DNA of 64,000 nucleotides, taken from the IMG/VR virus record IMGVR_UViG_3300034682_000176, positions 124,001-188,000 of that record; one strand, 5' to 3'. Of this stretch, positions 1 to 64,000 are shown piece by piece. Within the stretch, counting starts at the first letter, position 1. Each line of letters opens with the position of its first letter. The translations under genes were made by a program, and so were the position numbers. The notes under the pieces were generated by a model. The model was not told the origin of the DNA. It did no database searches and saw only the letters and a list, made by a program, of their open reading frames with translations.

Positions 1-1214
1 ACAGCAAGCTTCCCATGATCCTGGCTGACGAAGGCATGGAGAAGATGGATGCCGAGTACCTGATGAACTACGGCGTGCGCAAGGTTGACCGATTGCTGAC
101 AGTGATGGACCGTATCGGTTTCAAGGGTGTAGGCAAGCTCAACGACAACGACGGCCTGCCAATGCTGACGGAAAAGGTTCGTGCCTTTGCCACGATGCAC
201 GGTGGTGACACCCATCACCCTCTGGCCAAACTCAAAGCTGATGCCATGGAGCTGCAGCAGTTTGCGCTGAGTGTGGTGACTTCCAGCTTCGAGCACCTGG
301 TCAACGATCCGCGTGAACTGCCTGAAGAGGTCTACCAAGCCATCCACGATGCGTTCAACCACGCCCAGATGGGTGAAGGTTTTGCCATCCGAAGCCTGGA
401 GCCCCACAACTCTGGTCGTGACGGCTTGCCCAAGAACGCCAACATTTTCCTGGCACATTCGGCCACAGGCGCTGCCTTGGTGAGCGGTCACATCGGCACC
501 AACACCTACGTGCGTAACCTGATTGCACCTCCAGCTTCTTTCAAGTCGCTGCAAGGCATGCATGACTTCTACAAGAGCCGCATTGCCAAGACCAAGGTGC
601 AAGTGGCAGACCGTACATTGGACAAGACCAACGACTTGATCATGAAGTTGCTGGGTGTGTTGTCCAAGGACTTCAGCAAGATGGTCGACAACGTCTCCGC
701 AGCTGCCAAGAATAGCGCCAGTCGTGATCTGGCCGAGTTGATGGTCGCTGCCAGCAACCGCGGTATGACAGCAACTTCCATCATGAACACCGTCATGAAC
801 AAGTTCCAAGATGTGGACCTCAGCTCGATGGTGACTGACCCGGACTACGGTGATGTGTTCCAGCGCTTCATGCAAATGCCCATCCAAGACAACGACTACT
901 ACCGTCGTCAGGTGCGCCAAGCCTTTGAAGAAAAGCTGCGCACTCTGATGAACAACTACGGCGCGTCGTTGGACCAGTTCAACATCTGGCTCGAAGAAGA
1001 GCTCTCTGGCGGCGCTCCCAGCCAGTCTCCCCAAGAGTTGCAAGAAGCCAAAGAAGTCATCAAAGACCTCAGCCGCATTCTGACCAACTTGCTGACCAAC
1101 CTGCAATCCATCCTGCGCTTTGTGATGACTTCGGTCTACGGGGTCTATACCGAGCTGCGTTACGAATTCGTTCGTTACCTGTACCTGAGTGCCCAACGCT
1201 ACCGCGTCACTTAA
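1..1214 (+). CDS. probable virion/head protein, 5'-truncated by the window
   Basis: Frame is open from the window start through ATG 15 to TAA 1214; phage-typical GC3-biased codons; helical protein followed by a terminator hairpin. Confidence 0.55.
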   Translation, partial: SKLPMILADEGMEKMDAEYLMNYGVRKVDRLLTVMDRIGFKGVGKLNDNDGLPMLTEKVRAFATMHGGDTHHPLAKLKADAMELQQFALSVVTSSFEHLVNDPRELPEEVYQAIHDAFNHAQMGEGFAIRSLEPHNSGRDGLPKNANIFLAHSATGAALVSGHIGTNTYVRNLIAPPASFKSLQGMHDFYKSRIAKTKVQVADRTLDKTNDLIMKLLGVLSKDFSKMVDNVSAAAKNSASRDLAELMVAASNRGMTATSIMNTVMNKFQDVDLSSMVTDPDYGDVFQRFMQMPIQDNDYYRRQVRQAFEEKLRTLMNNYGASLDQFNIWLEEELSGGAPSQSPQELQEAKEVIKDLSRILTNLLTNLQSILRFVMTSVYGVYTELRYEFVRYLYLSAQRYRVT

Positions 1215-1224
1215 AGCCTTGACC

Positions 1225-1262
1225 TACCTCTGAAGCTCACAAGGCTTCAGAGGTATGGTTTG
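1225..1262 (+). terminator. intrinsic terminator-like hairpin
   Basis: tacctctgaagc / gcttcagaggta 12-bp inverted repeat after the stop. Confidence 0.65.
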
Positions 1263-1290
1263 ATTCCCTTTTGGCTAAAGGACAACCAAC

Positions 1291-3024
1291 ATGCCTGTCG
1301 CATTCATCCCGCTGGAAGAGACCAACCGAACCATCTTGTCGGCTTCATATTACAAGATCATTCAGCAGGTCCTTCACCAAACCAACGTTCCCTACGGGAC
1401 TTTGATTGCCATGCACAAAGGCATGGAGATCAACCCCACCGATAATCAATCGAATATGACCAGCCAGCAGCTGTCCAACTTGCCCTCTACGGTGGCACAG
1501 CGCCGGGTCAAGGTGGACATTGCGGAAGAGTACAACGAAGATGCATTGGGTACCACAGCGGTGAGCTACAAAGATGCGCCACCGATCTTTGTGGACCCGC
1601 AAATCGACCTGTTGATTTACCCGGTGTTTGTTAGCACCGACGTCACACTGCAGATCAGCTACACCACGCCCAGCAAGACCGAAGCCAACAAGCTGCGTGA
1701 TGAGCTGCGTATCAAGTTGTCCCAGATGCGCAACATCCTTCACCACGAGGTGGAGTACGACATCTTGCTACCGCTGGAGGCACAAGAGATCATCGCAGAT
1801 TGCCACCAGTTGAAAAACCGGCTGTATCCGATGGAGCTGAGCGAGTACTTTCACACCTTCGCCACTCGTCAGACGTACATGCTCACCGACACCGCCAACC
1901 CTGACAACGCACAGATTGCGATCCGTGAGCGCCAGGTCCGTATCGTGGGTCGTTTTGACTTCAACCCCATGCCTGAAGCGGTGGAAGAAGACCGTGACAA
2001 CAACACCTACCGCTTGACAATTCCCTACAAGTTCACCATGGAAGTGGCACGCGGCATGTGTGTCAGCTACAACCCCACGGTGTGTAACAAACTGATGCCA
2101 TCCAGGTACCTCAAGTGGGTACAGGAAAACAAGATCAAGACCCGTGAAGAGTACTCCCGCAATCTGAGCTACACCCAAAGCGGCAGTGCGCTCAGTCACT
2201 TTGAAGCCCATCGCCAGTTGGACTATCGCATCCAAAACAAACTTCCACTGAACTTGCCATTGTTCGATGAGTTTCCCTTGCGACAAGGTCATCGCGGCTA
2301 CGTGATCACCACGACGTTCATGACTGCCGTCAACGAAGACGACCGCCGCACGCTCTTTAACCTGAAAGAGATTCCCGACTTCTACATGAATGAGCAGTTG
2401 CTGGAATTCATCCGTGCCGGTGAAGCTCCTTACGTGGTGCGTCCTTACCAGTCCTTGTTTTACTTTGGACTGCACTACCCCGACCGCTACTTTGACTTTG
2501 ACTGCCTGGAGATCTCCAGTGACTATGTGGTCAAGTCCAACGTCAAACTACCACTGGACAAACCCACCCGGGTGTCTTTCAGTGTGTTGGGCGATCCAGC
2601 TTTTGTCACCAAGGAAATGGTCGATCGTTGGTACAAGAACAAAGCCATGGTGCTGCTGTACCTGCGCGAGTTCATTGAAGTGCTCAACAACTACAAGCAC
2701 GAGTTGCGTGATGTGTTGGCAGACGATATGTCGTTCCAACTGTTGGTCTTGCGGTTCTTGCAAAAGGGCATCATCGACAAAGATGCTGAATTCTTGGACA
2801 AAGCCTTGAAGATCTGCAGCTTGGACAACCTGGTGTATGAACGCTTGATCAACTTGCTCAAGATCAAACACACTAGCACGTTCAACCAGCTTACCCAGTT
2901 GGTCGATATTGGCAACACCAATCTCCACAAGACCATCCCTCCGATTGGAGATGATGCTGGCGAGATCATGGCCATGCACACGGTGATGACAGCCTACACC
3001 GAAGCTCACCGCAAACCACAATGA
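1291..3024 (+). CDS. phiKZ-like conserved virion structural protein (577 aa)
   Basis: SD aagga; preceded by late-type motif tatggtttga; size and style match conserved jumbo-phage virion proteins (recognised by eye). Confidence 0.6.
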   Translation: MPVAFIPLEETNRTILSASYYKIIQQVLHQTNVPYGTLIAMHKGMEINPTDNQSNMTSQQLSNLPSTVAQRRVKVDIAEEYNEDALGTTAVSYKDAPPIFVDPQIDLLIYPVFVSTDVTLQISYTTPSKTEANKLRDELRIKLSQMRNILHHEVEYDILLPLEAQEIIADCHQLKNRLYPMELSEYFHTFATRQTYMLTDTANPDNAQIAIRERQVRIVGRFDFNPMPEAVEEDRDNNTYRLTIPYKFTMEVARGMCVSYNPTVCNKLMPSRYLKWVQENKIKTREEYSRNLSYTQSGSALSHFEAHRQLDYRIQNKLPLNLPLFDEFPLRQGHRGYVITTTFMTAVNEDDRRTLFNLKEIPDFYMNEQLLEFIRAGEAPYVVRPYQSLFYFGLHYPDRYFDFDCLEISSDYVVKSNVKLPLDKPTRVSFSVLGDPAFVTKEMVDRWYKNKAMVLLYLREFIEVLNNYKHELRDVLADDMSFQLLVLRFLQKGIIDKDAEFLDKALKICSLDNLVYERLINLLKIKHTSTFNQLTQLVDIGNTNLHKTIPPIGDDAGEIMAMHTVMTAYTEAHRKPQ

Positions 3025-3027
3025 ACC

Positions 3028-3064
3028 AGACCATCACCGATTGAAAAATCGGTGGTGGTCTTTT
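3028..3064 (+). terminator. intrinsic terminator
   Basis: agaccatcaccgatt-gaaa-aatcggtggtggtct followed by T-run. Confidence 0.8.
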
Positions 3065-3105
3065 CACGCTTTCAGTAATTTCAGTGACTTTGATGAAAAG
3101 TTAAC

Positions 3106-3123
3106 TACACATATACAAAGTGT
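3106..3123 (+). promoter_or_regulatory. putative early promoter motif YACAYATATA-N4-RYGW
   Basis: tacacatata-caaa-gtgt; motif recurs upstream of at least 9 genes. Confidence 0.65.
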
Positions 3124-3156
3124 AATCCCCTCTGTTTACCTAAGGAGTTTAAGACC

Positions 3157-3522
3157 ATGCGCTATATCGAAGCCCTGCACTACAATTGCACCGAAGAAGG
3201 TTTTTACCTGATGATGAATCCGGTTTACGACCGTGCTGAATCTGTTCGTGCATTTGGTCCTTTCAGCACGCTGCAAGAAGCTGCCAACTACCACAACAGC
3301 CAGCTGATCCGTGACGAGGATGGCAAACCAACTCGCAAGAGTGTCGACGGTGACCCTTACATCCGTTCGTTCATCCAAGGGCCTTTGGTCAACATGAACC
3401 CGCTGGAAGATCTTGAACTGATCGGTATTGTGGGTTCGTTCAACCACGGTATCGTTCAAGCGCGCCCGGTGCGTGCCCTTCACTGGTTCCCCGGTAACCA
3501 AGTTGTCCCACCACAGCTTTGA
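3157..3522 (+). CDS. hypothetical protein (121 aa)
   Basis: SD aaggag; first gene after the promoter motif. Confidence 0.8.
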   Translation: MRYIEALHYNCTEEGFYLMMNPVYDRAESVRAFGPFSTLQEAANYHNSQLIRDEDGKPTRKSVDGDPYIRSFIQGPLVNMNPLEDLELIGIVGSFNHGIVQARPVRALHWFPGNQVVPPQL

Positions 3523-3531
3523 GGTGTTCTT

Positions 3532-4041
3532 ATGATTGCACAAAACCCCATCTTCTACGTTGACATTGTCACAGGACAGTACTACGTGTTGTCCACCAGT
3601 TTGTCCATGTTTGGACTCAAGTACTTGCACATCCCAACCAAGATCATGGAAAAGGTTCATGCTGGCTTGATCCGCCGCCGCAAGAACCTGTACGCCAACT
3701 TGCAGCAGATGGACAAGAACTTCTACGTGTGGGTGGAAACCAATCCCGGCGGTGGATTTCGCCGCATTACCCCAACCAACCCCACTTACAGCTTGGATGC
3801 TGTGCGTGAAATCCGCAAGCGCTTCTTGGATGAAATTGAGCGCAACATGGTGGATGCCGTGCAGCTGGAGTACCATTTGAACCCGACCGATCTTGAAGTC
3901 AGTGTGTTTTTGGGGTATCCCGATCTGAACGGGCTTTTCAAACAAACTCTGTTGAAACCGTTCACGGGTTCGTCAACGAACTTTAAAACCCTGGACCGCG
4001 GACAGTTCTTTATTGTCGGCGAAGAAGAGGTAGCAAAATGA
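3532..4041 (+). CDS. hypothetical protein (169 aa)
   Basis: SD gaggt; operonic. Confidence 0.8.
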   Translation: MIAQNPIFYVDIVTGQYYVLSTSLSMFGLKYLHIPTKIMEKVHAGLIRRRKNLYANLQQMDKNFYVWVETNPGGGFRRITPTNPTYSLDAVREIRKRFLDEIERNMVDAVQLEYHLNPTDLEVSVFLGYPDLNGLFKQTLLKPFTGSSTNFKTLDRGQFFIVGEEEVAK

Positions 4042-4514
4042 CAATCATCTATTCTCAATTGGCGAAAACACCAGGCGGTAACTACTTGGTGATGCCGAGG
4101 TACGGAGCACCCAACAACAGCCAGTACTCGGTTTTCCGATTCGCTCTGAACGACGAGCAATCCAAAGCCGTCGAAGCCACGTTGGAAGACTTGCGCAAAA
4201 CGTGTTGGGATGTGGCGATCCGTCTCGGTGCTTCTGAAAAGGTGAGTTATCAAGGTAACCCCAAATATGCCTACGCCAACCTGATGTGCGACTCTTTGGC
4301 ACTGATCCATTTGTCGGTGCAAATGTTGGTCACAGATGACCTGCATCACCACCGGGTCCATTTGGTGATTCCCACCTTGGATGGTTCCAAGACTTGGGAT
4401 CTGGGTAACATGGAATCCGTGATGACTGCGGTTGACGACCCAGTCAGTCTGGAATCCCCAGATGCAGACCACTACCCAGAAGCTCCCGAAGATCCTCTGC
4501 CATGGGAGTACTAA
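4038..4514 (+). CDS. hypothetical protein (158 aa)
   Basis: ATGA overlap with the upstream stop; SD gagg. Confidence 0.8.
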   Translation: MTIIYSQLAKTPGGNYLVMPRYGAPNNSQYSVFRFALNDEQSKAVEATLEDLRKTCWDVAIRLGASEKVSYQGNPKYAYANLMCDSLALIHLSVQMLVTDDLHHHRVHLVIPTLDGSKTWDLGNMESVMTAVDDPVSLESPDADHYPEAPEDPLPWEY

Positions 4515-4517
4515 GAC

Positions 4518-4958
4518 GTGATCTTGTTTCCCATCGAAGTGATTCATATCAAAGAACCGGACCTGCTGATCTTTGCTGACCACCAGTACCGCGACTGTGC
4601 AACAGCCTATCGGTTGCGTGAGAATCATAGCGACCGCCAGGTGTTGCAGATCCTGCGCAACTGCACAGCGACTCGTGAGCACTTTGTGGATGCCTTCCAC
4701 GACCTGCAAGCGTACATCCGGTACATTGGTTCGGACCCTTTGCTCAGCGAAGAGGCTCGTGCCAATAAAAGGGGTGGTTACTCAGCTGTCTCCATGATGG
4801 TTCATGATTGCGTGGACCAAAAGCTGTTGCTGCAAGGAGGTGTTGAAGTGGACCCAGTCACATTGACGCCGACATACTGGTTGCTGGCACGCGGTTTTGT
4901 TCAAGACGCTCGCTACGAGCTGGTGCCTTTACACAAAGCGTGGGAGGCAGGACAATGA
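4518..4958 (+). CDS. hypothetical protein (146 aa)
   Basis: GTG start with SD ggag; operonic. Confidence 0.75.
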   Translation: MILFPIEVIHIKEPDLLIFADHQYRDCATAYRLRENHSDRQVLQILRNCTATREHFVDAFHDLQAYIRYIGSDPLLSEEARANKRGGYSAVSMMVHDCVDQKLLLQGGVEVDPVTLTPTYWLLARGFVQDARYELVPLHKAWEAGQ

Positions 4959-5317
4959 CCCAGTTCAACGCCCAGTTGCTACAGACCGACAAAGGCGCCT
5001 TTGTGAACTTTGAAAGTCTGACGGTTAGTTTGTGGATCAAACTGCCCGAAGCGATCGTTCAGGAAATCAGCGACATGGTCACTCAGGAACAACAAGTTCT
5101 TGAGCGACTGCGTGTTGAAAAACCTGAATTGCACCGCATGGTCTACTTCAAGAAGTTGGGGGCTACACCGCTGAAGGTGGTGTTGCGTTCGACCGAAGAA
5201 GTGACCATGCTCAGCTTTGTGCTGGAGTGTCAAACAGCGTGTGCCAACAAGAGTTGGGAGTTGGAGCCTATCAGCGGGTTCCAACGCTACCACATCCGTG
5301 CGCATACCTATGCTTAA
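4955..5317 (+). CDS. hypothetical protein
   Basis: ATGA overlap at 4955; SD ggagg. Confidence 0.75.
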   Translation: MTQFNAQLLQTDKGAFVNFESLTVSLWIKLPEAIVQEISDMVTQEQQVLERLRVEKPELHRMVYFKKLGATPLKVVLRSTEEVTMLSFVLECQTACANKSWELEPISGFQRYHIRAHTYA

Positions 5318-5322
5318 TCGAG

Positions 5323-5368
5323 AGACCACCCCTACCTCCTGACGGAAGTAGGGGTGGTCTTTTCTTTT
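5323..5368 (+). terminator. intrinsic terminator
   Basis: agaccacccctacctcc-tgac-ggaagtaggggtggtct plus T-run. Confidence 0.8.
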
Positions 5369-5382
5369 GCTTTTATTTCAGT

Positions 5383-5400
5383 TACATATATACAAAGTGA
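5383..5400 (+). promoter_or_regulatory. putative early promoter motif
   Basis: tacatatata-caaa-gtga. Confidence 0.65.
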
Positions 5401-5468
5401 CATAAACCCCTTGTATTTATAGCCCACTGTTGTTTGTGGGTGGTACAAAGGTAGTTGTGGAGTTTGCT

Positions 5469-5675
5469 ATGTTGGCTTTTGAAATCATGGACCGTATTGA
5501 AACCGTCGTTGGCACAATGTCTTTTCGCATTGAAAAGAAGACAGGCCGCGAAGTGATCGAGGTTGGGGCAACCTTGACTGATGAACAATTGGACCAAGCG
5601 CTGGCATCTGTGGCTGGCAAGATTGGCTCGATTGAGCACAGCCCCTTTAAGACCAGCATTGAACTGCTGGCCTGA
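5469..5675 (+). CDS. small hypothetical protein
   Basis: SD ggag before ATG 5469. Confidence 0.6.
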   Translation: MLAFEIMDRIETVVGTMSFRIEKKTGREVIEVGATLTDEQLDQALASVAGKIGSIEHSPFKTSIELLA

Positions 5676-5717
5676 AACGTTTCCCCTATTCACCCTTTCC
5701 TTATCTCGGAGGTTATC

Positions 5718-5939
5718 ATGACAACTGCTAAAGAAGTGGCTCTGCAAGCCCTGCTCAAACTCGAAGACCTGGGTGTCTTTGTAAGCTTTTCCAACCTGTT
5801 TGCTACTGAACGTCTGGCTACGATCACCTTGACCAGCAACGAACGCCACGTGCTGCCTAAGCTGTGCGCTGAGCGCGGTTACTACTTTCACGACGAGATC
5901 AAAGATGGTCAAGTCATGGTTGCGTTTCGTGCGGTTTAA
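5718..5939 (+). CDS. small hypothetical protein (73 aa)
   Basis: strong SD ggaggt; followed by a terminator. Confidence 0.75.
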   Translation: MTTAKEVALQALLKLEDLGVFVSFSNLFATERLATITLTSNERHVLPKLCAERGYYFHDEIKDGQVMVAFRAV

Positions 5940-5944
5940 GCACA

Positions 5945-5987
5945 GAAAAACACCACCGCCTAAAAGCGTGTGGTGTTTTTCTTTTTT
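5945..5987 (+). terminator. intrinsic terminator
   Basis: gaaaaacaccac...gtggtgtttttc plus T-run. Confidence 0.7.
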
Positions 5988-6038
5988 GTTTAGAGAATGT
6001 TGGGGATTTTGTGATACCTTTATGGACTAAGGACTGCC

Positions 6039-7409
6039 ATGTCGATCTTCCAACTCCAACCAGATTCGCCCGCTGTTAGTAACATCGAGAGCGTACCTAC
6101 TGCGTTGCAAAAGCCCCGCGATTCGCTGTTCACGCCTTTGTTCCCTGAAGCCCAGGCGGACTCTTTGCTCAAGTACGTCGAAGGCTACCCTTGGACTTGC
6201 TACTTCTACGGTCAGTTGGTTGCCCAGTCCAACAGCCTGGAGCACTTTGACCCTGGCACACCCAACATGACTCAGCCGGTCTACGAGATCAAGAACATGA
6301 TCTTGCAGGTCACCTCTCCCTTAACCCCCAATTACGACCCGGCCAGCGGAAGCACCACTTCGACAGGTTCGGCGCTGGTACCATTGGGGGTTAAACCCAA
6401 CACAGGCGATTCATTCATTGCCCAGATCGACACCGGCGAAGATGCGATCTTTGTGATCAACAGCGTTGAGCGTACCACGTACCGCAAGAGTGCGATGTAC
6501 ATCATCAACTACAGCCTGTACACCTACGTCTCGGCACAGCCAGAGTTTGTGGAAGCTTTAAACAAACGCGTCCAGCAGACGTTCTACTTCAACAAGGACG
6601 CCAACTACTTCAACCGTGATCTACTGTTGTCGCCCAGCGTGCACCACGCCAATGAACGCCTGAAGGAATTCATGCGTGAATCGCAGCAGTACTACATGCA
6701 AACGTTCAGCGACAAGGTAGCTGGCACCATTGTGCTGCCCGGTGTCTCTCGCACGCTGTACGACCCGCTGCTGCTACAGTTCCTGGGTCGCTTTATCGAC
6801 CATGAAGTCAAGGCTTCACACCCATGGTTCCAGTACACCTGGGACAATCGTTATCTGCAACAAAAGTCGATCTTGGACTTGCTGATGACTCGCAACCCGT
6901 CCATGGTGAATGTCATCAACACCGACTACAGCTTTACCTCAACAGCCCAGCTCAAGGGTCCTGCTCGGTTTGGTAACATCTTCCACACCACGGTGGACTA
7001 CGTGCTGTACCCCAAGAATCCAACGACCATGTTGGACGTGGACACGCTGCATTTCCATGGCCCTGCGGAAACTTTCTCTCCCATCCACCAAAACTCCAAA
7101 GCGTACTTTGAGAGCGACCTGACAGTGCACTCCGGCAACACTGAAGTGGGTGTGGAAAAGAAACTGTTGCACTCGCTGTTCGAGCAAGACTGCTACATCG
7201 TCTCCCCAGCGTTCTACCCATTTTTCAAGTCCAACATTGAACCAGAAGCCGTCAGCTTTGTGGAAGTGTTGATTGCGCGCTTCATTCGCCGAGAGGCCAT
7301 TGCGCGGGAAGACTTGCTGAAGGTGGTGGAGAGTTTTTACAGCTGGAGCCCTATGCACCAGCTGTACCTTTTGCCTGTGATGTGGCTTATTATTCGTGCC
7401 ACTGTGTAA
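6039..7409 (+). CDS. phiKZ-like conserved virion structural protein (456 aa)
   Basis: SD aagga; late-type motif gattttgtga at 6005; LLKYVEGYPW and P-N-GD-F-A segments resemble conserved jumbo-phage virion proteins. Confidence 0.65.
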   Translation: MSIFQLQPDSPAVSNIESVPTALQKPRDSLFTPLFPEAQADSLLKYVEGYPWTCYFYGQLVAQSNSLEHFDPGTPNMTQPVYEIKNMILQVTSPLTPNYDPASGSTTSTGSALVPLGVKPNTGDSFIAQIDTGEDAIFVINSVERTTYRKSAMYIINYSLYTYVSAQPEFVEALNKRVQQTFYFNKDANYFNRDLLLSPSVHHANERLKEFMRESQQYYMQTFSDKVAGTIVLPGVSRTLYDPLLLQFLGRFIDHEVKASHPWFQYTWDNRYLQQKSILDLLMTRNPSMVNVINTDYSFTSTAQLKGPARFGNIFHTTVDYVLYPKNPTTMLDVDTLHFHGPAETFSPIHQNSKAYFESDLTVHSGNTEVGVEKKLLHSLFEQDCYIVSPAFYPFFKSNIEPEAVSFVEVLIARFIRREAIAREDLLKVVESFYSWSPMHQLYLLPVMWLIIRATV

Positions 7410-7450
7410 CCATTTGACAGACTCACTTTTAGAATTGAGAGATATTGACC

Positions 7451-7894
7451 ATGATCACTAATGCCCGTATCAAGCAGCTGCTGGAACTGAACCTGCGTGA
7501 TGAACGCATGACGGCATCGGCGCTGTTCATCCAGACCCTCATCGAGCGCAAGGTCCACGGCGGTGGCATTGAGCGCTACCGCATCAAAAACAAGACCACT
7601 GGTCAGTGGGTCACTTCGGTGGAACAATTCATCGCCGAGATCGATGAGACCCAGATCAAACTGGCGTATCCTTTCGAGGGTGAGAAACTGCAAGGTGACC
7701 GCGTCACTGGCTTCCTGGTGGACTTGTCCAACTTTGAAGTGCAGTGGCACTACGAAGCCAAATCGGACCGTCCATTCCTGACGTTCTTTGATGTGGGTAC
7801 ACAGCGCTACTTCCAGTTCTACCTGATCTACATGAGCGACGGGGATGAAATCATCCCACTGAAGATCAGCTACACCAAACTGGTGGGTGAGTAA
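7451..7894 (+). CDS. hypothetical protein
   Basis: ORF with phage codon usage. Confidence 0.75.
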   Translation: MITNARIKQLLELNLRDERMTASALFIQTLIERKVHGGGIERYRIKNKTTGQWVTSVEQFIAEIDETQIKLAYPFEGEKLQGDRVTGFLVDLSNFEVQWHYEAKSDRPFLTFFDVGTQRYFQFYLIYMSDGDEIIPLKISYTKLVGE

Positions 7895-7907
7895 CCAGGA
7901 GTGAATC

Positions 7908-8450
7908 ATGGCCTTTTACAGTGAACACGCACCACGAATTTGGGATGATCTGTACACGGTGATGATTCCCGACCACGTCACCCTCGACCCCACCCACTTG
8001 CGTGTCTTTGGTACCTACTCTTCAGGGAACAAAGACGTTGACAAAATGATGGCGAACAACCTCACGACGGTGAAGATTCCCATCATCAAAATGGTTGAGT
8101 ACTACGACAACGGTATTGTGGTGGAAATCCCCAAGCGTGAAAGCATGTTGGCGATCCACCGCAGCATCGAGATGTACCTGTCTGAATGGCGGCACCACAT
8201 GGACACTGCCGTCAACTTGGACGTTCACAAGCACAAGGAGTTGGTGCTGAGTCTGGAGTCCTTGTCCAAACTCATCTACGGCAAAGCCTATCCGAATGAG
8301 GTTGTGATCAACCCCATGAAGGCAGTCAATATGGGTCTGCTCAACCCCATTGCCCAGATGCAGATCGACAAGCAACCGATTAGCAAGCCGGACTACGAAG
8401 GCATCGGTCGCCTGATCCGTCAGAAGACAAAAGTGGTTCAACGTTGGTAA
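7908..8450 (+). CDS. conserved jumbo-phage hypothetical protein (180 aa)
   Basis: SD aggag. Confidence 0.8.
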   Translation: MAFYSEHAPRIWDDLYTVMIPDHVTLDPTHLRVFGTYSSGNKDVDKMMANNLTTVKIPIIKMVEYYDNGIVVEIPKRESMLAIHRSIEMYLSEWRHHMDTAVNLDVHKHKELVLSLESLSKLIYGKAYPNEVVINPMKAVNMGLLNPIAQMQIDKQPISKPDYEGIGRLIRQKTKVVQRW

Positions 8451-8452
8451 AC

Positions 8453-8490
8453 CTACATGGAAAAAGGGGGAAACTCCTTTTTCCATGTAG
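8453..8490. terminator. hairpin terminator
   Basis: ctacatggaaaaagg / cctttttccatgtag inverted repeat. Confidence 0.6.
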
Positions 8491-8533
8491 ATCACCTTTC
8501 TTTGAGTAATTGTTTATTTCAAGAAAGCTGGCT

Positions 8534-9994
8534 ATGTCCGATACCGTTGACGTCATTGAACTGGCAACAAAAAAGTTCACCCCTGCTGAGATTGGTTGTG
8601 CAGTCTCCAACACCTTTCGTTTCACTTGCGAGGTACACTGCGCCAACAAGAACCTGACATTTGCAGACCAAGTGTTTCTGGTCGAACAAGCGGTCTTTCG
8701 TGACTACGAAGACAACTTTGCCGATGTGATCCAAGTCAGCCTGTCGATCCCCATGGGCACATTCATGTACGATGTCTATGACAGCTTGGAAAACTTGGAG
8801 ATCACCATCAAGAAAGCCACCCAGTTCTATAAAGACTCTGGGGCAAAGAGCGAGACCACACCACACACAAAGACCACCCGCTACAAAGCGGTGTTCCTGA
8901 AAGACAAGAATAGTTCCCTACCCAACACCCGCACTGCCAGCCGTTCGGACATGAACCAACAACTGCCTGTGGTGGTGATCTTTCAGCTGATCGAAAAATC
9001 GGCAGAAGCCATTCGCATCAAGACCACTGGCGGAAGCTTTTCCGACAAACAGTCTGGCATCACCATGGAGCAGTTTTTGCGCACCACGATGAGCCAAGAG
9101 CTCAGCAAGATCTTGGTGGACAACCAACCAGCCATCGACACATTCGACATCGCCAAGTTTGACAACAACGAGCGTGTCAAGCAGGTGTTGATTCCTTCGC
9201 ACAAACGCTTGGTGGAGTTGCCTGACTATCTGCAAGAAAAGCTGGGTGGGGTGTACAACGACGGCTTGTCCTGCTATGTGCAGACTGTCATGAAAAAGCC
9301 TGGGGAATACCAAAATACCTTGTCCATCTTTAATTTGTACAACCCTGACTCGCCGGGTACTGCAGACAGTTTGATTTACTGTGTCAACAACAGCGCCAAG
9401 ACCACCCAGTATGTGGGCGGTATCCACGACAAGAGCGGTCAAGGCGTTCACCTGTTGGCTCACCGTCTGGGTGGGATCGAAGATGACATGAACACCGCAG
9501 CGCTGAACCAGGGTACGGGTTTCCGTGCCACCGACGCCAGCAAGATCATGGAAGCCCCCATCGTCTACCGCCCTGGCGGAGGTGTGTTTGACCGCAGCAA
9601 GACCAACACTGAAGTCGTGGGGCAAGACCGCGAAGATGGTGGTAACTTTGCTGTCAACCGCGGAATTACCCACAACAACCTGGCGCTGACCACCGACGTC
9701 TTTAAACGTTCAGCCAAGTACGTCACAGTCCAAATCAGCAATCTGGATCACCACTTGCTGGCCGCTGGTAAGAAGTACGAGATCCATTACCTGTCGACAG
9801 AAACCCTGGCGGACGGTACTGTCAAGAAGAAAATGCTGCGCCGGTATGCGTATGTGCTCCAACTACTCACCACGTACTCCACCAACAATGCGGACTTGGT
9901 GATGAACAGCAACAACACCTATGTGGAACTCACCAGCCACACCACCTTGAAGATGGTGGTTGGTAAGATCCTCAATCTTGAAAGCGAGACCTGA
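8534..9994 (+). CDS. probable virion structural protein
   Basis: long ORF in the head-gene cluster; ATG at 8534. Confidence 0.6.
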   Translation: MSDTVDVIELATKKFTPAEIGCAVSNTFRFTCEVHCANKNLTFADQVFLVEQAVFRDYEDNFADVIQVSLSIPMGTFMYDVYDSLENLEITIKKATQFYKDSGAKSETTPHTKTTRYKAVFLKDKNSSLPNTRTASRSDMNQQLPVVVIFQLIEKSAEAIRIKTTGGSFSDKQSGITMEQFLRTTMSQELSKILVDNQPAIDTFDIAKFDNNERVKQVLIPSHKRLVELPDYLQEKLGGVYNDGLSCYVQTVMKKPGEYQNTLSIFNLYNPDSPGTADSLIYCVNNSAKTTQYVGGIHDKSGQGVHLLAHRLGGIEDDMNTAALNQGTGFRATDASKIMEAPIVYRPGGGVFDRSKTNTEVVGQDREDGGNFAVNRGITHNNLALTTDVFKRSAKYVTVQISNLDHHLLAAGKKYEIHYLSTETLADGTVKKKMLRRYAYVLQLLTTYSTNNADLVMNSNNTYVELTSHTTLKMVVGKILNLESET

Positions 9995-9995
9995 T

Positions 9996-10460
9996 ATGTT
10001 TGCCATCTTGTTTAACCGTTTGCTGCGTCGCAATGCTCCCAAACCTGAACCCGTCAAGGAAGTTCAATACACCGGTGGGTACGAATTTATGTCGGTGGAT
10101 TTGGCAAGCATTCGCAAAAAGCTGGCCAAGAAACTGTGGGACTATACCTACAAGAAAGTGCCGCTACCGCACACCGACTTGCAAGCTTGTGCGCGGTTCT
10201 TGTTCGATGTCAAGGACATGCCGTCGACCCTTTGGCGATTGCGTTACAGTCCAGACAGCTTGCTGTACTTCAAACTGTCTCACTTGCAGCCAGTGTTCCA
10301 CAAGAAAACCCCCACCCAGTTGTACCTGGTCTTTATTGATGACTCCATGGGCAGTGCCATGCATCTGCAAATTGAGATCCGCGAGTTGTGGGACATGATG
10401 GAGCCCGTAGCGCCTTTGGACCTGGATTCGATCACCAACCCCAAGAAGACCCAGGTCTAG
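9996..10460 (+). CDS. hypothetical protein
   Basis: ATG immediately after the upstream TGA. Confidence 0.7.
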   Translation: MFAILFNRLLRRNAPKPEPVKEVQYTGGYEFMSVDLASIRKKLAKKLWDYTYKKVPLPHTDLQACARFLFDVKDMPSTLWRLRYSPDSLLYFKLSHLQPVFHKKTPTQLYLVFIDDSMGSAMHLQIEIRELWDMMEPVAPLDLDSITNPKKTQV

Positions 10461-10492
10461 GTATCGTGTGATTTTTAATTGGGAGCCTTTGC

Positions 10493-10879
10493 ATGCAAAC
10501 TCTTAACGTGGGTTTCCACTACAACTTCTCGGTGCACGCCAACTCCATCTTGGGTGCCTCGTACAAAAACGTTCAGCTGGTTTCCATCCTGGACTACTAC
10601 ACCGCGCTGCGCCATGGGAACATTCCCTTACAGCACCGTCAGATCTATCCCAAGCTGCCCGAAGGCACACCTTCGGATGCGACCAAGTACATCTACTACC
10701 TGTTCCGCGCCACCAACGGTAAGGAAACGGTGATTGCCGATGTGTGGATCGTGGATTCGACGATTGAGCAAACCCAAGGGTTTGACCAAACCCTGGTGAT
10801 GCGTAACGTCACTTCGACCCAGGTGGCGATTGTGCGTGATCAGCTGCGCCTGCTGGGGATCAGTTTTGATTTTGTTTGA
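10493..10879 (+). CDS. conserved jumbo-phage protein (128 aa)
   Basis: SD ggag; late-type motif tatcgtgtga at 10462. Confidence 0.75.
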   Translation: MQTLNVGFHYNFSVHANSILGASYKNVQLVSILDYYTALRHGNIPLQHRQIYPKLPEGTPSDATKYIYYLFRATNGKETVIADVWIVDSTIEQTQGFDQTLVMRNVTSTQVAIVRDQLRLLGISFDFV

Positions 10880-10904
10880 GGTCTGAGAGACCGAAGGGGT
10901 AACG

Positions 10905-11462
10905 ATGTACAACGAACTTGCGGCAAGTGAGCCGGTCCAGCAAATCGGCATCACTTTTGTGGATGCTGCCAACTTCAACAACTTGCAAAGCCAGCATTTC
11001 AAGATGGCGGAGTTTCCAGAGTTGATCTGGGGTGGTGCACGCCAAGACGCTCTGTCTGTGATGACACACGCTTACTTGGTGGAACTCAACAACTACCTGA
11101 GCGAGTTGGTGGTTGGTAACATCCAAATCTCTACCCATGTACCATTGTCCGAACGCGAAAAGGAATACACCCGTTTTGCAGTGCAGGACGACATGAAGGG
11201 AGAATGCTGCGTGCCGCTCGGCGACACCCAAAAACTATCTTATGACACCTTGCCTATTGATGGTCAAACCCTGATCGTCGTGGTGCAAAAAGGTTTCCTC
11301 AATCACCTAGCGGATAGTAAGGACAATTACCGTGCGTTTGTCCTAGCTTGTATTCGCTGCATGGATCGCTTTAACTGTGACTTGTCGCAGCTTAATCAAC
11401 TGTACCTCCGTTTGCAACTGACGTCCGCTCCCTACGAGCTGATGCGCTGTCGCATTCAGTGA
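10905..11462 (+). CDS. conserved protein upstream of the major capsid gene (185 aa)
   Basis: SD aagggg; syntenic with the capsid gene. Confidence 0.7.
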   Translation: MYNELAASEPVQQIGITFVDAANFNNLQSQHFKMAEFPELIWGGARQDALSVMTHAYLVELNNYLSELVVGNIQISTHVPLSEREKEYTRFAVQDDMKGECCVPLGDTQKLSYDTLPIDGQTLIVVVQKGFLNHLADSKDNYRAFVLACIRCMDRFNCDLSQLNQLYLRLQLTSAPYELMRCRIQ

Positions 11463-11511
11463 GGTCAACCTCTTTCACCTTTGATCCCCAATTTTGTTTT
11501 AGGAGCATCCC

Positions 11512-13665
11512 ATGTCCGTTGAATTGCTGCTGGGTACCAAGTCTGTCCTGCCCGAAACCCCTGTGTCCACTCTGGCCAAGAAAGCCAGCGCCGTGGTGTC
11601 GGCCCGCACTCTGAGCGACAAAAACGTCACGGCTTTGGCCCTGTCGACCGAGTCCTACGGTGACGAAGCCGCCACGGCTCTGACCAACACCTACAACTCG
11701 TTCGAGGCTGCCCTGAAGACCATGGTCAAGGACCTGGGCATCTCCGCCGAATCCTGGCAGATGACTGCTGCGACCATCGGTGGCATGATGGCTGCTGACC
11801 CTGCCGGCGCCCTGTCCGCCAAGATTCGTCCTGTCACAGCCGACACCGTGCTGCTGAACCCCGGCGTGAACGGCGGTTCGATGGAACGTGCTGCCGCCAT
11901 CGAAGCCTACGACGAGCGTGACAACCGCAACTCGCAGATGCACACCGTGGTGTACAACCTGCTGGCTTCGCGCATGGACGACTTCGCCGAAACCCTGTTC
12001 CCCACCATCGTGGCTTCGCCCAACGAAATGGGTGTGACCGTGGCGCTGAAGTTCTTCTACGTGTACAACGACTTCAAGCGCGCTACCACCGGCTCCCTGG
12101 CCAACTACAACCGCAAGAACGTGATGCGTGCGGCCAAGGACATGTCGATCCTGAAGAACGAGCTGACACGCGCTATCCCTGTGCTGCGCACCGGCGGCGA
12201 CGACAAGAACGACGACAAGTTCGTGCCTATCGCCGTGGGTCCTGCCTGGAACGAAGACCTGGGCGTGGGCGTGTCCGTGCAAACCGGCTGGCTGAAGGTT
12301 GACACCAAGGTCGACCTGCTGGGCCTGTCGCAGACCAACGAACTGCTGGCTTCCGGCATCATGGGTCCCACCGACGCGCTGGACAGCTACATGAAGCTGA
12401 ACGCCGTGCTGGTGCGTGTGACCGACGGTACCAACACCGACGTGTTCCAGATCGACCTGTCGACCAACCCCGCAGCGACGCTGACCTACGCTCCTACTGG
12501 CAACTATCGCAAGATGCTGCTGGCCATGGACTCCGACAGCATCGTGCTGACCGACAAGACCACACAGCTGAACGGCCAACCTCTGGTCCTGCTGGACGAG
12601 CTGGCTACCCACAAGGCCCGCGTGCAGCTGAACATCAACGGCAACGTGCTGCTGGACAAGGGCGACACCATCGTCAACCGTGGTTCGCTGCAACTGACAA
12701 CGCTGCGCAACGCCTCTGGCAACCTGGTGACCGGTTCGGTGTTCGACACCCTGGCCGAGAAGATCGCTTCTGCCGAAGTGATCGGCTACAAGCTGGATAC
12801 ATGGCGTGCCAACAGCAACTTGCGTCAACGTGGCCAGCTGATGGACACGCAGATCGAGTACCGCGTGATTCCTGTGCCTTTCCGTTCGCCTATCGGCGTG
12901 CTGGCTCCCGCCGGCCGCGCTGCTGGTGAAGACACCCAGCCTCTGCAGACCCTGGTGAGCACCACCGGTCGCCGCATGACCAACGAAGCCATCCTGACCC
13001 TGCAAAAGTGGGAAAAGGACATGGAAGCCTACCAAGCTGTGGCTGACGCTTCCGGCACCCTGCCCGAAATGGCCGCCATCGGCAGCGCTTACGTGATCCC
13101 TGCGTTCATGCGCGAAGAAGCCAACCTGCCTCTGACCGTGGACAGCCTGAAGTCGCACGAGCGCTTCAAAGACATCCGTGGCGCTCTGATCGAGAAGATC
13201 CGCTTCCTGGCCAACGAACTGCAACGCCGTTCCGAGTACCAGGCTGTGGCCGCGTTCTTGATGAACAACCCCAACTTCAAGCCTACCGTGATCGTGGCAA
13301 CCGATCCCGTGATCCACAACTACCTGTCCATGGACGGTGACCTGCGTCTGCTGGGTGACTCGTTCGACGTGAAGGTGGTGTCCACGATCGCTCAACCGAT
13401 CGAGAACAAGATCTACGTGACCTTCGGTGTGTTCGACCAACAGCGCAACACCACGGTGAACCCCCTGAACTCGGGCAACACCCTGTACACGCCTGAACTG
13501 GTGCTGAACCTGCCGATCAGCCGCGATGGCCAGCACTCCAACGAACTGACGGTGACTCCTCGTTTCATCCAGTTCTTCAACCTGCCTGTGCTGGGCGTGA
13601 TCAACGTCCGCGGCCTGCCTGCTGTCACCAACAAGCAAGCTGTGCACACCAAGGAAATCGTCTAA
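11512..13665 (+). CDS. major capsid protein (phiKZ gp120-like)
   Basis: 717 aa; extreme codon bias typical of high expression; F-ETLFPTIV, NSNLRQRGQL and VIVATDPVI motifs; S/A-X-E head-protease-type sites in the N-terminus; double hairpin downstream. Confidence 0.9.
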   Translation: MSVELLLGTKSVLPETPVSTLAKKASAVVSARTLSDKNVTALALSTESYGDEAATALTNTYNSFEAALKTMVKDLGISAESWQMTAATIGGMMAADPAGALSAKIRPVTADTVLLNPGVNGGSMERAAAIEAYDERDNRNSQMHTVVYNLLASRMDDFAETLFPTIVASPNEMGVTVALKFFYVYNDFKRATTGSLANYNRKNVMRAAKDMSILKNELTRAIPVLRTGGDDKNDDKFVPIAVGPAWNEDLGVGVSVQTGWLKVDTKVDLLGLSQTNELLASGIMGPTDALDSYMKLNAVLVRVTDGTNTDVFQIDLSTNPAATLTYAPTGNYRKMLLAMDSDSIVLTDKTTQLNGQPLVLLDELATHKARVQLNINGNVLLDKGDTIVNRGSLQLTTLRNASGNLVTGSVFDTLAEKIASAEVIGYKLDTWRANSNLRQRGQLMDTQIEYRVIPVPFRSPIGVLAPAGRAAGEDTQPLQTLVSTTGRRMTNEAILTLQKWEKDMEAYQAVADASGTLPEMAAIGSAYVIPAFMREEANLPLTVDSLKSHERFKDIRGALIEKIRFLANELQRRSEYQAVAAFLMNNPNFKPTVIVATDPVIHNYLSMDGDLRLLGDSFDVKVVSTIAQPIENKIYVTFGVFDQQRNTTVNPLNSGNTLYTPELVLNLPISRDGQHSNELTVTPRFIQFFNLPVLGVINVRGLPAVTNKQAVHTKEIV

Positions 13666-13677
13666 TTAGGCGATGCG

Positions 13678-13756
13678 CTAGGGAGTCTGACTCCCTAGTT
13701 CTCCTATACCCCACCCTGGCGGCCTTCGGGCTTGCCAGGGTGGGGTATGTATTTTT
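13678..13756 (+). terminator. double hairpin terminator after the capsid gene
   Basis: ctagggagtc/gactccctag and ataccccaccctggc...gccagggtggggtat plus T-run. Confidence 0.75.
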
Positions 13757-13782
13757 GCAAGTGCTTTTGAAGTCGGCACAGG

Positions 13783-13800
13783 TACATATATACCTAGTGA
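13783..13800 (+). promoter_or_regulatory. putative early promoter motif
   Basis: tacatatata-ccta-gtga, upstream of the operon containing the nvRNAP subunit. Confidence 0.65.
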
Positions 13801-13832
13801 TTTGTATCTCTGCGTATCTCTAGGAGTTCCTT

Positions 13833-15326
13833 ATGCCCGTCAACTTTATTGCTCGTGCACCACGCATTATTGGAGCTTACCTGACCGACCATGCCAAAAT
13901 AGCCCCTGTGCAAAAAGAGCAGACCTTTTGGGCTGCCGATGGAGAAAAGTATCTGCCCGTGTTGAATCTGTTCAAACTCGACGATCGGGCCGAGTTGATG
14001 TTGTCCGATGTGGACAACCCTGCCAACGACATCGAAACGTTCAATGGCAAGGATGTGCGTTACAACCTCAGCAAAAGTGTCATCAACAAAAAGCGTTTGG
14101 ATGTCCACGCTGGTGACCTGTTGATCGGTGGTGTGCGCATGGTGCTCAACTTCATGGACCAGCCTGTGACCATGAAGACGCGTTCCGACATCCCCAAGCT
14201 GTTCATGCCGCTTGTCAACGAGCAATTGAAGGAGTGGCGTGGCAAGTTGCTGATCTTGAGCTTTCACTCGTTCAATGTTCCGCAGACCATCAAGGAGTTG
14301 ACTGGCATTGCCAATTACTTCGAGAACCTGCGGTTGGAGAAAATCCAAAAGGGTGAAGGTAAGACAACCCCTGCACGGATGCTGGAGTACTTGAGCCGTT
14401 GCTGGCAATCGTACAAACCTGAACAAGCCGTCAACGTCATCTCCAATTCCATCAAACTGGCTATGGTGCACGAGTACCAGCCCGCCGACTTCATGTCAGG
14501 CGGGCTGGAAGTGGAAGATGTGTTTTGCAACGAGAGCGGCATGAGCTTTCGACGTTCAGCCAACGTGCTGGAAGTGGCAACACATCCCAAGCACAATGAC
14601 ACATTGCTGGCCAACCGTCAGATCGTGCAATCCATGCGCGAGAATGGTATCTCTTGCTTTATCGTGGACAACGACAAGCGCTTGAGTGAGCGGTTTATCA
14701 ACTTCGTGGGTAGTGTACGTAAGATCCCACAAGTGGTAGACTTTGAGCGCCCTGAGGGTTTGTACATCACCACCGTTGACGGGCAAAAGAGCTTGGGCGC
14801 CGATGCCTTCATCCCACTGGCTGATATCGACAGCTGCCGCTATATCTACAAGTCCCACGAGGAGGCGTTAGAAGGCACAGATGTCCGTCAGCAAGCCCAG
14901 CAGCACCACGAGCTGAGCAAGCTGGAGATGAGTGTTGAAGCAGCCCAGCTACAGCAACAAGCCCTGAAAATGCGTCACGAGTTTGAACAACAGACCATGA
15001 TTATGAAACAAAGTTTCGATGAACAAATTCGCAACATCGAAATTGACTCTAAACGCCGTCAGATGGAGCAAGATGCGTACATCCGGGATATGGAAACCCG
15101 CCACCAAGAAGCACTGCGTAACTTCAAGATCCAAGAGGAAGCCAACAAGTTCCAAGCCAACAGTGAAAAATTCCGTTTTGACCTGATAGGTATGGAGAAC
15201 AAGCACAAATACGAAGTAGCCAAGTACGACCGGGACACAACGATTGAAACGTTGAAGACCGTGGGTTCTGTGGCAGGCCTTTTGGCTGGCGGCTATGTCC
15301 TGTACAAGCAGCTGACCAAGAATTAA
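13833..15326 (+). CDS. conserved jumbo-phage protein with C-terminal coiled coil and hydrophobic tail (497 aa)
   Basis: SD aggag; Q/E/K-rich heptads; GSVAGLLAGGYVLY tail. Confidence 0.75.
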   Translation: MPVNFIARAPRIIGAYLTDHAKIAPVQKEQTFWAADGEKYLPVLNLFKLDDRAELMLSDVDNPANDIETFNGKDVRYNLSKSVINKKRLDVHAGDLLIGGVRMVLNFMDQPVTMKTRSDIPKLFMPLVNEQLKEWRGKLLILSFHSFNVPQTIKELTGIANYFENLRLEKIQKGEGKTTPARMLEYLSRCWQSYKPEQAVNVISNSIKLAMVHEYQPADFMSGGLEVEDVFCNESGMSFRRSANVLEVATHPKHNDTLLANRQIVQSMRENGISCFIVDNDKRLSERFINFVGSVRKIPQVVDFERPEGLYITTVDGQKSLGADAFIPLADIDSCRYIYKSHEEALEGTDVRQQAQQHHELSKLEMSVEAAQLQQQALKMRHEFEQQTMIMKQSFDEQIRNIEIDSKRRQMEQDAYIRDMETRHQEALRNFKIQEEANKFQANSEKFRFDLIGMENKHKYEVAKYDRDTTIETLKTVGSVAGLLAGGYVLYKQLTKN

Positions 15327-15375
15327 TTTTGAACTAAGTAAGCCATCTTGTGCTTACAATCCCAAGGAGTCTCAT

Positions 15376-17097
15376 ATGCGTACCTTCGCTGGTATGATCA
15401 AAGACCAAAGCCCTCAGTTCAATCGAGAGGTTGTTGAAGGTCTGACTTACCACCGCTTGAAGTTTGCACTGGAATATCTCGACCAGTTCATCCGTTACAG
15501 CTGCGAAAGCAAGACCCAGACCCATCTGCGGTATCTGGGTTACAAGCAACTCACTCCGCAAGAGGAGATGCGAACGATCTTCAACAAGACGTCCAAGGTC
15601 ACCTACGACATCGCCGAGAACGACATCTACCTGGTGGAGTACTACTTCCAGTATGGTGACAATCCCGAGGTGATGAAGCACCAGTTCTACATCCCGTTTG
15701 CCAACAAGGGCAATGTGATCCACTTCAGCGGCAATCGCTTTTTGGTCATGCCCACGTTGGCCGACAAGGTGATCAGCGTTGGTGACAATGGCATCTTCAT
15801 CAACATCATCACCGCCAAGTACAACTTTGCCCGTTTCCTGTACTCGGTGATGGTGGACGATCGCTACCAGTCGGTGACAGTGATTCATACCGAGCTGTAC
15901 AAGAACCCGTCCAAGAAGGTGCCTGACACCACCAAGGCCAACACCACGGTGATCCATTACCTGCTGGCCAACTATGGCTATGCAAAGACCATGGAGATGT
16001 TGTTGGGCTTTGTGCCGCAACCGGTGTACGACTACGACGGTGGTGACAAGGTCATCATTCGTTCTTCGGGTGTGGCACCTCGGGGCTACATCCAAGACAA
16101 GTCGCTGTACCAACCCAGCAACATCAAGTTCTTGGTGGATGCTGACCGCTACAACGAGAAGGTGCGTTATGTGCTCGGTAACGTCTTGTACGTGATCGAT
16201 CACTTCCCGCAAGCGATCTCGATTTCTGATCTGGACAACGTGCAGATTTGGAGACGCCTGTTGGCAGAGATCATTCACTCGGGCAATCACGGCTTGGCCT
16301 ACTTGCACGAGAAGATCTCGACCCACTACAACGACTTGAACAGCTCGTTTGACACCAACACCATCCGCAAACTGTCGGATGTGGGGGTGACATCCAAAAC
16401 GCTGATGGAGTTGTTGGTCGTGATCTTCGACAAGTACAACACCTGGATCATGCAAGCGGACACCCGCAGCTTGTACCATCGCAAGACCTTGGAGGTTGAG
16501 AGCTTTGTGCTCAAGGACCTGACCAGTGCGATCACCCGGATTGTGCTGGACATCAACAAGGAAGAGCTGCGCATCAATGGCAACAAGCTCGATGACAAGG
16601 CCGTGGAAAAGATCTTCAAGAGCTTTTTCAAGACCCGCATCATCTACATGCTCAAGAAAGAGTCGCACTACGTGACCAGTGTCGAGTACTCTGGGGATCA
16701 CCTGTATCCCAAGAACACCTCGATGATCAATGAGCAGGAAAGCAACCCCGTCAACATCCGTAACGCTGAGGCCACGGTCTCGGAGAAAAAGAAGTTGGTG
16801 GCAAGCATGGCCACGGTAGGTACTCCGTTGGGTATGAGTAAGACCAACCCTACGCCTTTGGCGCGGGTCAGTCTGTACATCATGCTTGACCCAGAAACGG
16901 GTACGGTGCTCCCACATCCGCTGTGGGACCCCATCGTCCAACACACTGATGCGCTGTTGGAAAACATCGCACCCAGTGACTCGGTGGTTCTGCCAACGTC
17001 GGACAACGACGACAGTGCCTTGGATGACGATGAAACCGATGACGACGACGAAATCGGGCAAGAAAACGAGGCTGACGCGACGATCGATTTGGATTGA
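15376..17097 (+). CDS. non-virion RNA polymerase beta-like subunit (phiKZ gp123-like)
   Basis: 573 aa; PQFNREVVEGL, YDIAENDIYLV and P-LADKVIS segments; position just downstream of the capsid gene as in phiKZ. Confidence 0.75.
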   Translation: MRTFAGMIKDQSPQFNREVVEGLTYHRLKFALEYLDQFIRYSCESKTQTHLRYLGYKQLTPQEEMRTIFNKTSKVTYDIAENDIYLVEYYFQYGDNPEVMKHQFYIPFANKGNVIHFSGNRFLVMPTLADKVISVGDNGIFINIITAKYNFARFLYSVMVDDRYQSVTVIHTELYKNPSKKVPDTTKANTTVIHYLLANYGYAKTMEMLLGFVPQPVYDYDGGDKVIIRSSGVAPRGYIQDKSLYQPSNIKFLVDADRYNEKVRYVLGNVLYVIDHFPQAISISDLDNVQIWRRLLAEIIHSGNHGLAYLHEKISTHYNDLNSSFDTNTIRKLSDVGVTSKTLMELLVVIFDKYNTWIMQADTRSLYHRKTLEVESFVLKDLTSAITRIVLDINKEELRINGNKLDDKAVEKIFKSFFKTRIIYMLKKESHYVTSVEYSGDHLYPKNTSMINEQESNPVNIRNAEATVSEKKKLVASMATVGTPLGMSKTNPTPLARVSLYIMLDPETGTVLPHPLWDPIVQHTDALLENIAPSDSVVLPTSDNDDSALDDDETDDDDEIGQENEADATIDLD

Positions 17098-17162
17098 CCG
17101 AACAGTAAGAGGAACCAAACTCCCGTAACCGTTGTACAGCGGGAGTTTGGATTGTGTTCAAG

Positions 17163-17180
17163 CACATATATAAGCAATGT
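17163..17180 (+). promoter_or_regulatory. putative early promoter motif
   Basis: cacatatata-agca-atgt. Confidence 0.6.
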
Positions 17181-17198
17181 ACGACAAGGAGTTTAATC

Positions 17199-18542
17199 AT
17201 GGTACAATACGCAAACCCGCATCCATCCCAACCCCGTAGCCAGTTTGGTAACTACGGGAATCAAGGTGGTCCGCAACCCATGCCGCAAATCGGAACGGTG
17301 ACCACTGGTACCGATGGTCGTCCTTGGGTGATGACTGCTCAAGGTTGGGCGCCTGCTGACCCTCGCATGTTTGCACCACAACCCGGCATGCCTCCGCAAG
17401 GAATGCCTGGCCAAGGCTTTCCTCAACCCGGTCCTGGTTACACAGCTGGTCCTGGTCAAGCTGTGTACCCTTACCCCGGTCAGCCTCCCCAAGGCTACCC
17501 CGTGTACCAACCACCTGGCTCGCAACAGCTGCCGGTGTACAGCGGCGTGCCACAGCCAATGCCGCAAGCAACGGTGTACCAAAACCCCCAAGGCACGCGT
17601 TCGCAAAACCGCTTTGGTGGTGGCAGTCAACCGCAGCCGCAAGCTGCACCACACATGCCTGTGTACACACCTGCACCACAACAACAACCCGCTCAACCAA
17701 CTGCTCAAGGAGAAAAAGACATGCAGCTCATCAGCACCGGCAAGACCACCATGCCCAAGACCATCTTGACCTCGCCCTCGTTCAAGATCGCAACACGCAC
17801 CAACATCTTCAACGATGTCAACGCGGTGGTCTACCCGACCCTGATGATCACAGACTGCCTGGACGAACTGCTGGAGCAGACGATCGAGAACACCGTCAAC
17901 CATGAACGTGCTCCTGCCGCGCTGATCGCCACCGGTGTGGTCGAGATGATCTACCACAAGGCTTCCCAGTCCAAGTACGTGGGCGATCTGTTCCAAGCAG
18001 ATGTCAAGTCGGTGTACAAGGCTTTCAAGACCCACCTGGCCGCGGTCAACAACCGCTACGACCTGGTGTACCTGTCGGCCATCAACGACTTCCTGACGGA
18101 AACGGCCAACGATGTGCTGTACCCGATTCTGGGCACCTACCCCATGATCGACAGCTTCACCGACGACTTCAACGAACTGCTGCGCAGCCTGCGTAACAAC
18201 TGCTCGGCCGAAGTCGAAGACCTGTTCGTCGAGCAGATCAACAACGTCCTGAAGAAGACGGCGGCGAATTTCTCGCTCAGCGAAGAGCTCAGCAAGGTCG
18301 ACACCGAAGAGTCGGCTCCCAAGGAAGCGCCTCAACGTGCACTGATTCCTGCACCCATGCAGATCATCTGCCTGAACTACATCAGCACTGAACTGGGCAC
18401 CCAAGACAACCTGGCCAACATGCTGGGCGGTCTGGCTGACATGATCGACGGCCATGTGGCCTACGTGTGCACGATCGACAAGACGGTCTACAAGGCCTTC
18501 TTTGACGGCGACAAGGTGGTTCTGGATCTGATCCGCAACTAA
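17199..18542 (+). CDS. protein with P/Q/G/Y-rich disordered N-terminus and folded C-terminal domain
   Basis: SD aaggag at the start; second SD aaggag before in-frame ATG 17721. Confidence 0.8.
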   Translation: MVQYANPHPSQPRSQFGNYGNQGGPQPMPQIGTVTTGTDGRPWVMTAQGWAPADPRMFAPQPGMPPQGMPGQGFPQPGPGYTAGPGQAVYPYPGQPPQGYPVYQPPGSQQLPVYSGVPQPMPQATVYQNPQGTRSQNRFGGGSQPQPQAAPHMPVYTPAPQQQPAQPTAQGEKDMQLISTGKTTMPKTILTSPSFKIATRTNIFNDVNAVVYPTLMITDCLDELLEQTIENTVNHERAPAALIATGVVEMIYHKASQSKYVGDLFQADVKSVYKAFKTHLAAVNNRYDLVYLSAINDFLTETANDVLYPILGTYPMIDSFTDDFNELLRSLRNNCSAEVEDLFVEQINNVLKKTAANFSLSEELSKVDTEESAPKEAPQRALIPAPMQIICLNYISTELGTQDNLANMLGGLADMIDGHVAYVCTIDKTVYKAFFDGDKVVLDLIRN

Positions 18543-18552
18543 GCATCACCCA

Positions 18553-18599
18553 GACACACCACAGACCCTTTGCAGGAGTCTGTGGTGTGTTTTTTTTTT
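18553..18599 (+). terminator. intrinsic terminator
   Basis: acacaccacagac / gtctgtggtgtgt plus long T-run. Confidence 0.85.
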
Positions 18600-18609
18600 A
18601 GGATTTAGT

Positions 18610-19074
18610 ATGGACTTTAGCAAATCTACGTTTGTCGAAATTGGTCTGAGTGTTTCACGTTGGAGCACTGCAGGAATCGAGACGGTCAGAGCCGCCGACA
18701 TGATGAAAATCTTGGAGCTGGCAGATGGCAACCAATTGATCACCGCCAATACGATTCAGCTGCTGCAAAACCACATCAAGCGTCTGGAAGAACCGGTGCT
18801 GACGCTTGCCGATTGTGGTCCTGACCCAGTGAAACAGATGGAGCAATTGCTTGCTGAACCCGTGGTGGACAAAGACAAAGTCTCCGCCTTGTTCACCAAA
18901 CTCTACACAGCGTTCACAGATCAGGTGCGCCGCCAAGAAAACTTGCGCGCTGTGGTGCGTGGCATGGCGCCGAGTTTGCAGGAGATTCGCTACCAAACTT
19001 CGCAGCTGGCTGACAAGATTGACGCAGTCACGATGGATGACCGTCAAGCCACCCTCCCCATCGATCCAACTTAA
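18610..19074 (+). CDS. hypothetical protein (154 aa)
   Basis: SD agga; helical. Confidence 0.65.
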   Translation: MDFSKSTFVEIGLSVSRWSTAGIETVRAADMMKILELADGNQLITANTIQLLQNHIKRLEEPVLTLADCGPDPVKQMEQLLAEPVVDKDKVSALFTKLYTAFTDQVRRQENLRAVVRGMAPSLQEIRYQTSQLADKIDAVTMDDRQATLPIDPT

Positions 19075-19722
19075 ATGACCATGCGTTTGTTTCCTCCTCT
19101 TCCAAATGTCAGCTGGCTGTTGACCCAAATCGAGCCTCCTGTCTTTCACCCCACATCGTCGACCCATTCTCCCCGACCTGAAATGCAACCCGACAAACAA
19201 CCCACTGAAAATCTGGAATCTTTCAACACAAAGATTGTTCAGCTGTTGACCAACAAGACAGTCTTTCTCCAGCGTCCACAGTCGGACACAGAGTGTTTTC
19301 TACCCAAGGGTGAGGTGGAAGAACTGCTGTCGCAATTGCTGACCTATACGGCCCAATTGGAACGAGAAATTGCGTCGCACTCACAAGCACACGCCGGCTG
19401 GAAACAAAAGTACCTGGGTCTCAAAGCCCTGGTGAACCGGGCCGCGGGAGAAGTTCTCCAAAGTCTTGATGAAGCACCTGGAGCAACCGCAACAACACCA
19501 GAAAAAATCGCGCCGTTCAGTGAAGCAGCAAAGAAAATGTGTGCTACAAGCTCTTCCATGCAATCGGCATCCAGCAACCACTGTGTGAACTACGATTTTA
19601 TTCCCCAGCTTGGATATGTTGCGGATGTGTTCCTCAACGATCAAACAAATGGTGAAGATATGCACCTTGGGCGCGCAAGCCACGGTGCCCAAATTTCTGT
19701 TGTTGTCCGACCTGCCGGTTAA
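19075..19722 (+). CDS. hypothetical protein (start uncertain)
   Basis: ORF abutting the upstream stop. Confidence 0.55.
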   Translation: MTMRLFPPLPNVSWLLTQIEPPVFHPTSSTHSPRPEMQPDKQPTENLESFNTKIVQLLTNKTVFLQRPQSDTECFLPKGEVEELLSQLLTYTAQLEREIASHSQAHAGWKQKYLGLKALVNRAAGEVLQSLDEAPGATATTPEKIAPFSEAAKKMCATSSSMQSASSNHCVNYDFIPQLGYVADVFLNDQTNGEDMHLGRASHGAQISVVVRPAG

Positions 19723-19725
19723 ATG

Positions 19726-19772
19726 AAGAACACCCACCTCTACTCCTTGCGGGTAGAGGTGGGTTTCTTTTT
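19726..19772. terminator. bidirectional terminator between convergent genes
   Basis: acccacctctac / gtagaggtgggt with flanking A and T tracts. Confidence 0.8.
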
Positions 19773-19776
19773 TGCT

Positions 19777-22359
19777 TTACAGCTTGGTCAGGTCCAGACC
19801 GTCTCCACCCAGGTCAGCAAATGGGTCGCTGGGGTCAGAGTTAGGGTTGGTGTCGTCACCACCGCTGTCGCTGTTGCCAGGTGCGGTGAAGGAGTTTTCG
19901 CCAGCCTGGTCGCCCAAGATCTTCTTGAGGTCCACAGCCGTGGCTTCTTTGTACTTCTTCATCACAAACAGCAGCTTGGACGAAGCGCGCATGGTCGAGC
20001 TCATGTGCTTGGAGATCACGTCAATCAGAGTGTCCACATCTTCCACCGCGGCGCTGAACATCTCCATGACCTCGGGGTAGTAGTTGTTGTCAGCACACCA
20101 CTGACGCAACAAGTGATGGGTGTAGACGCTCTTGATCGAGTCGATATGGTTGGTGATGTCACCCGACATGTCTTCGGTAAAGATCTCGGTCGAGATGACC
20201 GAATCCACCACGGTAGTCAGGCCTTGTTTGTACAGCTCGAATTCAGCAGCCAAGCTGGCCAGGTTTGTGTTTTCAGGCTTTGGCAGCTCGGCTTGCACAG
20301 CCGTCGAAACTTGGTCGAGGTAATCGTCGATGAATTCCTCAGGCTTGGTGTTGAAGACGGCTGCTTTTTCTTGGGGTAAGGAAGCAGCAAATTCTTCCTT
20401 CATTTCAAGCAGGAGTTCCTTGAGCTTCTTGCGCAGGTCTTGGTCGTAGTAGATCACCTGACCGATGAACTTGGAGACCAACTTGGCCAGGGTCTTTTGG
20501 TAGATAGCCACGCGCTTGGCCAACAACACGTTGTTGTTGATCACGCTGGTAGCGAATTCAGGAGTGAAACCAGCATCGATGGTTTCAGGCGACAGCCCCA
20601 GCGCTTGGATGGTCTGCTTGCGCAGGTTGTCTTCCAAAGCACTGTCTGGAACCGTGTGTTGCATGTTGCCGTTCTCGAAATCAATCTTGATATCGGGCAG
20701 CAGTGGGTTGCCGGTGTAGTTGAACTTCAGGCCAGCGCGGCGAATCCAGTCGACCAGGTCGACCGGGTTGTTGATACCCAGCGGGAAGAAGTTCTGACGC
20801 AGCTTGAGGGTTGCATCTTGAATCTGAGCAATGGTCTTTTCTGGGTCTTGGTCGTTGGGGTCCAGCTGCACGTTGACGTTGGTGACGTCAATGGCCGACT
20901 TGGCTTGTGCCATCACGCTGGAGAACAGCAACATAGCCCGCAAGCTGGCAAGTGTGGACAGGTTGTCCAGCAGGGACGATCCAATGCCGTACTCGTTGTA
21001 GTTGAACGCAAAATACGTCATCTGTGTCTTGGGCACAAACAAGACGTTGGTCTTTTCGTCCGCCAGCGCGCGGCTGAACATCATGAAGAAGATGTCGTTC
21101 TTGGCTGCAACCTCAAAGCTGGAGCCGTAGAGGGTGCCCTTGATGGACGAGTAGATCTGACGCTCCAAGACATCGCGGTACATGTCGTACAGTTGGCTGA
21201 CGTCGATGTTGTTGCTGTTGTCGTTGATGAGGTTGCGGTACGCAATCTGGATGGGAGTCTGCGGCACGATACCGGCGTGGCCGTGCATCAGGTTGGAGTG
21301 GTTGCTGCGTGCTTCACTCAGCTCGATGTTGAAGGGTTTGCCGTCCCCGTCCAGCAACACCAGGTAAGCGATGTGTTCCTTCTCGTTGCCGGGCACACAC
21401 ATAGGGATGACCGAGCCTGAAGGGAAACGCACCGTCATGGGTTTGCCAATCGACTTACGGCGGGTTTCATCCCGGTCCTTGAGAATCCGCACGTTGGAGC
21501 CGGAGTTGGAGGTATTACCGCGGTCGCGGAACAAGTCCATGTAACTGAGCTTGTCCATGGATTCGGTAGCTACGGTGCCACCATGACGTTCAGCCCGGCG
21601 CATCAAGGTACTTGCAACCTCTTGCTTGAGGCTGTCAAAGTGCAAGATGCCGTGGTTGTCGGTCAAACCTTCCAAGGTGTTGTCCACCAAGTGTTGAACC
21701 AGTTCCATGGCCGTGGCATTTTCCGACAGCGGTTTCTTGTCCTGGTTTTTCTTTTTGGGCAGGTACTTGGGCTCTACCAACTGACGAATCATCCGGTCGG
21801 ACGCTGCGGCAAACTGCTCGGTCGAGTAGCTGGCCAAGATGTCGGCGTTGATCACTTCGTCCACCGCCGCTTCAGGGATCACAGCCAGGCAGTACGAACC
21901 GGAGTTGAACAAAGCCTCGCGCACGATCTCAGCCAGTCGGTCTTCCAACTCGTGCTCTTCTTCGATATAACCGCGGATCAATTCCAGGATGGCTGAGGTC
22001 AAACCAGGAGTCGCCTCAAAGTCCTTCTTGAACTTGTAATTCAGTTGGGTGTCGGTCATCTTCTTTGGCGAGAGGATGTATGACACCAGGATCTGAATGG
22101 CCAACTCAATGTCTGGGAACAGCTTGATGATGTTCTTGTTGTTTTGGCGGTTTGACTCTACCTTGTTGTGCAATTGCTCCAGCAAGTTACGGTTGACCGT
22201 GATCCGGTCTTCCTCAATGTTGTTGACGTTTTTGTCACGAATGAGCTTTGGCACCACAGAGAGGTGCGAATTGTTGGTGCCGACGATTTTGCTGACAGCC
22301 AACGAGCGATCACGATTTCGTCCGATCACCTGAATCAGCTGACTTGGGTCATAGGGCAT
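19777..22359 (-). CDS. portal protein (phiKZ gp129-like)
   Basis: 860 aa; LFPDIELAIQILVS-ILSP, G-SLLD and LGLSPETID---EFATS motifs; divergent from a gp128-like gene. Confidence 0.8.
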   Translation of the reverse strand: MPYDPSQLIQVIGRNRDRSLAVSKIVGTNNSHLSVVPKLIRDKNVNNIEEDRITVNRNLLEQLHNKVESNRQNNKNIIKLFPDIELAIQILVSYILSPKKMTDTQLNYKFKKDFEATPGLTSAILELIRGYIEEEHELEDRLAEIVREALFNSGSYCLAVIPEAAVDEVINADILASYSTEQFAAASDRMIRQLVEPKYLPKKKNQDKKPLSENATAMELVQHLVDNTLEGLTDNHGILHFDSLKQEVASTLMRRAERHGGTVATESMDKLSYMDLFRDRGNTSNSGSNVRILKDRDETRRKSIGKPMTVRFPSGSVIPMCVPGNEKEHIAYLVLLDGDGKPFNIELSEARSNHSNLMHGHAGIVPQTPIQIAYRNLINDNSNNIDVSQLYDMYRDVLERQIYSSIKGTLYGSSFEVAAKNDIFFMMFSRALADEKTNVLFVPKTQMTYFAFNYNEYGIGSSLLDNLSTLASLRAMLLFSSVMAQAKSAIDVTNVNVQLDPNDQDPEKTIAQIQDATLKLRQNFFPLGINNPVDLVDWIRRAGLKFNYTGNPLLPDIKIDFENGNMQHTVPDSALEDNLRKQTIQALGLSPETIDAGFTPEFATSVINNNVLLAKRVAIYQKTLAKLVSKFIGQVIYYDQDLRKKLKELLLEMKEEFAASLPQEKAAVFNTKPEEFIDDYLDQVSTAVQAELPKPENTNLASLAAEFELYKQGLTTVVDSVISTEIFTEDMSGDITNHIDSIKSVYTHHLLRQWCADNNYYPEVMEMFSAAVEDVDTLIDVISKHMSSTMRASSKLLFVMKKYKEATAVDLKKILGDQAGENSFTAPGNSDSGGDDTNPNSDPSDPFADLGGDGLDLTKL

Positions 22360-22513
22360 ACAAAATCTCCAGAGACAGAAGTAAAGATTCTAATTTAAAT
22401 CAAGCTATTTTCCAAGTAGTGGAAATTGCGTTACTTTTATATTTTCGCTCAGGTCATCCTCTGACATTCTTTTCCCCTATATAGGGTTATCCGCTCGAAG
22501 AGGTACCCACGCC

Positions 22514-24883
22514 ATGGCAGTTAGCATCATCGAGAAAGTGCTCGGTAACAACAAGTTCTACACCGACGCTTACATCAAAGACACCATCACCCTGGTCAAA
22601 TCTATCACGGTCAAAAACGACAAAGAAGCCCGGTTGTACAACGACTATCTGAAGCAAATCCAACCCAACTTTGTAGAAGAAGATGACCGCGCTCAGTGGC
22701 AGTACTACCGACACCTGGTAGGACAACCTTACCCCACTGACCGACCCATTCTCGCCACTTCGGTGGACAATGGGGAAGAATTCACCTTCAACAAAGACAG
22801 CATGTTGGTGCACCGTCGCACCCATGAAGAGTTGCTCAAGTTCGGCCTGTACTACGAAGAGCTGGTGCGCCGTTACCCTGAGCTGGAGCTGTACATCAAG
22901 GGCGTGATCACCACCCCGCTGTTTACCAATGTGCAACAGATCATCGATGCCGAAGACTTCACGATCGTCTCTTACGCCAAACACCTGGTGGAAGAAAACG
23001 AGCACGACGTCATGTCCCAGCTGCAGTTGCGCATCGACAGCTACAAATCCACTTGGCTGATGGGTTTTTATGCCATGGTCGACAACTTGTTCTTGGCCAG
23101 CCAGTACCACATCTTGTACAACTTCCTGTGCACCAGTTTGTTGTCGATCCGTTTGGCCAATGCCAAGACCAACAACGCCCACAGCTACCACATCCGTCTG
23201 TACCTGGCCAGCCACCACTACCTGGACGATGTGTTGTTGTTCTTGACCAAATCCCAGCAATTGTTCCTGTACCGCAACATGCTGTACCTGAACAACCATG
23301 CGGGCTCCAACTTCACGTTTCAAACCCTGATCGACGTGCTCTTCAGTGAGCGCAACATCTCGGTGATCAACTACGTCTACCAGCAACGCAACACGGTCAA
23401 TAACCAAGGGCTGATGCAGTACCGCTACCGTCAAAAACTGCTCAACACCAAAAAGCTGGTGATCAACACCGCAGACATGAGCTTGGAGACGGTGGGTGCC
23501 AAAGAGCGGGATCTGGCCCCTGGCAATGGTGCGGTCTATGACTACAACCTGCCAGCCATTGATTTCCGTCACCGCAATGCGTTGTTCAGCGAACTGTTGA
23601 CCAAGGATCTGGAAACCATCTTGCTTGATGAAACCGATTCGGTCAAGTACAAACTGCTGCAAATCCTCACCGACAGCTGGGCACGCTTGTTGGTGGATGA
23701 CCGGGTTTCTTTCTTGGTTGAGATCCCAGATCCTACCAGCAGCATCAGCACTCGCATGGGTGTGCGGGACCTGTTTAAGCTGTACCTGGTGGTGCTGTAT
23801 GCGTCGCAAGGCATTTCCCTCAAGCAGTTCCCCACCTACCGCATCCAGCGCGTCTTCAAGCAAGTCTTACCTGATGTTGAAGACTTGCTCAAGGGTTGCT
23901 ACGACATGGACTCGTTGCAGCGTGACTACCTGCGTCAGTTGCTGGAGTTGGTGCCCACCTACCAGTACTACCTGACCAGTTACCAGTTTGAGCAGTACGT
24001 GACCATGGTCTACAAGCTCAACATCGGTTTGTGGACCGCGTTGTCCAACTACAGCGACATGGATACCGAAGGCCAGATGAGCTGGGCCATCAGCCAGGTT
24101 CATGAACACATGGACTTTGATGTAGACCCTGTCGAATCGGTGGACGACTTCTTGGACCGTACAGGTTTGTCCGACCCACGTGGCTACGATGCGATCCAGT
24201 TGCAGACATACCTGTTCGATATCCTGGACAATGCCTACGACAAGAAGCTGTCGTTCTTGAGCCGCTTCCAAAAGCTGCAAGACGCCTTGACCAAGGTGTT
24301 CTTCAAGTTCAACAGCTACACCGTGCAGTTGATCAACAACTACTACGCTGATGCACCATTGTTGGTGGGTGCCAAAGACACCCGCTACACCCACACGGAC
24401 TCGACGGTCTATGACTTGACGCTGGCCGCCGAAGGCAGCTTTGGACACGGCCTGATCACCGACCAGACTTCGTCCCTGTTGTCAATGCACCACCAACCTT
24501 CGGTCTCGGACATCCTCCACCATAGCAAGCTGGGCGCTGACATTGAGATTGACGGCGTGTTGGACTTTGATATCCAACACAGCTACCAAACTGACCAACT
24601 GCTGCCGCTCACCCAGCTGCTGTTGACCGAGGTGGTGTCCGCCAGCCGCAACCATGTCGATGCCACCATGCTGGATTCGGCAAAGTTCTTCCCTGCCAGC
24701 GATGTCTCGTCGCTGTCGTTCATCTCTGTTGGCGTCGCTTCCCACTTCCGAGAAGACTCGTTGTTGACCGAAAACACGTTGGCTTCTATGCCAATTAACA
24801 TTGGTTTTGCAGCACAAAACCTCTCGTCACCACCGACCCAATCTAGTGAATCCGATTTGCTGTTCTTGGCCATCAATCTTTAA
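22514..24883 (+). CDS. virion structural protein (phiKZ gp128-like)
   Basis: 789 aa; W-YY-HL-G, AHSYHI--YLASH and LFLYRN--YL motifs; divergent from the portal gene. Confidence 0.7.
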   Translation: MAVSIIEKVLGNNKFYTDAYIKDTITLVKSITVKNDKEARLYNDYLKQIQPNFVEEDDRAQWQYYRHLVGQPYPTDRPILATSVDNGEEFTFNKDSMLVHRRTHEELLKFGLYYEELVRRYPELELYIKGVITTPLFTNVQQIIDAEDFTIVSYAKHLVEENEHDVMSQLQLRIDSYKSTWLMGFYAMVDNLFLASQYHILYNFLCTSLLSIRLANAKTNNAHSYHIRLYLASHHYLDDVLLFLTKSQQLFLYRNMLYLNNHAGSNFTFQTLIDVLFSERNISVINYVYQQRNTVNNQGLMQYRYRQKLLNTKKLVINTADMSLETVGAKERDLAPGNGAVYDYNLPAIDFRHRNALFSELLTKDLETILLDETDSVKYKLLQILTDSWARLLVDDRVSFLVEIPDPTSSISTRMGVRDLFKLYLVVLYASQGISLKQFPTYRIQRVFKQVLPDVEDLLKGCYDMDSLQRDYLRQLLELVPTYQYYLTSYQFEQYVTMVYKLNIGLWTALSNYSDMDTEGQMSWAISQVHEHMDFDVDPVESVDDFLDRTGLSDPRGYDAIQLQTYLFDILDNAYDKKLSFLSRFQKLQDALTKVFFKFNSYTVQLINNYYADAPLLVGAKDTRYTHTDSTVYDLTLAAEGSFGHGLITDQTSSLLSMHHQPSVSDILHHSKLGADIEIDGVLDFDIQHSYQTDQLLPLTQLLLTEVVSASRNHVDATMLDSAKFFPASDVSSLSFISVGVASHFREDSLLTENTLASMPINIGFAAQNLSSPPTQSSESDLLFLAINL

Positions 24884-24899
24884 GTAGGAGCCCTTTCAT

Positions 24900-24920
24900 A
24901 TGGAAACCGTGCATAGTTGA
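24900..24920 (+). pseudogene. orphaned gene start (METVHS*), duplicate of the downstream gene's N-terminus
   Basis: SD aggag then ATG GAA ACC GTG; the gene at 25948 also starts METV. Confidence 0.55.
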
Positions 24921-25042
24921 CAATGTGTCAGACGGCTGCTGCCGCCAGTAGTTGCGGGTCAGTATGGTGTTTTAGACACCATACTGACTTTCACTCTACT
25001 CAACTTAGACGGTTAAGGTTTTACTATTTAAGGGTGTTGCAA

Positions 25043-25906
25043 ATGGATAACAACTTAACACGAGACGACAAAGACAAAGTAGGCCTTTACATTGTCCGAA
25101 ACAAGACAACTAAAGAGTTCTACCTTGGGAGCGGTCGTCTGGTTCAGAGACTGAAATATCACGAACGCGAATTGACCAACAACCGTCACATAAACCACAA
25201 ACTACAGAAATCTTTCAACAAAAACCCTGATATGGAATTTGTTGCTACAATTATAGATCTAGAAGGTTTGACTGTGGAAGATAATCGAAAACTTGCGTTA
25301 GGGAGTGAGCAAGTTTTTATCGATAAATTTAAAGATAGTTCTCTATTGCTAAATTTAGCTATGAAAGTCGACAACCCTACGTTTGGGACCAATCTTTCAG
25401 CAGACCATAAAGAAAAAATTAGTAAGGGGGTTAAAGAAAGATGGAGCAATATGTCTGATGAAGAAAAGAAATCCCACAGTGAAAAAATAAGTAAGGCTCA
25501 GAACGAACACTGGTCTAAGATACCAAAAGAAGAAAAAGAAGCCAGAATAGAAACGCTTAGACATGCAAATATTGGGGTTCCTCTATCTGACAAACGTAAA
25601 AAAGAAGTAAGTGACTTCTTTAGAGGTAAAAACCTAACCTCCTCTCATAAAGAAAAGATAGGCAACGCGTTAAAAGGGAAACCTAAAAATCCCGATGCTG
25701 TTAAGAACGCAGTTAACGCTAGAAAAGAAAAGGGTTCTTACGGCCCTAATGAAAACCAGATGCGGTTATGCGGACAGCCGGTTACCGTCGATGGTGAATT
25801 TTTTGTTAGTGTGTCCGCATGTGCAAAGGCTAAGAATGTTTCTCGCCAAACAGTCATAAATAGAGTTCGTAACAACAACTTTCCTGGCTGGGCTCAAAAC
25901 TCTTAA
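25043..25906 (+). mobile_element. free-standing GIY-YIG homing endonuclease with NUMOD3-like repeats and C-terminal HTH
   Basis: GLY-x10-YLGS, R---H and HINHKLQ-SFNK motifs; repeated H/K-KEKIS/G motifs; markedly AT-rich compared with its flanks. Confidence 0.88.
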
Positions 25907-25947
25907 CTTGCACACTTATTGATTAAAACTTGGAAAGAGGTCTTACT

Positions 25948-26781
25948 ATGGAAACAGTCACCAGATCGATTTATGCAGCCCACCTGCAGACGTGCAAACT
26001 CCTGAACAAACCCTTCACGGTTTTGGAGAACTCGACGCTGAACCAAAAGTTCAACGTCTACCCGGAAGAGCAACCGGCTGTCAACGCTTACCCGAATCTG
26101 TCCGGCATCACCATTGGCAACAAGGGCGCCACGTACGACATCGGTCAAGGCAACTACGTGTTGACCACCCCAATCCCTCACCTGGCACGCCACGCCAGCC
26201 TGTACAACCACATCCCGTTTGTGGTGCGCCACATCACCAACGATCTGACACCGGCCGAGCGTCTGATGTACCGCCTGCGTGTACCACTGCAAATCGGTGG
26301 TGAGAAGTACTTTGCGTACTACATGCGTGTGCTGGACCTGAACACGGTGGTACCAACGGTGGAGCTGCGCAACGTCAGCGACGGTGTGATCACCAACACC
26401 CCGTTCACTCCCGAGCAGTCCGACCTGGCGCCTGTCCACCCAGTCATCACCAACAACGGTCTGAACACGACCGACGGCGACTACCTGGTCTCCACGGCCA
26501 AGATGGTGTTCACGCTCAACCAGCAAGACATCGTCAACATCCGCGAAGCCTGCCAGATCCTGTACGGCGACCCACGCTACGCCGTGATCAACGAAATCGG
26601 TATCTGCACAGGTATTGACAAAATTGTTTCTGGCCAATTGGGTGGTTCGACCATCAACTACACTGAAAGTGTGGTGACCCAACTGGCAGCCTTCCTGTCC
26701 CAGTATCACGCGCTGACTGCCAGCACAGCTGAAGTCAAGATCGGCTTGAATGTCGGTAGCGTGGAAGCCCTGATCGTCTGA
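25948..26781 (+). CDS. conserved virion structural protein
   Basis: SD gagg; NSTLNQKF, LYNHIPFVVR-ITNDL and AVINEIGICTG motifs typical of phiKZ-like virion proteins. Confidence 0.75.
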   Translation: METVTRSIYAAHLQTCKLLNKPFTVLENSTLNQKFNVYPEEQPAVNAYPNLSGITIGNKGATYDIGQGNYVLTTPIPHLARHASLYNHIPFVVRHITNDLTPAERLMYRLRVPLQIGGEKYFAYYMRVLDLNTVVPTVELRNVSDGVITNTPFTPEQSDLAPVHPVITNNGLNTTDGDYLVSTAKMVFTLNQQDIVNIREACQILYGDPRYAVINEIGICTGIDKIVSGQLGGSTINYTESVVTQLAAFLSQYHALTASTAEVKIGLNVGSVEALIV

Positions 26782-26867
26782 TCTTCTTGCCTGTAAAACA
26801 GGGTCTCCCAGTGGTCTACAAGGACCACTGGGAGATTCTTTGATTATCTTTTCTGGAAGGTTAGGTT

Positions 26868-27416
26868 ATGTTGCTGAGTATCGATCCTGGTGTGAACAAT
26901 TGCGGTTTGAGTGTGGCGGATACAAACCAGCAATTCAAAGTGCTTTTGACCCACAACGTCAAAAACGCCCGCAAGTTCACGGACGCTGAAAAAGTGTTGG
27001 AGGCTGAGTACAACACCCGGGTGGTGAAGGTCTTTGCCATCCATAACAAGATCTTGGAAGTCTTGGAGACCTACCCGGAGATCAATGACGTTGCCATCGA
27101 AGCACCGTTTTACAACCACCTCACTCCGCAAGCTTACGGCTCGCTGCTGGAAGTGATTTCGGTGATCAAGTACAACATCTTGATCCCACGCAAGTTGCCG
27201 TACCGGATGCTGGAGCCCATGCTGGTCAAGAAGCTGTTTGCCAACAAGGGCATGGCCAAGAAAGAGATCATGAAGCAGTTCCTGGTTGCCAAAGCGGCAT
27301 CCGGTGAGATCTTGCTTCCGGCTGACATTGAAACCATGACCGAGCACGAGATCGATGCAGTGGCCATTGGGTTTGTCCATCATCTGTCTACTATTCAAGA
27401 AGGAGTGAAGCCATGA
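26868..27416 (+). CDS. ruvC: RuvC-like Holliday junction resolvase
   Basis: SIDPG, VAIE and HEIDAVAIG catalytic motifs. Confidence 0.88.
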   Translation: MLLSIDPGVNNCGLSVADTNQQFKVLLTHNVKNARKFTDAEKVLEAEYNTRVVKVFAIHNKILEVLETYPEINDVAIEAPFYNHLTPQAYGSLLEVISVIKYNILIPRKLPYRMLEPMLVKKLFANKGMAKKEIMKQFLVAKAASGEILLPADIETMTEHEIDAVAIGFVHHLSTIQEGVKP

Positions 27417-27919
27417 AAGCGTTTGCCAGTCTGTTTACCGCCGGCCGTGTGTTTGTCGGCATCCTGCTGCTGATCATGACCTATTTCCTGTGGAATGGGT
27501 CTGAGACTGTCATGACCAAGTTTGGTATGGAGACCAAGTCCAGTCTGCGTGCGGCTTTGGCCACACAGACCCAGGCTGCAGAAACCGCGGTGAAAACCAA
27601 CAAGACCAATTTGGACACCATCAAAGGTCTTCAGGAAGAAAACCGTCGTTTGGTGACCGAGCTGGGTGAACTCAAAAAGAAAGATGAGAAGGTTGCGCAA
27701 ATCACCGTGGAAGCCCAGACCAACTTGAAAAAGAAGGTCGATCCCATCAAGACCCAGATTGCCAAAAAGAAGATTGTCACCGACAAGGTGATCATGTTGC
27801 CGGCCGCTGAAGTCAACGCCAAGAGTGAAGCCAACATCTTGGCCTTGCACGATACCTACGACAAGTTCTTTGCCGGCGTGCCTGACGAACACACCGTCTC
27901 TATTACACCTGTTATCTGA
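27413..27919 (+). CDS. putative i-spanin (Rz-like)
   Basis: single N-terminal TM segment followed by coiled coil; upstream of a lipoprotein gene. Confidence 0.7.
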   Translation: MKAFASLFTAGRVFVGILLLIMTYFLWNGSETVMTKFGMETKSSLRAALATQTQAAETAVKTNKTNLDTIKGLQEENRRLVTELGELKKKDEKVAQITVEAQTNLKKKVDPIKTQIAKKKIVTDKVIMLPAAEVNAKSEANILALHDTYDKFFAGVPDEHTVSITPVI

Positions 27920-27930
27920 AAGGAATTGCC

Positions 27931-28287
27931 ATGTTGTTTTCTGCTTTGCTCCCTGTTTCTGACCACCACACCTCCAGCCGTGCTCTGAAGATCGTGATGC
28001 GGTGTGTGTTGGCGCTGGTCCTGCTGGCTTTGCTGGTGGGTTGCGGCACTACCAAACCTGTCCAACCCGTGGTGGTGGAACAAGAGAAGGTCGTGGTTAA
28101 AGTGCCTGCCAGCTTGACCACCCCCATCAAACCTGCCAAGGTCATCAGTCGGGAAGAATACCTGGCCTTGAGTCTGGAGGATCGTGAAGACTACCTGACC
28201 ATGTACTCCATGCATCTGCAAGGGGTGATCAATATGGCCAACAACCGCTTGGCCACCATCAAGAAGCTTTATGGGGATAAACCATGA
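27931..28287 (+). CDS. putative o-spanin lipoprotein (Rz1-like)
   Basis: lipobox LLVG-C after a hydrophobic stretch; Pro-rich VP-SL-TP--P; true start may be ATG 27997. Confidence 0.72.
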   Translation: MLFSALLPVSDHHTSSRALKIVMRCVLALVLLALLVGCGTTKPVQPVVVEQEKVVVKVPASLTTPIKPAKVISREEYLALSLEDREDYLTMYSMHLQGVINMANNRLATIKKLYGDKP

Positions 28288-28652
28288 GGATGAATCCCAA
28301 GATCCGCGATACCTTGAAAGAAATCTCGACGCAAGCGATTGCCCATGCGAACACCCCTTCGCCGGACTACAAGCACTTGCGCCGACTGCTGCGGGTCTAT
28401 GACAAGCACTTGAGCGAAGAAGAGCGCATCTTCCTGTTCAAGACCATGTTGGAGTTTGTGCACTACCGCAACGTCATGGTGGACCCCGACAACCTGTTGG
28501 TGCTCAGCAACATCAAGCTGCGCACCTACGTGTTCATTTTTGTGCTGGTGACGTTTGGCATGCTGATTGCGGCGGCGCTGTTCAAGACCAACTCGGCTTT
28601 GAACGGACTGCTGGAAGTGGCTGGCCGCTTCATCAAGTTGTTCTCTCTTTGA
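28284..28652 (+). CDS. membrane protein, possible holin
   Basis: C-terminal TM segment YVFIFVLVTFGMLIAAALF; overlaps the spanin gene. Confidence 0.5.
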   Translation: MRMNPKIRDTLKEISTQAIAHANTPSPDYKHLRRLLRVYDKHLSEEERIFLFKTMLEFVHYRNVMVDPDNLLVLSNIKLRTYVFIFVLVTFGMLIAAALFKTNSALNGLLEVAGRFIKLFSL

Positions 28653-28665
28653 AGAAGGAAGTCTG

Positions 28666-29649
28666 ATGGCCACTCCTGTCACCTACCAGTTGGCCTCTGG
28701 AGCCAACTACCGATTCCACATTGCCAAGATTGGGCGCCACGAGTACGACCAGCTGGCCTACTACTTCAAAGAAAACTTCCCAGACGTGCGGATCACACGG
28801 CAAGGCGCCACGATGGATATCGATCGCCTGGAAGCCACGTTCCTGTGGACCGTCAACGGCTACGTCCAAAACACCGTGCGCGACGGCGAGCACCTCTACA
28901 TCCCTGGCGCTGTGGCCGGGATGCTGCGCTCTCGTTGCAACAAAGTCGGCACGCTCAACTTCTCTGGGTTGACTGACAAGCTCAAGAAGCTGCCAATCAC
29001 CGAACAGCAAGTGAGTGAGGATGTCAACATCTCTGCTTACGAAAAGGTCTTCATCACGTTCGATGAACCAGTGGTCTCTCCCATCTTGGTGATGGCGGGC
29101 TACCTGATCTTTGAAAACCCCGAGTTCTTTTACCGCATCTCGGACTCGACCTTTGTGCTGCACCTGCACCGGGTCAACTACATGGAAAAGCTCTACGAGC
29201 TGACCAAGTACCGTGACATCTTCAGCGACTTGGGTGTTCCAGTCTCTCCCAACAACCCCACCCAGGTGGACACCGCTGATGTGCGCTCGCTCGCTACCAT
29301 CAAGAAGTTCTTGTCCTTGGGCAACAGCTTTGTCGTGGACACCGGCAACCCCAACGGTTTGAAGACCGAGCCACTGTACCTGGAAAAGAGCAACATCCCA
29401 GGAAACTTCCGCACCCACAAGCTGCCGATCCTACCCATGTTTGTGGGTTTTGGCAAGCTGACGGAATACCACAAGGCTGAAATCAATGATCGGCGCTGGA
29501 CGGTGTACAGCCAAGATGCAGTGTACAACAACTACCTGTTCTCGGCCACCAACCACCACCTGATCAACACCTACAACGGTCACCGCATCCCGAACACGAC
29601 CTATCGCCAAGCCCAGGGTTTCTTCCTGGACATCCAAGCCAAGCCTTAA
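28666..29649 (+). CDS. probable virion structural protein (327 aa)
   Basis: SD aagga; L-TVNGY motif; late operon. Confidence 0.6.
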   Translation: MATPVTYQLASGANYRFHIAKIGRHEYDQLAYYFKENFPDVRITRQGATMDIDRLEATFLWTVNGYVQNTVRDGEHLYIPGAVAGMLRSRCNKVGTLNFSGLTDKLKKLPITEQQVSEDVNISAYEKVFITFDEPVVSPILVMAGYLIFENPEFFYRISDSTFVLHLHRVNYMEKLYELTKYRDIFSDLGVPVSPNNPTQVDTADVRSLATIKKFLSLGNSFVVDTGNPNGLKTEPLYLEKSNIPGNFRTHKLPILPMFVGFGKLTEYHKAEINDRRWTVYSQDAVYNNYLFSATNHHLINTYNGHRIPNTTYRQAQGFFLDIQAKP

Positions 29650-29655
29650 ACACTG

Positions 29656-29696
29656 CACACCCTACAGGAGCACCGTGAGGGCTCCTGTAGGGTGTG
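29656..29696. terminator. bidirectional terminator
   Basis: cacaccctacaggagc / gctcctgtagggtgtg between convergent genes. Confidence 0.8.
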
Positions 29697-29702
29697 TATG
29701 CT

Positions 29703-30200
29703 TCAGGCATGCATCAAGGCACTGACGATATTGTGCTTGACTGCAATACGGTTTTCCGTGTCGAACAGCTTGAGCTTGTAGCGCACTGTCAACGGAAGAC
29801 TGTTGAGCAAGGTGTTCAAAATCAGGTTGCGATGTCGCAAGAAGGTATCGGTATCGAGCAGGAGTTCGTGCAGGGGGCGTTGTACGCCGCGAATCTCGAT
29901 CTTCGTGGACAGAACCCGTTGGCTCCAAAACCACGTCACCGTCTGGTCCGGTAGAACCAGGATGTTTTCCGACAGATTGATCTTCAGCAGTTGCTCGATG
30001 CGAGTGAGCAAGGTTTGCTCGGACTGGATGTTGCGATCCCGCAGCTTCAGGATCATGGACACGATGGACAGGCTGACAAAGACGTTCGTCAGCTTGCGGG
30101 GCAAGCAAAAGAACACAGCCAGTGTGAGTGTCTTGAAGACTTTGAATTTGACAGTCTCAAAGAACGTCATTGTTCCCTGAGAGTTGGATAACATGGTCAT
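29703..30200 (-). CDS. hypothetical protein
   Basis: SD ggagg before ATG at 30200. Confidence 0.7.
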   Translation of the reverse strand: MTMLSNSQGTMTFFETVKFKVFKTLTLAVFFCLPRKLTNVFVSLSIVSMILKLRDRNIQSEQTLLTRIEQLLKINLSENILVLPDQTVTWFWSQRVLSTKIEIRGVQRPLHELLLDTDTFLRHRNLILNTLLNSLPLTVRYKLKLFDTENRIAVKHNIVSALMHA

Positions 30201-30512
30201 TTCAGCCTCCTCCTTGTTGAAAGTGTAGGCAAGATGGGTTGAACAAAATGTAGCCACTCACCGTATATAAGGTAAAGGTGGCTGACGACGGTTAGGTATG
30301 ATTACCGGCCACCTAATGTCAATGTCCGATGTACAGTACCGTGCATTTGAAGATGGCGTGATTCCATATATAATACACGGTATCAGACGACGTTTCAGCA
30401 ATGAATGCAGTTGTTCGGTCCAGGAACTTTCGCTTTAAATTTTACAGAAGCGGAGGTATAGATTGGATTTACACCGAGTTTCATACTCAATTTTCACCCA
30501 AGGAGTTTCCAC

Positions 30513-31001
30513 ATGTCCGTGACTTTCAAGAACGAAGCCCTGGCCAAGCACCGCGCGCTGGCCGACCAGATCAAGACCTCCCTGCACATCGAGGGTCGCC
30601 AGATCGTCGAAAAGGAAGGCCATGCCGCCTACAACGCCAATCTGCCTGAAGGCATCACTCCCGACACCATCAAGCAGATCAGCAAGTACAACGGCCAGTT
30701 CCTGAAGGCCGCCACCATCGCCGTGGGCGAAATGGCTGCTGCCGAATTCAAGGCCAAGAAGGACGTCGACGAGCTGACCGCCACCGTGGGCTTCCAGGCA
30801 CCCGGCGACGCCTACACCTTCACGGTGGACCGCAAGCGCAGCTTCCCTGTGCCCCGCGCCAAGGACGAACCCGAAAACGCACCTCGTCGCACCGTCGACA
30901 AGATGCTGCACATCGAGCGCACCGTCCAAATCTCGGGCACCTCGATCAAGAGCGTGAGCAGCGTGATGAGCGAAGAATTCGCCGGCATGTTCAACGCCTA
31001 A
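30513..31001 (+). CDS. highly expressed hypothetical protein (162 aa)
   Basis: SD aaggag; strong codon bias; own terminator. Confidence 0.85.
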   Translation: MSVTFKNEALAKHRALADQIKTSLHIEGRQIVEKEGHAAYNANLPEGITPDTIKQISKYNGQFLKAATIAVGEMAAAEFKAKKDVDELTATVGFQAPGDAYTFTVDRKRSFPVPRAKDEPENAPRRTVDKMLHIERTVQISGTSIKSVSSVMSEEFAGMFNA

Positions 31002-31017
31002 GCATCCACCCGTGGAG

Positions 31018-31059
31018 CCCCACGCTAGGCCTTTGAGACCTAGCGTGGGTTTCTCTTTT
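31018..31059 (+). terminator. intrinsic terminator
   Basis: cccacgctagg / cctagcgtggg plus T-rich tail. Confidence 0.75.
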
Positions 31060-31097
31060 CCTCCGTTCTGAAGCGGAACCGTCAAAAGGAGTCTCAC

Positions 31098-31745
31098 ATG
31101 AAAGAATCCACGAGTTTTTCGCAGCTGAAGAACCGAGGGTCGGTCTTGTTTATCTATAGCGACAAGATGCACATCTACGTGATCTACCACGATCTTGAAG
31201 GAGACCGCATCTACAAGTTTGTCTGCGACAAACAACTGATCATCGAATCGGCACACGAACTCAAAGTCCCTGAGCACTTCATGGACTACACCGACTTGCA
31301 CTGGCACAAGCCTACGTTGCGCGGCGGTGACTTCCACTACAGCGGCGCTGTGGTGATCAACGGTAAAACCCACACGTTCCAAATCAACGATGTGGATGAG
31401 CTGATCGTCAGCACCGAGGTGTGCTCGCCCAATGTGTTCTCTTTGCTGCCCATGGACAGCCTGGCAGACATTGAGGTGGAGTTTCACATCCAAAAGTCGA
31501 ACAAGCTGTACGCGATCGGTTACCACAAGCAAACCACCCAGCAGGTGTTTGTTTTGGTGGACATTGCGCAAGACAAGATTTTGCGTGAGTACACGCTCAG
31601 CAGCGGCCTGGGCGAGATCATCGCCAACACGATCAACATCGATCAGACCGACTCGCGTGTATACGTTGGGGGACGTATTCGTTCTCCCGAAACCAAAGAG
31701 ACGATCCAGCCGTACTTTGAATCATTTCTGATGCTTGGCGCCTAA
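31098..31745 (+). CDS. hypothetical beta-rich protein (215 aa)
   Basis: SD aaggag. Confidence 0.8.
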   Translation: MKESTSFSQLKNRGSVLFIYSDKMHIYVIYHDLEGDRIYKFVCDKQLIIESAHELKVPEHFMDYTDLHWHKPTLRGGDFHYSGAVVINGKTHTFQINDVDELIVSTEVCSPNVFSLLPMDSLADIEVEFHIQKSNKLYAIGYHKQTTQQVFVLVDIAQDKILREYTLSSGLGEIIANTINIDQTDSRVYVGGRIRSPETKETIQPYFESFLMLGA

Positions 31746-31803
31746 CTAGCGCCTTTGTATCATCCGTCCCAACTCCACTGCCACCTATTTCTAAGGAACT
31801 CCC

Positions 31804-32592
31804 ATGCCTCTCATTCGTGATCAAGTTCGTCTCGCTTTGCGTGTGGATGGCCAAGACCACTTGAACCTGTCGGTTCACAGCAAGAACATCATCGGTCAAC
31901 TCGCCTCCCCTGAATCGCGCAAGCGTTTCTTTATCCCTCACCTGGGTGAATTTGGTTCCCCCCGCTGCTTTGCCAACTGGATGGTCAGCGGTGGTGACGA
32001 AGCTTTGCGTTTCAGCCGCAACCGCTACGACATCTCGGGGACGACGCTGAACGTGTTTCGTCTGTACATGCTGTACGCCAAGTACTTCCAGCTGGTGTCG
32101 GTGCGCGGCACCTTCGTCTCCAAAAAGGACCTGCTGGACCTGCCTTGGGTCATGTACTACCAACACCTGACAGGCATCCGCGAATACGATCGCTGGGAGC
32201 AGTACGCCGAAGCAGTTAAGACCATGGTGCAACACGTGGTCGAACACGAAGCCAGCGTCAAGTTCGACTTCAACACGATCAACCCTCGCATCTCTGAAGT
32301 GGTGTCCAAGCGCATCCGCGAAATCGCTGAAGCCAACGGCACTTCGACCGAAGAAGTGGTGGACATCACCAAGGCCGACGATGTGATCCGTCAACGCAAG
32401 GCCGCACAGCGCGTCAATCGCCGCCGTGAAGCGCCCGCCCTGGCGCCAGCCAACCCTGCTGACGAAGCGGCACCCGCGTCGGCTGCCGCTGTAGGTGAGG
32501 CTTCGACCGAGTTGGCAGAGCAACCTGGTGAGCAAGCACCGCTGGAAGTCGATCCTGCTGCACCTGCTGCTGAAACAACAGCCATCTCCTAA
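31804..32592 (+). CDS. hypothetical protein with A/P/E-rich tail (262 aa)
   Basis: SD aagga. Confidence 0.8.
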   Translation: MPLIRDQVRLALRVDGQDHLNLSVHSKNIIGQLASPESRKRFFIPHLGEFGSPRCFANWMVSGGDEALRFSRNRYDISGTTLNVFRLYMLYAKYFQLVSVRGTFVSKKDLLDLPWVMYYQHLTGIREYDRWEQYAEAVKTMVQHVVEHEASVKFDFNTINPRISEVVSKRIREIAEANGTSTEEVVDITKADDVIRQRKAAQRVNRRREAPALAPANPADEAAPASAAAVGEASTELAEQPGEQAPLEVDPAAPAAETTAIS

Positions 32593-32679
32593 CAAGTCGG
32601 CTGTCGAGGGTGACGAGTTGAACTCGTCACCCTTCCTCTTTCCCTTCCTTTCTTTTTCTCAACCCTGGAGCATTTATCC

Positions 32680-33729
32680 ATGAATCCCCAACTGGTCCTG
32701 GCAACGAAGCAATTTGACCAACTGAACCAACTCGTCAGCCGCGAAGTCGAAACCCTGGAATTTGAACTGGTCGAACGCAAGTCCGACACCGGCCTGCCTG
32801 ACGGCGGCTGGATGGAACTGCTGCCCTACGCATCCATCAGCGCCTACGACCCCGCTACCGGCGACATGAAGTTTGCCGCACGCCAGACGTTCGACCAAGC
32901 CCAACCTGAACCCCAGCTGGTCAGCTCCAGCATCGGCTTTGCTGCTCCCATCGACAGCATCGACCACATCACCTGCACCCGCATGGACGTGCGTGACGAC
33001 GGCTCCAAGGTCTACCACATGTCCATGCCCGACTTGCTGACCACAGCCGTGGAGGCCACCAAGGCCAACCTGGAAGCCGTCATCGGTTTCGACCCACTGG
33101 AGAAGTTCAACATCGACGTGGCCACGTCCATGCGTTTCACCTTCTTCAACAACATCGACCAAGAAGGCTCGACAGACAAGGACCGCTTCGGTGTGTCGAT
33201 TCCGCTGACCCTGCCGCTGGAGCTGGTCGCGCAGGTCTACCAAAGCGCCAACGGAAAGCAGCCTTCTGCCGAACTGCACGAATTCGTGATCAACGCTGGC
33301 AACATCCTGATGAGCTTCGACGTGAGTGAGACGGCCACCAAGGCCATCCAGGGCATGTCGGCTGACCACAAGTTCGACCCCTGGTCGGTGATGGTGATCA
33401 GCCAGCAGCTGCTGCAGTACTTCGAGATGATCCGCTCGCATGTGTCCTACACCGACATCATCCAGGCCGTCAAGAAGAACGTGGACGCCATGCGTGCCCA
33501 CGAAGAAGCCCACCAAGTGGCTATGCAGCAAGCCCAAGAAGCCATGGCCAAGGCCGAACAGCAGGACGCCGCCAACGCAGCCGGCACCGATCTGGACATC
33601 AGTGTGAACAGCGAACTGTTGCATGAAGGCTTTGCTGGCCTGGATCTGATGCGTGACGCCAAGGTGGGTGATCAACCTGTGGCGCAAGCTTCGGGCGACA
33701 CCACCACAACCACCACCGAAACCAACTAA
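32680..33729 (+). CDS. acidic hypothetical protein (349 aa)
   Basis: SD ggag; strong codon bias. Confidence 0.8.
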   Translation: MNPQLVLATKQFDQLNQLVSREVETLEFELVERKSDTGLPDGGWMELLPYASISAYDPATGDMKFAARQTFDQAQPEPQLVSSSIGFAAPIDSIDHITCTRMDVRDDGSKVYHMSMPDLLTTAVEATKANLEAVIGFDPLEKFNIDVATSMRFTFFNNIDQEGSTDKDRFGVSIPLTLPLELVAQVYQSANGKQPSAELHEFVINAGNILMSFDVSETATKAIQGMSADHKFDPWSVMVISQQLLQYFEMIRSHVSYTDIIQAVKKNVDAMRAHEEAHQVAMQQAQEAMAKAEQQDAANAAGTDLDISVNSELLHEGFAGLDLMRDAKVGDQPVAQASGDTTTTTTETN

Positions 33730-33747
33730 GCTTGGTTAGTACTTGAC

Positions 33748-33784
33748 TCCCTACCCTGCTGTGCGAAAGCCAGCAGGGTAGGGA
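33748..33784 (+). terminator. hairpin terminator
   Basis: tccctaccctgctg / cagcagggtaggga. Confidence 0.7.
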
Positions 33785-33812
33785 TGTCTTGTGCATTTGT
33801 TGTTTTTTGAAC

Positions 33813-33830
33813 TACACATATACACAGTGA
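33813..33830 (+). promoter_or_regulatory. putative early promoter motif
   Basis: tacacatata-caca-gtga. Confidence 0.65.
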
Positions 33831-33863
33831 TAACAACTGTGTACTGTAAAAAGGAGTTTCACA

Positions 33864-34751
33864 ATGTCCCAATCTTCTAACCTCACCATTCATCCTTCTA
33901 AGGTGGTGGACATTTTGATTAAGCCGGACAACAAAATCCGCGCACGCAATCTGGTACGTATCCAAAAAGGTCAAACCGACAACTTTGTCGAGCTGGCAAT
34001 CTTGGTCGAGTCAGACCACACACGCGATAATTCGTTTATGGGTCCCTACCCACCATTGGAACATCTGCGCTACTCAGCCTTCACAGTCGTGACTGCCAGT
34101 GTGGTGGAATTCATTTTGACTGGTCAACAGCTGACTGTTGGGATACCAGCGACACCCTGGACGTTTCAACCGACTGCAGCACTACTCAACAACCGTGAGT
34201 TTGATGAATACTTGACTAAGGTCGAATGTGGGGTGATCTACTATGAATTTCCAGAACACCTCTGGGAACTCATCTTGGGTCAAGAAACCATCAAGAGCTA
34301 CGGCTATTCCCTGGATGCAATGCAAGTTAGCGGTATGTCGTTGTATTGCGACACTGTCGGTCACTCAGGTCAATACCCTACATTTGCTACGTACTTTGTG
34401 CGCAGCAAAAACAGCTTTTTGGCTAAACGCTGCTCCAGCTTCGGTTTGTTCGATTTGAGTGAACTGTCTCTGGACGATCCGAAGGACATTCTGGCTAATG
34501 TGGTCGATTCGATTCGTAAGGAACGTAGCAAAAACAGCTTCAGTTGGAACGATTTTGATGAACCACCCATGGACAATCCAAAGAACACTCTGGCTAGTGT
34601 AGTCGATTCGATTTGCAAGGAACGCACTCACCATGAAAAGAGTGCTGTATATGAATTTCTGAGTCATCTGGTTGCCCAAAAGCAGGAAGAAGACATCACC
34701 ATCGATGGTCGCAATCTGCTACAACTCCACCCCACACACTTCCGTCTGTGA
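33864..34751 (+). CDS. hypothetical protein with internal duplication (295 aa)
   Basis: SD aaggag; D-PK--LA-VVDSI-KER occurs twice. Confidence 0.75.
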   Translation: MSQSSNLTIHPSKVVDILIKPDNKIRARNLVRIQKGQTDNFVELAILVESDHTRDNSFMGPYPPLEHLRYSAFTVVTASVVEFILTGQQLTVGIPATPWTFQPTAALLNNREFDEYLTKVECGVIYYEFPEHLWELILGQETIKSYGYSLDAMQVSGMSLYCDTVGHSGQYPTFATYFVRSKNSFLAKRCSSFGLFDLSELSLDDPKDILANVVDSIRKERSKNSFSWNDFDEPPMDNPKNTLASVVDSICKERTHHEKSAVYEFLSHLVAQKQEEDITIDGRNLLQLHPTHFRL

Positions 34752-34777
34752 TGGATAACATCTTTCTCTAAAGACTT

Positions 34778-35275
34778 ATGACTATCTCTATGATTTTGGC
34801 CACCACAGCAGATGGTGGTATGGGGCTGGACAACGCCTTGCCATGGAAACACATCCCTGGCGATATGGTCTGGTTTCGCAAACACACCCTGAACAAGATG
34901 GTGGTGATGGGTCGCAAAACCTGGGCATCCTTGCCCAAGCGTCCTTTGCCCAACCGTGTCAATGTGGTGCTGTCGCTCAGTGACGTACCTGACGCAGACT
35001 TCACCGTGGCGCCTGTGCTGGACAACCCAGCTGCTGTTGTGGAAAGTCTGAAGGCTTTGGCTGGTGACATGGAAATCGTGATCATCGGCGGCGCTGTGGT
35101 CTACAGCTATCTGTGGCCATTTGTGAACAAAGTCTACCACACCTGTGTCAAGCAAGACTACCCTGCTGACACGTTCTTCAAGATCACTGACGATCACCTC
35201 CAGGGTTGGCACAAAGAAACCGTCCAAGAGTGCGATCTCTGTGCTTTCCGTATCTACACCCGTCCCACCTCCTAA
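34778..35275 (+). CDS. folA: dihydrofolate reductase
   Basis: G--NALPW--PGD--WF, VMGRKTW-SLP-RPLPNR-NVVLS and IIGG motifs. Confidence 0.95.
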   Translation: MTISMILATTADGGMGLDNALPWKHIPGDMVWFRKHTLNKMVVMGRKTWASLPKRPLPNRVNVVLSLSDVPDADFTVAPVLDNPAAVVESLKALAGDMEIVIIGGAVVYSYLWPFVNKVYHTCVKQDYPADTFFKITDDHLQGWHKETVQECDLCAFRIYTRPTS

Positions 35276-35283
35276 GTATCACC

Positions 35284-35898
35284 ATGTCCAACGCAATTGC
35301 TGACAACGACATCCGCATCGACTTCACCAAGGCGGCAGAAGATCCAAGCCTGATGGGGATGATCTTCATGAACCAAACATTCAAGTTTCCACACACCGTG
35401 GGTTTGATACACCCACAAAGCACGACGGTTGACACCAACATCATCTATGTGCCTCGTGAAGACTCGCACACATCGCCACACTTTTGGTTCAACCAACAGT
35501 CGGCGAAAAATTTGCAGCCGGTCGGGATCATTTTGACGTTTCAGGAAAATGGTCATTTCACTTCGCGCTCAGTGACTTTGAACTGCATCGAAGCGGCAGA
35601 GTTCATGAAGAGTCGCTCCAGCTGTTCATTCACGATGGGCAGCTACTTGGAAGAGAAGAACCACTACGACCAAATCGACGACTTTGTCGGTCGCTTGAAT
35701 TTGGCCGCTGTGCGTTGGATGAGTAAGCAACGAGGCATCGAGCCTACAGACGTTGTTCGCAAATACAGCGTCAAGGTCAATCACCTGGATGTCAAAACCT
35801 ATCAACTGGCTCGCCTGGATGTCCACCACCAAGGATCTAAAAAGGATATCCAAGTGGGCCACCGTGTCTTCAACGTTCGGTTGACCACCGTCTCCTAA
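35284..35898 (+). CDS. hypothetical protein, paralog A
   Basis: C-terminus HRVFNVRLTTVS matches the next gene. Confidence 0.75.
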   Translation: MSNAIADNDIRIDFTKAAEDPSLMGMIFMNQTFKFPHTVGLIHPQSTTVDTNIIYVPREDSHTSPHFWFNQQSAKNLQPVGIILTFQENGHFTSRSVTLNCIEAAEFMKSRSSCSFTMGSYLEEKNHYDQIDDFVGRLNLAAVRWMSKQRGIEPTDVVRKYSVKVNHLDVKTYQLARLDVHHQGSKKDIQVGHRVFNVRLTTVS

Positions 35899-35910
35899 AG
35901 GGAAGTTCTT

Positions 35911-36519
35911 ATGCAACTCAACCTCAACATCCTCAACACCAAGGAACCCATCGACTACTTTAAGTTGATCGACGATCCAAACTTTTACGCACTGTCGTTT
36001 GTGCGACAAAGTGTGGATTTCCAAAACCACCGCCATAACGGCACCGACTTTGACGTTGAAACCGTTTTTATTCGACACCGACTGACAGAATCGGTTATGA
36101 CGCGTTTGTGCTACGCCCAAGCCGATCAAAACCTGATTCCCATGGCGATCAGCTTGACGGTGCGAGAAAACGACAACATCCCGCCACAGACCAACACTTT
36201 CTCGTTCATCGACATCTCCAAAGCTATCGTCAGCCACCGCTCGATGAAGGTGTCGTTGGGTGCCTTTATCAAACAGCGCACGACTTGGGGTTCTGTGCTG
36301 CAGTTTCTGGACAAGTTGCGCTCGGCAGCCGCTGTGCTGCACGCTGCCAAGTTGGGTATCGAACCTGACGAAATCTTCAAGCACTACAACGTGACCGTGA
36401 ACATTGAAGATGTTGACGGTTATCAAACACGCACGCTGGAAGTCCATGATCCCTTTAGCGAATATGGCTACGCTGTGCCACATCGCATTTTCAACGTTCA
36501 ACTGACCGCCATCTCCTAA
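35911..36519 (+). CDS. hypothetical protein, paralog B
   Basis: C-terminus HRIFNVQLTAIS. Confidence 0.75.
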   Translation: MQLNLNILNTKEPIDYFKLIDDPNFYALSFVRQSVDFQNHRHNGTDFDVETVFIRHRLTESVMTRLCYAQADQNLIPMAISLTVRENDNIPPQTNTFSFIDISKAIVSHRSMKVSLGAFIKQRTTWGSVLQFLDKLRSAAAVLHAAKLGIEPDEIFKHYNVTVNIEDVDGYQTRTLEVHDPFSEYGYAVPHRIFNVQLTAIS

Positions 36520-36533
36520 AAGGAAAAACTCCT

Positions 36534-36815
36534 ATGTCCATCAACGAAACCTCCAACACCGTGCAAACTTCCAACGATTGCCCTACCATGCCCACCAAGG
36601 TCGTGATCGAACTGTTCGACGGCTGCGTCAGCAAGGTCACTGCCGACAACCCTCTGGAAGTGGTGGTGCTCGATCGCAACATCGGTGAAGGTGCCGACGT
36701 GATCAAGGTCGACGGTGAAGATGTGGCGTTCCATCGCTTTGGTGCCGAAGTCGACGATGATGTCTGCCAAGCCGTCTTCAAGGAAATCGACGACTACGAA
36801 AACCAGCCCGACTAA
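36534..36815 (+). CDS. small acidic hypothetical protein (93 aa)
   Basis: SD aagga; D/E rich. Confidence 0.75.
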   Translation: MSINETSNTVQTSNDCPTMPTKVVIELFDGCVSKVTADNPLEVVVLDRNIGEGADVIKVDGEDVAFHRFGAEVDDDVCQAVFKEIDDYENQPD

Positions 36816-36866
36816 CCAGTATTCTGAGTGTGGTGATTTAACCACACTTCGAGTATTTAGTGAGAT

Positions 36867-37235
36867 CGCTTACCCACCCCAACCGGCATGCACTATACTC
36901 TTGCCAATCTTCAGGCCGCAGCGTTGCGCCGGAGCCAAGTCAAAAGAAAGGAATTGGTGTGCTGAGGAGTATCTAGCCGTTAGGAGCGGCCATCCAGACC
37001 TTGTTACCACCTGATAGGCCCGCAGACACACTTGCATAGTGCCTTGGTACAAGTCAAGCTTCTATATAAGCATGGTTGTTGTGTACGACCTTTGTTATCG
37101 CGTGAAGCACGGACGTAGCTGTCCATTAAAACTGCTCTGTGTACCCGACTACAGGTTAGCGGGGGCTTGGGAACGTATCCACGGAAGACAGCCTACATCT
37201 CCACTGCGGGATGTAGGCTGGGCTTTTTCTTTTTT
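36867..37235 (+). ncRNA. candidate structured noncoding RNA ending in a terminator
   Basis: no credible ORF; nested complementary segments (see findings); strong terminator at 37189-37235. Confidence 0.5.
37189..37235 (+). terminator. intrinsic terminator
   Basis: cagcctacatc / gatgtaggctg plus T-run. Confidence 0.8.
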
Positions 37236-37297
37236 GCTGTTTCGATCCTGTGAGGTCAGAGAGGAATTGTCCCTATCGAAAAAGCAGGAGTCTGTGT

Positions 37298-37960
37298 ATG
37301 TCTGTGTTGACGGTAAACAAAACGAATTTGCACGTGTTACAGCGTGTTTTGGACACGGGTGAGGGAAAGATACCAGCCAGCTACAAAGAGCTCTCTACGG
37401 CTCTTAGATCGCGTTCTGAGCTGGTTGTGGTGGTGCGTCCTTGGATCACTGGACCGATTGATTTGGATGGGATGGTGCAAGCCATCGATTTCAAGACCAG
37501 CGACATCTTCAAACCCCGCACTGATGCTTTGCCGGCTGATGAAGTATTCGGCTATGGCTACGTGCACGATCATACCCTGGCATATAGCGGGCGTATCGGT
37601 CTGAACCTGGACATCCCTAAAGAACCACAGATCAACTGCTGGACCTTGCAACAAACCTTGGGCAATGCCTGTAAAGCAAACACCCAGATGTTGACTGGTG
37701 TGGACATCTACCGCGAAATGGACACTTCTGTGTTGATGCAACCTAAAGTGTTGTTCACTCCCGAAAAGTTCAACAAGCGTGTGGTCAAGATCGAGTTGGC
37801 AGTGTGGTGGTGTATGTCACAATCCCAACTCAGTGGCTACATGTCCGCTTTGGCCAAGGCGTTTAGCAAACACAGCCCGCATCTACAACCCAAGCTGGAG
37901 ACCGCCAACTTGGAGTCCTTTGGTTTCCAACACGCACACAGCTGCAAAGACTGTCTGTAA
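37298..37960 (+). CDS. hypothetical protein
   Basis: SD aggag; late-type motif gatcctgtga at 37244. Confidence 0.75.
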   Translation: MSVLTVNKTNLHVLQRVLDTGEGKIPASYKELSTALRSRSELVVVVRPWITGPIDLDGMVQAIDFKTSDIFKPRTDALPADEVFGYGYVHDHTLAYSGRIGLNLDIPKEPQINCWTLQQTLGNACKANTQMLTGVDIYREMDTSVLMQPKVLFTPEKFNKRVVKIELAVWWCMSQSQLSGYMSALAKAFSKHSPHLQPKLETANLESFGFQHAHSCKDCL

Positions 37961-37962
37961 AT

Positions 37963-38004
37963 ATCATAGACCCTGCAGTCCTCATCGGCTGCAGGGTCTA
38001 TGAT
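37963..38004 (+). terminator. hairpin terminator
   Basis: atcatagaccctgcag / ctgcagggtctatgat. Confidence 0.75.
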
Positions 38005-38071
38005 GTACTTTTTGCCTAAGAACCACAATCTCTTAGTGTGATGTCTGGGTCGTTTTTGACCCGACGATGAT

Positions 38072-38089
38072 TACACATATAAAAACCGA
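38072..38089 (+). promoter_or_regulatory. putative early promoter motif
   Basis: tacacatata-aaaa-ccga. Confidence 0.55.
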
Positions 38090-38119
38090 TGTAACTACAA
38101 TTCCAATAACGGAGTGTCT

Positions 38120-38791
38120 ATGCAAAACCAAGCTGATAAAAACAACCTGAGTGTCAATGCCCGCCTCGAAGATGTCGAAGCCCTGCTGTTCGCCGGCCGC
38201 AAGAAGTTTGTGGCCAAGGCCTTGCCCTACACCGACGACAAATCCACAAACCTTCACACCGACTACTTGCCGTTGACCGCTACTGTGTTTGTCCGTGACA
38301 CAGAAGTTGACACCGATGGGGATTTGCGGTTCTTGGTGTTGGAAGTTCTGGACAACAACTGTTTTGCCGCCAAGCTGCAATACAACCCTGTTGGTCTGAT
38401 GGTGCCGGACGTCAAAGTGTCGGACATGATCCAAGGTCTGAACAAAGACCGTCACATCAACCCTGACGATACGTTGCGTGTCGACACGCTGCAGCTGATC
38501 CGTGGGGTCATCCAAGCAACCAACGCGATTGCGACCGAGCTCGTTGGTGTGGCGATTTTGAACCACGCCATGGACTTTGGCGCTAACTTCAACTTGATGA
38601 ACGAACCATCCATTTCGCTTCTCAAGGAAGGTATGATCAACCTCAACTTGATCGTGCGCTTGCAGCCCGCAGAACTCGATGCGTTGGTCAACACTTTGAA
38701 CACCGCACCGCATTTGAACCCCAACGTGCGCTTTTCGGTGAAAACCCTCAACAAGCTGAACTATTCGGCAAATGCACCCACCCTCAACTAA
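38120..38791 (+). CDS. hypothetical protein
   Basis: SD ggag. Confidence 0.75.
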   Translation: MQNQADKNNLSVNARLEDVEALLFAGRKKFVAKALPYTDDKSTNLHTDYLPLTATVFVRDTEVDTDGDLRFLVLEVLDNNCFAAKLQYNPVGLMVPDVKVSDMIQGLNKDRHINPDDTLRVDTLQLIRGVIQATNAIATELVGVAILNHAMDFGANFNLMNEPSISLLKEGMINLNLIVRLQPAELDALVNTLNTAPHLNPNVRFSVKTLNKLNYSANAPTLN

Positions 38792-38801
38792 GGAGTCTCC
38801 C

Positions 38802-39344
38802 ATGTCTGACCTCAAAACCATCTTCGTGGATCTGCAACAACTGCAAACCCCAAACCGTGAAGTGACCAAGCTGCGCTTTGCACCCAAGGGCAGCCCTGCG
38901 GTGGAAGGTGAAGTCGAAGTGACGATCATGTACGAAATGTGCAGTGAAGTCCGCCAGCTTGGTATGCACAACGAACGTGGCATTGACCCCATGTTGCTGT
39001 CGGCGCACACCGAAATCAGCGACGAGTGCTTTGACTGTCTGGAGAACCCTCCTGAAGTCCAAGAAGACGGCTACCGCTACTTGACCAACGCCCACCTGCT
39101 GTTCCTGTGCGGTGTGTTGGCCAACAAGACGCTGCAGCGTTTTAACCTGCTCGCTGAACTCAACCACATTGCACGCAACGTCGGCGCGATCTCCATTTCC
39201 ATGGACACCGACCCGATCCCTGGTGTGAACATCTGCCCCATCTACGTGAACTATCTGGTGCCAGATGCCGACATCGAAAAAGCCATCCAGTACGCACCCA
39301 CCATCCTGGTAGGTCTGCCTATCCCAGCTCCCAAGGTCGGCTAA
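38802..39344 (+). CDS. hypothetical protein
   Basis: SD aaggag. Confidence 0.8.
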   Translation: MSDLKTIFVDLQQLQTPNREVTKLRFAPKGSPAVEGEVEVTIMYEMCSEVRQLGMHNERGIDPMLLSAHTEISDECFDCLENPPEVQEDGYRYLTNAHLLFLCGVLANKTLQRFNLLAELNHIARNVGAISISMDTDPIPGVNICPIYVNYLVPDADIEKAIQYAPTILVGLPIPAPKVG

Positions 39345-39381
39345 CTGCCTTCCACTTCCCTAACTTTCCACCCATTCCAAT

Positions 39382-40023
39382 ATGTCTGACGTCCAACATG
39401 AAAACGGTGTGTTCTTTGCGCGGCGCGTCAAGCTGACTAAGAACATCGACCGTAATAGCCAATTCACCCAGCTCAATACCGAACTCGATCAAATCGAGTT
39501 TGCGTGGATGAATATTTACAACCCACCTCAAGGTTTCGCCCCTAACCCGGTTGACTTCCAGCACTTTATCCAAGGCGCCTTTATGCAAGGCTTTGTGCCA
39601 TTTGGGGTACATTGCAGCATCACCAGCCCAAACGCGAAAACCGTCCACGTCGCAACCAATCCGTCCGATGTGTTCAAACCACAATCGGTGCACGAGATGC
39701 TTCTGATGTGTGTCGAAGTAACTCACGCCGGTGTCTGGCAAATGAATGCCAAACACCCAACCCAGCTAATCAAAAATCTGATCGATGATGCGGTGGAGCA
39801 AAGTCCCATCTACAAAGCACTGAAAGATGCCGGTCTTGAACCGCAGAAAACATCAGTGCCGCTCGATTACCAACGTTCGGAAGAAGGCAACATTATAATG
39901 TTGCACGATCTGGTGTTGGTGATTGACGAAGCGCAGTACATGAACCGGTTTGGTGCTTTTGCCAAAATTGCCAAACAGTTCAACCTGCAAATCTTCGACC
40001 TCAACAAAAAGGCCGCAGCGTAA
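39382..40023 (+). CDS. hypothetical protein (213 aa)
   Basis: ORF in operon, followed by a terminator. Confidence 0.7.
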   Translation: MSDVQHENGVFFARRVKLTKNIDRNSQFTQLNTELDQIEFAWMNIYNPPQGFAPNPVDFQHFIQGAFMQGFVPFGVHCSITSPNAKTVHVATNPSDVFKPQSVHEMLLMCVEVTHAGVWQMNAKHPTQLIKNLIDDAVEQSPIYKALKDAGLEPQKTSVPLDYQRSEEGNIIMLHDLVLVIDEAQYMNRFGAFAKIAKQFNLQIFDLNKKAAA

Positions 40024-40025
40024 GC

Positions 40026-40073
40026 TACAGATCCACACTACCGTAACTGGTAGTGTGGATCTGTATTTATTTT
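40026..40073 (+). terminator. intrinsic terminator
   Basis: tacagatccacactacc / ggtagtgtggatctgta. Confidence 0.8.
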
Positions 40074-40076
40074 GGT

Positions 40077-40094
40077 TACATATATACCACACGA
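40077..40094 (+). promoter_or_regulatory. putative early promoter motif
   Basis: tacatatata-ccac-acga. Confidence 0.65.
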
Positions 40095-40160
40095 CAAGAC
40101 TGTGTGTTGTTTAGGTCTTTGATGTCAAAGACCCATACCGTCTTACAAAGGAGTTTCACC

Positions 40161-40736
40161 ATGAATTTCAATACACCCAAGCTGCTGATGATCAACGTGT
40201 TTGCGTTTGATCCCAATGTGTTTACCGTGGTGCATCCAGAAGAAGCCGCGATGTTTCGTAACCACGGCTGGGCAACCATGTTGCTCAAGGATGTCGTTTA
40301 CCAGCAAGAAGGGGACAAGCTGCGCATTGCGGTCACCAAGTTCCGCGAGCCTGGTAAAGTCTCGACCTACGCCAAACCCAGCGAAGAAGGTCTCAAGGAA
40401 CTGGCACTGTCCAAGACCTTCTTGGAGTTTGAGCAAGCTTGCAAGAACTATTTCAGCACCGACAAGGCTGACGAAGACATTGTCCAAGTCTGGAAGAATC
40501 GCGAGCTCAGCGAGACACGCGCACGGGTGTTGGCAACTTTCCGCAAGGACAATGACTACCAACTGCCGGAAAACCACGAGTGGTTGGAAGTTGACCTGGG
40601 TGTCTTCGATCTGCGCGAGCAGTTGGAAGAATACTTGGATTTGGGGGAATACCCACTCACCGTAGATCTGGACAAAGCCTTCCAAGTCGATCGTGATTTG
40701 ATTGCCAACTTCATCCTGATCAAGCTGGCTAAGTAA
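40161..40736 (+). CDS. hypothetical protein
   Basis: SD aaggag before ATG 40161. Confidence 0.8.
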   Translation: MNFNTPKLLMINVFAFDPNVFTVVHPEEAAMFRNHGWATMLLKDVVYQQEGDKLRIAVTKFREPGKVSTYAKPSEEGLKELALSKTFLEFEQACKNYFSTDKADEDIVQVWKNRELSETRARVLATFRKDNDYQLPENHEWLEVDLGVFDLREQLEEYLDLGEYPLTVDLDKAFQVDRDLIANFILIKLAK

Positions 40737-40748
40737 TCAGCACCTGTG

Positions 40749-40795
40749 AAAAAACACCACCTCCGGCTTATGGCCAGGGTGGTGTTTTTTTTTTT
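40749..40795. terminator. bidirectional terminator
   Basis: aaaaaacaccacc / ggtggtgtttttt between convergent genes. Confidence 0.8.
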
Positions 40796-40796
40796 C

Positions 40797-42953
40797 TTAC
40801 AGACGGGACAAGGACGACAATACCGAGGCTGAGTCACCCAGGATGTTTTTCACCACCCCACCAAAGGGTACAGTGTTGACCGTCATGGCGGCAAAAGCAG
40901 CAGGGTCGGGGTTGACAATGGACTTGAGGTTCATCATCCGTTCAGCCAGCTTCAGGCGCAGCATGGGAATGCGGTACACCTGGGTATAAACGTCCACCGC
41001 TGCTACCGAGTTCAAGTAGGTTGTCAGTGGGCTGTCCGAGAAGTTGGGAGAGAGGTTGGCCATAGCCTTGGTGAGTACGCCATTGCTAGAGACATCCATC
41101 GACACAATCTCATCGAGGTTAGTCACCGACAGGTCCACGTCAATAGCGTTGGGGTGGCCGGCACGGGTGAATGCCAGGTTGGCTGTACCACGAGTCAGTT
41201 GTAGGGAAGAGATCATCCCCAGATGGATGTTGGAGCGGCCGCGGTCGAAACACTGGCAAAAGAACGGGGCTGCGTAAGACGACGCACCTGTGGAGCGAGG
41301 TAATGCGCCGGCCAAGAGCATCGACATGGGTAAGTAGATGTTGAACAGCTGGCTGTAGGCATTGCCGTACGGCGAGATCAGCTTGATTTTGTAGTTGGCT
41401 TGAGGGAGGGTGGCAGAAGACGACTCCCACACCTTTGGCATGGTCACGTTCACACCGTAGGCCAGCGCCAACAGTGGGTTGGCCAAACCAAACGAAGCGT
41501 TCGACAACAGCGTAGCGCCAGCATCAGCTGCCAACTTCATGGCGTCACCGATGATTGGCACTTCGGTAGCCGAAGACAACAGCGAGGTGATGTTACGGGC
41601 TTTGGCCGACAGCGAGTTGAAGGTGGACTCGATGGGGTTGGCACCGAAGGACGAAGAAAAGGACTCTCCGATAGAGCCGCTGTTCTCCACGTTGAAGACT
41701 GCAAAGGCTGCACCTTCCGATAGTTCTGCCAGTGCATACTCGGCATACTTTTTCAGGGAGTCGGCTTTCTTGTTGGCGTTGGACATCAGTTTGTTGTCCA
41801 GCGAGTCTTGCGGGTTGTTGGGGTCCAGCGAGACGTCGATGGGGTTGCCTTCATCGTCGGTGAACATAGGGTCGTAACCGATGATAGAGCTTTGGCTGAT
41901 GGTGTTTTCATCCAAGCTCTCCAGTTGGCTGTCCTTGCCACCCATCATGGTTTCATGGGCTTTCTTGAACAGCTTGTCGATGAAGGTCTTGCCACCCGAG
42001 GTGAGATTAGACTGGGTCAGGTTGGCAGTGATCTGATAGTCTTCCATGTCGGCTGTAGCGCCTTGAATGGACTCGGTGCTACCTTGGTCCAGCTCTTGGC
42101 GTTTGAGGCTGTTCAAGGCCGCCTGAGCACGCAGAGCAATGGCAAACACACTGATGCGACCTGTCTCAGGATCGACGATGTCTGGAATGTACGAGCTCAG
42201 CGATGCCACAAAGCTCTCACTGATACCTTGGGTGTTACCAACCGGCTGACCCAGCTTGTACGTATAGTCTTGCAAGATGTACGGCAGCATGGTGCGCCGT
42301 GACACCAACTGGTTCAAGGTGTTCTCCACCGTGGCCCAGTAGGTGTACATGGTCTCACGGATCGAATAGAACCGGGTGTTGGAGACCACCACACTCAAAG
42401 CAAACATCCCCACTGCCAACAGTGGAGCCGCTGCCACGGCAAAAATCTTGGCAACCAACCCAACTGCTTCCAAGAACGTGCTGGTGATGACGCCGCGTCC
42501 ATGCAAGATGGCTTTGTCAATATCAAAGCTCTTGTTGATCCACAGCGGCAGTGGGATGTACTGCGGCACACCAAAGCGGAAGAAGACACGCTGTTGGTTG
42601 TCATCGATGGCTTGGGAGTAGTACCCACCCATCCCCAATCCAACCGGATGGCTGGTGGTGCCAGGTGTGATGTCGGGGCGCTCATGGATGCGACCCTTGG
42701 AGCGAACATCACAGTAGCGAGTGAACTGTGGTTTAGGGTTGACCGCCATGCTCATGCCAGGCGATGTCGAGGAGAACTTGTTGTCGGCGGATGTCTTGTA
42801 GCGGTTCTTGCGAATCCAGGTTGCGTACTGTTGCATCTCACCGTTGTCTTGGATTTCCGACTCGGTGATGATGAAGGTGCTCTTGACCCAATCGCGGTCG
42901 AAGAACTCCCCTGGCTTGTCATTGATAGAGTTGCGAAACAGAAGTTCAGTCAT
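40797..42953 (-). CDS. phiKZ-like virion structural protein (718 aa)
   Basis: NP-PQFTRY-D, GMG-YYS-AIDD, FGVPQY, P-VW--S and L-SPYGN motifs; late-type promoter motif at 42981-42990. Confidence 0.7.
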   Translation of the reverse strand: MTELLFRNSINDKPGEFFDRDWVKSTFIITESEIQDNGEMQQYATWIRKNRYKTSADNKFSSTSPGMSMAVNPKPQFTRYCDVRSKGRIHERPDITPGTTSHPVGLGMGGYYSQAIDDNQQRVFFRFGVPQYIPLPLWINKSFDIDKAILHGRGVITSTFLEAVGLVAKIFAVAAAPLLAVGMFALSVVVSNTRFYSIRETMYTYWATVENTLNQLVSRRTMLPYILQDYTYKLGQPVGNTQGISESFVASLSSYIPDIVDPETGRISVFAIALRAQAALNSLKRQELDQGSTESIQGATADMEDYQITANLTQSNLTSGGKTFIDKLFKKAHETMMGGKDSQLESLDENTISQSSIIGYDPMFTDDEGNPIDVSLDPNNPQDSLDNKLMSNANKKADSLKKYAEYALAELSEGAAFAVFNVENSGSIGESFSSSFGANPIESTFNSLSAKARNITSLLSSATEVPIIGDAMKLAADAGATLLSNASFGLANPLLALAYGVNVTMPKVWESSSATLPQANYKIKLISPYGNAYSQLFNIYLPMSMLLAGALPRSTGASSYAAPFFCQCFDRGRSNIHLGMISSLQLTRGTANLAFTRAGHPNAIDVDLSVTNLDEIVSMDVSSNGVLTKAMANLSPNFSDSPLTTYLNSVAAVDVYTQVYRIPMLRLKLAERMMNLKSIVNPDPAAFAAMTVNTVPFGGVVKNILGDSASVLSSLSRL

Positions 42954-42990
42954 GTCGTCACCATCTCCAGGTGTATGTAATCAAAAAATC

Positions 42991-43705
42991 CGGCTTAGGT
43001 CCAGTCTCCTAGGATTACGTTTGGTCGTGTTCTACCTCTCTATCATTTATCTTCGAGTAAGATCTTACGAATTTCACTGATGGTATGGTAAGTACACTAC
43101 GGCCCTCCTAGGTGTAGATCAGAAGAAAACAAGAAAAAGAAAAAGAAAAAGAAAGAACAGCGTAAGAGCCCTCCCGCCAATCGAGAGAGCCCACCCGTAA
43201 CGTAAACGCCTCTAAGGGGCTAAAGCCCCTTAGAGCTATATTTTCCAATAAGAACGCAAATACTTTTATCGATTCAAAAAAGCGTAAAAGTGACGACAAA
43301 AGTGACAGTTTCTGCGACATAGCGTTAGACAGTGAATAAGACCGTTTGAGAGCCATCTCCACTCCAGTACACGCTTTTGTGTACTGGAGTGGATGAGCTT
43401 CTTTACACAGACAAACAACCATCAAAGAAAAGAAACAAAGAAAGCTAGGACGATAGTCCAAAGCGGTATTAACAGCGTGTTATGGGCGCGCCGCGCGGCG
43501 CTCGCGGTTGTCTCCTATGGTGCCAAATGGCATTTTGTTAGCAAGTGACATCCTGTGTTTATCTTCACAGACAGTTGCAAAAAAGACCTTCCAGGACTTG
43601 CTGCAAGATGCCTGTGACAGCTGGTAGACACATCGCTTTTTGTTTCGTTGTGGTTTGCTTTTGGGTGATGCCAAGTGTGGACCATCTTTACCTTGTTAGA
43701 ACAGA
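42991..43705. other. large divergent intergenic region with perfect hairpins and purine tracts (possible replication origin)
   Basis: see findings. Confidence 0.4.
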
Positions 43706-46138
43706 ATGACAACCTTGAACCCCCAACCCATCAGCCAAGATGTCTTGGCAGAGAAGTACCTGGCCGCAGGTGAAACCACTGCCGAAGATCTGTTCCGTCG
43801 TGTGAGTCGCGCACTGGCTGCTCAAGAAAATCCAGCAATCCAAGCTGAGTGGGAAGAGCGCTTTTTCAAGAACATGCAAACTGGTGCTATCGGTGCTGGT
43901 CGCATCATGGCCGCTGCTGGGTTGGACACCAAAGCCACGCTGATCAACTGCTTTGTGCAGCCTGTGGCTGATGCCACCAACGGCTACGACGAAGATGGCA
44001 ACCCTGGCATCTACGTGGCCCTGGCACAAGCAGCCGAGACCATGCGCCGCGGTGGTGGTGTGGGGTACGACTTCTCCAACCTGCGTCCCAAGAACTCCAT
44101 GGTCAAGGGCACCAACTCGTTCGCCTCGGGTCCCTGCTCGTTCATCAACGTGTTCGACGCTTCGTGCACAACGGTGGAATCGGCCGGCGCGCGCCGTGGT
44201 GCCCAAATGGGTGTACTGCGCATCGACCATCCAGACATCTTGGATTTCATCACCGCCAAGCGTGAAAAGGGTCGCTGGAATAACTTCAACGTCTCGGTGG
44301 GTGTGACCACGGCTTTCATGCAGGCTGTGGAAAACAACCAGTCCTGGGATCTGGTGCATCCGGCTGAGCCTTCGCAAGGCCAAAAGGACGGCGGCGCTTA
44401 CCAACGTGAAGACGGCGTGTGGGTGTACCGCACTGTGCAAGCGCAGGATCTGTGGAAGACCATCATGAAGTCGGCCTACGATTTCGCTGAGCCCGGCATC
44501 CTGTTCCTGGACAACATCAACGACGACAACAACCTGCACTACGCCGAGAAGATTGCTGCCACGAATCCTTGCGGTGAGCAACCCCTGCCTGCGTACGGCT
44601 GCTGTGACCTGGGTCCGATCATTCTGACCAAGTTCGTTCGCCATCCCTTCACCCCTGAAGCTTACTTTGACTCCAAGGCCTTCGTCGAGGCTGTTGGTAT
44701 CCAAGTGCGCATGCTGGACAACGTGCTCGATGCCACCGTCTGGCCACTGCCAGAGCAGCACCGCGAATCGCAAAGCAAGCGTCGCATTGGTGTGGGCTTT
44801 ACCGGTCTGGGTGACACCCTGATCATGCTGGGTCTGAAGTACAACAGCCCGGAAGGTGTGAGCATGGGTGAGTTGATCGCGTGTCAAATGCGCGATGCGG
44901 CTTACACAGCTTCGGTACAACTGGCCGTCGAAAAGGGTCCCTTCCCGCTGTTCAATGCTGACCAGTATCTGGAAAGCGGTTTCACCAAGCGCCTGCCAGA
45001 AGAAATCCGTGATTCGATCCGTAAGTACGGTATCCGCAACAGCCACCTGTTGTCGATCGCTCCTACTGGCACGGTGTCGCTGGCTTTTGCTGACAACGCC
45101 TCCAACGGCATTGAACCACCCTTCTCGTGGACCTACAACCGCAAGAAGCGTACCGTCGACGGCGGCAGTGCCCACTACACCGTGGAAGACCACGCCTACC
45201 GTGTTTTCAAGTCCATGTTTGGTGAGGATGCGCCTCTGCCCGAGAGCTTCGTCAGCGCCATGGACATGACTGCCACCGAACACGTCGCCATGATGCGTGC
45301 CGTGCAGCCGTACATCGATACGGCCATCTCCAAGACCGTGAATGTGCCTGCGGACTACCCGTTCGAGGACTTCATGAACCTGTACATGGAAAGCTGGAAG
45401 GCCGGCCTCAAGGGTTGTGCGACGTACCGTCCCAACGACACGCTGGGTGCTGTGCTGTCCGTGCAAGAACCTGCCAAGCCTGCTGAAACGCCAGCGGCTC
45501 CTGCTCCTGCTCCAACACCCGTGGCTGCTACCCCAACCCCCGTGGCTGCTGCTGTGGGTTCGTTGATGGTGGAACGTCGCCCTGAAGGTCCTCTGGACGC
45601 GGTGGTGGACAAGATCGAGTACTACGCCCATGACGGCGCACGTCGCTTGTACCTGGTGGTGAGCTTCATGAACGTCAACGGTGTGGAACGTCCGATCGAG
45701 TTCTTCATGCCTGTCGGCCAGACTGGTGAAAGCCAGCAATGGATCACCGCGGCCATGCGTTCGCTGTCGTTGGCTGCCCGTGGTGGTTTCCTGGAGAAAG
45801 CTCTGGAAGACCTGCGCAAGGTGGCTTGGGACCGCGGCGCCATCCGTTACGGTTGGCACACCAAGGACGACGGCTCGCGCGTGCCTCTGTGGCATGAAAG
45901 CGAAGTTGCTCTGATGGCCTATGCCATCCAATCCATCATCAAGTCCCGTGCCGAGCAATCGGTCGAGCACATCTACCAAACCGGAAAGGGCGTCACTGCC
46001 TATGCCGATAGTGTCCTCAAGGACGTACAACAAAAGGCCACTGGCAAGAAGTGTCCAGACTGCGGTGCGCCATCCCTGATCAAGAAAGATGGCTGCACGT
46101 TCTGCGAATCCTGCGGCTACCTGGGTAGCTGCGGCTAA
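43706..46138 (+). CDS. nrdJ: adenosylcobalamin-dependent (class II) ribonucleotide reductase
   Basis: TLINCFV, GGGVG-DFS-LRP, RRGAQM, NPCGEQPL, IAPTGT and C-terminal CxxC...CxxC...C; no nrdB next to it. Confidence 0.9.
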   Translation: MTTLNPQPISQDVLAEKYLAAGETTAEDLFRRVSRALAAQENPAIQAEWEERFFKNMQTGAIGAGRIMAAAGLDTKATLINCFVQPVADATNGYDEDGNPGIYVALAQAAETMRRGGGVGYDFSNLRPKNSMVKGTNSFASGPCSFINVFDASCTTVESAGARRGAQMGVLRIDHPDILDFITAKREKGRWNNFNVSVGVTTAFMQAVENNQSWDLVHPAEPSQGQKDGGAYQREDGVWVYRTVQAQDLWKTIMKSAYDFAEPGILFLDNINDDNNLHYAEKIAATNPCGEQPLPAYGCCDLGPIILTKFVRHPFTPEAYFDSKAFVEAVGIQVRMLDNVLDATVWPLPEQHRESQSKRRIGVGFTGLGDTLIMLGLKYNSPEGVSMGELIACQMRDAAYTASVQLAVEKGPFPLFNADQYLESGFTKRLPEEIRDSIRKYGIRNSHLLSIAPTGTVSLAFADNASNGIEPPFSWTYNRKKRTVDGGSAHYTVEDHAYRVFKSMFGEDAPLPESFVSAMDMTATEHVAMMRAVQPYIDTAISKTVNVPADYPFEDFMNLYMESWKAGLKGCATYRPNDTLGAVLSVQEPAKPAETPAAPAPAPTPVAATPTPVAAAVGSLMVERRPEGPLDAVVDKIEYYAHDGARRLYLVVSFMNVNGVERPIEFFMPVGQTGESQQWITAAMRSLSLAARGGFLEKALEDLRKVAWDRGAIRYGWHTKDDGSRVPLWHESEVALMAYAIQSIIKSRAEQSVEHIYQTGKGVTAYADSVLKDVQQKATGKKCPDCGAPSLIKKDGCTFCESCGYLGSCG

Positions 46139-46154
46139 GCCCATAACCTAGAAT

Positions 46155-46199
46155 GACACAGACCACCTGGATTACCTCCGGTGGTCTGTGTCTTCTTTC
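46155..46199 (+). terminator. intrinsic terminator
   Basis: gacacagaccacc / ggtggtctgtgtc plus T-rich tail. Confidence 0.75.
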
Positions 46200-46443
46200 T
46201 GTTGTGATTAAAAATATTTCTTTGAGATTATAGAGTGGTCGCGCTGTTACATCTACACAGAACTTCAACCAGCGAATAGACCGTTTTTGACTGCAGAGTC
46301 ACGCTGGTATAGAAAGAGAATAAAAAGCGCGTGGAGGTGTGTTAAAACACCTGCAAGCATGATTCTTTACTCTCCTCTAAGAACTGGTTACGATGCTGCG
46401 CATGTCTTGAGCTATCAACTGCCAAACGCAAGGAGAGTAAGAA

Positions 46444-46818
46444 ATGGAGAGCGTGATCAGTGCGAAAGTGAAAAAGGCGATAGAACTGTTCGATGGGTTT
46501 GACCTTCACAACCGTGACGACCAAATCGATCTGATGGCAGCGGTGACGTTCTTGCGATTGAAAGATCCAGAACGTGTGAAACCGCTGATGATGGTGGGTG
46601 CTCGGCTGTACGCTGCTTATTTCAATGCCCGGTTGGAAAAGCTTTCGGTCAAACCCGAAGACAATAGCGATTACGCCAATTGTCTGCGCAAGTCGTTTGC
46701 CGAGCAAGACATCGGTCAAGCCAACCAAGTCTTGACAGATATGTTGAGACCACCCAAACCGACTTGGGGTCAGCTGATAGCTAAACCAACAATGTTTAGC
46801 GTGTGGCTGAATAGCTAA
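46444..46818 (+). CDS. hypothetical protein (124 aa)
   Basis: SD aaggag. Confidence 0.75.
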   Translation: MESVISAKVKKAIELFDGFDLHNRDDQIDLMAAVTFLRLKDPERVKPLMMVGARLYAAYFNARLEKLSVKPEDNSDYANCLRKSFAEQDIGQANQVLTDMLRPPKPTWGQLIAKPTMFSVWLNS

Positions 46819-46828
46819 GGAGTCTGTT

Positions 46829-47179
46829 ATGCACACCCCTGCCTACCAATGTGCGATGGCTCAGCTGAACCAGCTGGACCCTTCCAACATCGAAGACCTG
46901 TACCAGATGGTAGCGGCGTGTGTAGCAATCGGTCTGACTCACCCTCAGAAATCGATGATCTTAACCGGCATTACCGGTGTGTATATCGAGATAATGCGTC
47001 AACGCCGTGTCTACCGCTGGCACGGTGGGTCGTTTGGTGTCCACATCAACTACATCAAACTGCTTGAGCGCATCCACGACCGCATCGACCAAGATGCCGT
47101 GATTCGTCGTGTCCCGATGATGCGCCGGGCTATGGAACGCATCCAGTTCTTTAAGTCCCTTGATGACGATTTCACGTGA
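46829..47179 (+). CDS. hypothetical protein (116 aa)
   Basis: SD aaggag. Confidence 0.75.
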   Translation: MHTPAYQCAMAQLNQLDPSNIEDLYQMVAACVAIGLTHPQKSMILTGITGVYIEIMRQRRVYRWHGGSFGVHINYIKLLERIHDRIDQDAVIRRVPMMRRAMERIQFFKSLDDDFT

Positions 47180-47183
47180 AACA

Positions 47184-47229
47184 TCTCTCTACAGATGGCT
47201 TTGGCTGTCTGTAGAGAGGTATATTTTTT
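47184..47229 (+). terminator. intrinsic terminator
   Basis: ctctctacagatggc-tttg-gctgtctgtagagag plus T-run. Confidence 0.75.
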
Positions 47230-47317
47230 ACAAAACTGTGAGGACACCGCATCCTTTAAGTTTAGATGTGGGTATACCACACCTGTGTTTGTAACCGTTC
47301 GTAAAAGGAAAGTCATA

Positions 47318-47740
47318 ATGACTAAGTTCCGTGTTTGGCTGTACTCGTTGTTTGAGCCTGTCCTGCTCAACTTTCTGATGCTGACCTTTCCTGGTGTCCG
47401 CCAGGATACGGTCCACTCTCTGATCACAGGGGCATCGGAAGAGCCTGAGCAAAAACCACGTGGTGGTGATTTGCAATCGATCTACAACAACGCTCGCAAT
47501 CCGCAAGCGTCGTTTCGGATCTTTCACCTGCGGGTCAAGTACTTTGGATGGGATATCAACCACGCGTTGAAAACACCGGATCGCAAAGATGAGATCCGTG
47601 TGGCTGGGTACGTCTACAATCTGCGGGAAATTTTCAACAACGCTCCCATGAAGAAGATCAGCTACCACACGTTCCACCGACGTGTGACTCAACAAGGCTG
47701 GGACCCTCGTAAGGCGTTGGAAACTCCTCCAAACAAGTAA
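47318..47740 (+). CDS. HTH-like repeat protein (2 repeats)
   Basis: SD aagga; F-LRV--FGWD--HALKTP and FHRRV---GWD--KALETP. Confidence 0.8.
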   Translation: MTKFRVWLYSLFEPVLLNFLMLTFPGVRQDTVHSLITGASEEPEQKPRGGDLQSIYNNARNPQASFRIFHLRVKYFGWDINHALKTPDRKDEIRVAGYVYNLREIFNNAPMKKISYHTFHRRVTQQGWDPRKALETPPNK

Positions 47741-47901
47741 ACCACGTTTGTGGCTGTATAGACCATGAAAACCTTGAGTGTCCAGCCATCACCACCGCCT
47801 CCCGATATGGGTAGGCGGTGGTGATATTTGTTTCATAGGTCTTTATATGCGGTGACTGTCTAACGCTGTACAGACCCCTTTTCCACTTTTGAAAGATTGT
47901 T

Positions 47902-48651
47902 ATGCTAGACTTTTTCTCCTTCTCCAAGTTCTTGACGATCTTGAACCTGTGTGCAGCTTTGCTGATTGGTGTTGCCATCGGTGTTTACATTGGTTACCAC
48001 AATGGTCGGCGGTCTCGCAACCATTACGTCGAGAAAGCTTACCGTTACGCCACTGCGGTTGAAGAGTTCAGTCAGTGGTGTGCGCATATGCACCCAGCAT
48101 ACCGTTTGATTGCACGCCAGCTGCGTGCGGTCGGTGAAGGCGAAGCACTCAACGCTGGTTCTCCAGCTGGCTCTGAACCCTGCACTGTGAGTGGTTTGCG
48201 AACACAATTGGAACGCTTGGCCAATCTGTCCAAGAACCCTGAATACATGATCAATGAAGCTTTGCAGAAACTACGCTTCAAGATCGAAGGCATGCAAGAC
48301 CAACGCAAAAACAAGCGTGGTGGTGGAATCGATGCCGGCAGCGCCGTGATCACCAAAACCGACGTGCAAGACGCCATCACATCTGTGGCGCAAGAGCTGT
48401 TCATCAACCGCATGATCGACCAACACACTGCAGCTGAATTGGCTATCCCACAAGACCAGCTGCACCGCTTTGACGCTTTGACCCTACTCAAGCGCAAGGT
48501 CGAACGTCGCACTGGTCAAAACTTCAACTTCATGGGTAAGCGAACTACTTATATTGCTAAGGACCAAGTGTTGGAGCTGATTGATGATGCGCTGGACCAC
48601 GCCAGCTTCAAGCAACCGCAAAATCAGCAAGGTGTGACCCACTCTTCGTAA
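47902..48651 (+). CDS. membrane-anchored hypothetical protein (249 aa)
   Basis: N-terminal TM segment LNLCAALLIGVAIGVYIG. Confidence 0.7.
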   Translation: MLDFFSFSKFLTILNLCAALLIGVAIGVYIGYHNGRRSRNHYVEKAYRYATAVEEFSQWCAHMHPAYRLIARQLRAVGEGEALNAGSPAGSEPCTVSGLRTQLERLANLSKNPEYMINEALQKLRFKIEGMQDQRKNKRGGGIDAGSAVITKTDVQDAITSVAQELFINRMIDQHTAAELAIPQDQLHRFDALTLLKRKVERRTGQNFNFMGKRTTYIAKDQVLELIDDALDHASFKQPQNQQGVTHSS

Positions 48652-48719
48652 AAATTAAATACATTTGCATATTCTGCGAAGAGCAAAACTGCTCCAACCA
48701 TCCACAAGAAGAACACTTC

Positions 48720-48989
48720 ATGAACGAACTGTTTTACCTCATTACCATCGCCTTGATTGTTCGGCTCACGCCAAGCAACGGTGTTGTGGGACTCATCTGC
48801 GACAACCGTGCAGAGTCGTTCAGCTTGCTGCCACAAACTCCCTTTGTGGAGTACGGCATGCAGCAGACTTTCTGCACTTTGTACAACCTTACCCGCTCCC
48901 GTTTTTCGCTTGTCAAAAAGCTTCTTCCTACCAATCTGGGTGATACCGACGCCTCGAAGTCACGAAAGTGTCTTGTGTACGTTTGTTAG
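48720..48989 (+). CDS. possible small protein (89 aa)
   Basis: ORF filling the gap before a convergent terminator; weak SD. Confidence 0.35.
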   Translation: MNELFYLITIALIVRLTPSNGVVGLICDNRAESFSLLPQTPFVEYGMQQTFCTLYNLTRSRFSLVKKLLPTNLGDTDASKSRKCLVYVC

Positions 48990-49113
48990 TTATCTTACAC
49001 CACCACCGTCCAATGTACCCCGTCCATTTCGTGTAAATTGCGAGGACGCACAGTGCTGCACCACCATCCGCTCCTGGAGGGCGGATGGTGGGCAGACTGG
49101 TTTATGCTTTACT

Positions 49114-50736
49114 TTATGCCGTCATGAAAGCCAAAGTGGCATCCAAGATGTCGGTGCTGTTGCTGAAACGGATCTTGCGTTCGTTGTCCAGGTAGTAGGC
49201 TTTGTTTTTCAAAAGCTTGCGCACCTCTTCGATGGCTTCGTCCGACAGCACAGCTTGCAGCGACATGGTGTCACCGTCAAAGTCAGCACCTAGCAAAGCC
49301 ATGTGAGACTGGTGAACGATCAAGCCGTTCACAAATGTGCTGTCCTTGTCGGGGAAGCTATGAAGCACTTCATCCGTGGGGTTCCACTGTTCATCCAGCT
49401 CCCGCACTTGCTTGTACTTGACTGTGGTGAACAGCTTCATGAACGCCGGGTAGATACCACCATAACCCTGGATGGGGTAGCGGGTCACAAACCCTGGCAA
49501 CTTGCCGGACAAGCGCGCCACACTCAGGTACAGCAGTTCCGTCATGGTGATCGGGGCTACGTGCTTTTTGTCCAAGTGTGCTGGCAGGTCACGGATGTCC
49601 TGGAAGAACTTCACGTACTTGCCGTCGTTGTACAGCAGTCCCATGCAGTGCTTGGAGCGGTTGGTAAACACGGGCAGGTGACGAGTGTCTTGCCGTGCGA
49701 AGTTGGCAATCACGGTCTCCAAGCCGTCGGTGGTCATCCAGCGATCGTAGTCCTTTTGGACGTGGCTGTTGAGGACTTCTTCCTTTTGCCAGGTCTTGAG
49801 GTTGGTCATGTAGGCAAAGGTGTTGTTCTCGCTGAACACCTGTTGCACATAACGGGTACGGATCTCGAACAACGTCTTAGGAGACGCGGCACGCAAGAAC
49901 TGGTGCAGACCGACACCGATGTCGTTCATACAGACCCGGTTGGGGTCAGAGATGTGGGTGGGCTCGTTGACCGAAGCCGTGATCACGTTTCGGGTCGAGT
50001 TGAACGTCTTGCGACTGAGCCACTTCCCCAGGATCAGTTTGTGCTTGCCTTCCAGCAGGCTTTGGATGTAGTCGTACAGCTCCAGAATACTCTTTTGCAG
50101 GTTGCTGTAGACATTGTCGTAGGAGTAAGGTGTGCGTCGTGCGATGTCGGCATCCACCAGCTGAGACTGCGCAAGGATGCGGCGGTAGAAGGTGTTGACT
50201 TCATCTTCTTCCGGCTTACCGTTCGGGCTGATGGTGTAGTCCCGCAAACCGGCCGGCATGACCAACATGTAGCGCAGCAAGTGCTTGTCCTCACCGACGG
50301 CCTTGTTGAAGAACTTGATGTTCTCGGTACGCTTGTCTGAAGCATTGGACTCAAAGCTCAAATCCGCCACGTGCTTCAAAAAGAACGTGTAGCCAGTTTG
50401 TGCGGTGGGTTCGTTGCTCTTTTCAAACTGACGCAGTTTGGGATTCCAGATGGCGGAGATCGAGCCATCCATGATGCCTTTGTAAAAAGACTTCAAGGTG
50501 ATGATGGTCTTGTACACCAAGGGGTGCAAGATGGGGTAGCGCAGATCGATGTAGCCAAACATGCGGGTGCGATGCTCGCTGCCAATCGGACCAAAGATCT
50601 GGGTCGAGAACAAACCATCTTGGTGGAAGTTGCTACCCTGACCAAAGATCTGCAGCTCCTTGATCTGACCCAAGCGCGATAGGTCAGAATCCTTGACACG
50701 CAACAGCGCGATGTTAACCGGTGGGAGTGAAGACAT
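49114..50736 (-). CDS. virion RNA polymerase beta'-like catalytic subunit (phiKZ gp180-like)
   Basis: NFHQDGLFS-QIFG-IGS, RNVIT, VTRYP and GADFDGD catalytic motif. Confidence 0.88.
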   Translation of the reverse strand: MSSLPPVNIALLRVKDSDLSRLGQIKELQIFGQGSNFHQDGLFSTQIFGPIGSEHRTRMFGYIDLRYPILHPLVYKTIITLKSFYKGIMDGSISAIWNPKLRQFEKSNEPTAQTGYTFFLKHVADLSFESNASDKRTENIKFFNKAVGEDKHLLRYMLVMPAGLRDYTISPNGKPEEDEVNTFYRRILAQSQLVDADIARRTPYSYDNVYSNLQKSILELYDYIQSLLEGKHKLILGKWLSRKTFNSTRNVITASVNEPTHISDPNRVCMNDIGVGLHQFLRAASPKTLFEIRTRYVQQVFSENNTFAYMTNLKTWQKEEVLNSHVQKDYDRWMTTDGLETVIANFARQDTRHLPVFTNRSKHCMGLLYNDGKYVKFFQDIRDLPAHLDKKHVAPITMTELLYLSVARLSGKLPGFVTRYPIQGYGGIYPAFMKLFTTVKYKQVRELDEQWNPTDEVLHSFPDKDSTFVNGLIVHQSHMALLGADFDGDTMSLQAVLSDEAIEEVRKLLKNKAYYLDNERKIRFSNSTDILDATLAFMTA

Positions 50737-50880
50737 GTCGAAGCTCTCAAGATAGGATTAAAGGGTTCACAAAATCTAACCGACAGTGTGGTAAGACAAG
50801 TCAGGACTTGTCGAAGTGCTATTGTTTTTTCAAAATTATTGTACCTCTATGATGGGAGACTCGTTTGACCTGTATTTGGT

Positions 50881-50898
50881 TACATATATAGATCACGA
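50881..50898 (+). promoter_or_regulatory. putative early promoter motif driving the repeat-protein operon
   Basis: tacatatata-gatc-acga. Confidence 0.65.
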
Positions 50899-50940
50899 TG
50901 CGTACTGTCAACCACAACCTTTCACGGAAGGAACCTCTCT

Positions 50941-51120
50941 ATGTCTTCTACCACCACCGTCCCAGCCGCTTCCGGCTCTCAAGCGCTCAGCGCCTACGAA
51001 ACCCTCTACCAACTCCATGTAGAGAAACCGCAACCTTCAGCGGAACCCAAAAACGTTGCGGCGACCCAACAGCCGCGCGCCGTCCTGCGTCGTCGCTATC
51101 GTCGTACGGTGACCCGCTAA
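50941..51120 (+). CDS. 59-aa peptide with Arg-rich C-terminus (not in the ORF track)
   Basis: SD aagga; MSSTTTVPAASGSQALSAYETLYQLHVEKPQPSAEPKNVAATQQPRAVLRRRYRRTVTR*. Confidence 0.65.
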   Translation: MSSTTTVPAASGSQALSAYETLYQLHVEKPQPSAEPKNVAATQQPRAVLRRRYRRTVTR

Positions 51121-51145
51121 TTCCTGGGGATGTAATTCCTATAGC

Positions 51146-51351
51146 AACATAACCTATCAGTAAGCCTCAGGACTCTTGTCCGGGCTGTGATATCACGCTG
51201 CGTTTAACACGCAGACCACATTGACAGTACGCGCACCGGGGTGCTTGACTCTTACGCAGGTCTGCACCCCACCCATCACAATCGAGCATCCGTATAGCGA
51301 CTATGTCGGTCGTCGGAGTCTAGGTTGTTTCACTGTTTAGAGGGCAGTGAG
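51146..51351 (+). ncRNA. candidate structured RNA or leader
   Basis: nested stems aaccta/taggtt, agcc-ggac/gtcc-ggct, tgtgat/atcaca, ctgcgt/acgcag, ggggtgc/gcacccc, tccg-cgac/gtcg-cgga, tcactg/cagtga. Confidence 0.5.
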
Positions 51352-51378
51352 CCGTTAGTAACAAAAAGGAGTATCAAC

Positions 51379-52137
51379 GTGAGAGCACCGGTTAATCAAG
51401 AGCTGATTAAAAGCTATCATCAATTCAACACCAAGAACGTGCCGCTGAGCGTGTTCTTGATGCGTGTCAACAATCTGCGCTGGGACGTCAAAAGAGCTGG
51501 CGAAACCCCTTACGTACCACGAACGGGCGGGCTTGTTGCACAATACAAAGAACTCTACGATCGCATCGAATCTCCAACTGTGGGGTTCGATGTGTTCTGC
51601 CGCCGAATGCGCAACGGCCGTGATGTCGAAGAAGCAGCCAAAGCTCCGAAGATTGAACCTTCTGAGCTGTACAGCTACTACCACCAATACCAAGACAAAC
51701 CAGCGGTAGGGTACACCACCTTCTTTAACCGCGTGGTGTCTTTGAATTGGGAGCGCATCAAAGCCATCACCACACCACCGACGCGCAAAATGAAACCGCG
51801 CAAAGAGGTACGTTCCAACACGTACCTGGCCATGTGGTTCAACAAAAACATTGAACGCGCCAAAGTCGATTGGAGCTGTTTTTCCCAACGTGTCTTCAAA
51901 GGCGGGTGGGACAAAGAAAGAGCTCTGACGACACCTTCCATGGCCGAGAATGAATCTCAGCTGCGCGCCTTCTACAACCAACACCCTGACTGTCCAGTCA
52001 ACTACATGACGTTCCACCGTCGTGTGTATGCCCTGGGGTGGGATATGCAGCGTGCAATCTCTACCCCAGTTCGTGACAACACCCGTTCGCAGCGTGAGCG
52101 CGTCGTTGTGAGTTCCCGACCATCCAAGTACAACTAA
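51379..52137 (+). CDS. HTH-like repeat protein (5 repeats)
   Basis: SD aaggag plus GTG; five F--RV---(G)W----A-(T)TP units. Confidence 0.85.
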   Translation: MRAPVNQELIKSYHQFNTKNVPLSVFLMRVNNLRWDVKRAGETPYVPRTGGLVAQYKELYDRIESPTVGFDVFCRRMRNGRDVEEAAKAPKIEPSELYSYYHQYQDKPAVGYTTFFNRVVSLNWERIKAITTPPTRKMKPRKEVRSNTYLAMWFNKNIERAKVDWSCFSQRVFKGGWDKERALTTPSMAENESQLRAFYNQHPDCPVNYMTFHRRVYALGWDMQRAISTPVRDNTRSQRERVVVSSRPSKYN

Positions 52138-52160
52138 TCCACCCCGTAAAGCGTATAGTC

Positions 52161-52628
52161 ATGACCACTACTTTGCGTATTTTGAAGACCGCTCCTTACA
52201 TCACACCCATCGAACAACTGTTGCGTGAGTATCAAGAATTTGCCAACCTGAGTCTTCCCAAAGACGTCTACATCAGCCGTGGTGGTGTTCAAGCCAAAAC
52301 ACCTCAGTTGAGTGCTGCCAGCTACATCCCTGACAGTCTGGAAGACCGTTCGCTACTCAAGCAGTTTGAACAGATCGAAGGACGTGTCGTAGATTTTGGC
52401 ACCTTCCGCCGCCGTGTGCGCGGCGGTATGGAAACCATGCCAGCAGCCAAGACTCCGCTGCGCAAACGCAATCGTTCGTCCTACCAGAGCCACAACAAAA
52501 GTGGCATTCGTCTGGCGTACGAGCATGCTCCATCGACTCCGGCCGTTCCATTCAGCACGTACTACGTGCGTGTGAAAGTGCTGAGCTGGCCTATCCAAAA
52601 AGCTCTGTACACCCCTTTGCATCATTGA
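52161..52628 (+). CDS. HTH-like repeat protein (2 repeats)
   Basis: VDFGTFRRRVRGG...AAKTP and VPFSTYYVRVKVLSW--QKALYTP. Confidence 0.8.
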   Translation: MTTTLRILKTAPYITPIEQLLREYQEFANLSLPKDVYISRGGVQAKTPQLSAASYIPDSLEDRSLLKQFEQIEGRVVDFGTFRRRVRGGMETMPAAKTPLRKRNRSSYQSHNKSGIRLAYEHAPSTPAVPFSTYYVRVKVLSWPIQKALYTPLHH

Positions 52629-52644
52629 CCCCTTTGTTTTTGAA

Positions 52645-52992
52645 ATGAGTATGTTGGACCAACCCACACCACAAATCGACAAGACCACTTTTAAGTCTCC
52701 GAAAGACATTCGGGAACAACTGGAGCAAATCTATCGTGACCATCCCAATCCACCGATTCCATACTCGGTGTTTTACTCGCGTGTGCAGTACCTGGGTTGG
52801 GACGTCATCAGTGCGTTGACCACGGCCATTGCCAAGGAGTTCAGCCATCGCCCACGTGGCGAGATCCGTCAGTTCTACGACGACAATGTAGCGCGCGCTC
52901 AAGTCAACCTGAACGTATACAACGGTCGGGTGCGTATGGGTGGTTGGGACAAAGAAAAAGCGTTGACGACACCTGTTGGCGCTCGTGCTTGA
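52645..52992 (+). CDS. HTH-like repeat protein (2 repeats)
   Basis: IPYSVFYSRVQYLGWD...ALTT and VNLNVYNGRVRMGGWDKEKALTTP. Confidence 0.8.
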   Translation: MSMLDQPTPQIDKTTFKSPKDIREQLEQIYRDHPNPPIPYSVFYSRVQYLGWDVISALTTAIAKEFSHRPRGEIRQFYDDNVARAQVNLNVYNGRVRMGGWDKEKALTTPVGARA

Positions 52993-53010
52993 TATAAAAA
53001 GGAGTTTCAG

Positions 53011-54012
53011 ATGAGTCAGAAAAAACCATCTCAGTACAACCGTGATGAGTTGATCAACTACTACAACAAAGTAGACAACCCAGCGGTACCGCTGGGTCGC
53101 TTCTTGCAACGGGTCAGCCAAAGCGGCTGGACCTTGGAGCGTGCAGCCACTGCTACGGCTTACCGCAGCGGTGGTACTGCCCACCGCTGTACCGAGTACT
53201 ACAACGCAGTTCCTCCAGAGGAGCGCGGTGTGACGTTCGATACGTTCTACAGCCGTGTGATGCGGGGGTGGGACATGCACCGCGCTGCCCGTGAAAAGCC
53301 ACGGGAAAAAGCAGCACCCTACCGTGAGTTCTACGACAAACACCCCAACCCCCAAGTGGACTTCGCCATTTTTTATGTGCGGGTCCACTCCAACAATTGG
53401 GAACTAGAGCGCGCCATTACCACACCGGTCGTACCTATGGCCGATGGTCGTGACTGGTGCCAGGAACGGGTGTTCTACGAAGCCAACCGCCATCGCGCCA
53501 AGGTTGATCTGGCCTTGTTCCACAACCGCGTGAAAATGCGCAAGTGGGACATGGAAACTGCATTGGTCACACCGAAGCGTGACAGCGCAACGCGAAACGA
53601 AAGCCTGCGCAGCTACTTTGACAACCACCCCAATCCACAAGTCAGCTACAAGACTTTTGTCAGCCGTGCGGGTCGTGGTGGTTGGACCAAAGAGTCAGCC
53701 ATCACAGCCCAGCCACGTCCAGTGACAGCCCGTCGTAACGGCGCCAAGTCGGACATGCCTTTGACACCTCGTCAGCAACGCTTTGCCGATGCGCGGGAGT
53801 TCTTCAAAGAGCACAAGGACTTGGCGGTTGTGGATGTGCAAACGTTCTTGCGTCGTGTGTGTTCAGACAACTGGGACCCAATGCAGGCCATCACTACCGA
53901 ACTGGCGGACACCAAACCCACACGGGCTGAAACTGGTGCAATGACCAATTCGTTGCAATCGGCATTCATGAACTTCTGTCGTCCGGCTGTGTCGTCATCA
54001 GCTCACTCATAA
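53011..54012 (+). CDS. HTH-like repeat protein (6 repeats)
   Basis: SD aaggag; six repeat units. Confidence 0.85.
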   Translation: MSQKKPSQYNRDELINYYNKVDNPAVPLGRFLQRVSQSGWTLERAATATAYRSGGTAHRCTEYYNAVPPEERGVTFDTFYSRVMRGWDMHRAAREKPREKAAPYREFYDKHPNPQVDFAIFYVRVHSNNWELERAITTPVVPMADGRDWCQERVFYEANRHRAKVDLALFHNRVKMRKWDMETALVTPKRDSATRNESLRSYFDNHPNPQVSYKTFVSRAGRGGWTKESAITAQPRPVTARRNGAKSDMPLTPRQQRFADAREFFKEHKDLAVVDVQTFLRRVCSDNWDPMQAITTELADTKPTRAETGAMTNSLQSAFMNFCRPAVSSSAHS

Positions 54013-54021
54013 TTGACTGTC

Positions 54022-54058
54022 AGCCATCTAAGCGTCCTCACGGATGCTTAGATGGTTT
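54022..54058 (+). terminator. terminator closing the repeat operon
   Basis: agccatctaagcgtcc-tcac-ggatgcttagatggtt. Confidence 0.7.
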
Positions 54059-54088
54059 GATGTCACATTTGACTAAGGGGTATTTTTT

Positions 54089-57000
54089 ATGGCCGGAAAG
54101 AAAACTAAAAAGGACGGGGTCGACGAGTTGGATTTTGGTGATCTTGACGATCTGGATATGGATGAGGTCAATTTTGACGATTCCAGTCTTGATGATCCCG
54201 ACCGCGCTCCGTCTCGTTCTGAAGTTGCCAAGGACATGGCCAAACAAGCCAGCACAGGCTTTGTGGAATCCATGGCCAAGAAGACAGCAGAAAAGGCACT
54301 GCCGCCGGAGTACGCCAGCAACTATAGCGATGTCATGGACCTGGCAGGATTTGCCACTGACGTCGTGGATCGCAATAAGCAGCAGCTGGACAAATCCATG
54401 TTCAAGCTGGGCAAAGAAGTCAAGAAGCTGTTGCCCATGCAAATTGGGTTGCTGGACAAATACCTCGCCAAAAAGGAAGAGGAGTTTGCCGAGTTCAAAC
54501 AGCAGTCCGAAGAAGAGATGCGCAATGCCTCGATTTCTTCGGAGCTCAGCTCGATCTTTGACCAACAGCTCGATATCCAAAAGGCACTGGAAGCTAAGCG
54601 TTCTGCAGAGGGTCGCGTTGAGACCAAAGAGCGCCTGATCGCTACCAAGCTCAATTTGGATGTACTGCGTAGCATCGATGCCAATGTGGCAACCAGTGCT
54701 GCGTTTGAGACGCAAATCTCCAAGCAGTTCTTCCGCAAGTCGTTGGAGTTGCAGTACAAGTCGTTCTTCGTGCAAGCAGACATGCTGCGCACGATGCGGG
54801 ACAGCTACAAGGGCTTTACGCTGTTGTTGACCAACATCGAAAAGAACTCGGCGCTGCCTGACTACGTCAAACTCAAGAACACTGAGCGACTGGCTGACAT
54901 TGCTCGCACCAACGCGACACAAGCGGTATATTCCCAATTGTTCAGCCGCAACAAGTACATCCAAACAGTCAAGGACCGTTTAGGGCGTGCTGTCAACGAC
55001 AAGGTCACATCGATCACCGACTCCATGGGAGACATCACTGATGCCCTGTCGATGATGAACGATGGTGGCAAAGGTGCGGGTTTGCGTGCACTGGGTGGTA
55101 TTGCTGCTGGTATTGGTGGTGACACTTTGGGTGAGATGGCAGGTACTCGCTTGGGAGGTAAACTGCAAGAGCGCTTGAAGGACAACAAGTATCTCAACAC
55201 CGGCGCCAACTACCTCAAAGCCTTTGCAGCTTCTCCAGCCACGCTGATGCGGTCTTTGCGCGACAAGGCGGCCGAGCGTGAACAAGAAGCGGAAGGCCGT
55301 GGCAGCTGGAGCTCTAAGCTGTACGGCATGGCCCGTGCAGGTTTGGATTTGACAGCCGAAGATCGTCCTAACATCGGTGTCAAACGGGACAATTACCTGG
55401 ACCACAACCAGCCAGCCATCTTTGACAACAAGGCGCACCGTTCGATCACGGAAGCCATTCCCATGCTGCTGTCGCGTATCTTGCAAAAGAACAGCGACAT
55501 GAACCAGATGTACTACCAGGCTAACCAACACATCGTTAGCCCACCCAACTCACCGTTGCTGATGTACGACTACCAAGGTCGTAAGCTGGACAGCGGCGAA
55601 AGCATCAAAGCCAAACTGCAAGACAGTGTGTTCTCCCAGCGTTCGACCAAGAACCGCACGACGGCCATTGCCTCGAACACGCTGACCAAGTCCAAGGCCA
55701 ACATCTCCCGCAATACGGCGATGACCAAGGACCAAAAGAAACAGCTCAACGCCACCTTGAACGCCAAAGGCGCGCAAGACGCATTGGCTGAGTACTACGC
55801 CCGAGCATCGTCGATCAAGGGGATCAACCTCGATCACGACACACTCATCGTCAATGCCGGTAAGAACAAAGACTTGGCGGCCTTGATCAACGCTAACCCT
55901 CAACTTGCAAAGGTCATTGATGTACTTCGCCAAAATTCAGACAAAGACAATTCATACATCGACCAAAGCCTTGCTGACGTCCAGAACCCTTATCCTATCG
56001 AGGCGATTAAAAACCTCTTTACAGATTCCTCGAAACTCACCAGTGCCAAGCAACCTAACCTTGTCACGGACAAAAACGCAAACGCCATCTCCAAAGCGCT
56101 GAGTCGTTTCATCCTCAACCGTGGTGAAGACATCACGGCCAACAACATCTTGTCGCGGCTGGCATTCAGCTACTTCCGACCTGATGAGTTCAATGAGCAA
56201 GTCAAGCAAAACATCGCGGTGTTGATCGACGATGTCAAACGCATCACCTCGCACGGCGATATCGTTTTGCAAAGCTCACTGATGGCCTTGTTGGCACTGG
56301 TCAACCAGTCGCTCAAAGCCAACTTCGAGATTGACCCTGCGGTCTTTAGCAATATCCGCGAACTGTACCCCGACTTTGTCAAGCAGTCCCGACTGACCAT
56401 TGAAAATCTGGCCGAAGGCAAGATAGATGCTGGTGTCGACGAGTACATGAACTTCATGGACATCAAGGACGCTACCAAGGTGTCTAACCGCGAAGTCGGT
56501 TTGATTCGTGAGCAGGTGTTTGCGACTTCTGGGGTTGATCGCATTCTCTCTCGCGCCAAGAGCAAGGGTGAAGAGTTCAAGAAAGGACTCACAGCGGCCA
56601 GCAGTTCTCCGACAGCCATGGCTGAGTTCCTGCTGCAACAAGCCAAGAGCTTCAAGTCAACGGTCGCCGCCTCGCTGACCAAGACGTCCAATGAAATCCA
56701 GCAAGGATTTACCAAGCTGGGTAACCACGTCGATACCTTGGTCAAGGAAGGTTCTGCCAAAGCCCTGGGGTTGATGGTCCAAGAACTCTCTGCCCTGGAT
56801 CAAAAACTGGAAAACTACATCGTGCTGACACAGAACGATTTGGCCCAGCGTACTGAAGAGCTGCAAAACGCCAAAGACAGCGTGGTTGAAGTCACTACCC
56901 AAACCAAGCTGCAGCGTGCCGCCACCCGTGAACTTGAACTGTTTGTGCGCATGGGGGAGAAGAACCTCAACGCACTGGTCAAGCTGCGCGAGACCGTCCA

Positions 57001-57172
57001 ACGCAACACCCAGTCCATCCGCCAGATGGCACAAAACCCAACCACTCCTCCAACCGAAGCTTTGCGCAAAATGGGCACGGCCATCCGTGACGTGTTGGAC
57101 CAAGCCAAGAAACAGTTGGCAGAGCTGGAAGCCGCAGGGGCTTCTGAGCGCGCGGCCGCAGTAGCGGCGTGA
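54089..57172 (+). CDS. large helical virion/tail protein (tape-measure-like, 1027 aa)
   Basis: acidic N-terminus; KSLELQY, I-KN-ALPDYVK and S--E-IP-LL-RIL motifs; coiled coils; late-type motif at 54051. Confidence 0.65.
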   Translation: MAGKKTKKDGVDELDFGDLDDLDMDEVNFDDSSLDDPDRAPSRSEVAKDMAKQASTGFVESMAKKTAEKALPPEYASNYSDVMDLAGFATDVVDRNKQQLDKSMFKLGKEVKKLLPMQIGLLDKYLAKKEEEFAEFKQQSEEEMRNASISSELSSIFDQQLDIQKALEAKRSAEGRVETKERLIATKLNLDVLRSIDANVATSAAFETQISKQFFRKSLELQYKSFFVQADMLRTMRDSYKGFTLLLTNIEKNSALPDYVKLKNTERLADIARTNATQAVYSQLFSRNKYIQTVKDRLGRAVNDKVTSITDSMGDITDALSMMNDGGKGAGLRALGGIAAGIGGDTLGEMAGTRLGGKLQERLKDNKYLNTGANYLKAFAASPATLMRSLRDKAAEREQEAEGRGSWSSKLYGMARAGLDLTAEDRPNIGVKRDNYLDHNQPAIFDNKAHRSITEAIPMLLSRILQKNSDMNQMYYQANQHIVSPPNSPLLMYDYQGRKLDSGESIKAKLQDSVFSQRSTKNRTTAIASNTLTKSKANISRNTAMTKDQKKQLNATLNAKGAQDALAEYYARASSIKGINLDHDTLIVNAGKNKDLAALINANPQLAKVIDVLRQNSDKDNSYIDQSLADVQNPYPIEAIKNLFTDSSKLTSAKQPNLVTDKNANAISKALSRFILNRGEDITANNILSRLAFSYFRPDEFNEQVKQNIAVLIDDVKRITSHGDIVLQSSLMALLALVNQSLKANFEIDPAVFSNIRELYPDFVKQSRLTIENLAEGKIDAGVDEYMNFMDIKDATKVSNREVGLIREQVFATSGVDRILSRAKSKGEEFKKGLTAASSSPTAMAEFLLQQAKSFKSTVAASLTKTSNEIQQGFTKLGNHVDTLVKEGSAKALGLMVQELSALDQKLENYIVLTQNDLAQRTEELQNAKDSVVEVTTQTKLQRAATRELELFVRMGEKNLNALVKLRETVQRNTQSIRQMAQNPTTPPTEALRKMGTAIRDVLDQAKKQLAELEAAGASERAAAVAA

Positions 57173-57185
57173 TTGTCCTACCCTG

Positions 57186-57239
57186 ACCCACCCACCGGTC
57201 CCGTAAAGACTGGTGGGTGTGGTGGTCTTTTTTCTTTTT
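57186..57239 (+). terminator. hairpin between the two tail genes
   Basis: cacccaccggtc / gactggtgggtg plus T-run. Confidence 0.6.
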
Positions 57240-57249
57240 AGGAGAAGGT

Positions 57250-60200
57250 ATGAATCCCGCAGAACTTATCCAGCAATTTCAGAACATCACGACAGGTGCC
57301 CTCAAGCAAAATGAGAATACCGGAGTGGTCAAGTTTCTGCGCGCAACGGTCAAGACTCTGGAGGGTGTGACCAAGAAGATCGATGGGTTCTTGAAGAGTA
57401 AGAACATCGATGTCTCGGAACGCTTGAAACAGTTGTCGGAATCGACCACTGGGGCGGCCGATAAAGCGCGCGGTGTCTTGGGCAGTTACAAGGACGAGAT
57501 CAAAAACAAGGGCTTTCGTGGTTTCCTCAAGTCCAAAGCAAATGACGTGCAGTCCATGTTGACTGAGAAGTTTGCTTCGGACACAGAAACCAGTGGAGCA
57601 CCCCCTGACGATCAAAACCCCTCCATCATTGCCAAACTCCAGGATTCGATCAACACCCTCACTGACTCGATCGAAAACCTTGCCAAGAAGTCCTTGCCTG
57701 CCGGTTTTGCTGGTGGTGCAGAAGACGTTGGTGTCACCACTTCCCGCAGCTCCAACTCCAGCGATTACGCCGATGCTTTGCGCAAAGCCAAAGAACGTGC
57801 CGAAACCCGCAAGAAAGAGATCGAGCAAGAGAAAGAAGCCGTCCGCAACAAGAACAAACCAGGAGGTGCCAAACAACCCAGTTGGCTCTCTAAGATCTTG
57901 GGTGCTGTGGGGCGTATTGGTCCTTTCATTGTCGGTGGTCTGGGTCGCGTAATTACCGCCGCTATTCCTGCCTTGGTAGGATTGACCGGAAAGATGATGG
58001 GTGGTATCCTGACCCGACTGACCCCTAAGTTGGCAGGATTGATCGCACGAGGTACCAGCAAACTGGTGACTGGTGGTGCCAAGATGGCCGGACGTGGTCT
58101 GTGGGGTGCTGCCAAGTTCGCTGCGACCCGTGCTGCACCCGCTTTGCTGGCTGGAGCCAAAGCCTTGGGTGGTGCCTTGGTGACTACTGTTGGTACAGCG
58201 GGTCTGGCCATCGGTGGTGCTGTGGTCGGTGCAGGTCTGCTCATCTACGGTGGCTACAAGCTCTACAAGTACCTCAACCGCAACAACGTTGCCAACGATA
58301 TCTTCGGACAGCTGACCCGTCTGCGTCTGTTGATGTACGGTTTCAATGACACCAAGAAAGAGCACTACTACCGGCTGATGGAGCTGGAGATGATGATGAA
58401 AGACTACGTCCAGGTCAAAGACGGACGGGTCTCGATGGTCAAGCTCGACACCAAACTCAAAGACAAGGTCAAGGACTTGTTCGAGGTCAAAGCGGACGAA
58501 AAGGAAAAGTACGCCATCTTGAACACGTGGTTTGCACGCCGATTTATGCCCGCTTTCAAGGCGTTCATGGATGCGTTCATGCCGCTGGGTCCGAACCTGT
58601 ACCTGGACAAGATCGACAAGCTGACAAACGACCAAGTGTTGACGTTGGCTTCCAAGTTGATCGCTCCCACTACCATCTACGACATCAAGCAAGTGCCGAC
58701 GTTTGACGATCCGAAAACCACGGTGGTCAAGCAAGAAGTCGACGACATGCTGGCGGCTATCCGCAACAAGGCCAAAACTGGCTCGACCCAACTCAACGGC
58801 CAAGATCCACAAAAGGTCAAGGAAAACGTAGACAAACAAACTGGCGCTGCTTCGACGATTGCAACTGCCAAGGCCAACCAAATCACCCAAGCAGGTATTC
58901 CTAAGGGTGGTGCGGGTGAATCTACCCCCCAAGCTTCGATGAACCGTTTTGCCCCAGGCGGTGCTAAATCCCTGGCCAAGATGGAAACCCCGAACCAAGA
59001 AGGTGAAGTCCCTGTGCGAGACACACCGGGTCGCCCACCAGTGCCTATCCCTTCTGGAGCACCTTCAGAAGCCACCAAACTCAACGTTGCGCCGGGTAAA
59101 CTGCAACCGGGCGACAAGTCGTTGCAAGGCATCACCATTGGTCCTAAGGGGGACAGCAGCCGACTGATGGGTCTGCACCCGAAAGTCTTCTCGCTGTTTA
59201 CCGGCATGGCCAAGGAGTTCAACACCCTCACAGGCAAGAACATCACGGTCAACGAATCGTTCCGCACGTACGACGACCAGATGGCTTTGCGCCAGAAGTA
59301 CCCTGGCAAGGCTGCCAAACCCGGCAACTCGATCCACGAATTTGGCATGGCGCTGGACGTCAACAGTCCTGAGGCCAACCTGCTTGATGAAATGGGTCTG
59401 CTGCGTAAGTACGGTTTCACTCGCCCTGTGGGTGGGGAAACATGGCACTTGGAGCCAGCTGGTGTGGCTGTCAACCCTCAAGCCGCTAAGTCCAACCCCC
59501 AAGCCCGTGAGCAAGCCCTGGATTCTTCGCCAGGTCGCGGTGGTGGTGGGTATGGTGCTTCCAAGTCCACACCTCTGGGTAAACGTAACCTGGAACTGCA
59601 AGCCAAGTTGTTTAGCGAAGGCTCGGCCTCTACGGTCGATACGGCTGCTATCAGCGATGGCGTCAAAGACACTCCATCCTTCTCCGGTCCTGGTAATATC
59701 CCAGCTGCCTCGACCTCCAACACCTTTGCTGCCACCAACTCGGGTGGGCAGACATCGCCATCCTCCGGCGGTGGTTATGCGGGGTCGGTCGCTAAGACTT
59801 CGACCCAAAACTCCTTGAGTCGCTCGGGTGTCAGTGTCACAGCTGCCAACAGTCTGGATACCCCTTCGGCAAAATCTTCCAATGCAAACTTGGACCCCGG
59901 TGCTATTGGTACCAAAGATCTGTCTCCTGCCCAAGCCGTGCGTAAGGCGGCCAGCGTGGTGGGAATGGACCCTGAAGCCATGGTGACCTTTGCCAAGCTG
60001 GAATCCAGCCTGGACCCTAAAGCCGGTGCTTCGACCAGCTCCGCCAAGGGCTTGTTCCAAATCACCAAACCCACTTGGAACGGACTGCTTCCCAAGGAAG
60101 GTCCTAAGTACAACGTTCCTGAAAATGCGGACATCTTCGATCCGTACTACAACTCGGTCATTGGTATCTCGTACGCCAAGCAAAATGCCGAGTCGGTGCT

Positions 60201-60954
60201 GCCGTTGGGTCGCCAAGCTGGCTTGCCCGATGAAGTCTCTTTGTACCTGGCTCACCACTTTGGACCTTCGGGTTCTAAGCGCTTGATCCAAGCATACATG
60301 AGCAACCCCAACCAACCAACCCAAGACGCTGTCTCTAGCTCGACGTTTAGTGCCAACCAAGCAGCTTTGGCTGGCAAGACCGTGGGTCAGTACATCCAAG
60401 GCTTGATGACCAAGATGGGCAACGCTGCCAATACGCCTGAAACAGCCTACAAGGGCATGAAAGGCTATAACCAAGGTCAGAGTACCAATAGCGAGTCGAA
60501 CGCCGCTACAGACGCTTCTGCGGACGTTCAAACGTCCAGCGTGTACACCCCTTCGGCCAAGCCTGTTTCTTTGCCACCACCCGGTGCGCGGATGCAGCGC
60601 TCCGAGTTGCCGACGCCGGCACCAACGACGTCTTACCCAGTCCAACAACCTACTGCACGACCAACGATGCTGCCTCCACAGCCATCGATGACGCAGTCCA
60701 TGGACCCCACCAACGAGATCTTGACCAACCAACTGAGTGTGCTGACTGACATCAAGCGCATCTTGGAAGGCTTTGCGGGTCAGGTACCTCGCTCAGCAGC
60801 GACGCCGACGACCCCTGTTGTACCCAATGCGACACAGGGCACTCCGGCCGCTACTCCCACTGCACCTGCACAACCCCAATCGCCCATTGCGGCTCCTATG
60901 AACCGAACTCCTAGCAGTTCTTCGGTGAGCATGTCTCGCCGGCAAATGACGTAA
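57250..60954 (+). CDS. tail-associated lysin with M15-type peptidase and lytic transglycosylase domains (phiKZ gp181-like)
   Basis: S-FRT-DDQ...AAKPGNS-HEFG-ALD...E-WH (M15 Zn peptidase); LESSLDP-A----SSAKGLFQ and YLAH-FG (SLT); G/A-rich hydrophobic segment. Confidence 0.85.
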   Translation: MNPAELIQQFQNITTGALKQNENTGVVKFLRATVKTLEGVTKKIDGFLKSKNIDVSERLKQLSESTTGAADKARGVLGSYKDEIKNKGFRGFLKSKANDVQSMLTEKFASDTETSGAPPDDQNPSIIAKLQDSINTLTDSIENLAKKSLPAGFAGGAEDVGVTTSRSSNSSDYADALRKAKERAETRKKEIEQEKEAVRNKNKPGGAKQPSWLSKILGAVGRIGPFIVGGLGRVITAAIPALVGLTGKMMGGILTRLTPKLAGLIARGTSKLVTGGAKMAGRGLWGAAKFAATRAAPALLAGAKALGGALVTTVGTAGLAIGGAVVGAGLLIYGGYKLYKYLNRNNVANDIFGQLTRLRLLMYGFNDTKKEHYYRLMELEMMMKDYVQVKDGRVSMVKLDTKLKDKVKDLFEVKADEKEKYAILNTWFARRFMPAFKAFMDAFMPLGPNLYLDKIDKLTNDQVLTLASKLIAPTTIYDIKQVPTFDDPKTTVVKQEVDDMLAAIRNKAKTGSTQLNGQDPQKVKENVDKQTGAASTIATAKANQITQAGIPKGGAGESTPQASMNRFAPGGAKSLAKMETPNQEGEVPVRDTPGRPPVPIPSGAPSEATKLNVAPGKLQPGDKSLQGITIGPKGDSSRLMGLHPKVFSLFTGMAKEFNTLTGKNITVNESFRTYDDQMALRQKYPGKAAKPGNSIHEFGMALDVNSPEANLLDEMGLLRKYGFTRPVGGETWHLEPAGVAVNPQAAKSNPQAREQALDSSPGRGGGGYGASKSTPLGKRNLELQAKLFSEGSASTVDTAAISDGVKDTPSFSGPGNIPAASTSNTFAATNSGGQTSPSSGGGYAGSVAKTSTQNSLSRSGVSVTAANSLDTPSAKSSNANLDPGAIGTKDLSPAQAVRKAASVVGMDPEAMVTFAKLESSLDPKAGASTSSAKGLFQITKPTWNGLLPKEGPKYNVPENADIFDPYYNSVIGISYAKQNAESVLPLGRQAGLPDEVSLYLAHHFGPSGSKRLIQAYMSNPNQPTQDAVSSSTFSANQAALAGKTVGQYIQGLMTKMGNAANTPETAYKGMKGYNQGQSTNSESNAATDASADVQTSSVYTPSAKPVSLPPPGARMQRSELPTPAPTTSYPVQQPTARPTMLPPQPSMTQSMDPTNEILTNQLSVLTDIKRILEGFAGQVPRSAATPTTPVVPNATQGTPAATPTAPAQPQSPIAAPMNRTPSSSSVSMSRRQMT

Positions 60955-60959
60955 GTCAC

Positions 60960-61000
60960 GCACCCACCTGCCGCCAGCAATGGACGGCAGGTGGGTGTGC
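60960..61000. terminator. bidirectional terminator
   Basis: cacccacctgccg / cggcaggtgggtg between convergent genes. Confidence 0.75.
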
Positions 61001-61001
61001 T

Positions 61002-62222
61002 TTAGCTGGTGAAAGCTGTCAAGACCACGTACAGGTACAAGCCGTTGCGCACGCTTTTGAGTGTGCGATCCGACAGGGAGTCTTTGTGGTGTTTGTAGAC
61101 CGCCTTGATCAATTGCTCACCTTCGTTCTTGACACGGTGAACACTGACTTCGGTGCCTCGGGCATACAAGACGTTACCCACAATGGAGTTCATGATGTCC
61201 AGCACATTGGTCTTGCTGTGCAGGTAGACTTCATTGCGCTGCAAGTACTCCATGGCGTTGACCAAGATGTCCTTGAAATGCGCGTGAACGCGGTCGTGGG
61301 CCTTGCGGCTGGAGAACGCAAACTCAAACAGGTGGTCTAGGCATTCATGCATGTCCCGGTACGACAGGTTCGAGAGGATGTCGACCACTACGGTGATGTG
61401 GTCTTTCTTGATCATCACGGTCTTGTCCGACAGCATGGTGTCCACACGGCCGGTATAGCGCTGCACCGAATCGATGCGGTCTGCCAACTGCATGTTGCCT
61501 TCACCGTCCTTGACCGTGGCTTGCCGAGACTTGATCACTTCATCGCTTTCCAGCATTTCAGTGAACTCGCCGTAGATGTTCTTGATGGTGTCCTTGGTAC
61601 GGCCAAACAAGTCGGTGATTGCATTGGGCAGCTCATCGTCACTGTCCATCTTGCGCAACAGCGTCAAGAACTTGCTGTCCAGGTATTCGTCGCTGCGGTA
61701 CTGGCAGTATTCGTTCCAGTTCTTGAGCTTCTTGATGATGTACTTGTTGGACAAGCGCTCGGACATCGAGGTGGCTTTGTCTTCACTGATGGGGTAGATG
61801 AAGTACGTGCTACTGAGCAACACCAAGGTGCGGTAGTTGAAGTAGTTGAGCGCTTCGCGGGCATACGCCATCTGTTGCTTTTCATCCAAATCAGGATTGC
61901 TCAAAAAGCGGTGGGCGATGTAAAAGCACATCAGGTTGACGTCGTCACGGGCAATCTTGAAGTGCTTGGGGATCGAAGAGATCTTTTCGATCTCATCGCT
62001 GATGTCGTCAAACTCCAACCCAAACAGGTTGTTGTAGAAGATGTTCTTGTCGTACTGGGTGTACTTGATGAAGTAGCAACCGATGTTGCGTCCGCTGAAC
62101 AGTTGCGCGCGTTCTTCGTTACCGCTGATGTATTCAATGTTGTTTTGCGTCAAACGACGAAACAGCTTGTCGTCAAACTTCACATTGGCAAAGTACGCAT
62201 CCAACGCTTGTTTTACCTGCAT
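61002..62222 (-). CDS. conserved virion structural protein (406 aa)
   Basis: LS-KYIIKKL-NW motif; late operon. Confidence 0.65.
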   Translation of the reverse strand: MQVKQALDAYFANVKFDDKLFRRLTQNNIEYISGNEERAQLFSGRNIGCYFIKYTQYDKNIFYNNLFGLEFDDISDEIEKISSIPKHFKIARDDVNLMCFYIAHRFLSNPDLDEKQQMAYAREALNYFNYRTLVLLSSTYFIYPISEDKATSMSERLSNKYIIKKLKNWNEYCQYRSDEYLDSKFLTLLRKMDSDDELPNAITDLFGRTKDTIKNIYGEFTEMLESDEVIKSRQATVKDGEGNMQLADRIDSVQRYTGRVDTMLSDKTVMIKKDHITVVVDILSNLSYRDMHECLDHLFEFAFSSRKAHDRVHAHFKDILVNAMEYLQRNEVYLHSKTNVLDIMNSIVGNVLYARGTEVSVHRVKNEGEQLIKAVYKHHKDSLSDRTLKSVRNGLYLYVVLTAFTS

Positions 62223-62237
62223 GGTCGTTCCTTACGC

Positions 62238-62702
62238 TTATGCCAAGGTCTTTTGGACATACTTGACAAAACTGCCAACGGTGTAAAACGTCTTGATCCC
62301 TCGGTTTTGCAAGGTGGTCAAGAACCATTCTTCCTGCGCTGTCTTGAAACCATCGTTCAAGATCAACACGCACTTGGAGCTGCCCAAGCTGGCCAAGGCG
62401 TCCACTGGGCAGCGGTTGATCTCTTCGGTCGAGACCACCTTGGTAGCGCCATCTTGCTGGCCTTCTTTTTTCGCCTGCTCTTCGTCCAACACCCGTTCGG
62501 TGATGTCGATGTTGGGCATGGCTTTGTACAGGGCCTGGGCCACAATCTTGGAGATCGAGTCCGAGGCACTGATTTCGATCATCTGTGCCTTTTCTTCCGT
62601 CTTCTCAGCTTGTTGGGTAGCCGCTTGGTTGGTGTGGTCACCAGAAACTTGACCTTTGTCTTGGTCAGTGGGTTCGTACTTCTTCAATACAAAAGTCGGC
62701 AT
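62238..62702 (-). CDS. hypothetical protein
   Basis: SD ggag before ATG at 62702; late-type motif at 62728-62737. Confidence 0.7.
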   Translation of the reverse strand: MPTFVLKKYEPTDQDKGQVSGDHTNQAATQQAEKTEEKAQMIEISASDSISKIVAQALYKAMPNIDITERVLDEEQAKKEGQQDGATKVVSTEEINRCPVDALASLGSSKCVLILNDGFKTAQEEWFLTTLQNRGIKTFYTVGSFVKYVQKTLA

Positions 62703-62796
62703 ATTCGCTCTCCGCAGTCTTGGTTGATCACACGATCTTTTTCCCACTCAAATATCCTTACTATGAAGAACTAATTTCTAAGAAGAGGAACACTGT

Positions 62797-63348
62797 ATGC
62801 CGCTGTACTATACCGGGGTGGGAAGCCGTGAGACACCACCTGAGATCTTGACCGTGATGACGCGGCTGGGTGTCTACCTGGCGCAGCGTGGACTGGTGTT
62901 GCGCTCGGGTGGTGCCGATGGTGCTGATGCGGCATTTGAGGAAGGTTGCGACAAAGTCAACCGCAAACTCAAGCAGATCTTCTTGCCCTGGAACAACTTC
63001 AACAAACGCACTGACCGTGAGTCTGGGGTGATTGTCAAAGTTGACCCCCATGTGGAAAAGCAGGCAGCCAAGATTGCTGAAGAGATTCACCCTGCTTGGA
63101 ACACTGCCTTGACCCAAGGCGCCAAGAAGTTGCACACCCGCAATGTCTTCCAAGTCTTGGGTCCGACCATCAACGAGCCTTCCAACTTTTTGGTCGGTTA
63201 TGCGACTTTGGACAAGAACGGCCAGCCCAAAGGCGGCACCCGTACCGCCATCAAACTGGCAGAGAAGTTCAACGTCCGCAACTACAACCTGTTCAAGCAA
63301 GAAGACTTGGACCGCGTGTTGAAGCTGCTGGAGGATTCCGGCATTTGA
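62797..63348 (+). CDS. DprA/Smf-like (SLOG superfamily) protein
   Basis: YTGVGSRETP, LRSGGADGAD-AFE, RNVFQVLG and GGT-TA motifs. Confidence 0.8.
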   Translation: MPLYYTGVGSRETPPEILTVMTRLGVYLAQRGLVLRSGGADGADAAFEEGCDKVNRKLKQIFLPWNNFNKRTDRESGVIVKVDPHVEKQAAKIAEEIHPAWNTALTQGAKKLHTRNVFQVLGPTINEPSNFLVGYATLDKNGQPKGGTRTAIKLAEKFNVRNYNLFKQEDLDRVLKLLEDSGI

Positions 63349-63360
63349 ATTCCTGTGGAG

Positions 63361-63378
63361 CACATATATACTCCACGA
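63361..63378 (+). promoter_or_regulatory. putative early promoter motif
   Basis: cacatatata-ctcc-acga upstream of the tubulin gene. Confidence 0.65.
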
Positions 63379-63421
63379 CAACAACCGTTTGTTTTTCTGT
63401 AACCCTAAAGGAGTCTCATCC

Positions 63422-64000
63422 ATGGCCATGACTATTTACGCTTGCGGCGGCGCTGGTATCAACGTCGTCAAGCAAATCAAAGACCTGGACATCAACATCA
63501 ACTACATCGACACCTCGGCCAGCAACCTGAAGGCGGTCAAGAGCGAGAACATCTACCTGGTCGAAGACATGGACGGCGCCGGCAAGAACCGCGTGGTGGC
63601 GTACGAAAACTTCAAGGGCAATGCTGCCGATGTGTTGGTGCGCTTCAAGCCCTCGGAACAGCTGAACATCGTGATCAGCTCGCTGACCGGCGGCTCTGGT
63701 GCCATCCTGGCATCCCTGATCACCAAGGAACTGGTGGACCAAGGCCACAACACCATCGTCATCGGACTGGACTCGGACGGCTCTTTGATCGAGCTGTCCA
63801 ATTCGGTCAAGACCCTGAAGACCTACCGCGCCATCAGCAAGCAGATCAGCAAGCCGATTCCGCTGTACTACGTTAACCAAGCCACACGCTCCGACGCCGA
63901 CCGCCAAGCCCTGGGTTTCATCACCCTGATGGCGCTGGTGATCGACAAGAAGCGCACGGCTGAGTTCGACAACTCCGATCTGAACTCGTTCCTGTACTTC
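63422..64000 (+). CDS. phuZ: PhuZ phage tubulin (3'-truncated; not in the ORF track)
   Basis: SD aaggag; MAMTIYACGGAGINV, IDTS-SN, DGAGKNR and SSLTGGSG tubulin/FtsZ motifs; frame open to the window end. Confidence 0.9.
   Translation, partial: MAMTIYACGGAGINVVKQIKDLDININYIDTSASNLKAVKSENIYLVEDMDGAGKNRVVAYENFKGNAADVLVRFKPSEQLNIVISSLTGGSGAILASLITKELVDQGHNTIVIGLDSDGSLIELSNSVKTLKTYRAISKQISKPIPLYYVNQATRSDADRQALGFITLMALVIDKKRTAEFDNSDLNSFLYF

What the first reader, a model, noticed from the sequence alone, without database searches (positions are those of the whole stretch)
17199..18542. Prion-like P/Q/G/Y domain with a second ribosome start exactly at the domain boundary
Seen: residues 1-174 are low-complexity (PQPGMPPQGMPGQGFPQPGPGY...). 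An in-frame ATG at 17721, preceded by a strong SD (aaggag), begins the folded C-terminal part. The gene has an early-type promoter and follows the nvRNAP subunit gene. Inference: long and short isoforms are made, with and without a condensate-forming disordered region, which could matter for phage-nucleus organisation.
Basis: partly seen in the sequence, partly recalled or inferred. Interest (0 to 1): 0.6.

Follow-up and report, generated by a model that had tools for sequence, protein, structure and literature searches.

The report
Compact JADA homolog with nested start
This jumbo-phage gene encodes a short relative of JADA, an essential early protein that bacterial Avs5 immunity senses, and a second ribosome start conserved in its close relatives probably also makes the folded half on its own, without the disordered tail.

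Summary
ORF 17199-18542 (447 aa) has a 174-residue P/Q/G/Y-rich N-terminal region. An in-frame ATG at 17721 follows AAGGAG by 8 nt, three residues before the folded domain begins.

The C-terminal 273 aa is a compact homolog of the JADA core (Pa36 gp316 / phiKZ gp124). PDB 9RP3 is the only significant sequence and structure match. The gene lies directly downstream of the phiKZ-gp123-type nvRNAP subunit gene, as JADA genes do, and the genome also encodes chimallin.

Comparative evidence supports two products:
- All 13 close homologs keep a start codon at this site (12 ATG, 1 GTG) with an SD-like motif 5-8 nt upstream.
- The GGAG sits in four different codon contexts, and its Gly codon is GGA in 10 of 10 cases against 17% usage overall.
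- The site lies in an unusually unstructured stretch of mRNA.
- The upstream region is under purifying selection (dN/dS 0.05), so the long form is real too.

No protein data exist, and the internal start is specific to this clade, not the whole family.

"Prion-like" is doubtful. The region is 22% proline and carries conserved short motifs (YxNPH, NRFGG), so it looks like a motif-bearing tether. A role in condensates or the phage nucleus is speculation.

The parts
15376..17097 (+). Upstream gene: non-virion RNA polymerase subunit (phiKZ gp123 homolog)
   Evidence: phrog_2943 at E 6.5e-83. tblastn hits in 188 jumbo phages, including phiKZ gp123.
17115..17150 (+). 12-bp hairpin between the nvRNAP subunit gene and this gene (terminator-like, weak U tract)
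   Evidence: Fold energy -21.7 kcal/mol, z -3.3, and 0 of 200 shuffles fold as well.
17164..17172 (+). Phage promoter-like motif ACATATATA
   Evidence: 19 copies on the + strand and 0 on the - strand of the genome, mostly intergenic and after hairpins. Also present upstream of the homolog in L019. Its temporal class was not determined.
17186..17191 (+). SD (AAGGAG) of the long form, 7 nt before ATG 17199
   Evidence: AAGGAG at 6-8 nt is kept in all seven full-length homologs scanned for it. L019 carries the same motif before its first ATG.
17199..18542 (+). Full ORF: long form, 447 aa (compact JADA-like protein)
   Evidence: Family of 84 representative clusters.
17199..17720 (+). Disordered P/Q/G/Y-rich N-terminal region, residues 1-174; truly coding
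   Evidence: Composition. pLDDT below 35. dN/dS 0.054 against L003, with 25 of 30 differences at third codon positions.
17208..17222 (+). N-terminal short motif Y-A-N-P-H (family motif [RY][YF]xNPH)
   Evidence: Present at the N-terminus of 60 of 70 full-length family representatives. Invariant N6 P7 H8 in alignment A3.
17286..17363 (+). Small predicted three-stranded beta module (G-x-D-G-R-x-W...T-x-x-G-W), residues 30-55
   Evidence: pLDDT about 75 within an otherwise unconfident model. Invariant G37, D39, G40, R41, T46, G49, W50 in the close clade. Found in only 1 of 70 distant representatives.
17607..17621 (+). Short motif N-R-F-G-G (family motif [NGS]R[FY][GSQT])
   Evidence: Invariant R138, F139, G140, G141. 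Present in 56 of 70 family representatives and in AgentSmith gp61. It lies upstream of the internal start, so the short form would lack it.
17707..17712 (+). Internal SD (AAGGAG), 8 nt before ATG 17721
   Evidence: GGAG is kept 5-8 nt upstream in 12 of 13 homologs, with AAGGAAG in the thirteenth, and in four codon contexts. The Gly codon is GGA in 10 of 10 cases against 17% usage overall. Unpaired in the MFE fold.
17721..18542 (+). Nested ORF: proposed short form, 273 aa, the JADA-core dimerisation domain
   Evidence: AF2 pLDDT 94.1. 9RP3 is the only significant PDB hit: HMM E 1.1e-8, Foldseek E 2.5e-9, VIA-align Z 12.1 with model 11-272 matching JADA 420-721. Predicted homodimer ipSAE 0.84 against 0.00 for the best control.
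18552..18599 (+). Intrinsic terminator (hairpin plus T10) ending the transcription unit
   Evidence: Fold energy -28.6 kcal/mol, z -6.7.

Best explanation
The gene encodes a compact member of the JADA family. JADA (Pa36 gp316, phiKZ gp124) is the essential, early, abundant protein of nucleus-forming jumbo phages that always follows an nvRNAP subunit gene and that Avs5 defence systems sense.

The protein has two parts. The C-terminal 273 residues form the conserved JADA core (equivalent to JADA 420-721), which is predicted to dimerise. The N-terminal 174 residues form a disordered P/Q/G/Y-rich tether that carries conserved short motifs: YxNPH at the very N-terminus, a small beta module, and NRFGG.

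The mRNA probably starts at the ACATATATA promoter-like element and ends at the terminator at 18552-18599. It offers ribosomes two strong, unstructured start sites in the same frame. Initiation at 17199 gives the 447-aa long form. Initiation at 17721 gives a 273-aa short form that is the dimerisation core alone.

Shown here: the homology, the fold, the synteny, the coding status of both parts, and the nucleotide-level conservation of the internal SD-start. Inferred: that the short form is actually made. Also inferred: because both forms share the dimer interface, long-long, long-short and short-short dimers would carry two, one or no motif-bearing tails. That would set how strongly the core is tethered to whatever the motifs bind.
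For: JADA homology:
- A profile of 86 family C-domains hits only 9rp3_A (Gp316/JADA) in the PDB, at E 1.1e-8.
- hhalign against phiKZ gp124 gives probability 94.9, E 4.6e-8.
- Foldseek's only significant PDB hits are 9rp3_A/B, E 2.5e-9, TMq 0.56.
- VIA-align gives Z 12.1 with 239 residues aligned; the next best is Z 4.8.
- The 23 significant BFVD hits are all 620-980-aa jumbo-phage proteins; those with a name in the table are from chimallivirus-type phages.
- The gene order MCP, gp122-like, nvRNAP gp123-like, this gene, portal-like is the same as in phiKZ, RP12 and Goslar; RSF1, PhiEaH1, PCH45 and Miami share the part of it that their loci cover.
- The genome has chimallin, phrog_4795 at E 2.6e-53.
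- Predicted homodimer: ipSAE 0.84, best of 3 controls 0.00. The mark was reached by 20 of 30 solved pairs and 1 of 23 single chains. Runs agree in at least 84% of contacts, and partner pLDDT is at least 88.

Internal start:
- The start codon is kept in 13 of 13 homologs of 41-96% identity (12 ATG, 1 GTG).
- GGAG lies 5-8 nt upstream in 12, and AAGGAAG in the other.
- It is encoded as GGA-GAN, GGA-GCA, ACG-GAG, or shifted by one codon, while the flanking residues vary.
- GGA is used in 10 of 10 cases against 17% of Gly codons overall, although dS exceeds 1 between most pairs.
- GGAG density is 0.0032 per nt.
- The 60-nt window around the internal start is among the least structured 1.4-8% of windows in 7 of 7 genes.
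- Public gene callers picked the internal start in 8 of the 12 database homologs.

Long form is real: dN/dS of the N-terminal region is 0.054-0.34. It has its own AAGGAG-ATG in every full-length homolog examined, and its motifs are conserved family-wide.
Against: - No protein, ribosome-profiling or transcript 5'-end data exist. RNA-library contigs only show that relatives' sequence spans the whole gene.
- The internal Met-SD is confined to one clade. In the wider compact family, Met near the boundary is under-represented (30 of 69 observed, 53.9 expected).
- Distant long JADAs are inconsistent. phiKZ, PS119XW, 201phi2-1, PhiPA3 and Noxifer have an SD-start late in the linker. Psa21, RP12, RSF1, PhiEaH1, Goslar and Miami do not.
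- Met175 could be conserved for structural reasons.
- The 13 sequences are related, so counts overstate independence.
- Similarity to JADA covers only residues 420-721 at about 14% identity. Function may therefore differ.
- The dimer prediction may reflect the model's memory of 9RP3.
Confidence: 0.6

Rival explanations
1. Only the long protein is made in meaningful amounts. Met175 is conserved because it matters for the fold or the dimer arm. The GGAG is a by-product of a conserved Gly-Glu/Asp at an acidic junction. The internal 'start' is a look-alike or an evolutionary relic of an ancestral gene start onto which the tail was later fused.
For: Residues 4-23 after Met175 lie in the predicted dimer interface. 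The junction is acidic in the wider family, which favours GAG and GAA codons. The internal Met is not family-wide. The sequences share ancestry.
Against: GGAG survives where the amino acids change (G-A in L013, T-E in L012 and L019, shifted by a codon in L007). The synonymous third base of the Gly codon is fixed as A in 10 of 10 cases against 17% usage, while dS exceeds 1. The one Met replacement is GTG, still a start codon. The first 5 residues are disordered in the model. The mRNA is open at this site in 7 of 7 genes.
Confidence: 0.22
2. The internal SD-like sequence acts during elongation rather than initiation. It would pause ribosomes at the boundary between the disordered tail and the folded core, to aid co-translational folding or dimerisation. 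Alternatively, the internal start is mainly insurance that keeps the essential core expressed when ribosomes stall on the proline-rich tail.
For: The SD lies exactly at the domain boundary. The tail is 22% proline with many PP and PPG-type stretches. Both ideas rest on general knowledge and were not tested here.
Against: A pause function does not explain conservation of the start codon at a fixed 5-8 nt, nor its replacement by GTG. SD-induced pausing is itself disputed in the literature (my own knowledge). The insurance variant still requires internal initiation, so it is a sub-case of the main model.
Confidence: 0.1
3. The real gene is only the short ORF (17721-18542), as many public gene calls have it. 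On this reading the upstream 522 nt is an untranslated leader or a separate element.
For: Gene callers started at the internal ATG in 8 of the 12 database homologs. In L004, L005 and L006 they even called an antisense ORF in the upstream stretch.
Against: The upstream frame is open and in phase in all seven loci that reach the first ATG intact and in the four contig-truncated ones; only L021 has a stop within its upstream frame. It has its own AAGGAG-ATG. It shows 25 of 30 differences at third codon positions and dN/dS 0.054. It carries peptide motifs conserved in 56-60 of 70 distant family members.
Confidence: 0.03

Closest known systems
[quoted passage not shown]
   Same: Gene position directly downstream of the gp123-type nvRNAP subunit on the same strand. 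A C-terminal fold for which 9RP3 is the only significant PDB match. A predicted homodimer. A Q/P/G/M-rich disordered segment immediately before the core. A genome that encodes chimallin.
   Different: 447 aa instead of 620-980 aa. It lacks JADA's folded N-terminal domain (1-170) and the first part of its C-domain (270-419). It has instead a fully disordered tail with YxNPH and NRFGG motifs. About 14% identity. No PHROG or Pfam hit, and not found by tblastn in phage records. The conserved internal SD-ATG is not described for JADA: a search of the paper's text found no mention of isoforms, truncation or an internal start.
In-frame nested genes made by internal translation initiation (for example T7 gene 4A/4B, E. 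coli ClpB 93/79 kDa, IF2 alpha/beta, CheA long/short; from my own knowledge)
   Same: One ORF with two SD-start sites in the same frame. The short product lacks an N-terminal module but keeps the oligomerisation core, so mixed oligomers are possible.
   Different: Here the omitted module is a long disordered low-complexity tail, not a folded domain. No protein evidence exists yet.
Prion-like or low-complexity domains (yeast Sup35 N-domain, FUS-type LCDs)
   Same: Low complexity, few charges, Q/G/Y-rich with regularly spaced aromatic residues (16 in 174), and predicted disorder.
   Different: 22% proline and only 3% asparagine. Proline is generally unfavourable for amyloid-type prion domains (my own knowledge). 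The region contains position-specific conserved motifs and is under purifying selection. No PLAAC score or phase-separation test was run.

Membership tests
JADA (Pa36 gp316 / phiKZ gp124) | [quoted passage not shown] | tested here: met
   The window gene starts 101 nt after the phrog_2943 / gp123-type subunit gene on the + strand. The arrangement is the same in AgentSmith, phiKZ, RP12, RSF1, PhiEaH1, PCH45, Goslar and Miami. The paper states this context is invariant.
JADA (Pa36 gp316 / phiKZ gp124) | C-terminal domain with the fold solved in 9RP3 | tested here: met
   HMM E 1.1e-8, the only PDB hit. Foldseek E 2.5e-9, TMq 0.56. VIA-align Z 12.1, rmsd 4.6 A, 239 residues aligned, model 11-272 matching chain 420-721, with the next best at Z 4.8. 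Only the distal three quarters of the solved domain is covered.
JADA (Pa36 gp316 / phiKZ gp124) | Homodimer through the C-terminal domain | tested here: met
   Prediction only. ipSAE 0.84 against a best control of 0.00. The mark was reached by 20 of 30 solved pairs and 1 of 23 single chains. Runs agree in at least 84% of contacts, and partner pLDDT is at least 88. The result may reflect memory of 9RP3.
JADA (Pa36 gp316 / phiKZ gp124) | Folded N-terminal domain (residues 1-170) joined by a disordered linker | tested here: not met
   The N-terminal 174 residues are low-complexity with pLDDT below 35, apart from a 25-residue beta module. No similarity to gp124 residues 1-170 was seen: hhalign matches only 526-614. 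A disordered Q/P/G-rich segment before the core is shared.
JADA (Pa36 gp316 / phiKZ gp124) | Encoded by nucleus-forming (chimallin-encoding) jumbo phages | tested here: met
   phrog_4795 (nuclear shell protein) matches at E 2.6e-53 at G000:196452-198263. The genome is 224.8 kb with terminal repeats.
JADA (Pa36 gp316 / phiKZ gp124) | Early, abundant, essential; localises to EPI vesicles; activates Avs5 | not testable with these tools
   Known only for Pa36 and phiKZ (PMC12931631, PMC12571901). The host of this phage is unknown.
Nested in-frame isoforms by internal translation initiation | In-frame start codon with an SD at functional spacing in accessible mRNA | tested here: met
   AAGGAG, 8 nt, then ATG. 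Both SD and AUG are unpaired in the MFE fold. The window is among the least structured 1.4-8% in 7 of 7 homologs.
Nested in-frame isoforms by internal translation initiation | Start signals conserved beyond what the protein sequence requires | tested here: met
   13 of 13 close homologs keep the signals, in four codon contexts. GGA is used in 10 of 10 cases against 17% usage overall. This does not hold in the wider family.
Nested in-frame isoforms by internal translation initiation | Two protein products detected | not testable with these tools
   Only Logan contigs of RNA libraries were available. They cannot show starts or proteins.
Prion-like domain (PLAAC-type) | Q/N-rich, low-charge, low-hydrophobicity composition compatible with amyloid-type or condensate self-assembly | tested here: inconclusive
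   Q 17.2%, N 2.9%, G 14.4%, Y 5.7%, charged 5.7%, but P 21.8%. PLAAC itself was not run. Conserved motifs and purifying selection point to specific binding.

The most novel reading that the evidence does not exclude
The two nested products co-assemble through the shared JADA-core dimer interface. The ratio of long to short form would then set how many motif-bearing disordered tails each dimer carries: two, one or none. That would tune the formation or dissolution of the JADA focus at the early-infection vesicle or early transcription site. The scattered SD-starts late in the linkers of phiKZ-group JADAs (for example phiKZ Met292) may be the same device. This would be a translational valency switch in an essential jumbo-phage early protein whose core alone is the Avs5 trigger.
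Probability: 0.12. Interest if true: 0.75.

Novelty: new variant of a known kind. Interest (0 to 1): 0.5.

Why it matters
JADA was described only recently, and its function is still unknown. It is essential, early and abundant, and its C-domain alone both triggers Avs5 immunity and is toxic.

This finding extends the family to a large, unannotated group of compact proteins (84 clusters at 50% identity). It defines the minimal conserved core, equivalent to JADA 420-721. It also shows that a disordered Q/P-rich segment in front of the core is a family-wide feature, and that in the compact proteins it carries two conserved short motifs that are candidate docking sites.

If the internal start is used, this clade naturally makes the core-only form. 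That bears on how the protein is regulated and on what Avs5 actually sees.

It is also a practical annotation warning. Public gene calls truncate most members of this clade at the internal start.

Tried and rejected
- Pfam and PHROG scans of the long and short proteins gave nothing. tblastn of the C-domain against 50,697 phage records gave nothing.
- An IMG/VR scan with the close-clade alignment found no relatives.
- Full-length AF2 with 7 sequences was poor (mean pLDDT 35). The C-domain folded well only with the 86-row alignment.
- My first idea, that the gene was the neighbour of gp68 and so PicA/Imp1 (phiKZ gp69), was dropped. The upstream subunit matches gp123 and the fold matches JADA.
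- A single-sequence search for chimallin failed. The family profile succeeded.
- RNA-library contigs (X15, X16, X17, X7) span the gene in strains about 95% identical. They cannot show transcript ends, strand or translation starts.
- The sigma-70 and terminator consensus scan was uninformative and missed the obvious terminator.
- I tried to generalise the internal start to the whole family and failed. Met near the boundary occurs in 30 of 69 representatives against 53.9 expected. Long JADAs are inconsistent.
- A second recurrent SD-start at the M[DN]Y motif (phiKZ Met405 and others) maps near the point equivalent to window Met175. Its SD is not consistently conserved and it lies inside the solved domain, so I make no claim about it.
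- The 'short gene only' reading was rejected on dN/dS.
- The apparent split of the PhiPA3 ortholog into two genes is a probable C6-homopolymer frameshift in the record, not biology.
Full report
**1. What is in the sequence**

The window is bases 124001-188000 of a 224,810-bp virus record with direct terminal repeats.

On the + strand an ORF runs from ATG 17199 to the stop ending at 18542, encoding 447 aa. AAGGAG lies at 17186-17191, 7 nt before that ATG.

Residues 1-174 are P 21.8%, Q 17.2%, G 14.4%, Y 5.7%. They include 10 charged and 16 aromatic residues.

An in-frame ATG at 17721 (Met175) follows AAGGAG (17707-17712) by 8 nt. GGAG occurs only twice in the gene. No other in-frame ATG has a properly spaced SD.

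The gene is a discrete unit:
- A 12-bp hairpin at 17115-17150 follows the upstream gene.
- The motif ACATATATA lies at 17164-17172. It has 19 copies on the + strand of the genome and none on the - strand.
- A strong intrinsic terminator lies at 18552-18599 (-28.6 kcal/mol, z -6.7).

The upstream gene (15376-17097) is an nvRNAP subunit (phrog_2943, E 6.5e-83) and corresponds to phiKZ gp123.

**2. What the protein is**

Pfam, PHROGs and tblastn against phage records gave nothing.

The word search found nine metagenomic homologs. The exhaustive profile search found 84 representative clusters. Most are 400-480 aa, with the conserved domain at the C-terminus and a 130-200-residue Q/P/M/N/G-rich N-terminal region.

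With an 86-row alignment the C-domain folds confidently (pLDDT 94.1, pTM 0.89).

The link to JADA rests on several independent results:
- The family profile hits one PDB sequence only, 9rp3_A 'Gp316/JADA', at E 1.1e-8.
- hhalign against phiKZ gp124 gives probability 94.9.
- Foldseek's only significant PDB hits are 9rp3_A/B, at E 2.5e-9.
- VIA-align gives Z 12.1 with model residues 11-272 on JADA 420-721. The next best is Z 4.8.
- BFVD returns 23 significant hits, all 620-980-aa jumbo-phage proteins; those named in the table are from chimallivirus-type phages.

JADA is described in bioRxiv 10.1101/2025.07.08.663546 and Mol Cell 2026 (PMC12931631). According to that work:
- It is an essential, early, highly abundant Chimalliviridae protein.
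- It is invariantly encoded directly downstream of an nvRNAP subunit.
- It forms a C-terminal homodimer.
- It localises to early-infection (EPI) vesicles.
- Its C-domain alone activates Avs5 and is toxic.

Knock-down of phiKZ124 strongly perturbs phage transcription (PMC12571901).

The window shows the same synteny: MCP, a gp122-like protein, the nvRNAP subunit, this gene, then a portal-like protein. RP12 and Goslar show the same order, and RSF1, PhiEaH1, PCH45 and Miami share the part of it that their loci cover. The genome also encodes chimallin (phrog_4795, E 2.6e-53).

A C-domain homodimer is predicted. ipSAE is 0.84 against a best control of 0.00. The mark was reached by 20 of 30 solved pairs and 1 of 23 single chains. 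Runs agree in at least 84% of contacts, and pLDDT is at least 88. This may be partly memory of 9RP3.

The protein is thus a compact JADA relative. It has the core and a disordered segment in front of it. It lacks JADA's folded N-domain (1-170) and the 270-419 part of its C-domain.

The closest cultured relative is Bacillus phage AgentSmith gp61. It is a full-domain member (probability 99.9) with a Q-rich tail.

**3. Is the N-terminal region translated, and is it 'prion-like'?**

It is translated. Against the 96%-identical homolog, 25 of 30 differences fall on third codon positions and dN/dS is 0.054. The ratio stays at 0.17-0.34 in more distant pairs where dS is measurable. The seven homolog loci that reach the first ATG intact keep the in-phase upstream ORF with its own AAGGAG-ATG; four others are cut by the contig end and L021 has a stop within its upstream frame.

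The region is not featureless:
- The extreme N-terminus carries [RY][YF]xNPH in 60 of 70 full-length family representatives.
- A [NGS]R[FY][GSQT] motif (NRFGG here) occurs in 56 of 70.
- The close clade adds a small G-x-D-G-R-x-W...G-W module, predicted as a three-stranded sheet with pLDDT about 75.

phiKZ gp124 has a compositionally similar Q/G/P/M-rich linker.

The tail has 22% proline and specific conserved motifs. The best reading is a flexible tether bearing docking motifs. Self-association through its spaced tyrosines is possible but untested.

**4. Is the internal start real?**

Thirteen distinct homologs of 41-96% identity were examined at DNA level.
- All keep a start codon at the site: 12 ATG and one GTG.
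- Twelve keep GGAG 5-8 nt upstream. The thirteenth has AAGGAAG.
- The motif is written in four codon contexts: GGA-GAN (Gly-Glu/Asp), GGA-GCA (Gly-Ala), ACG-GAG (Thr-Glu), and shifted by one codon. The neighbouring residues vary.
- Where the residue is Gly, its codon is GGA in 10 of 10 cases, although GGA is only 17% of Gly codons in these genes and dS exceeds 1 between most pairs.
- The 60-nt window around the site is among the least structured 1.4-8% of windows in all seven genes tested, comparable to the true first start. Both SD and AUG are unpaired in the MFE fold.
- The model's first five residues after Met175 are disordered, and residues 4-23 already contribute to the dimer interface. 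The start sits at the boundary.
- Public gene callers chose this start in 8 of the 12 database homologs.

This is good comparative evidence for a functional second initiation site, but it is not proof. RNA-library contigs from wastewater span the gene and say nothing about starts.

**5. Limits of the claim**

The internal start is clade-specific. In the wider compact family, Met within -15 to +5 of the domain start occurs in 30 of 69 representatives, against 53.9 expected from the Met-rich tails.

Among long JADAs the picture is mixed.
- An in-frame SD-start late in the linker is present in phiKZ (Met292, GGAGG at 7 nt), PS119XW, 201phi2-1, PhiPA3, Noxifer and perhaps PCH45. AgentSmith has one at Met145, right after its NRFGSGG motif.
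- None is present in Psa21, RP12, RSF1, PhiEaH1, Goslar or Miami.

I record this as a lead, not a result.

**6. Mechanism proposed**

One mRNA has two SD-starts in one frame. The long form is tail plus core, and the short form is core only. Because the dimer interface lies wholly in the core, mixed dimers would carry two, one or no tails. This would tune attachment to whatever binds the YxNPH and NRFGG motifs.

Rival explanations, with my probabilities:
- Only the long form matters, and the SD-Met is a structural or relic feature (0.22).
- The SD acts as an elongation pause or as insurance against stalling (0.10).
- The gene is the short ORF only (0.03, contradicted by dN/dS).

**7. Novelty and verdict**

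Internal initiation producing nested isoforms is a known device (T7 4A/4B, ClpB, IF2; my own knowledge), and JADA is a known family. Three things are new:
- the recognition of a large compact JADA-like family;
- the family-wide tail motifs;
- a conserved internal start that would yield the core-only form.

I rate it a new variant of a known kind, with moderate interest. Its isoform inference is supported but unproven. Its prion, condensate and nucleus reading is speculative.

Noticed in passing
window 17164-17172 and 18 other sites genome-wide (for example window 5384, 13784, 40078, 50882, 63362): The motif ACATATATA occurs 19 times on the + strand and never on the - strand of the 224.8-kb genome. 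Most copies are intergenic, follow hairpins, and have a conserved TTT-rich stretch upstream and a (G/C)TGA(C/T) a few bases downstream. It is likely a phage-specific promoter class. It is AT-rich like jumbo-phage early promoters, but its temporal class is unknown.
   Followed up: partly
G000:C1:196452-198263 (outside the window; locus L018): The genome encodes a chimallin (nuclear shell protein) homolog, phrog_4795 at E 2.6e-53. A single-sequence search with phiKZ gp54 missed it. This divergent AgentSmith-like phage is therefore probably nucleus-forming.
   Followed up: partly
window 17208-17222 and 17607-17621; proteins P0012-P0094: Two short linear motifs are conserved across the compact family despite unalignable low-complexity sequence between them. 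They are the N-terminal [RY][YF]xNPH (60 of 70 representatives) and [NGS]R[FY][GSQT] (56 of 70), about 30-50 residues before the core. The junction just before the core is acidic in many members.
   Followed up: partly
L015:10361-10363 (phiKZ gp124 Met292) and equivalents in L022, L023, L024, L025, L001: Several long JADA orthologs carry an in-frame SD-start late in the disordered linker. Examples are phiKZ with GGAGG at 7 nt, and PS119XW, 201phi2-1 and PhiPA3 with (A)GGAG at 9 nt. Noxifer has AAGGAGG followed by GTG, and AgentSmith has one at Met145. Six other orthologs lack one. A second recurrent SD-start lies at the M[DN]Y motif (phiKZ Met405), near the point equivalent to window Met175.
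   Followed up: partly
L022 (PhiPA3 NC_028999 125935-128041): The PhiPA3 JADA ortholog is annotated as a truncated gp140 plus an antisense 'gp141'. The reading frame shifts at a C6 homopolymer (GATCCTCCCCCCAGCG). This is most likely a sequencing error in the record.
   Followed up: yes
L003-L008, L012, L013, L019-L021: Public gene calls start 8 of the 12 database homologs at the internal Met. In L004, L005 and L006 an antisense ORF is called across the P/Q-rich region. The N-terminal tail of this clade is therefore mostly missing from protein databases.
   Followed up: yes
window 17193-18455 (- strand) and 15334-17118 (- strand): Long antisense ORFs (420 and 594 aa) mirror the real genes. They are by-products of the codon and GC bias, not genes.
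   Followed up: no
window 13833-15326: The gene upstream of the nvRNAP subunit encodes 497 aa, with a coiled-coil-like C-terminal half and a hydrophobic C-terminal tail. It has weak PHROG hits (phrog_7727, phrog_7286) and occupies the position of phiKZ gp122. Knock-down of phiKZ gp122 also perturbs phage transcription (PMC12571901). It has its own ACATATATA motif at 13784.
   Followed up: no
window 16903-18298 in runs X15 and X16: Wastewater metatranscriptome libraries contain contigs about 95% identical to this locus. They span the end of the nvRNAP subunit gene, the intergenic region and most of this gene. The differences fall mostly on third codon positions. DNA carry-over cannot be excluded.
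   Followed up: partly

Follow-up and report, generated by a model that had tools for sequence, protein, structure and literature searches.

A free-standing homing endonuclease cassette of the GIY-YIG family, I-TevI-like in character, has very likely invaded the first codons of a DUF7208 virion gene in a phiKZ-like jumbo phage, along a path of cleavage and repair that we propose from its junctions. The gene is again continuous, altered at two residues (Q5T and T7S) and apparently in no need of splicing, and the first 14 nt of its old start have been left behind as a dead mini-ORF of six codons. The window analysed comprises 64,000 nt, bases 124001–188000 of a viral record that is 224,810 bp long and has direct terminal repeats, and in the region in question structural genes of a phiKZ-like jumbo phage form a block.

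Occupied and empty alleles of the invaded gene

Upstream of the target lies a 789-aa virion structural gene (geneA; phrog_3222; 22514–24883, plus strand like all features below; TAA stop at 24881–24883), which is syntenic with AGENTSMITH_65 and with 789-aa genes in contigs L008, L016 and L034. It is followed by the native spacer (GTAGGAGCCCTTTCAT, 24884–24899), which holds the original Shine-Dalgarno (SD) sequence of the target gene, AGGAG, and is identical in the endonuclease-free contigs L006–L015 and L034–L036. The next 14 nt (ATGGAAACCGTGCA, 24900–24913) are the remnant of the old start. They now open the mini-ORF (24900–24920; ATG GAA ACC GTG CAT AGT TGA, METVHS*), the SD-led METV with its almost immediate stop that an earlier sequence-only reading of this DNA had noticed upstream of the endonuclease gene. 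The cassette itself spans 1055 nt (24914–25968) and stands in place of 7 nt (ACGCACC) of the empty allele. It consists of a structured stretch of about 130 nt between the mini-ORF and the endonuclease ORF, the free-standing endonuclease gene (25043–25906; ATG at 25043, TAA at 25904–25906; 287 aa), a new SD, GGAAAGAGG, that is read directly in the sequence (25932–25940), and a replacement start, ATGGAAACAGTCACCAGATCG, of seven codons or 21 nt (25948–25968). This start belongs to the intact geneB (25948–26781), which opens with ATG GAA ACA GTC ACC AGA TCG, in line with the METVTR start behind a new SD described before, and encodes a 277-aa DUF7208 protein (Pfam E 1.9e-86).

Homologues of geneB are present in 290 phage records, phiKZ gp139 included, and several depositors of related phages annotated them as "virion structural protein". 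The nearest isolate is phage AgentSmith (58.5% at the amino acid level), which has the same gene order: a virion gene of about 730 aa, 16 nt, a 277-aa gene and a RuvC-like gene. Megablast and blastn of the region against a phage collection gave no DNA match, relatives being found at the protein level only. Public viral contigs scanned with the geneB protein, an endonuclease alignment and three junction or start patterns yielded nothing useful, and a metagenome scan with the endonuclease alignment returned only contig L028 again and a fragment.

A word search with geneB yielded many relatives, and public contigs were also mapped on positions 24300–26600. Ten contigs of a 97%-identical relative and one of an 87% relative are without the endonuclease; they show the same geneA stop and the 16-nt spacer, after which ATGGAAACCGTG runs straight into the gene. 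This is the arrangement that the sequence-only reading had predicted for endonuclease-free relatives, and it recurs in near-isogenic contigs. Runs X2, X4 and X8 each contain a contig in which position 24913 is followed by ACGCACC alone and then by position 25969, an arrangement that places the insertion a few codons into the virion gene, as had been supposed. Downstream of this joint, over 4813 nt, contig L036 has no mismatch to the window and L035 a single one; L034 spans the empty site with 26 mismatches within the 4 kb upstream. The geneB protein of an empty contig (P0131) differs from that of the window only by Q5T and T7S. Written out, the empty allele reads ATGGAAACCGTGCA-ACGCACC-ATTTATGC, and the occupied allele has the same 14 nt, then 1055 nt that end with the SD and ATGGAAACAGTCACCAGATCG, then ATTTATGC. 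From nt 22 on, geneB is identical to the empty-site contigs.

The occupied form, too, is found outside the assembled record, in mismatch-free separate contigs over both junctions in run X2 and over the left junction in X3, all occupied contigs coming from one study. Run X2, which belongs to the same study as the source of the window, contains the empty and the occupied form together in one sample. Occupied and empty alleles at the same site of near-identical genomes, with conversion of the flank, are what is seen for homing elements.

The agreement of the remnant with the empty allele extends through nt 14, so that the 12 nt of retained sequence assumed before have to be corrected to 14 nt, with a replaced tract of 21 nt (seven codons). 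The repeat of the two starts, 10 of 12 positions, is not significant alone; it is the comparison with endonuclease-free relatives, and not the repeat itself, that proves the duplicated start.

The endonuclease and its cassette

The encoded enzyme is by all appearances a GIY-YIG, I-TevI-like endonuclease with a modular C-terminal DNA-binding region. It matches PHROG 314 'homing endonuclease' (E 1.9e-19), and when it is combined with nine homologues, the resulting profile hits the I-TevI catalytic domain (PDB 1mk0/1ln0, E 8e-11). The GLY..YLG motif and residues R36, H40, H49, E89 and N104 are invariant across the 10 homologues. PF01541 is matched by 10/10 homologues with a best E of 1.9e-6, the window's own protein staying below the threshold (E 0.044). 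All 10 likewise match PF20987, the helix-turn-helix DNA-binding domain of I-TevI (best E 2.9e-7), and NUMOD3 and NUMOD1 were found in 9/10 and 7/10 of them, respectively; the C-terminal domain matches of the window protein itself are weak (E 0.07–0.1). A zinc-finger linker was not detected in the enzyme, and its AF2 model is of low confidence (pLDDT 62). The endonuclease looks functional because it is full length relative to its homologues. It is encoded by an ORF that begins and ends independently and lies out of frame with geneB, as is characteristic of a free-standing element.

With a GC content of 38.9% as compared with 52.6% for the genome, the endonuclease ORF bears out its earlier description as AT-rich. 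The cassette is the sole AT-rich island in the 224.8-kb genome and occurs as a single copy with no second one, and because of these two features we regard it as evidently foreign DNA. On its plus strand, a scan for sigma-70 promoters and intrinsic terminators found none. The 5' module contains a 16-bp hairpin or palindrome (24956–24990; fold z-score -7.2; self-match on the minus strand) without a T-run, whose homologues in L022 and L027 show compensatory changes; that it is regulatory or terminator-like is a guess. An Rfam search of positions 24700–26200 with E values up to 10 returned only chance matches to miRNA models, all on this hairpin. A TTACTAT motif is common to both SD regions of the cassette and is not enriched in the genome.

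The replacement start and the candidate cut site

Empty and restored starts differ at nine positions, 9 of the 21 of the replacement start, all within gene nt 9–21 and none beyond. Five codons are changed (ACC>ACA, GTG>GTC, CAA>ACC, CGC>AGA and ACC>TCG). Three of these changes are synonymous, as the sequence-only reading had it for the whole start; the other two are not and give rise to Q5T and T7S. Moreover, the idea of a special recoding does not hold. The 21-nt tract shares 19/21 positions with a natural, endonuclease-free allele of a related lineage (L017–L020), and because of this match the new start is apparently the donor's natural allele, brought in with a very short conversion tract, rather than a bespoke recoding. 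An estimate of about 45 nt for this tract, derived from the 97% relative L008, was replaced by 13 nt by means of the isogenic empty alleles. The codons ACA and AGA had also been singled out as rare. In the 126 long ORFs of the genome this is true of AGA (2.6% of the Arg codons), and ACA accounts for 13.6% of the Thr codons; rarity is nevertheless not a discriminating signal, since the empty alleles use rare codons in this stretch as well (CTA, 1.9%), and, averaged over the first 15 codons, the codon score of the restored start is not inferior to that of the empty allele. Thr is the commonest residue at position 5 in the family (43%), and METVTRSIY is also found on other backgrounds in the 90% cluster (P0134, P0137, P0141). 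Given these two observations, the 21-nt tract could be a neutral passenger.

The prototype enzyme I-TevI nicks 5'-CA^AC|G-3', in which C1 and G5 are critical, and binds some 15 bp further downstream (PMC5009752); its relative I-BmoI prefers another motif. The empty alleles L016 and L034–L036 contain an exact CAACG at gene nt 13–17, and the left junction of the cassette falls directly after CA, exactly where I-TevI would nick the bottom strand. From this nick the lost stretch of 7 nt extends up to the point at which the donor sequence no longer differs from the recipient. We infer that the empty allele was cut at CAACG, nt 13–17, by analogy to a distant relative, as the match to I-TevI is limited to the catalytic domain. 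No CNNNG is present in the first 45 nt of the restored start, and the occupied allele would be immune, its own cut site having presumably been destroyed, a notion of the sequence-only reading that the CAACG at the junction strengthens.

Taking these data together, we propose that the enzyme binds the conserved 5' part of geneB and that CA^AC|G is where it cleaves the empty allele. The right end would lose its 7 unmatched nt and prime copying of a cassette-bearing donor, in which the cassette was followed by a somewhat divergent geneB allele. For the left end, which would be blunt after ...GTGCA, we assume an illegitimate join to the cassette; alternatively, it may have been joined by homology to an already existing remnant. 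The resulting genome would be immune, as the motif no longer stands in its native context in either copy of the start, and the apparent 'recoding' would be the donor's natural allele carried along in the very short conversion tract.

The most serious alternative is that the enzyme cuts elsewhere, deeper in geneB or in geneA, or is inactive, and that a single illegitimate recombination with a donor phage produced both the duplicated start and the 21-nt tract as side effects, with no role in immunity. Free-standing endonucleases of T4 indeed cut hundreds of bp from their genes (PMC2988022), the tract corresponds to a natural allele, L022 retains a CNNNG (CCAGG) in its restored start and has its junction elsewhere, and the most conserved part of the geneB protein is formed by residues 22–37 and not by residues 3–7. 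Nevertheless, we consider this explanation unlikely: the junction falls precisely on the bottom-strand nick expected for an exact CAACG, for which the chance is about 1 in several hundred even with both registers and orientations allowed, the 7 lost nt start at that same nick, and all nine differences are confined to 13 nt around the motif with 4.8 kb beyond being identical.

Far less probable is a self-splicing intron, of group I or another type, whose removal from the mRNA would restore the gene. I-TevI, the GIY-YIG enzyme of a phage, is intron-encoded, and the 5' module of the cassette is strongly structured. However, no ribozyme or other Rfam family was matched in the region searched, and geneB is served by an SD of its own, starts with its own ATG, and has an N-terminus that is full length and can be aligned collinearly with those of its homologues. 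Removal of the insert, joining 24913 to 25969, would produce a frameshift and leave the transcript without ACGCACC. The joined form is present in DNA runs (X8 is only guessed to be RNA) and therefore represents an allele and not spliced RNA. The earlier claim that the gene was restored without splicing is in accord with these results. A gene split by an endonuclease was also considered and rejected: the upstream piece measures only 14 nt, and downstream of it the complete ORF of 277 aa follows, collinear with its homologues from residue 1.

Least credible of all, even though loss of endonuclease genes is known and contigs break at the junctions, are formation of the empty allele by deletion of the cassette and mis-assembly of the occupied form, the latter being contradicted by the mismatch-free separate contigs of X2 (both junctions) and X3 (left junction) and by the 224.8-kb record; the change is evidently an insertion and the empty form ancestral, because a deletion between the two starts cannot regenerate CAACGCACC, including the 7 lost nt, and because more distant relatives widely show METVQR in this layout.

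Related cassettes, known elements and significance

The geneA–geneB junction is also occupied by homologues of the endonuclease (47–64% at the amino acid level) in other, AT-richer relatives (L021, L022, L023–25, L028, L029 and L033). Two types can be told apart. Enzymes of 293 aa (L021, L023–25, L028, L029, L033 and two P0126 places) start 9–12 nt after the geneA stop, behind the native AGGAG, and their cassettes provide geneB with an SD of the AGAAAGGA type; such SDs are found at the 3' end of all homologous cassettes. Enzymes of 287–290 aa (window, L022 and L027) are preceded by a 5' module with a conserved hairpin of 16–21 bp (z -6 to -10) that shows compensatory changes, and by a remnant geneB start whose length varies among the three. 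In L027 this remnant start is preceded by a diverged second copy of the cassette 3' end, which suggests that L027 was re-invaded. The presence of the same family at the same junction in several lineages, the different remnant lengths and the second 3'-end copy in L027 hint at a further reading that we offer tentatively, as one with a smaller chance of being right than wrong: selection may have made the replacement start, SD plus seven codons, integral to a portable cassette with which a free-standing endonuclease can live inside a coding sequence without an intron, with successive variants re-invading starts that had already been replaced.

Comparable elements have been described before, reportedly by Bonocora et al. 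in 2011 for the mobA plus bypass-element cassette and by Paquin et al. in 1994 for the Allomyces atp6 element. The window element can be set against five kinds of known system, and the nearest conceptual parallel is found outside phages. Free-standing GIY-YIG or LAGLIDADG ORFs of fungal mitochondria are associated with partial C-terminal duplications of atp6 or cob (PMC6279837). As in the window, a replacement end of the target arrives with the element and the displaced original end stays as a pseudo-fragment; by contrast, the fungal elements concern the 3' end, that is the C-terminus, and reside in organelles, whereas the window element supplies a 5' end with SD in a phage for which an isogenic empty site is available.

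The free-standing Seg endonucleases of T4-like phages, likewise of the GIY-YIG family, are known for intronless homing, sit between genes and cut hundreds of bp away (PMC2988022). Shared with the window are the position of a free-standing GIY-YIG gene between or at the edge of conserved genes, the presence/absence polymorphism among close relatives, the co-converted donor flank and the promoter-less, cassette-like unit that gives the downstream gene its expression signals. Unlike Seg elements, the window insert lies inside a coding sequence, 14 nt after the ATG and at the presumptive cut site, its conversion tract covers only about 13 nt, and a dead copy of the start is left behind. Intron-encoded I-TevI of the T4 td gene resembles the window enzyme in its catalytic domain, NUMOD3 and DNA-binding helix-turn-helix, and the empty allele contains its native motif CAACG where the junction lies. 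The differences are that the window element has no intron, a replacement start repairing the gene instead of splicing, and that its enzyme, a putative nuclease, shows no detectable zinc-finger linker.

Endonuclease insertions that split genes are represented by mobE in nrdA of Aeh1, mobA in gene 39/60 of T4 and seg in gene 43 of phage 25 (PMC2988022). There, too, the cassette resides inside a coding region and brings translation signals, and extra sequence maintains the function of the host gene and shields the occupied allele, the protection being a presumed one in the window. In those cases both halves stay functional cistrons, whereas in the window the 5' piece of 4 and 2/3 codons has been given up and a complete substitute supplied, with one normal polypeptide as the outcome. 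Finally, gp210 of PhiPA3 is an intron-encoded HNH endonuclease of a nucleus-forming jumbo phage whose competitive effect has been demonstrated experimentally (PMC11620839). Like the window enzyme it is a homing endonuclease of a phiKZ-like phage; it targets an essential gene of a close relative, in which a recoded target restores viability. It differs in belonging to another nuclease family, in being intron-borne and in having an RNA polymerase subunit as its target. A phage cassette replacing the 5' end of its target together with the SD was not described in the literature covered by our search, whose coverage was incomplete.

Our analysis points to a third way for a homing endonuclease to reside within an essential coding region, besides introns or inteins and the splitting of genes: the element discards the first codons and supplies new ones with a new ribosome-binding site. 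With isogenic empty and occupied alleles both at hand, the event has been caught almost in the act, and the junctions predict a base-precise cut site (CA^AC|G, nt 13–17) and a repair path. For annotation, the dead mini-ORF of six codons finds an explanation, and this virion protein can begin with residues of chimeric origin. If starts that had already been replaced are indeed re-invaded, an arms race would be written into the first codons of geneB. With the window, the few homing endonucleases described in phiKZ-like jumbo phages are joined by a free-standing GIY-YIG element; in this group such enzymes have been shown to decide the competition between co-infecting relatives (PMC11620839).

Start sites and hairpins in two endonuclease subfamilies

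The GIY-YIG endonucleases encoded between the virion genes geneA and geneB fall into subfamilies of 287-290 aa (the window and contigs L022 and L027) and 293 aa, which differ in how the junction is organized. The native AGGAG(TCTT) SD lies upstream of the remnant geneB start in L022 and upstream of the endonuclease ATG in the 293-aa subfamily (L021:2240-2270, L023:4980-5010, L028:1425-1455, L029:3975-4010). The original translation start site of geneB now serves the 293-aa endonuclease, and geneB relies on the SD of the cassette. The endonuclease and geneB ORFs of this subfamily both open with ATGGA, and it is possible that this common sequence represents microhomology at the left junction.

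The 287-290-aa subfamily is characterized by a conserved perfect hairpin (palindrome) of 16-21 bp located about 55 nt 5' of the endonuclease start (window 24956-24990; L022:1632-1667; L027:114-158); the 293-aa subfamily is devoid of it. The hairpin core reads CAGTATGGTG/CACCATACTG; L027 shows the paired substitutions T>C / A>G, which compensate each other. Fold z-scores range from -6 to -10. No T-run follows the hairpin. In the window, a GC-rich stretch (24927-24957; GTCAGACGGCTGCTGCCGCC...) separates the remnant start from the hairpin, the remainder of the cassette being AT-rich. No second copy of this stretch was found elsewhere in the genome, and a counterpart is missing from L022 and L027. 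It may be filler DNA left by the joining event.

Contig ends and repeated cassette ends

In several samples (runs X2 and X3) contigs end exactly at 24884/24913 or 25969/25985, and the near-isogenic empty-site contigs L035 and L036 end 39 nt and 16 nt, respectively, upstream of the geneB ATG. This pattern is the one expected of an assembly bubble where genomes with and without the cassette occur together.

The remnant geneB start of L027 lies downstream of a diverged version of the cassette 3' end (L027:1-110), which comprises stop, spacer and SD and shows about 80% identity across about 50 nt. The cassette 3' end is present again downstream of the endonuclease gene (L027:1040-1114). This contig, which is only 1114 nt long, encodes the closest homologue of the window's endonuclease (64% aa). 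Its arrangement looks like a tandem pair of cassettes or an already replaced start that was invaded again.

Allele distribution and neighbouring ORFs

METVTRSIY, the N-terminal allele of the window's geneB, occurs on at least two further sequence backgrounds (P0134, P0137, P0141) within the 90% cluster of geneB, where METVQRTIY (empty allele, with CAACG) and METVNRTVY are also found. Because the endonuclease cluster consists of one sequence only, present on two contigs, the other METVTRSIY copies may represent resistant alleles that lack the cassette, footprints left by its loss, or contigs that break off where the cassette lies.

Contig L018 harbors two ORFs (292 and 326 aa; L018:4-2082) upstream of geneB, where the endonuclease-free lineage L017 has a single 790-aa geneA, and the geneB protein is the same in both. 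GeneA of L018 is either broken or replaced. L021 contains an extra DUF723 (PF05265) ORF directly 3' of geneB and, a few genes further, an SNase-domain ORF (L021:4086-4835 and L021:6239-6592; also L023:8225-8770). DUF723 is a zinc-finger DNA-binding domain treated alongside phage homing endonucleases (PMC10448857). The gene block around geneB may represent a hot spot for nuclease insertions.

What the first reader, a model, noticed from the sequence alone, without database searches (positions are those of the whole stretch)
36827..37235. ~300-400 nt nested-stem ncRNA candidate at the end of the DHFR operon
Seen: about 480 nt without a credible ORF in an otherwise dense genome. A leading hairpin agtgtggt/accacact precedes an outer stem cgcttacc(36867)/ggttagcg(37154). 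Domain 1 is closed by gcactat(36890)/atagtgc(37036) and contains atactctt/aggagtat, ccaat/attgg and gccg/cggc. Domain 2 is closed by ggtaca(37046)/tgtacc(37140) and contains gctt/aagc, ggttgt/acgacc and agca..ggac/gtcc..tgct. A strong terminator follows. It lacks tmRNA, RNase P and tRNA consensus features. Inference: a previously undescribed large phage RNA, possibly processed from the operon 3' end.
Basis: partly seen in the sequence, partly recalled or inferred. Interest (0 to 1): 0.72.

Follow-up and report, generated by a model that had tools for sequence, protein, structure and literature searches.

The report
Conserved untranslated stretch ending an operon

Summary
The gap is real. It runs 36816-37297 (482 nt) between a 93-aa ORF and a 220-aa ORF, and 20 contigs of related phages keep it. 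No reading frame is conserved. Rfam and ARAGORN find nothing.

The gap has two unlike halves:
- **5' part, 36816-36944.** It drifts like neutral sequence (53% identity to the most distant relative, L016) but keeps unusually stable hairpins.
- **Core, 36945-37188.** It is 84% identical to L016, like codon positions 1+2 of the neighbouring gene and far above position 3. Yet it folds no better than shuffled sequence (z +1.4).

A well-supported intrinsic terminator follows at 37189-37235.

One-sided changes favour G-U pairs on the + strand.

The element lies inside a transcription unit that starts at a recurrent phage promoter motif at about 33813. It has no such promoter of its own.

Best reading: a functional untranslated RNA segment, either the operon's 3' UTR or a leader of the 220-aa gene. 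It resembles the terminator-delimited UTR RNAs reported for phiKZ. Expression is unproven. Interest is moderate to low.

The parts
33784..33833 (+). Recurrent phage promoter-like motif (TTTG..A, spacer, TACACATATAC, then TGA) that opens the transcription unit containing DHFR and the element
   Evidence: About 26 copies in the 224.8-kb genome, all on the + strand and upstream of genes with a ribosome-binding site. The next copy is at 38072. None lies in 36700-37330 (best PWM score -3.7, against 26 or more for the high-scoring sites).
34778..35275 (+). Dihydrofolate reductase gene (context)
   Evidence: Pfam DHFR_1, E 2e-35.
36534..36815 (+). 93-aa ORF of unknown function, the last gene before the element
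   Evidence: ORF list. Homologues at 78-96% identity, plus one truncated 61-aa hit at 40%, sit at the same position in relatives. No Pfam or PHROG match.
36826..36849 (+). Hairpin directly after the stop codon (9 pairs, no T run)
   Evidence: MFE and inverted-repeat scan. Close relatives change it only to G-U pairs. L016 has a hairpin at the same place with a largely different stem sequence.
36850..36944 (+). Variable, C-rich spacer that keeps hairpins but not sequence
   Evidence: The 5' part of the gap (36816-36944), which includes this spacer, is 53% identical to L016, below codon position 3 of the neighbouring genes. The same stretch has MFE z -2.86 (window), -2.87 (L017) and -4.17 (L016).
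36945..37188 (+). Sequence-conserved non-coding core
   Evidence: 84% identity to L016, against 85.5% at codon positions 1+2 and 65% at position 3 of the 220-aa ORF. Invariant blocks are separated by hypervariable linkers with 1-2-nt indels. No conserved frame. Single copy in the genome.
36976..36990 (+).
   Evidence: Invariant stem in 13 sequences. The only change lies in the loop. A C-to-T change in L032/L034 adds an A-U pair below the stem.
37000..37053 (+). Composite hairpin H2. The outer helix pairs 37000-37009 with 37045-37053. The inner helices lie in 37016-37044, with a variable loop at 37026-37031.
   Evidence: RNAalifold. In L016 and L017 a C-to-T change plus an inserted A add a U-A pair. 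G-U becomes A-U in L032/L034. Against it, one A-G mismatch in L032/L034.
37058..37071 (+). Hairpin gctt/aagc with a hypervariable loop
   Evidence: The loop differs in L014, L017 and L016 and carries 1-2-nt deletions in L032, L034 and L035. The arms are kept in 98% of cells.
37074..37090 (+). Hairpin ggttgt/acgacc (6 pairs, 5-nt loop)
   Evidence: 100% paired. The single stem change turns U-G into U-A (L032). One further change lies in the loop.
37111..37124 (+). Hairpin ggac/gtcc (4 pairs, 6-nt loop)
   Evidence: The stem is invariant. The loop changes A to G in L016.
37189..37235 (+). Intrinsic terminator: 13-pair stem, 6-nt loop, interrupted T run
   Evidence: Terminator scan. 100% paired in 13 sequences, with one compensatory pair (U-A to C-G in L016) and three pairs that change to G-U. 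The T-run form TTTCTTTT is a terminator-type word found in 17 intergenic regions of this genome.
37235..37286 (+). Stem-loop in the 62-nt leader of the 220-aa ORF, ending at its ribosome-binding site
   Evidence: 12-nt inverted repeat, 92% complementary. About 86% paired in relatives. The leader is 100% identical in L017.
37298..37960 (+). 220-aa ORF of unknown function, downstream of the terminator and without the recurrent promoter motif
   Evidence: ORF list. Homologues at 92%, 76% and 34% identity. No Pfam or PHROG match. The fold model is unusable, pLDDT 52.

Best explanation
The stretch is a functional untranslated part of a + strand transcript.

**Proposed mechanism.**
- Transcription starts at the promoter motif near 33813.
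- It runs through DHFR, the two 200-aa paralogues and the 93-aa ORF.
- It continues past a hairpin without a T run, which probably stabilises the RNA or marks a processing site.
- It crosses a variable hairpin-rich spacer and the 244-nt conserved core.
- It mostly stops at the terminator at 37189-37235.

**What the core looks like.** It is a string of short hairpins and invariant single-stranded blocks, not one compact fold.

**What it most likely does.**
- It is recognised by its sequence and hairpins, by a protein or by another RNA.
- It then acts either as a stable terminator-delimited RNA cut from the operon's 3' end, or as the leader that sets how much transcription reads through into the 220-aa ORF. 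That ORF has no promoter motif of its own.

**Shown and inferred.**
- Shown: it is non-coding, it is conserved, the terminator and local hairpins are kept, and it sits inside the transcription unit.
- Inferred: that it is transcribed, where its 5' end lies, and what it does.
For: - **Constraint.** The core is 84% identical to L016, against 53% for the adjacent 5' part and 47-65% at codon position 3 of the neighbouring genes.
- **Not coding.** Frames are not kept, and 1-2-nt indels occur at 36942, 37014, after 37050, after 37093 and in the G run at 37161.
- **Variation avoids the hairpins.** They have 3 of 36 variable positions, against 63 of 208 elsewhere in the core. Fisher p is 0.004, and 1.2% of circular shifts do as well.
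- **A wider local model.** It gives 10 of 76 against 56 of 168, p 0.001.
- **Strand.** Eleven pairs change on one side to or from G-U on the + strand. One pair would be kept only on the - strand.
- **5' part.** It keeps stable hairpins despite 53% identity.
- **Terminator.** It has a compensatory pair.
- **Promoters.** The motif lies at 33813 and 38072 but not inside the gap.
- **Precedent.** In phiKZ, terminators inside 5' UTRs give abundant short RNAs plus read-through transcripts (PMC10914365).
Against: - There is no evidence of transcription. The laid runs are contigs with flat depth, and DNA may be present in them.
- The core's folding energy is no better than that of shuffles.
- RNAalifold covariation terms are about zero.
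- Relatives span only 73-99% identity, so covariation cannot decide.
- A few changes break proposed pairs, for example A-G in H2 of L032/L034 and C-A in gctt/aagc of L014.
- Pairing between the core and the terminator's 5' arm is no stronger than in shuffles, so a riboswitch-like switch has no support.
- The more distant relative L018/L019 has a 111-aa ORF with its own terminators at this place and no homologue of the element.
Confidence: 0.55

Rival explanations
1. The core is a DNA-level control region. It would hold a promoter of another, unrecognised class and/or binding sites for phage proteins that drive the 220-aa ORF, and would be conserved as double-stranded DNA rather than as RNA.
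For: - The conserved core has no excess folding energy.
- The 220-aa ORF lacks the recurrent promoter motif, so some other promoter may exist.
- The k-mer search found only one promoter class for about 210 genes, so other classes must be hidden.
- The neighbouring intergenic region 37961-38113 is also 83% conserved, and a terminator and a promoter explain that.
Against: - 244 nt at non-synonymous-like constraint is long for a promoter or operator.
- A strong terminator lies between the core and the gene it would drive.
- There are no repeats or iterons and no recurring words shared with other intergenic regions.
- One-sided stem changes favour G-U on the + strand, 11 to 1 overall and 4 to 1 inside the core. 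That asymmetry means nothing for duplex DNA.
Confidence: 0.2
2. One reading: one large (300-400 nt) compact RNA with an outer stem and two nested domains, possibly a ribozyme or a new large structured RNA class.
For: - All the stems exist in the window.
- The 5' arm of the outer stem (36867-36879) is one of the few conserved blocks in the variable part.
- Two changes there keep or improve pairing: A-U to G-U, and U-U to G-U in L016.
- Domain-2 stems are 98-100% paired.
Against: - The domain-1 closing stem and atactctt/aggagtat are paired in only 71% and 62% of cells, and the outer stem in 84%. A G-to-A change breaks a C-G pair in L014, L017 and L016.
- Long-range stems are not depleted of variation: 23 of 52 positions vary.
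- The MFE z of the whole stretch is equal on both strands.
- The core's z is positive.
- No Rfam match.
Confidence: 0.1
3. The stretch has no function. It would be a spacer whose 3' part looks conserved only because it was exchanged recently between lineages.
For: - The locus is mosaic. Relatives lack one or both 200-aa paralogues.
- L003 and L012 share a block of changes at 37029-37049 although they otherwise group apart.
Against: - Identity to L016 is 84%, not near 100%.
- Differences cluster in linkers and loops between invariant blocks rather than being spread evenly.
- The same pattern is seen in L014, L017 and L016.
Confidence: 0.08
4. The gap holds an unrecognised protein-coding gene, for instance the 107-aa ORF at 37039-37362 or a small protein.
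For: - ORFs of 38-107 aa exist on both strands.
- The frame through 37100-37160 is open in all relatives.
Against: - The 107-aa ORF changes frame at the G run at 37161 in most relatives and ends inside the terminator.
- In L016 single-base indels put its parts in different frames, and the ATG at 37072 meets a stop after 7 codons.
- No start codon with the phage's strong ribosome-binding site is present.
- My codon-usage caller accepted no ORF within 36816-37249; its only call reaching into the gap is the GTG-37250 extension of the 220-aa ORF.
- No similarity to the 111-aa ORF that fills this place in L018.
Confidence: 0.04

Closest known systems
Terminator-delimited 5' UTR / 3' UTR non-coding RNA candidates of phage phiKZ (ONT-cappable-seq and Grad-seq; PMC10914365, read)
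   Same: - Found in a phiKZ-like jumbo phage.
- Lies between two genes on the same strand.
- Ends at an intrinsic terminator that sits upstream of the next gene.
- The expected outcome is a short RNA plus some read-through.
- The conserved core plus terminator (about 290 nt) is slightly above the under-250-nt range reported there.
   Different: - No sequence similarity to any GenBank phage.
- No promoter motif directly upstream, so the RNA would be the tail of a 3.4-kb operon transcript rather than a short primary transcript.
- Expression has not been shown here.
3' UTR-derived small RNAs of bacterial operons (general knowledge: released by processing and sharing the operon's terminator)
   Same: - Position at the operon's 3' end.
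- Shares the operon's terminator.
- Its sequence is better conserved than the coding sequence upstream of it.
   Different: - Those RNAs are usually 50-100 nt with a seed region and a chaperone-binding 3' end.
- This core is 244 nt with several hairpins.
- No target or processing site is known.
Riboswitches and transcription-attenuation leaders
   Same: A conserved non-coding block is followed by an intrinsic terminator and then by a gene on the same strand.
   Different: - No Rfam aptamer matches.
- No antiterminator pairing beyond chance.
- The block follows an upstream gene without a promoter in between.
Large structured RNAs linked to phages (GOLLD, ROOL, HEARO, OLE-type classes held in Rfam)
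   Same: A long non-coding stretch in a phage genome with several stems.
   Different: - No covariance-model match.
- Smaller in size.
- No multi-domain fold supported by covariation.
- The core's folding energy is ordinary.

Membership tests
Any Rfam 15 family (4227 models, including RNase P, tmRNA, 6S, group I/II introns, riboswitches, GOLLD, ROOL, HEARO, OLE) | Covariance-model score at or above the family's gathering score | tested here: not met
   No match in the whole 64-kb window. At E<=10 in 36700-37400 only three noise hits, at 12-16 bits against cut-offs of 50-95.
tRNA / tmRNA | Cloverleaf or tRNA-like domain with a tag reading frame | tested here: not met
   ARAGORN finds none in the window or in the whole 224.8-kb genome.
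Riboswitch / attenuation leader | Lies in the leader of the regulated gene, on the same strand, followed by an intrinsic terminator | tested here: met
   The core ends at the terminator 37189-37235. The 220-aa ORF starts at 37298 on the same strand.
Riboswitch / attenuation leader | Alternative (antiterminator) pairing that competes with the terminator | tested here: not met
   The best duplex of the upstream core with the terminator's 5' arm is -15.1 kcal/mol. Shuffles average -15.5, and 57% of shuffles do as well. Results for L016 and L017 are alike.
Riboswitch / attenuation leader | Aptamer fold supported by covariation | tested here: inconclusive
   Covariation terms are between -1.1 and +0.65 kcal/mol. 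Relatives are 73-99% identical, too close to decide.
phiKZ-type terminator-delimited UTR RNA | Intergenic, on the same strand as its neighbours, with its 3' end at an intrinsic terminator upstream of a gene | tested here: met
   The phage is phiKZ-like by its head and virion protein families.
phiKZ-type terminator-delimited UTR RNA | A discrete, abundant short transcript with a defined 5' end | not testable with these tools
   The runs were available as contigs only, with flat depth and no read ends.
   Cells paired: outer stem 84%, domain-1 closing stem 71%, atactctt/aggagtat 62%. Variation is not depleted in these stems.
   The core gives z +1.38 and +0.43. The whole stretch gives z -1.97, the same as the opposite strand.
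Protein-coding gene | A reading frame with start and stop kept among relatives | tested here: not met
   Frames shift at 1-2-nt indels, and no ORF is shared by the window, L017 and L016.

The most novel reading that the evidence does not exclude
The 244-nt core is a new, clade-specific regulatory RNA of nucleus-forming jumbo phages. A phage protein or a small molecule would bind it to decide whether transcription passes the terminator into the 220-aa gene of unknown function. Alternatively it is released and acts in trans in the infected cell.
Probability: 0.15. Interest if true: 0.6.

Novelty: new member of a known kind. Interest (0 to 1): 0.35.

Why it matters
Non-coding RNAs of phiKZ-like jumbo phages are only starting to be catalogued, and none has a known function. 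This element is a clean comparative case. The non-coding block is under selection as strong as in proteins. It sits between an operon and a terminator-guarded gene, and its four short hairpins and its strand are defined.

If it is shown to be expressed, it would give a tractable model for how these phages use untranslated RNA or conditional termination.

As it stands it is one conserved intergenic element in a narrow clade of uncultivated phages. Its host and expression are unknown and no mechanism has been shown.

Tried and rejected
- **Known RNA families.** Rfam at gathering score and at E<=10, and ARAGORN, found nothing.
- **Similar DNA elsewhere.**
  - blastn against GenBank phages and plasmids gave no match.
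  - tblastn of both neighbouring ORFs against phages gave nothing.
  - Back-translated pattern scans of IMG/VR with three neighbouring proteins gave nothing.
  - Exact-pattern scans of viral, metagenome and genome contigs with three invariant blocks gave nothing.
- **Nearest GenBank phage.** vB_BspM_AgentSmith (51% identity in the major head protein) has no homologue of the core.
- **More distant relatives.** L018/L019 give no nhmmer hit. A 111-aa ORF fills the place, and the gap is not a decayed copy of that ORF by tblastn.
- **Paralogues.** None in the phage's own genome.
- **Antiterminator switch.** Not above chance.
- **Replication origin.** No turning point in cumulative GC skew and no repeats.
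- **Internal promoter.**
  - The TATATAAG word at 37063-37070 is not kept in relatives, and the PWM score is negative.
  - The repeated word AGA[AG]AGGAATTG (36945 and 37258) recurs only at one ribosome-binding site and once inside coding sequence on the minus strand.
  - TCGATCCTG in the leader is merely a common coding word.
- **Function of the 220-aa ORF.** No Pfam or PHROG match, the fold model has pLDDT 52 so no fold search was made, and the protein atlas gave nothing.
- **Expression.** Read laying on two metatranscriptomic and two 'RNA-Seq'-labelled wastewater runs showed contigs of 90-99% relatives over the gap at the same depth as the neighbouring genes. This shows presence only.
- **My own gene caller.** It misses real genes, for example 24917-25906 and 35284-35898. 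Its list of other large gaps should therefore not be used.

Full report
**Where the window lies.** The window is bases 124001-188000 of a 224,810-bp virus record with terminal repeats. PHROG matches to the 717-aa major head protein and to large virion proteins mark it as a phiKZ-like jumbo phage. The nearest GenBank phage shares only 51% identity in the head protein. The genome has 52.6% G+C and no tRNA genes.

**The observation.**
- The gap runs from the TAA of a 93-aa ORF (36534-36815) to the ATG of a 220-aa ORF at 37298, which makes 482 nt.
- A 13-pair hairpin with a T run forms a terminator at 37189-37235.
- Rfam finds nothing at gathering score in the window and nothing but noise at E<=10 in the gap. 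ARAGORN finds nothing.
- As evidence for a nested fold the energies are weak. The 425-nt stretch gives z -1.97 on the + strand and -1.93 on the - strand.

**Relatives.**
- DNA and protein searches of GenBank phages, plasmids, IMG/VR and JGI or GTDB contigs gave nothing.
- Exact look-ups of homologues of the two flanking proteins gave 20 contigs that cover all or part of the gap. They come from wastewater, soil and other metagenomes.
- There are 14 distinct gap sequences at 91-96% identity, plus L017 at about 86-91% and L016 at about 73%.
- All keep a gene-free gap of 476-490 nt at the same place (L014 carries a deletion across the junction with the 93-aa ORF).
- A still more distant relative, L018/L019 (34% identity in the 220-aa protein), instead has a 111-aa ORF flanked by terminators. 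It has no homologue of the element, and the gap is not a decayed copy of that ORF.

**Two unlike halves.** Against L016:

| Region | Identity to L016 |
|---|---|
| 5' part of the gap, 36816-36944 | 53% |
| Core, 36945-37188 | 84% |
| 220-aa ORF, codon positions 1+2 | 85.5% |
| 220-aa ORF, codon position 3 | 65% |
| 93-aa ORF, codon position 3 | 56% |
| 225-aa ORF, codon position 3 | 47% |

- The core is therefore under strong purifying selection, while the 5' third is not conserved in sequence.
- Differences in the core cluster in short linkers and loops between invariant blocks of 17-23 nt. That pattern argues against a mere recent exchange.

**Not coding.**
- Relatives differ by 1-2-nt indels at 36942, 37014, after 37050, after 37093 and in the G run at 37161.
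- The 107-aa ORF at 37039-37362 changes frame at that G run in most relatives and stops inside the terminator.
- In L016 its parts fall into different frames, and the ATG at 37072 meets a stop after 7 codons.
- The minus-strand ORFs shift likewise.

**Structure.**
- The conserved core folds no better than shuffles: z +1.38 in the window and +0.43 in L016.
- RNAalifold covariation terms are about zero.
The domain-2 stems are 98-100% paired but hardly vary.
- Variation is not depleted in the long-range stems: 23 of 52 positions vary.
They have 3 of 36 variable positions against 63 of 208, Fisher p 0.004, and 1.2% of circular shifts do as well.
- A wider local model that adds the composite hairpin 37000-37053 gives 10 of 76 against 56 of 168, p 0.001. 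That model was partly chosen on the alignment.
- Individual events fit the hairpins. G-U becomes A-U in two hairpins. A C-to-T change plus an inserted A add a U-A pair in L016 and L017. Loops take substitutions and indels.
- A few events do not fit: A-G in L032/L034 and C-A in L014.
- Eleven pairs change on one side to or from G-U on the + strand, against one that only the - strand would tolerate. This points to + strand RNA rather than DNA palindromes, although inside the core the count is only 4 to 1.
- The sequence-variable 5' part keeps stable hairpins: z -2.86, -2.87 and -4.17. The hairpin just after the stop codon is rebuilt from different letters in L016.
- The terminator has one compensatory pair and is 100% paired.

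**Transcription context.**
- A motif (TTTG..A, spacer, TACAYATATAC, then TGA) occurs about 26 times, always on the + strand and ahead of genes.
- In the window it lies at 33813, ahead of the ORF that precedes DHFR, and at 38072. None lies in 36700-37330.
- The element therefore sits at the 3' end of a unit running from 33813 to the terminator at 37235.
- The 220-aa ORF, boxed in by that terminator and a 20-pair one at 37961-38006, has no such promoter.
- A test for an antiterminator gave nothing beyond chance.
- GC skew and repeat scans give no sign of an origin.

**Expression.** Two metatranscriptomic and two 'RNA-Seq'-labelled wastewater runs hold contigs of 90-99% relatives across the gap, at about the depth of the neighbouring genes. 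The contigs end near the terminator. Contigs cannot show transcription, and DNA may be present in these libraries.

**Comparison with what is known.** In phiKZ, 42 phage terminators lie inside 5' UTRs. Most of them give an abundant short RNA (under 250 nt) plus read-through, and Grad-seq named UTR-derived candidates (PMC10914365). A 2026 review notes only that phiKZ expresses non-coding RNAs. The present element fits that kind by its position and its terminator. It has no homology to those RNAs, and it has no promoter of its own.

**Verdict.** This is a real, conserved, non-coding element. It is most likely a functional untranslated RNA segment made of short hairpins and invariant single-stranded blocks that ends at a terminator. 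The large nested architecture is not supported.

Noticed in passing
window 35284-35898 and 35911-36519: Two tandem paralogous ORFs of about 200 aa (28% identity, same C-terminal motif) lie between DHFR and the 93-aa ORF. Most relatives lack both, as shown by a contig joint that skips 35288-36490. L017 has one copy.
   Followed up: partly
whole genome; in the window at 3106, 5383, 13783, 17164, 33813, 38072, 40077, 50881, 63362: A strongly conserved promoter-like motif (TTTG..A, spacer, TACAYATATAC, then TGA) occurs about 26 times, all on the + strand. It recalls the AT-rich early promoters of phiKZ. No second promoter class could be found by k-mer enrichment.
   Followed up: partly
window 37202-37207, compared with L003 and L009: The six loop bases of the terminator hairpin are replaced by their reverse complement in two relatives (CACTGC against GCAGTG). 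This is a hairpin-loop inversion that leaves the stem intact.
   Followed up: no
ENA contig of sample ERZ22666135 (no DNA held), downstream of the 220-aa ORF homologue: One relative carries a 409-aa IS605-family TnpB gene (OrfB_IS605, Cas12f-like TNB) on the opposite strand, just after the 220-aa ORF.
   Followed up: no
window 37961-38113: The next intergenic region is also well conserved (83% to L016). It holds a 20-pair hairpin terminator followed by the promoter motif.
   Followed up: partly
window 42954-43705: A 752-nt stretch between divergent genes contains an A/G-rich run of GAAAAA-like units and several hairpins. It was not examined for ORFs or conservation.
   Followed up: no
window 36826-36836 and several other places (for example 269, 26668, 65268): The 5' arm of the hairpin after the stop codon (GAGTGTGGTG) recurs five or more times in the genome, against 0.2 expected. 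GTGTGGTG and ACACCACC words are enriched in intergenic hairpins. This suggests a family of similar terminator-type stems.
   Followed up: no
(sequencing runs): Near-identical or about 95% similar sequence occurs in runs from subsurface, soil, surface, air, freshwater and wastewater samples. It also occurs in runs labelled as single organisms (coded A-D), which may point to the host.
   Followed up: no

What the first reader, a model, noticed from the sequence alone, without database searches (positions are those of the whole stretch)
51146..51351. Multi-branched structured RNA candidate upstream of the repeat genes
Seen: closing stem aaccta(51151)/taggtt(51321) encloses a hairpin agcc..ggac-tctt-gtcc..ggct and a stem tgtgat(51186)/atcaca(51275). 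The latter holds two hairpins, ctgcgt-ttaac-acgcag and ggggtgc...gcacccc. These are followed by tccg..cgac/gtcg..cgga, and a last hairpin tcactg/cagtga lies just before the SD. Seven compatible nested helices in about 200 nt, without the U-tail of the phage's terminators. I do not recognise a known Rfam family.
Basis: partly seen in the sequence, partly recalled or inferred. Interest (0 to 1): 0.7.

Follow-up and report, generated by a model that had tools for sequence, protein, structure and literature searches.

The report
Structured leader-spacer RNA of phage operon
A 258-base gap between two genes of an uncultured giant phage folds into RNA hairpins that are kept in related phages and pairs with the start of its own transcript; it looks like a real regulatory RNA, but it is found in only a few phage lineages and its job is not yet known.

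Summary
The window lies in a 224.8-kb phiKZ-like jumbo phage. The finding sits in the 258-nt spacer (51121-51378) between a conserved 59-aa ORF and the first of four paralogous helix-repeat genes. All of these lie downstream of one phage promoter motif (50881-50890).

The five local hairpins are robust (pair probability 0.67-1.0). H4, H5 and H6 keep pairing through compensatory changes in relatives: 10 of 27 pairs in the 3' half, against 0 of 500 shuffles.

The two "closing stems" are not supported. Their probability is about 0 in the transcript context. Their arms belong to local helices instead (51155-59/51188-92 and 51278-83/51323-28).

The real long-range feature is new. A perfect 12-13-bp helix joins the transcript's 5' leader (50899-50911) to the spacer centre (51221-51233) and encloses the small ORF. 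It has one U-A to C-G compensatory change in a diverged lineage.

Folding energy alone is modest (z -1.8 to -2.7) and Rfam has no match.

A sister lineage has deleted the small ORF and spacer together, so the unit is dispensable.

Most likely this is a cis-acting mRNA element that sets stability, processing or expression balance. That mechanism is inferred, not shown.

The parts
50881..50890 (+). Phage promoter motif TACATATATA, presumed virion-RNAP early promoter. The transcript is inferred to start about 50890-50898.
   Evidence: TACA[TC]ATATA occurs 19 times in the genome, all on the + strand, each 40-90 nt before a ribosome-binding site. It fits the AT-rich ~10-nt early-promoter type of RNAP-encoding jumbo phages (PMC7598289). 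It is conserved in L050, L062 and L052. A contig from one 'RNA-Seq' run begins at 50890.
50899..50911 (+). 5' arm of long-range helix H0
   Evidence: Perfect 12-nt complement of 51221-51232. P = 0.97 in the ensemble. Invariant in all close variants while 50891-98 varies. A compensatory change is seen in L062.
50918..50931 (+). Small hairpin that takes in part of the ribosome-binding site of the 59-aa ORF
   Evidence: CCUUU/GAAGG in the window, CCUUUU/AAAAGG in L062, CCUUC/GAAGG in L052. P = 0.41.
50941..51120 (+). 59-aa ORF with a basic C-terminus (RRRYRRTV). It is enclosed by H0.
   Evidence: Conserved at protein level in five lineages (34-71% identity). No Pfam or PHROG family.
51125..51141 (+). 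Hairpin Ha, just after the stop codon
   Evidence: In the minimum-energy fold, P = 0.76. One wobble-compatible change and one breaking change among variants. Weak support.
51155..51192 (+). Extended hairpin H2x + H2 (51155-59/51188-92; 51163-66/51183-86; 51170-73/51178-81)
   Evidence: 51155 T>C and 51192 A>G occur together in the L074 family and in L050, turning U-A into C-G. Two inner H2 pairs change on both sides in L050. Not recognisable in L062 with the covariance model.
51198..51214 (+). Hairpin H4 (6 bp, 5-nt loop)
   Evidence: P = 0.98. In L050 three pairs change and all stay paired, two of them on both sides.
51221..51233 (+). 3' arm of long-range helix H0
   Evidence: See the 5' arm. 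Its flanks (51216, 51219, 51220, 51233, 51234) vary while the arm does not. 51233 G>A turns a terminal G.U into A-U.
51238..51270 (+). Hairpin H5: 7-bp outer stem, UU internal loop, 4-bp inner stem
   Evidence: U-A becomes C-G in L069. L062 has the same shape with a different sequence, with 6 of 11 pairs changed on both sides.
51278..51328 (+). Long irregular hairpin H6x + H6 (51278-83/51323-28; 51285-86/51320-21; 51289-92/51314-17; 51298-302/51308-12)
   Evidence: P = 0.76-1.0. Four H6 pairs change on both sides in L062. Wobble-compatible changes at 51300, 51302 and 51317. L062 pairs AAUCG with CGAUU at the H6x position.
51329..51351 (+). Hairpin H7
   Evidence: P = 0.98. Variant changes fall in the loop (51340) or at its closing end (51336, 51342); none fall in the six core stem pairs. 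The terminal U.G becomes U-A in L050. Not aligned in L062.
51366..51381 (+). Ribosome-binding site AAGGAG and GTG start of the 252-aa gene
   Evidence: Read from the sequence. The site is mostly unpaired in the ensemble, 0.5-0.7 in three lineages.
51379..54012 (+). Four tandem paralogous genes (252, 155, 115 and 333 aa) built from ~48-aa three-helix repeats.
   Evidence: All four hit phrog_1065, and the last also hits an HNH-endonuclease PHROG. The AlphaFold2 model shows five three-helix modules with no PDB match. Weak HTH leads from the protein atlas.

Best explanation
The finding is the intercistronic part of one phage operon transcript. That transcript runs: promoter, about 10-nt 5' end, 59-aa ORF, 258-nt structured spacer, then the helix-repeat genes.

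Shown:
- The spacer RNA forms a row of local hairpins. H5 and H6 are kept by compensatory evolution in three lineages, and H4 and H2x in two.
- The centre of the spacer (51221-51233) pairs with the 5' leader (50899-50911). This closes the small ORF into a ~330-nt panhandle.

Inferred:
- The module acts in cis and after transcription.
- The 5'-proximal helix shields the 5' end from 5'-end-dependent RNases.
- The hairpins after the ORF act as barriers to 3' exonucleases or as a processing point.
- Together these would give the small-ORF segment its own stability and set the expression ratio between it and the downstream genes.
- The ribosome-binding site of the downstream gene stays open, so the element is not an off-switch for that gene.
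For: Transcript context:
- A strand-specific promoter motif occurs 19 times in the genome; one copy lies 50 nt before the small ORF.
- A 1741-nt contig from an 'RNA-Seq' run starts at 50890 and runs through the spacer.
- The L208-L210 lineage fuses the same promoter and leader directly to the downstream gene.

Long-range helix H0:
- 12 perfect pairs. Only 2 of 2000 random genome positions reach 12 or more, and none of the other 18 promoters does.
- P = 0.97.
- It appears in the minimum-energy and maximum-expected-accuracy folds of all three lineages and in the RNAalifold consensus.
- U-A becomes C-G in L062, and a terminal G.U becomes A-U in other variants.
- The arms are invariant while their flanks vary.

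Local hairpins:
- In the 3' half, 96% of cells are paired and 10 of 27 pairs change on both sides. No shuffle of 500 reaches this, and slid controls give at most 1.
- Six further both-sided changes occur within the window family plus L050.

RNA rather than DNA:
- Several G.U pairs are present.
- z = -2.6, -3.6 and -1.9 on the sense strand against -1.2, -1.8 and -1.65 on the antisense strand.

Other:
- The region is not coding: frame-breaking indels separate the lineages.
- Relatives without the element (L052, L051) also have a stable hairpin directly after the small ORF.
- The ribosome-binding site of the next gene is 0.5-0.7 unpaired.
Against: - No experiment or strand-resolved RNA data exist. 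The transcript ends are inferred, and the wastewater RNA runs cover the locus evenly and may contain phage DNA.
- Only three independent lineages carry the element. The L062 alignment was fitted by a covariance model at 14.5 bits, so the pair counts lean towards the structure.
- Folding energy is ordinary for this genome.
- The 5' half has no energy signal and is not conserved in L062.
- H0 rests on a single compensatory pair.
- The natural deletion shows the phage can do without the whole unit.
- The host and its RNases are unknown.
Confidence: 0.4

Rival explanations
1. Protein-binding operator RNA. The conserved hairpins H5 and H6 and the conserved single-stranded motifs between them (CCACCC, AAUCGA, CCGUAYAG) are the binding site of a phage protein. 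The candidates are the basic 59-aa product or one of the helix-repeat proteins. Binding would autoregulate translation of the operon, as T4 RegA/gp32 and the MS2 coat protein do.
For: Unpaired motifs are conserved between the window, L050 and L062. The small protein has an arginine-rich C-terminus. The element sits between the genes that could encode its binder.
Against: L052 and L051 keep both proteins but lack H5 and H6. L208-L210 keep the repeat protein but have neither the element nor the small ORF. The ribosome-binding site is not inside a hairpin. The complex prediction was not run by the tool, so it gives no evidence either way.
Confidence: 0.2
2. Transcription-level element for the phage RNA polymerase. 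This could be a put-like antiterminator RNA or an attenuator that controls read-through from the small ORF into the repeat genes.
For: It lies in a presumed early operon just downstream of the promoter. It has two adjacent irregular stem-loops, H5 and H6x. Relatives L052 and L051 have terminator-like hairpins with U-rich tails at the same place.
Against: There is no U-tailed terminator in or after the element in this phage. No alternative terminator/antiterminator pairing is conserved. Nothing is known about such RNAs for jumbo-phage polymerases.
Confidence: 0.1
3. The signals act in DNA rather than RNA. The inverted 12-mers at 50900 and 51221, and the related direct copy at 51245, would be operator sites for a DNA-binding protein such as the helix-repeat proteins. 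The matching change in L062 would then be co-evolution of sites with their binder.
For: There are three related TTGAC..TACGC sites. The adjacent genes look like multi-HTH proteins. A matching change in two inverted sites fits this reading as well as it fits pairing.
Against: G.U pairs and the strand asymmetry of folding energy point to + strand RNA. H4, H5 and H6 change sequence completely while keeping their pairing, which operator sites would not do. The third site does not follow the L062 change. No inversion or junction reads were seen.
Confidence: 0.07
4. No dedicated function. The spacer would be drifting filler built by local duplications, and its hairpins would be tolerated rather than selected.
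For: Energy z is only about -2, ordinary for this genome. Internal direct repeats suggest growth by duplication. The length is very variable among relatives: 81, 145, 258 and 285 nt. The whole unit is deleted in one lineage. The 5' half is poorly conserved.
Against: There are sixteen pairs with both-sided compensatory changes and almost no broken pairs. The H0 arms are invariant amid variable flanks. The H5/H6 shape is the same in a lineage whose sequence has diverged beyond ordinary alignment.
Confidence: 0.13
5. A stable, separately acting non-coding RNA, for example a decoy for a host RNA-binding protein or a defence system, or a ribozyme, processed out of the operon transcript.
For: A compact row of three stable hairpins with conserved loops and junctions. 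No known family matches.
Against: There is no evidence of a discrete RNA species. No internal promoter or terminator was found. No ribozyme family matches. Distribution is very narrow.
Confidence: 0.05

Closest known systems
Intercistronic stem-loop stabilisers of polycistronic mRNAs (Rhodobacter puf operon; REP hairpins between malE and malF). From my own knowledge, not tested here.
   Same: Several stable hairpins without U tails sit between a small, presumably highly expressed upstream cistron and the downstream cistrons of one transcript. The expected effect is differential stability of mRNA segments.
   Different: No sequence relation. Here a long-range helix to the 5' leader is added. 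The phage uses its own RNA polymerases and the host is unknown. No decay data exist.
5'-terminal stem-loop stabilisers (E. coli ompA 5' UTR; B. subtilis aprE and ermC leaders). From my own knowledge.
   Same: A helix begins within about 10 nt of the inferred 5' end (50899 against a start at 50890-50898).
   Different: Known stabilisers are local hairpins. Here the partner strand lies 310 nt downstream, beyond a translated ORF. The exact 5' end is not mapped.
Long-range processing stalks that pair the two flanks of a functional unit (RNase III stems flanking 16S and 23S rRNA). From my own knowledge.
   Same: Complementary sequences on both sides of a unit, here the small ORF, pair over hundreds of nucleotides.
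   Different: H0 has 12-13 bp (about 17 with bulges in L062), shorter than typical RNase III substrates of about 20 bp. No cleavage evidence exists.
HK022 put RNA, a cis-acting antiterminator made of two stem-loops in phage early operons. From my own knowledge.
   Same: A cis-encoded structured RNA with adjacent irregular stem-loops shortly downstream of an early promoter.
   Different: put acts on host RNA polymerase and precedes terminators. No terminators follow here, there is no sequence similarity, and the polymerase is a phage multisubunit enzyme.
Hairpins that control translation of homing-endonuclease genes in T4-like phages (review PMC2988022; listed, not read)
   Same: A structured RNA directly upstream of accessory genes that resemble DNA-binding or HNH proteins, in a variable genome island.
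   Different: In T4 the hairpin sequesters the ribosome-binding site. Here that site is open and the hairpins lie upstream of it.

Membership tests
Any Rfam 15 family (riboswitches, ribozymes, group I/II introns, HEARO, known phage motifs) | Covariance-model score at or above the curated gathering threshold | tested here: not met
   There were no matches at gathering score in the 64-kb window. At E <= 10 in 50700-51500 there were only two chance snoRNA hits. There was nothing in the homologous loci L068, L074 and L070 at E <= 1.
Riboswitch | An expression platform: ligand-dependent terminator or sequestration of the ribosome-binding site | tested here: not met
   There is no terminator-like site in the spacer. 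The downstream ribosome-binding site is 0.5-0.7 unpaired in three lineages.
Riboswitch | A ligand-binding aptamer core conserved over wide phylogenetic distance | tested here: not met
   The element was found in only three closely related phage lineages. It is absent from L052, L051 and L208-L210.
Intrinsic terminator | A G+C-rich hairpin followed directly by a U tract | tested here: not met
   The scan found none in 51121-51378. The tails after H5, H6x and H7 are not U-rich.
Retron msr-msd non-coding RNA | Inverted repeats a1/a2 flanking the RNA, and an adjacent reverse transcriptase gene | tested here: not met
   H0 resembles an a1/a2 pair. However, no RVT_1 match exists anywhere in the 224.8-kb genome, while the control genomes do match. 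A conserved protein-coding ORF also lies between the arms.
5'-terminal stabiliser helix | A helix starting within a few nucleotides of the 5' end of the mRNA | tested here: inconclusive
   The arm starts at 50899. The start is inferred at 50890-50898 from the promoter motif and from one contig end. No 5' end mapping exists.
5'-terminal stabiliser helix | A longer mRNA half-life that depends on the helix | not testable with these tools
   This needs decay measurements in the unknown host.
RNase III long-range processing stalk | About two helical turns (~20 bp) of double-stranded RNA | tested here: inconclusive
   12-13 bp in the window and in L050. About 17 bp with bulges in L062.
Conserved structured cis-regulatory mRNA element (generic class) | Base pairs maintained by compensatory substitutions in homologues | tested here: met
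   10 of 27 pairs change on both sides in the 3' half, against 0 of 500 shuffles. Six more change within closer relatives. One changes in H0. Caveat: only three lineages, and one alignment was model-fitted.
Conserved structured cis-regulatory mRNA element (generic class) | Lies on the transcribed strand within an mRNA | tested here: inconclusive
   The promoter motif, gene order, the natural promoter fusion and one contig that begins at 50890 all agree. There are no strand-specific expression data.

The most novel reading that the evidence does not exclude
The panhandle (H0) together with the H5-H6 hairpins is a previously undescribed class of jumbo-phage RNA module. It would act beyond simple mRNA stabilisation. 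One possibility is a switch in which translation of the enclosed 59-aa ORF, or binding of its arginine-rich product, remodels the fold and times expression of early genes made by the virion RNA polymerase. Another is an RNA that is processed out and acts on a host factor.
Probability: 0.1. Interest if true: 0.7.

Novelty: new member of a known kind. Interest (0 to 1): 0.45.

Why it matters
RNA-level regulation in phiKZ-like jumbo phages is almost unexplored. These phages transcribe with their own multisubunit polymerases. Transcript maps exist for only a few cultured phages, for example phiKZ and 201phi2-1 (papers listed, not read here).

A conserved structured spacer that pairs with the 5' end of its own mRNA would be a concrete, testable example of post-transcriptional control in an early operon of such a phage.

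It also comes with a useful natural control: a sister lineage in which the small ORF and the structure are cleanly deleted.

The practical reach is limited. The element is confined to a few uncultured lineages and the host is unknown.

Tried and rejected
**Known families**
- Rfam at gathering and at permissive thresholds, on the window and on homologues: nothing.
- tRNA/tmRNA scan: none.
- Sigma-70 promoters and intrinsic terminators in the region: none convincing.

**Searches for relatives**
- blastn against deposited phages: no match.
- The nearest named phage, Bacillus phage AgentSmith (51% RNAP identity), lacks the whole island.
- IMG/VR scans with proteins and DNA patterns gave no relatives of the element.
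- First metagenome pattern scan: 0 hits. The second was too loose: 120 or more loci, of which only L195 is real. The 15.8-bit hit in L101/L141/L204 lies inside a 213-aa ORF and has six broken pairs, so I rejected it as spurious.
- RNAP-based look-ups P0003, P0007, P0008 and P0010 gave contigs without the element.

**Covariance models**
- The model of the 5' half does not find L062.

**RNA reads**
- The contigs cover the locus evenly, with no ends or joints. They are not decisive, and both read-laying runs are used.

**Structural ideas I dropped**
- Anti-SD pairing of 51121-25 with the ribosome-binding site appears only when the spacer is folded alone, not in the transcript.
- Complementarity between the 3' end of the small ORF and H5/H6 is not conserved in L062, so I dropped it.
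- The retron idea is rejected: no reverse transcriptase.
- A coding or pseudogene explanation is rejected because of frame-breaking indels.

**Proteins**
- Protein-RNA complex prediction was not run by the tool and gives no evidence.
- Fold search of the repeat protein against the PDB: no match with E <= 0.001.

**Skipped on purpose**
- I did not send the 495-column structure string to the count of structure pairs, to avoid the repeated-text check. The same counts were made in a script.

Full report
**Context**

The window is bases 124001-188000 of a 224,810-bp IMG/VR phage genome with direct terminal repeats.

It encodes a split multisubunit RNA polymerase subunit of the phiKZ type at 49114-50736 on the - strand (phrog_2986, E 6e-170). 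The nearest named phage is Bacillus phage AgentSmith, at 51% identity for that protein.

In AgentSmith the polymerase gene is directly divergent from the homologue of the 1027-aa virion gene. In the window, 3.35 kb lies between them (50737-54088). This stretch holds:
- a 59-aa ORF (50941-51120);
- a 258-nt non-coding spacer (51121-51378), which contains the finding;
- four tandem paralogues of phrog_1065 (51379-54012).

The island varies among relatives. One lineage has an IS605-type TnpB gene there (L051). Another has an AAA protein and a 192-aa gene (L061/L062).

**Check of the observation**

- The 206-nt stretch folds at -70.5 kcal/mol with z = -2.72.
- The whole spacer gives z = -1.8 to -2.0 on the + strand and -0.6 to -0.85 on the - strand.
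- Among 116 strand-specific folds of this genome's longer spacers, many reach z -5 to -10. Those look like long terminator-type hairpins.

Energy alone therefore says 'somewhat structured, + strand favoured' and nothing more.

The 3' half (51233-51356) carries the signal: z = -2.63, against -1.24 antisense. The 5' half has none, at z = -1.04.

**Known families**

Rfam 15 gives nothing at gathering score in the whole window. At E <= 10 around the site it gives only two chance snoRNA hits. It gives nothing in three homologous loci. There are no tRNAs.

**Transcript context**

The decamer TACA[TC]ATATA occurs 19 times in the genome, always on the + strand. It usually lies 40-90 nt before a ribosome-binding site. 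One copy is at 50881-50890.

This matches what a review describes for RNAP-encoding jumbo phages. It reports a highly conserved AT-rich motif of about 10 nt, centred near -10 of early genes and read by the virion polymerase (PMC7598289). The class assignment here rests on that analogy only.

The motif is conserved before the small ORF in L050, L062 and L052.

One Logan contig from a wastewater run labelled RNA-Seq begins exactly at 50890 and continues for 1741 nt (table 8). This is suggestive. It is not proof, because such libraries can hold DNA. The other RNA runs cover the locus evenly.

I therefore treat the spacer as the intercistronic part of a transcript starting at about 50890-50898.

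**Homologues**

Exact-protein look-ups gave the syntenic locus in these lineages:
- L050 (polymerase 88% identical, spacer 256 nt);
- several near-identical variants of the window (L069/L070, L074-L079, L080/L081, L195);
- L062-L068 (downstream gene 56% identical, spacer 285 nt);
- L052 (spacer 145 nt) and L051 (81 nt).

The small ORF is conserved as a protein in all five lineages (34-71% identity). The spacer is not coding: one- and two-base indels separate the window from L050.

**The local hairpins**

Between the window family and L050:
- H4 changes at three pairs and stays fully paired.
- The inner stem of H2 changes two pairs on both sides.
- H5 shows U-A to C-G in L069.
- Single changes at 51300, 51302, 51317, 51173 and 51244 all give wobble or Watson-Crick pairs.

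A covariance model of the 3' half finds L062 only with filters off (14.5 bits, E 2e-4 in the 701-nt syntenic stretch). It aligns H5 and H6 with no non-standard pair, although the stem sequences differ. The same stems appear in independent minimum-energy folds of L062.

On that alignment, 96% of cells are paired and 10 of 27 pairs change on both sides. None of 500 column shuffles reaches this, and slid controls give 0-1.

Two caveats apply. Only three lineages carry the element, and one row of the alignment was fitted to the model.

The model of the 5' half does not find L062.

H1 (51151-56/51321-26):
- It has P = 0.77 only when the 206-nt fragment is folded alone. P is about 0 in the spacer or transcript.
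- 51155 T>C breaks it in L050 and in the L074 family.
- That same change occurs together with 51192 A>G. The two restore a pair in a local helix, H2x (51155-59/51188-92).
- The 3' arm of H1 instead pairs with 51278-83 to extend H6 (H6x, P = 0.97). L062 has AAUCG/CGAUU at that place.

H3 (51186-91/51275-80):
- It never varies and has P <= 0.12.
- It overlaps H2x.

The RNAalifold consensus of six transcripts contains neither H1 nor H3.

**The new feature: long-range helix H0**

Positions 50900-50911 in the leader are the exact reverse complement of 51221-51232 in the spacer centre.
- Only 2 of 2000 random genome positions show a leader-type complement of 12 or more within 830 nt. None of the other 18 promoters does.
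- The helix has P = 0.97.
- It is in the minimum-energy and maximum-expected-accuracy folds of the window, L050 and L062 and in the alignment consensus.
- In L062 the fourth arm position is C instead of U and its partner is G instead of A. Nine contiguous pairs are kept.
- 51233 G>A in several variants turns the terminal G.U with 50899 into A-U.
- Both arms are invariant in every close variant and in L050, while the flanks change. L195 has four changes in 50891-98, and sites 51216-20 and 51233-34 vary.

H0 encloses the ribosome-binding site, the ORF and the first three spacer hairpins. H5, H6x and H7 follow it directly. After them comes an A-rich stretch and an accessible ribosome-binding site, 0.5-0.7 unpaired.

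**A natural deletion**

A sister lineage of L062 was found in L208-L210. Its downstream gene is 90% identical to that of L062.

In this lineage the promoter and leader, ending ...CACTGTCAAT, are joined straight to the A-rich ribosome-binding site of the repeat gene. The small ORF and the entire spacer, about 480 nt in L062, are missing. The end points share CAAT.

This shows three things:
- The downstream genes use the same promoter.
- The small ORF and the structure behave as one unit.
- That unit is dispensable.

Two formerly paired positions of the 5' arm have changed in this lineage. That would fit relaxed constraint, but the numbers are small.

**Mechanism**

Shown:
- a conserved, + strand-favoured set of RNA helices inside a non-coding spacer;
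- a long-range leader-spacer helix;
- an open downstream ribosome-binding site.

Inferred: the module works in cis on the mRNA. I favour a stability and partition role. A helix near the 5' end would protect against 5'-end-dependent decay. Hairpins after the small ORF would act as barriers to 3' exonucleases or as a processing point. Together they would set the ratio between the small protein and the repeat proteins.

Relatives that lack H0, H5 and H6 still place a strong hairpin right after the small ORF. That fits a common need for structure at that position.

The rivals cannot be separated without experiments. They are a protein-binding operator, a put-like transcription element, DNA operators, neutral filler, and a processed trans-acting RNA. 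The G.U pairs, the strand asymmetry and the complete turnover of stem sequences argue against the DNA and filler readings.

**The neighbouring genes**

The 252-aa protein has no Pfam family. Its AlphaFold2 model (mean pLDDT 76, pTM 0.28) is five three-helix modules with no PDB match at E <= 0.001. Feature-based look-alikes carry HTH families at sub-threshold scores.

About 900 proteins in the representative library match the repeat profile. The proteins are probably nucleic-acid binders, but this is a lead, not a result.

**Verdict**

The region is a genuine candidate for a conserved structured RNA, without a known family. Its architecture differs from the one proposed, and it has a long-range partner outside the reported coordinates.

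It is a new member of the broad, well-known class of structured cis-acting mRNA elements. It is found in a very narrow clade of uncultured phages. Interest is moderate.

Noticed in passing
window 3106, 5383, 13783, 33813, 38072, 40077, 50881 (and 12 more sites in the genome outside the window): A strictly + strand decamer, TACA[TC]ATATA, is often preceded by TTTATTTCAG and followed about 5 nt later by TGA or CGA. It occurs 19 times in the genome and looks like the phage's own (early?) promoter. Downstream genes are mostly of unknown function.
   Followed up: partly
L208:728-968, L209:800-1040, L210:1811-2051 compared with L062:3300-4030: A natural clean deletion of the small ORF plus the structured spacer, about 480 nt between two CAAT tetramers. 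It fuses the promoter and leader directly to the repeat gene.
   Followed up: yes
L051:5457-6686 (- strand of the locus): An IS605-family TnpB gene (OrfB_IS605, Cas12f1-like_TNB) with a structured 3' region lies between the RNA polymerase gene and the small ORF in one relative. Its right end abuts the conserved leader motif GTCAAC.
   Followed up: no
window 50737-54088: The stretch between the RNA polymerase subunit gene and the virion genes is a variable island. It is absent in Bacillus phage AgentSmith and has different cargo in L051, L052, L061/L062 and L071.
   Followed up: partly
window 51379-54012: Four tandem paralogues built from ~48-aa three-helix repeats (phrog_1065). The last also matches an HNH-endonuclease PHROG at residues 165-239. 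About 900 proteins in the 50%-identity library match the repeat profile, some with up to 11 matched stretches.
   Followed up: partly
window 50918-50931; L062, L052 and L051 leaders: A short anti-SD/SD hairpin in front of the small ORF is kept in the five lineages, with changes that preserve pairing (U.G, U-A, C-G).
   Followed up: partly
window 50892-50903 vs 51192-51203; 51135-51148 vs 51288-51301; 50910-50929 vs 51026-51045: Imperfect direct repeats (79-92% identity) link the leader, the small ORF and the spacer. The spacer may have grown by local duplication.
   Followed up: no
window 51286: A contig from one wastewater run matches from 51286 onward but carries 86 unrelated bases before it. 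This may be a recombinant or a differently built spacer in another strain.
   Followed up: no
window 50700-52200 (runs X1-X20): Near-identical sequence turns up in very different sample types: subsurface, soil, wastewater, indoor surface, air and mosquito metatranscriptomes. The phage or its host seems widespread, or it is a common contaminant.
   Followed up: no
window 13648-13832, 33730-33863, 47741-47901, 3025-3156: These spacers fold far better than shuffles (z -4.4 to -8 on one or both strands). They are probably the phage's bidirectional terminator hairpins placed just upstream of promoter motifs.
   Followed up: no
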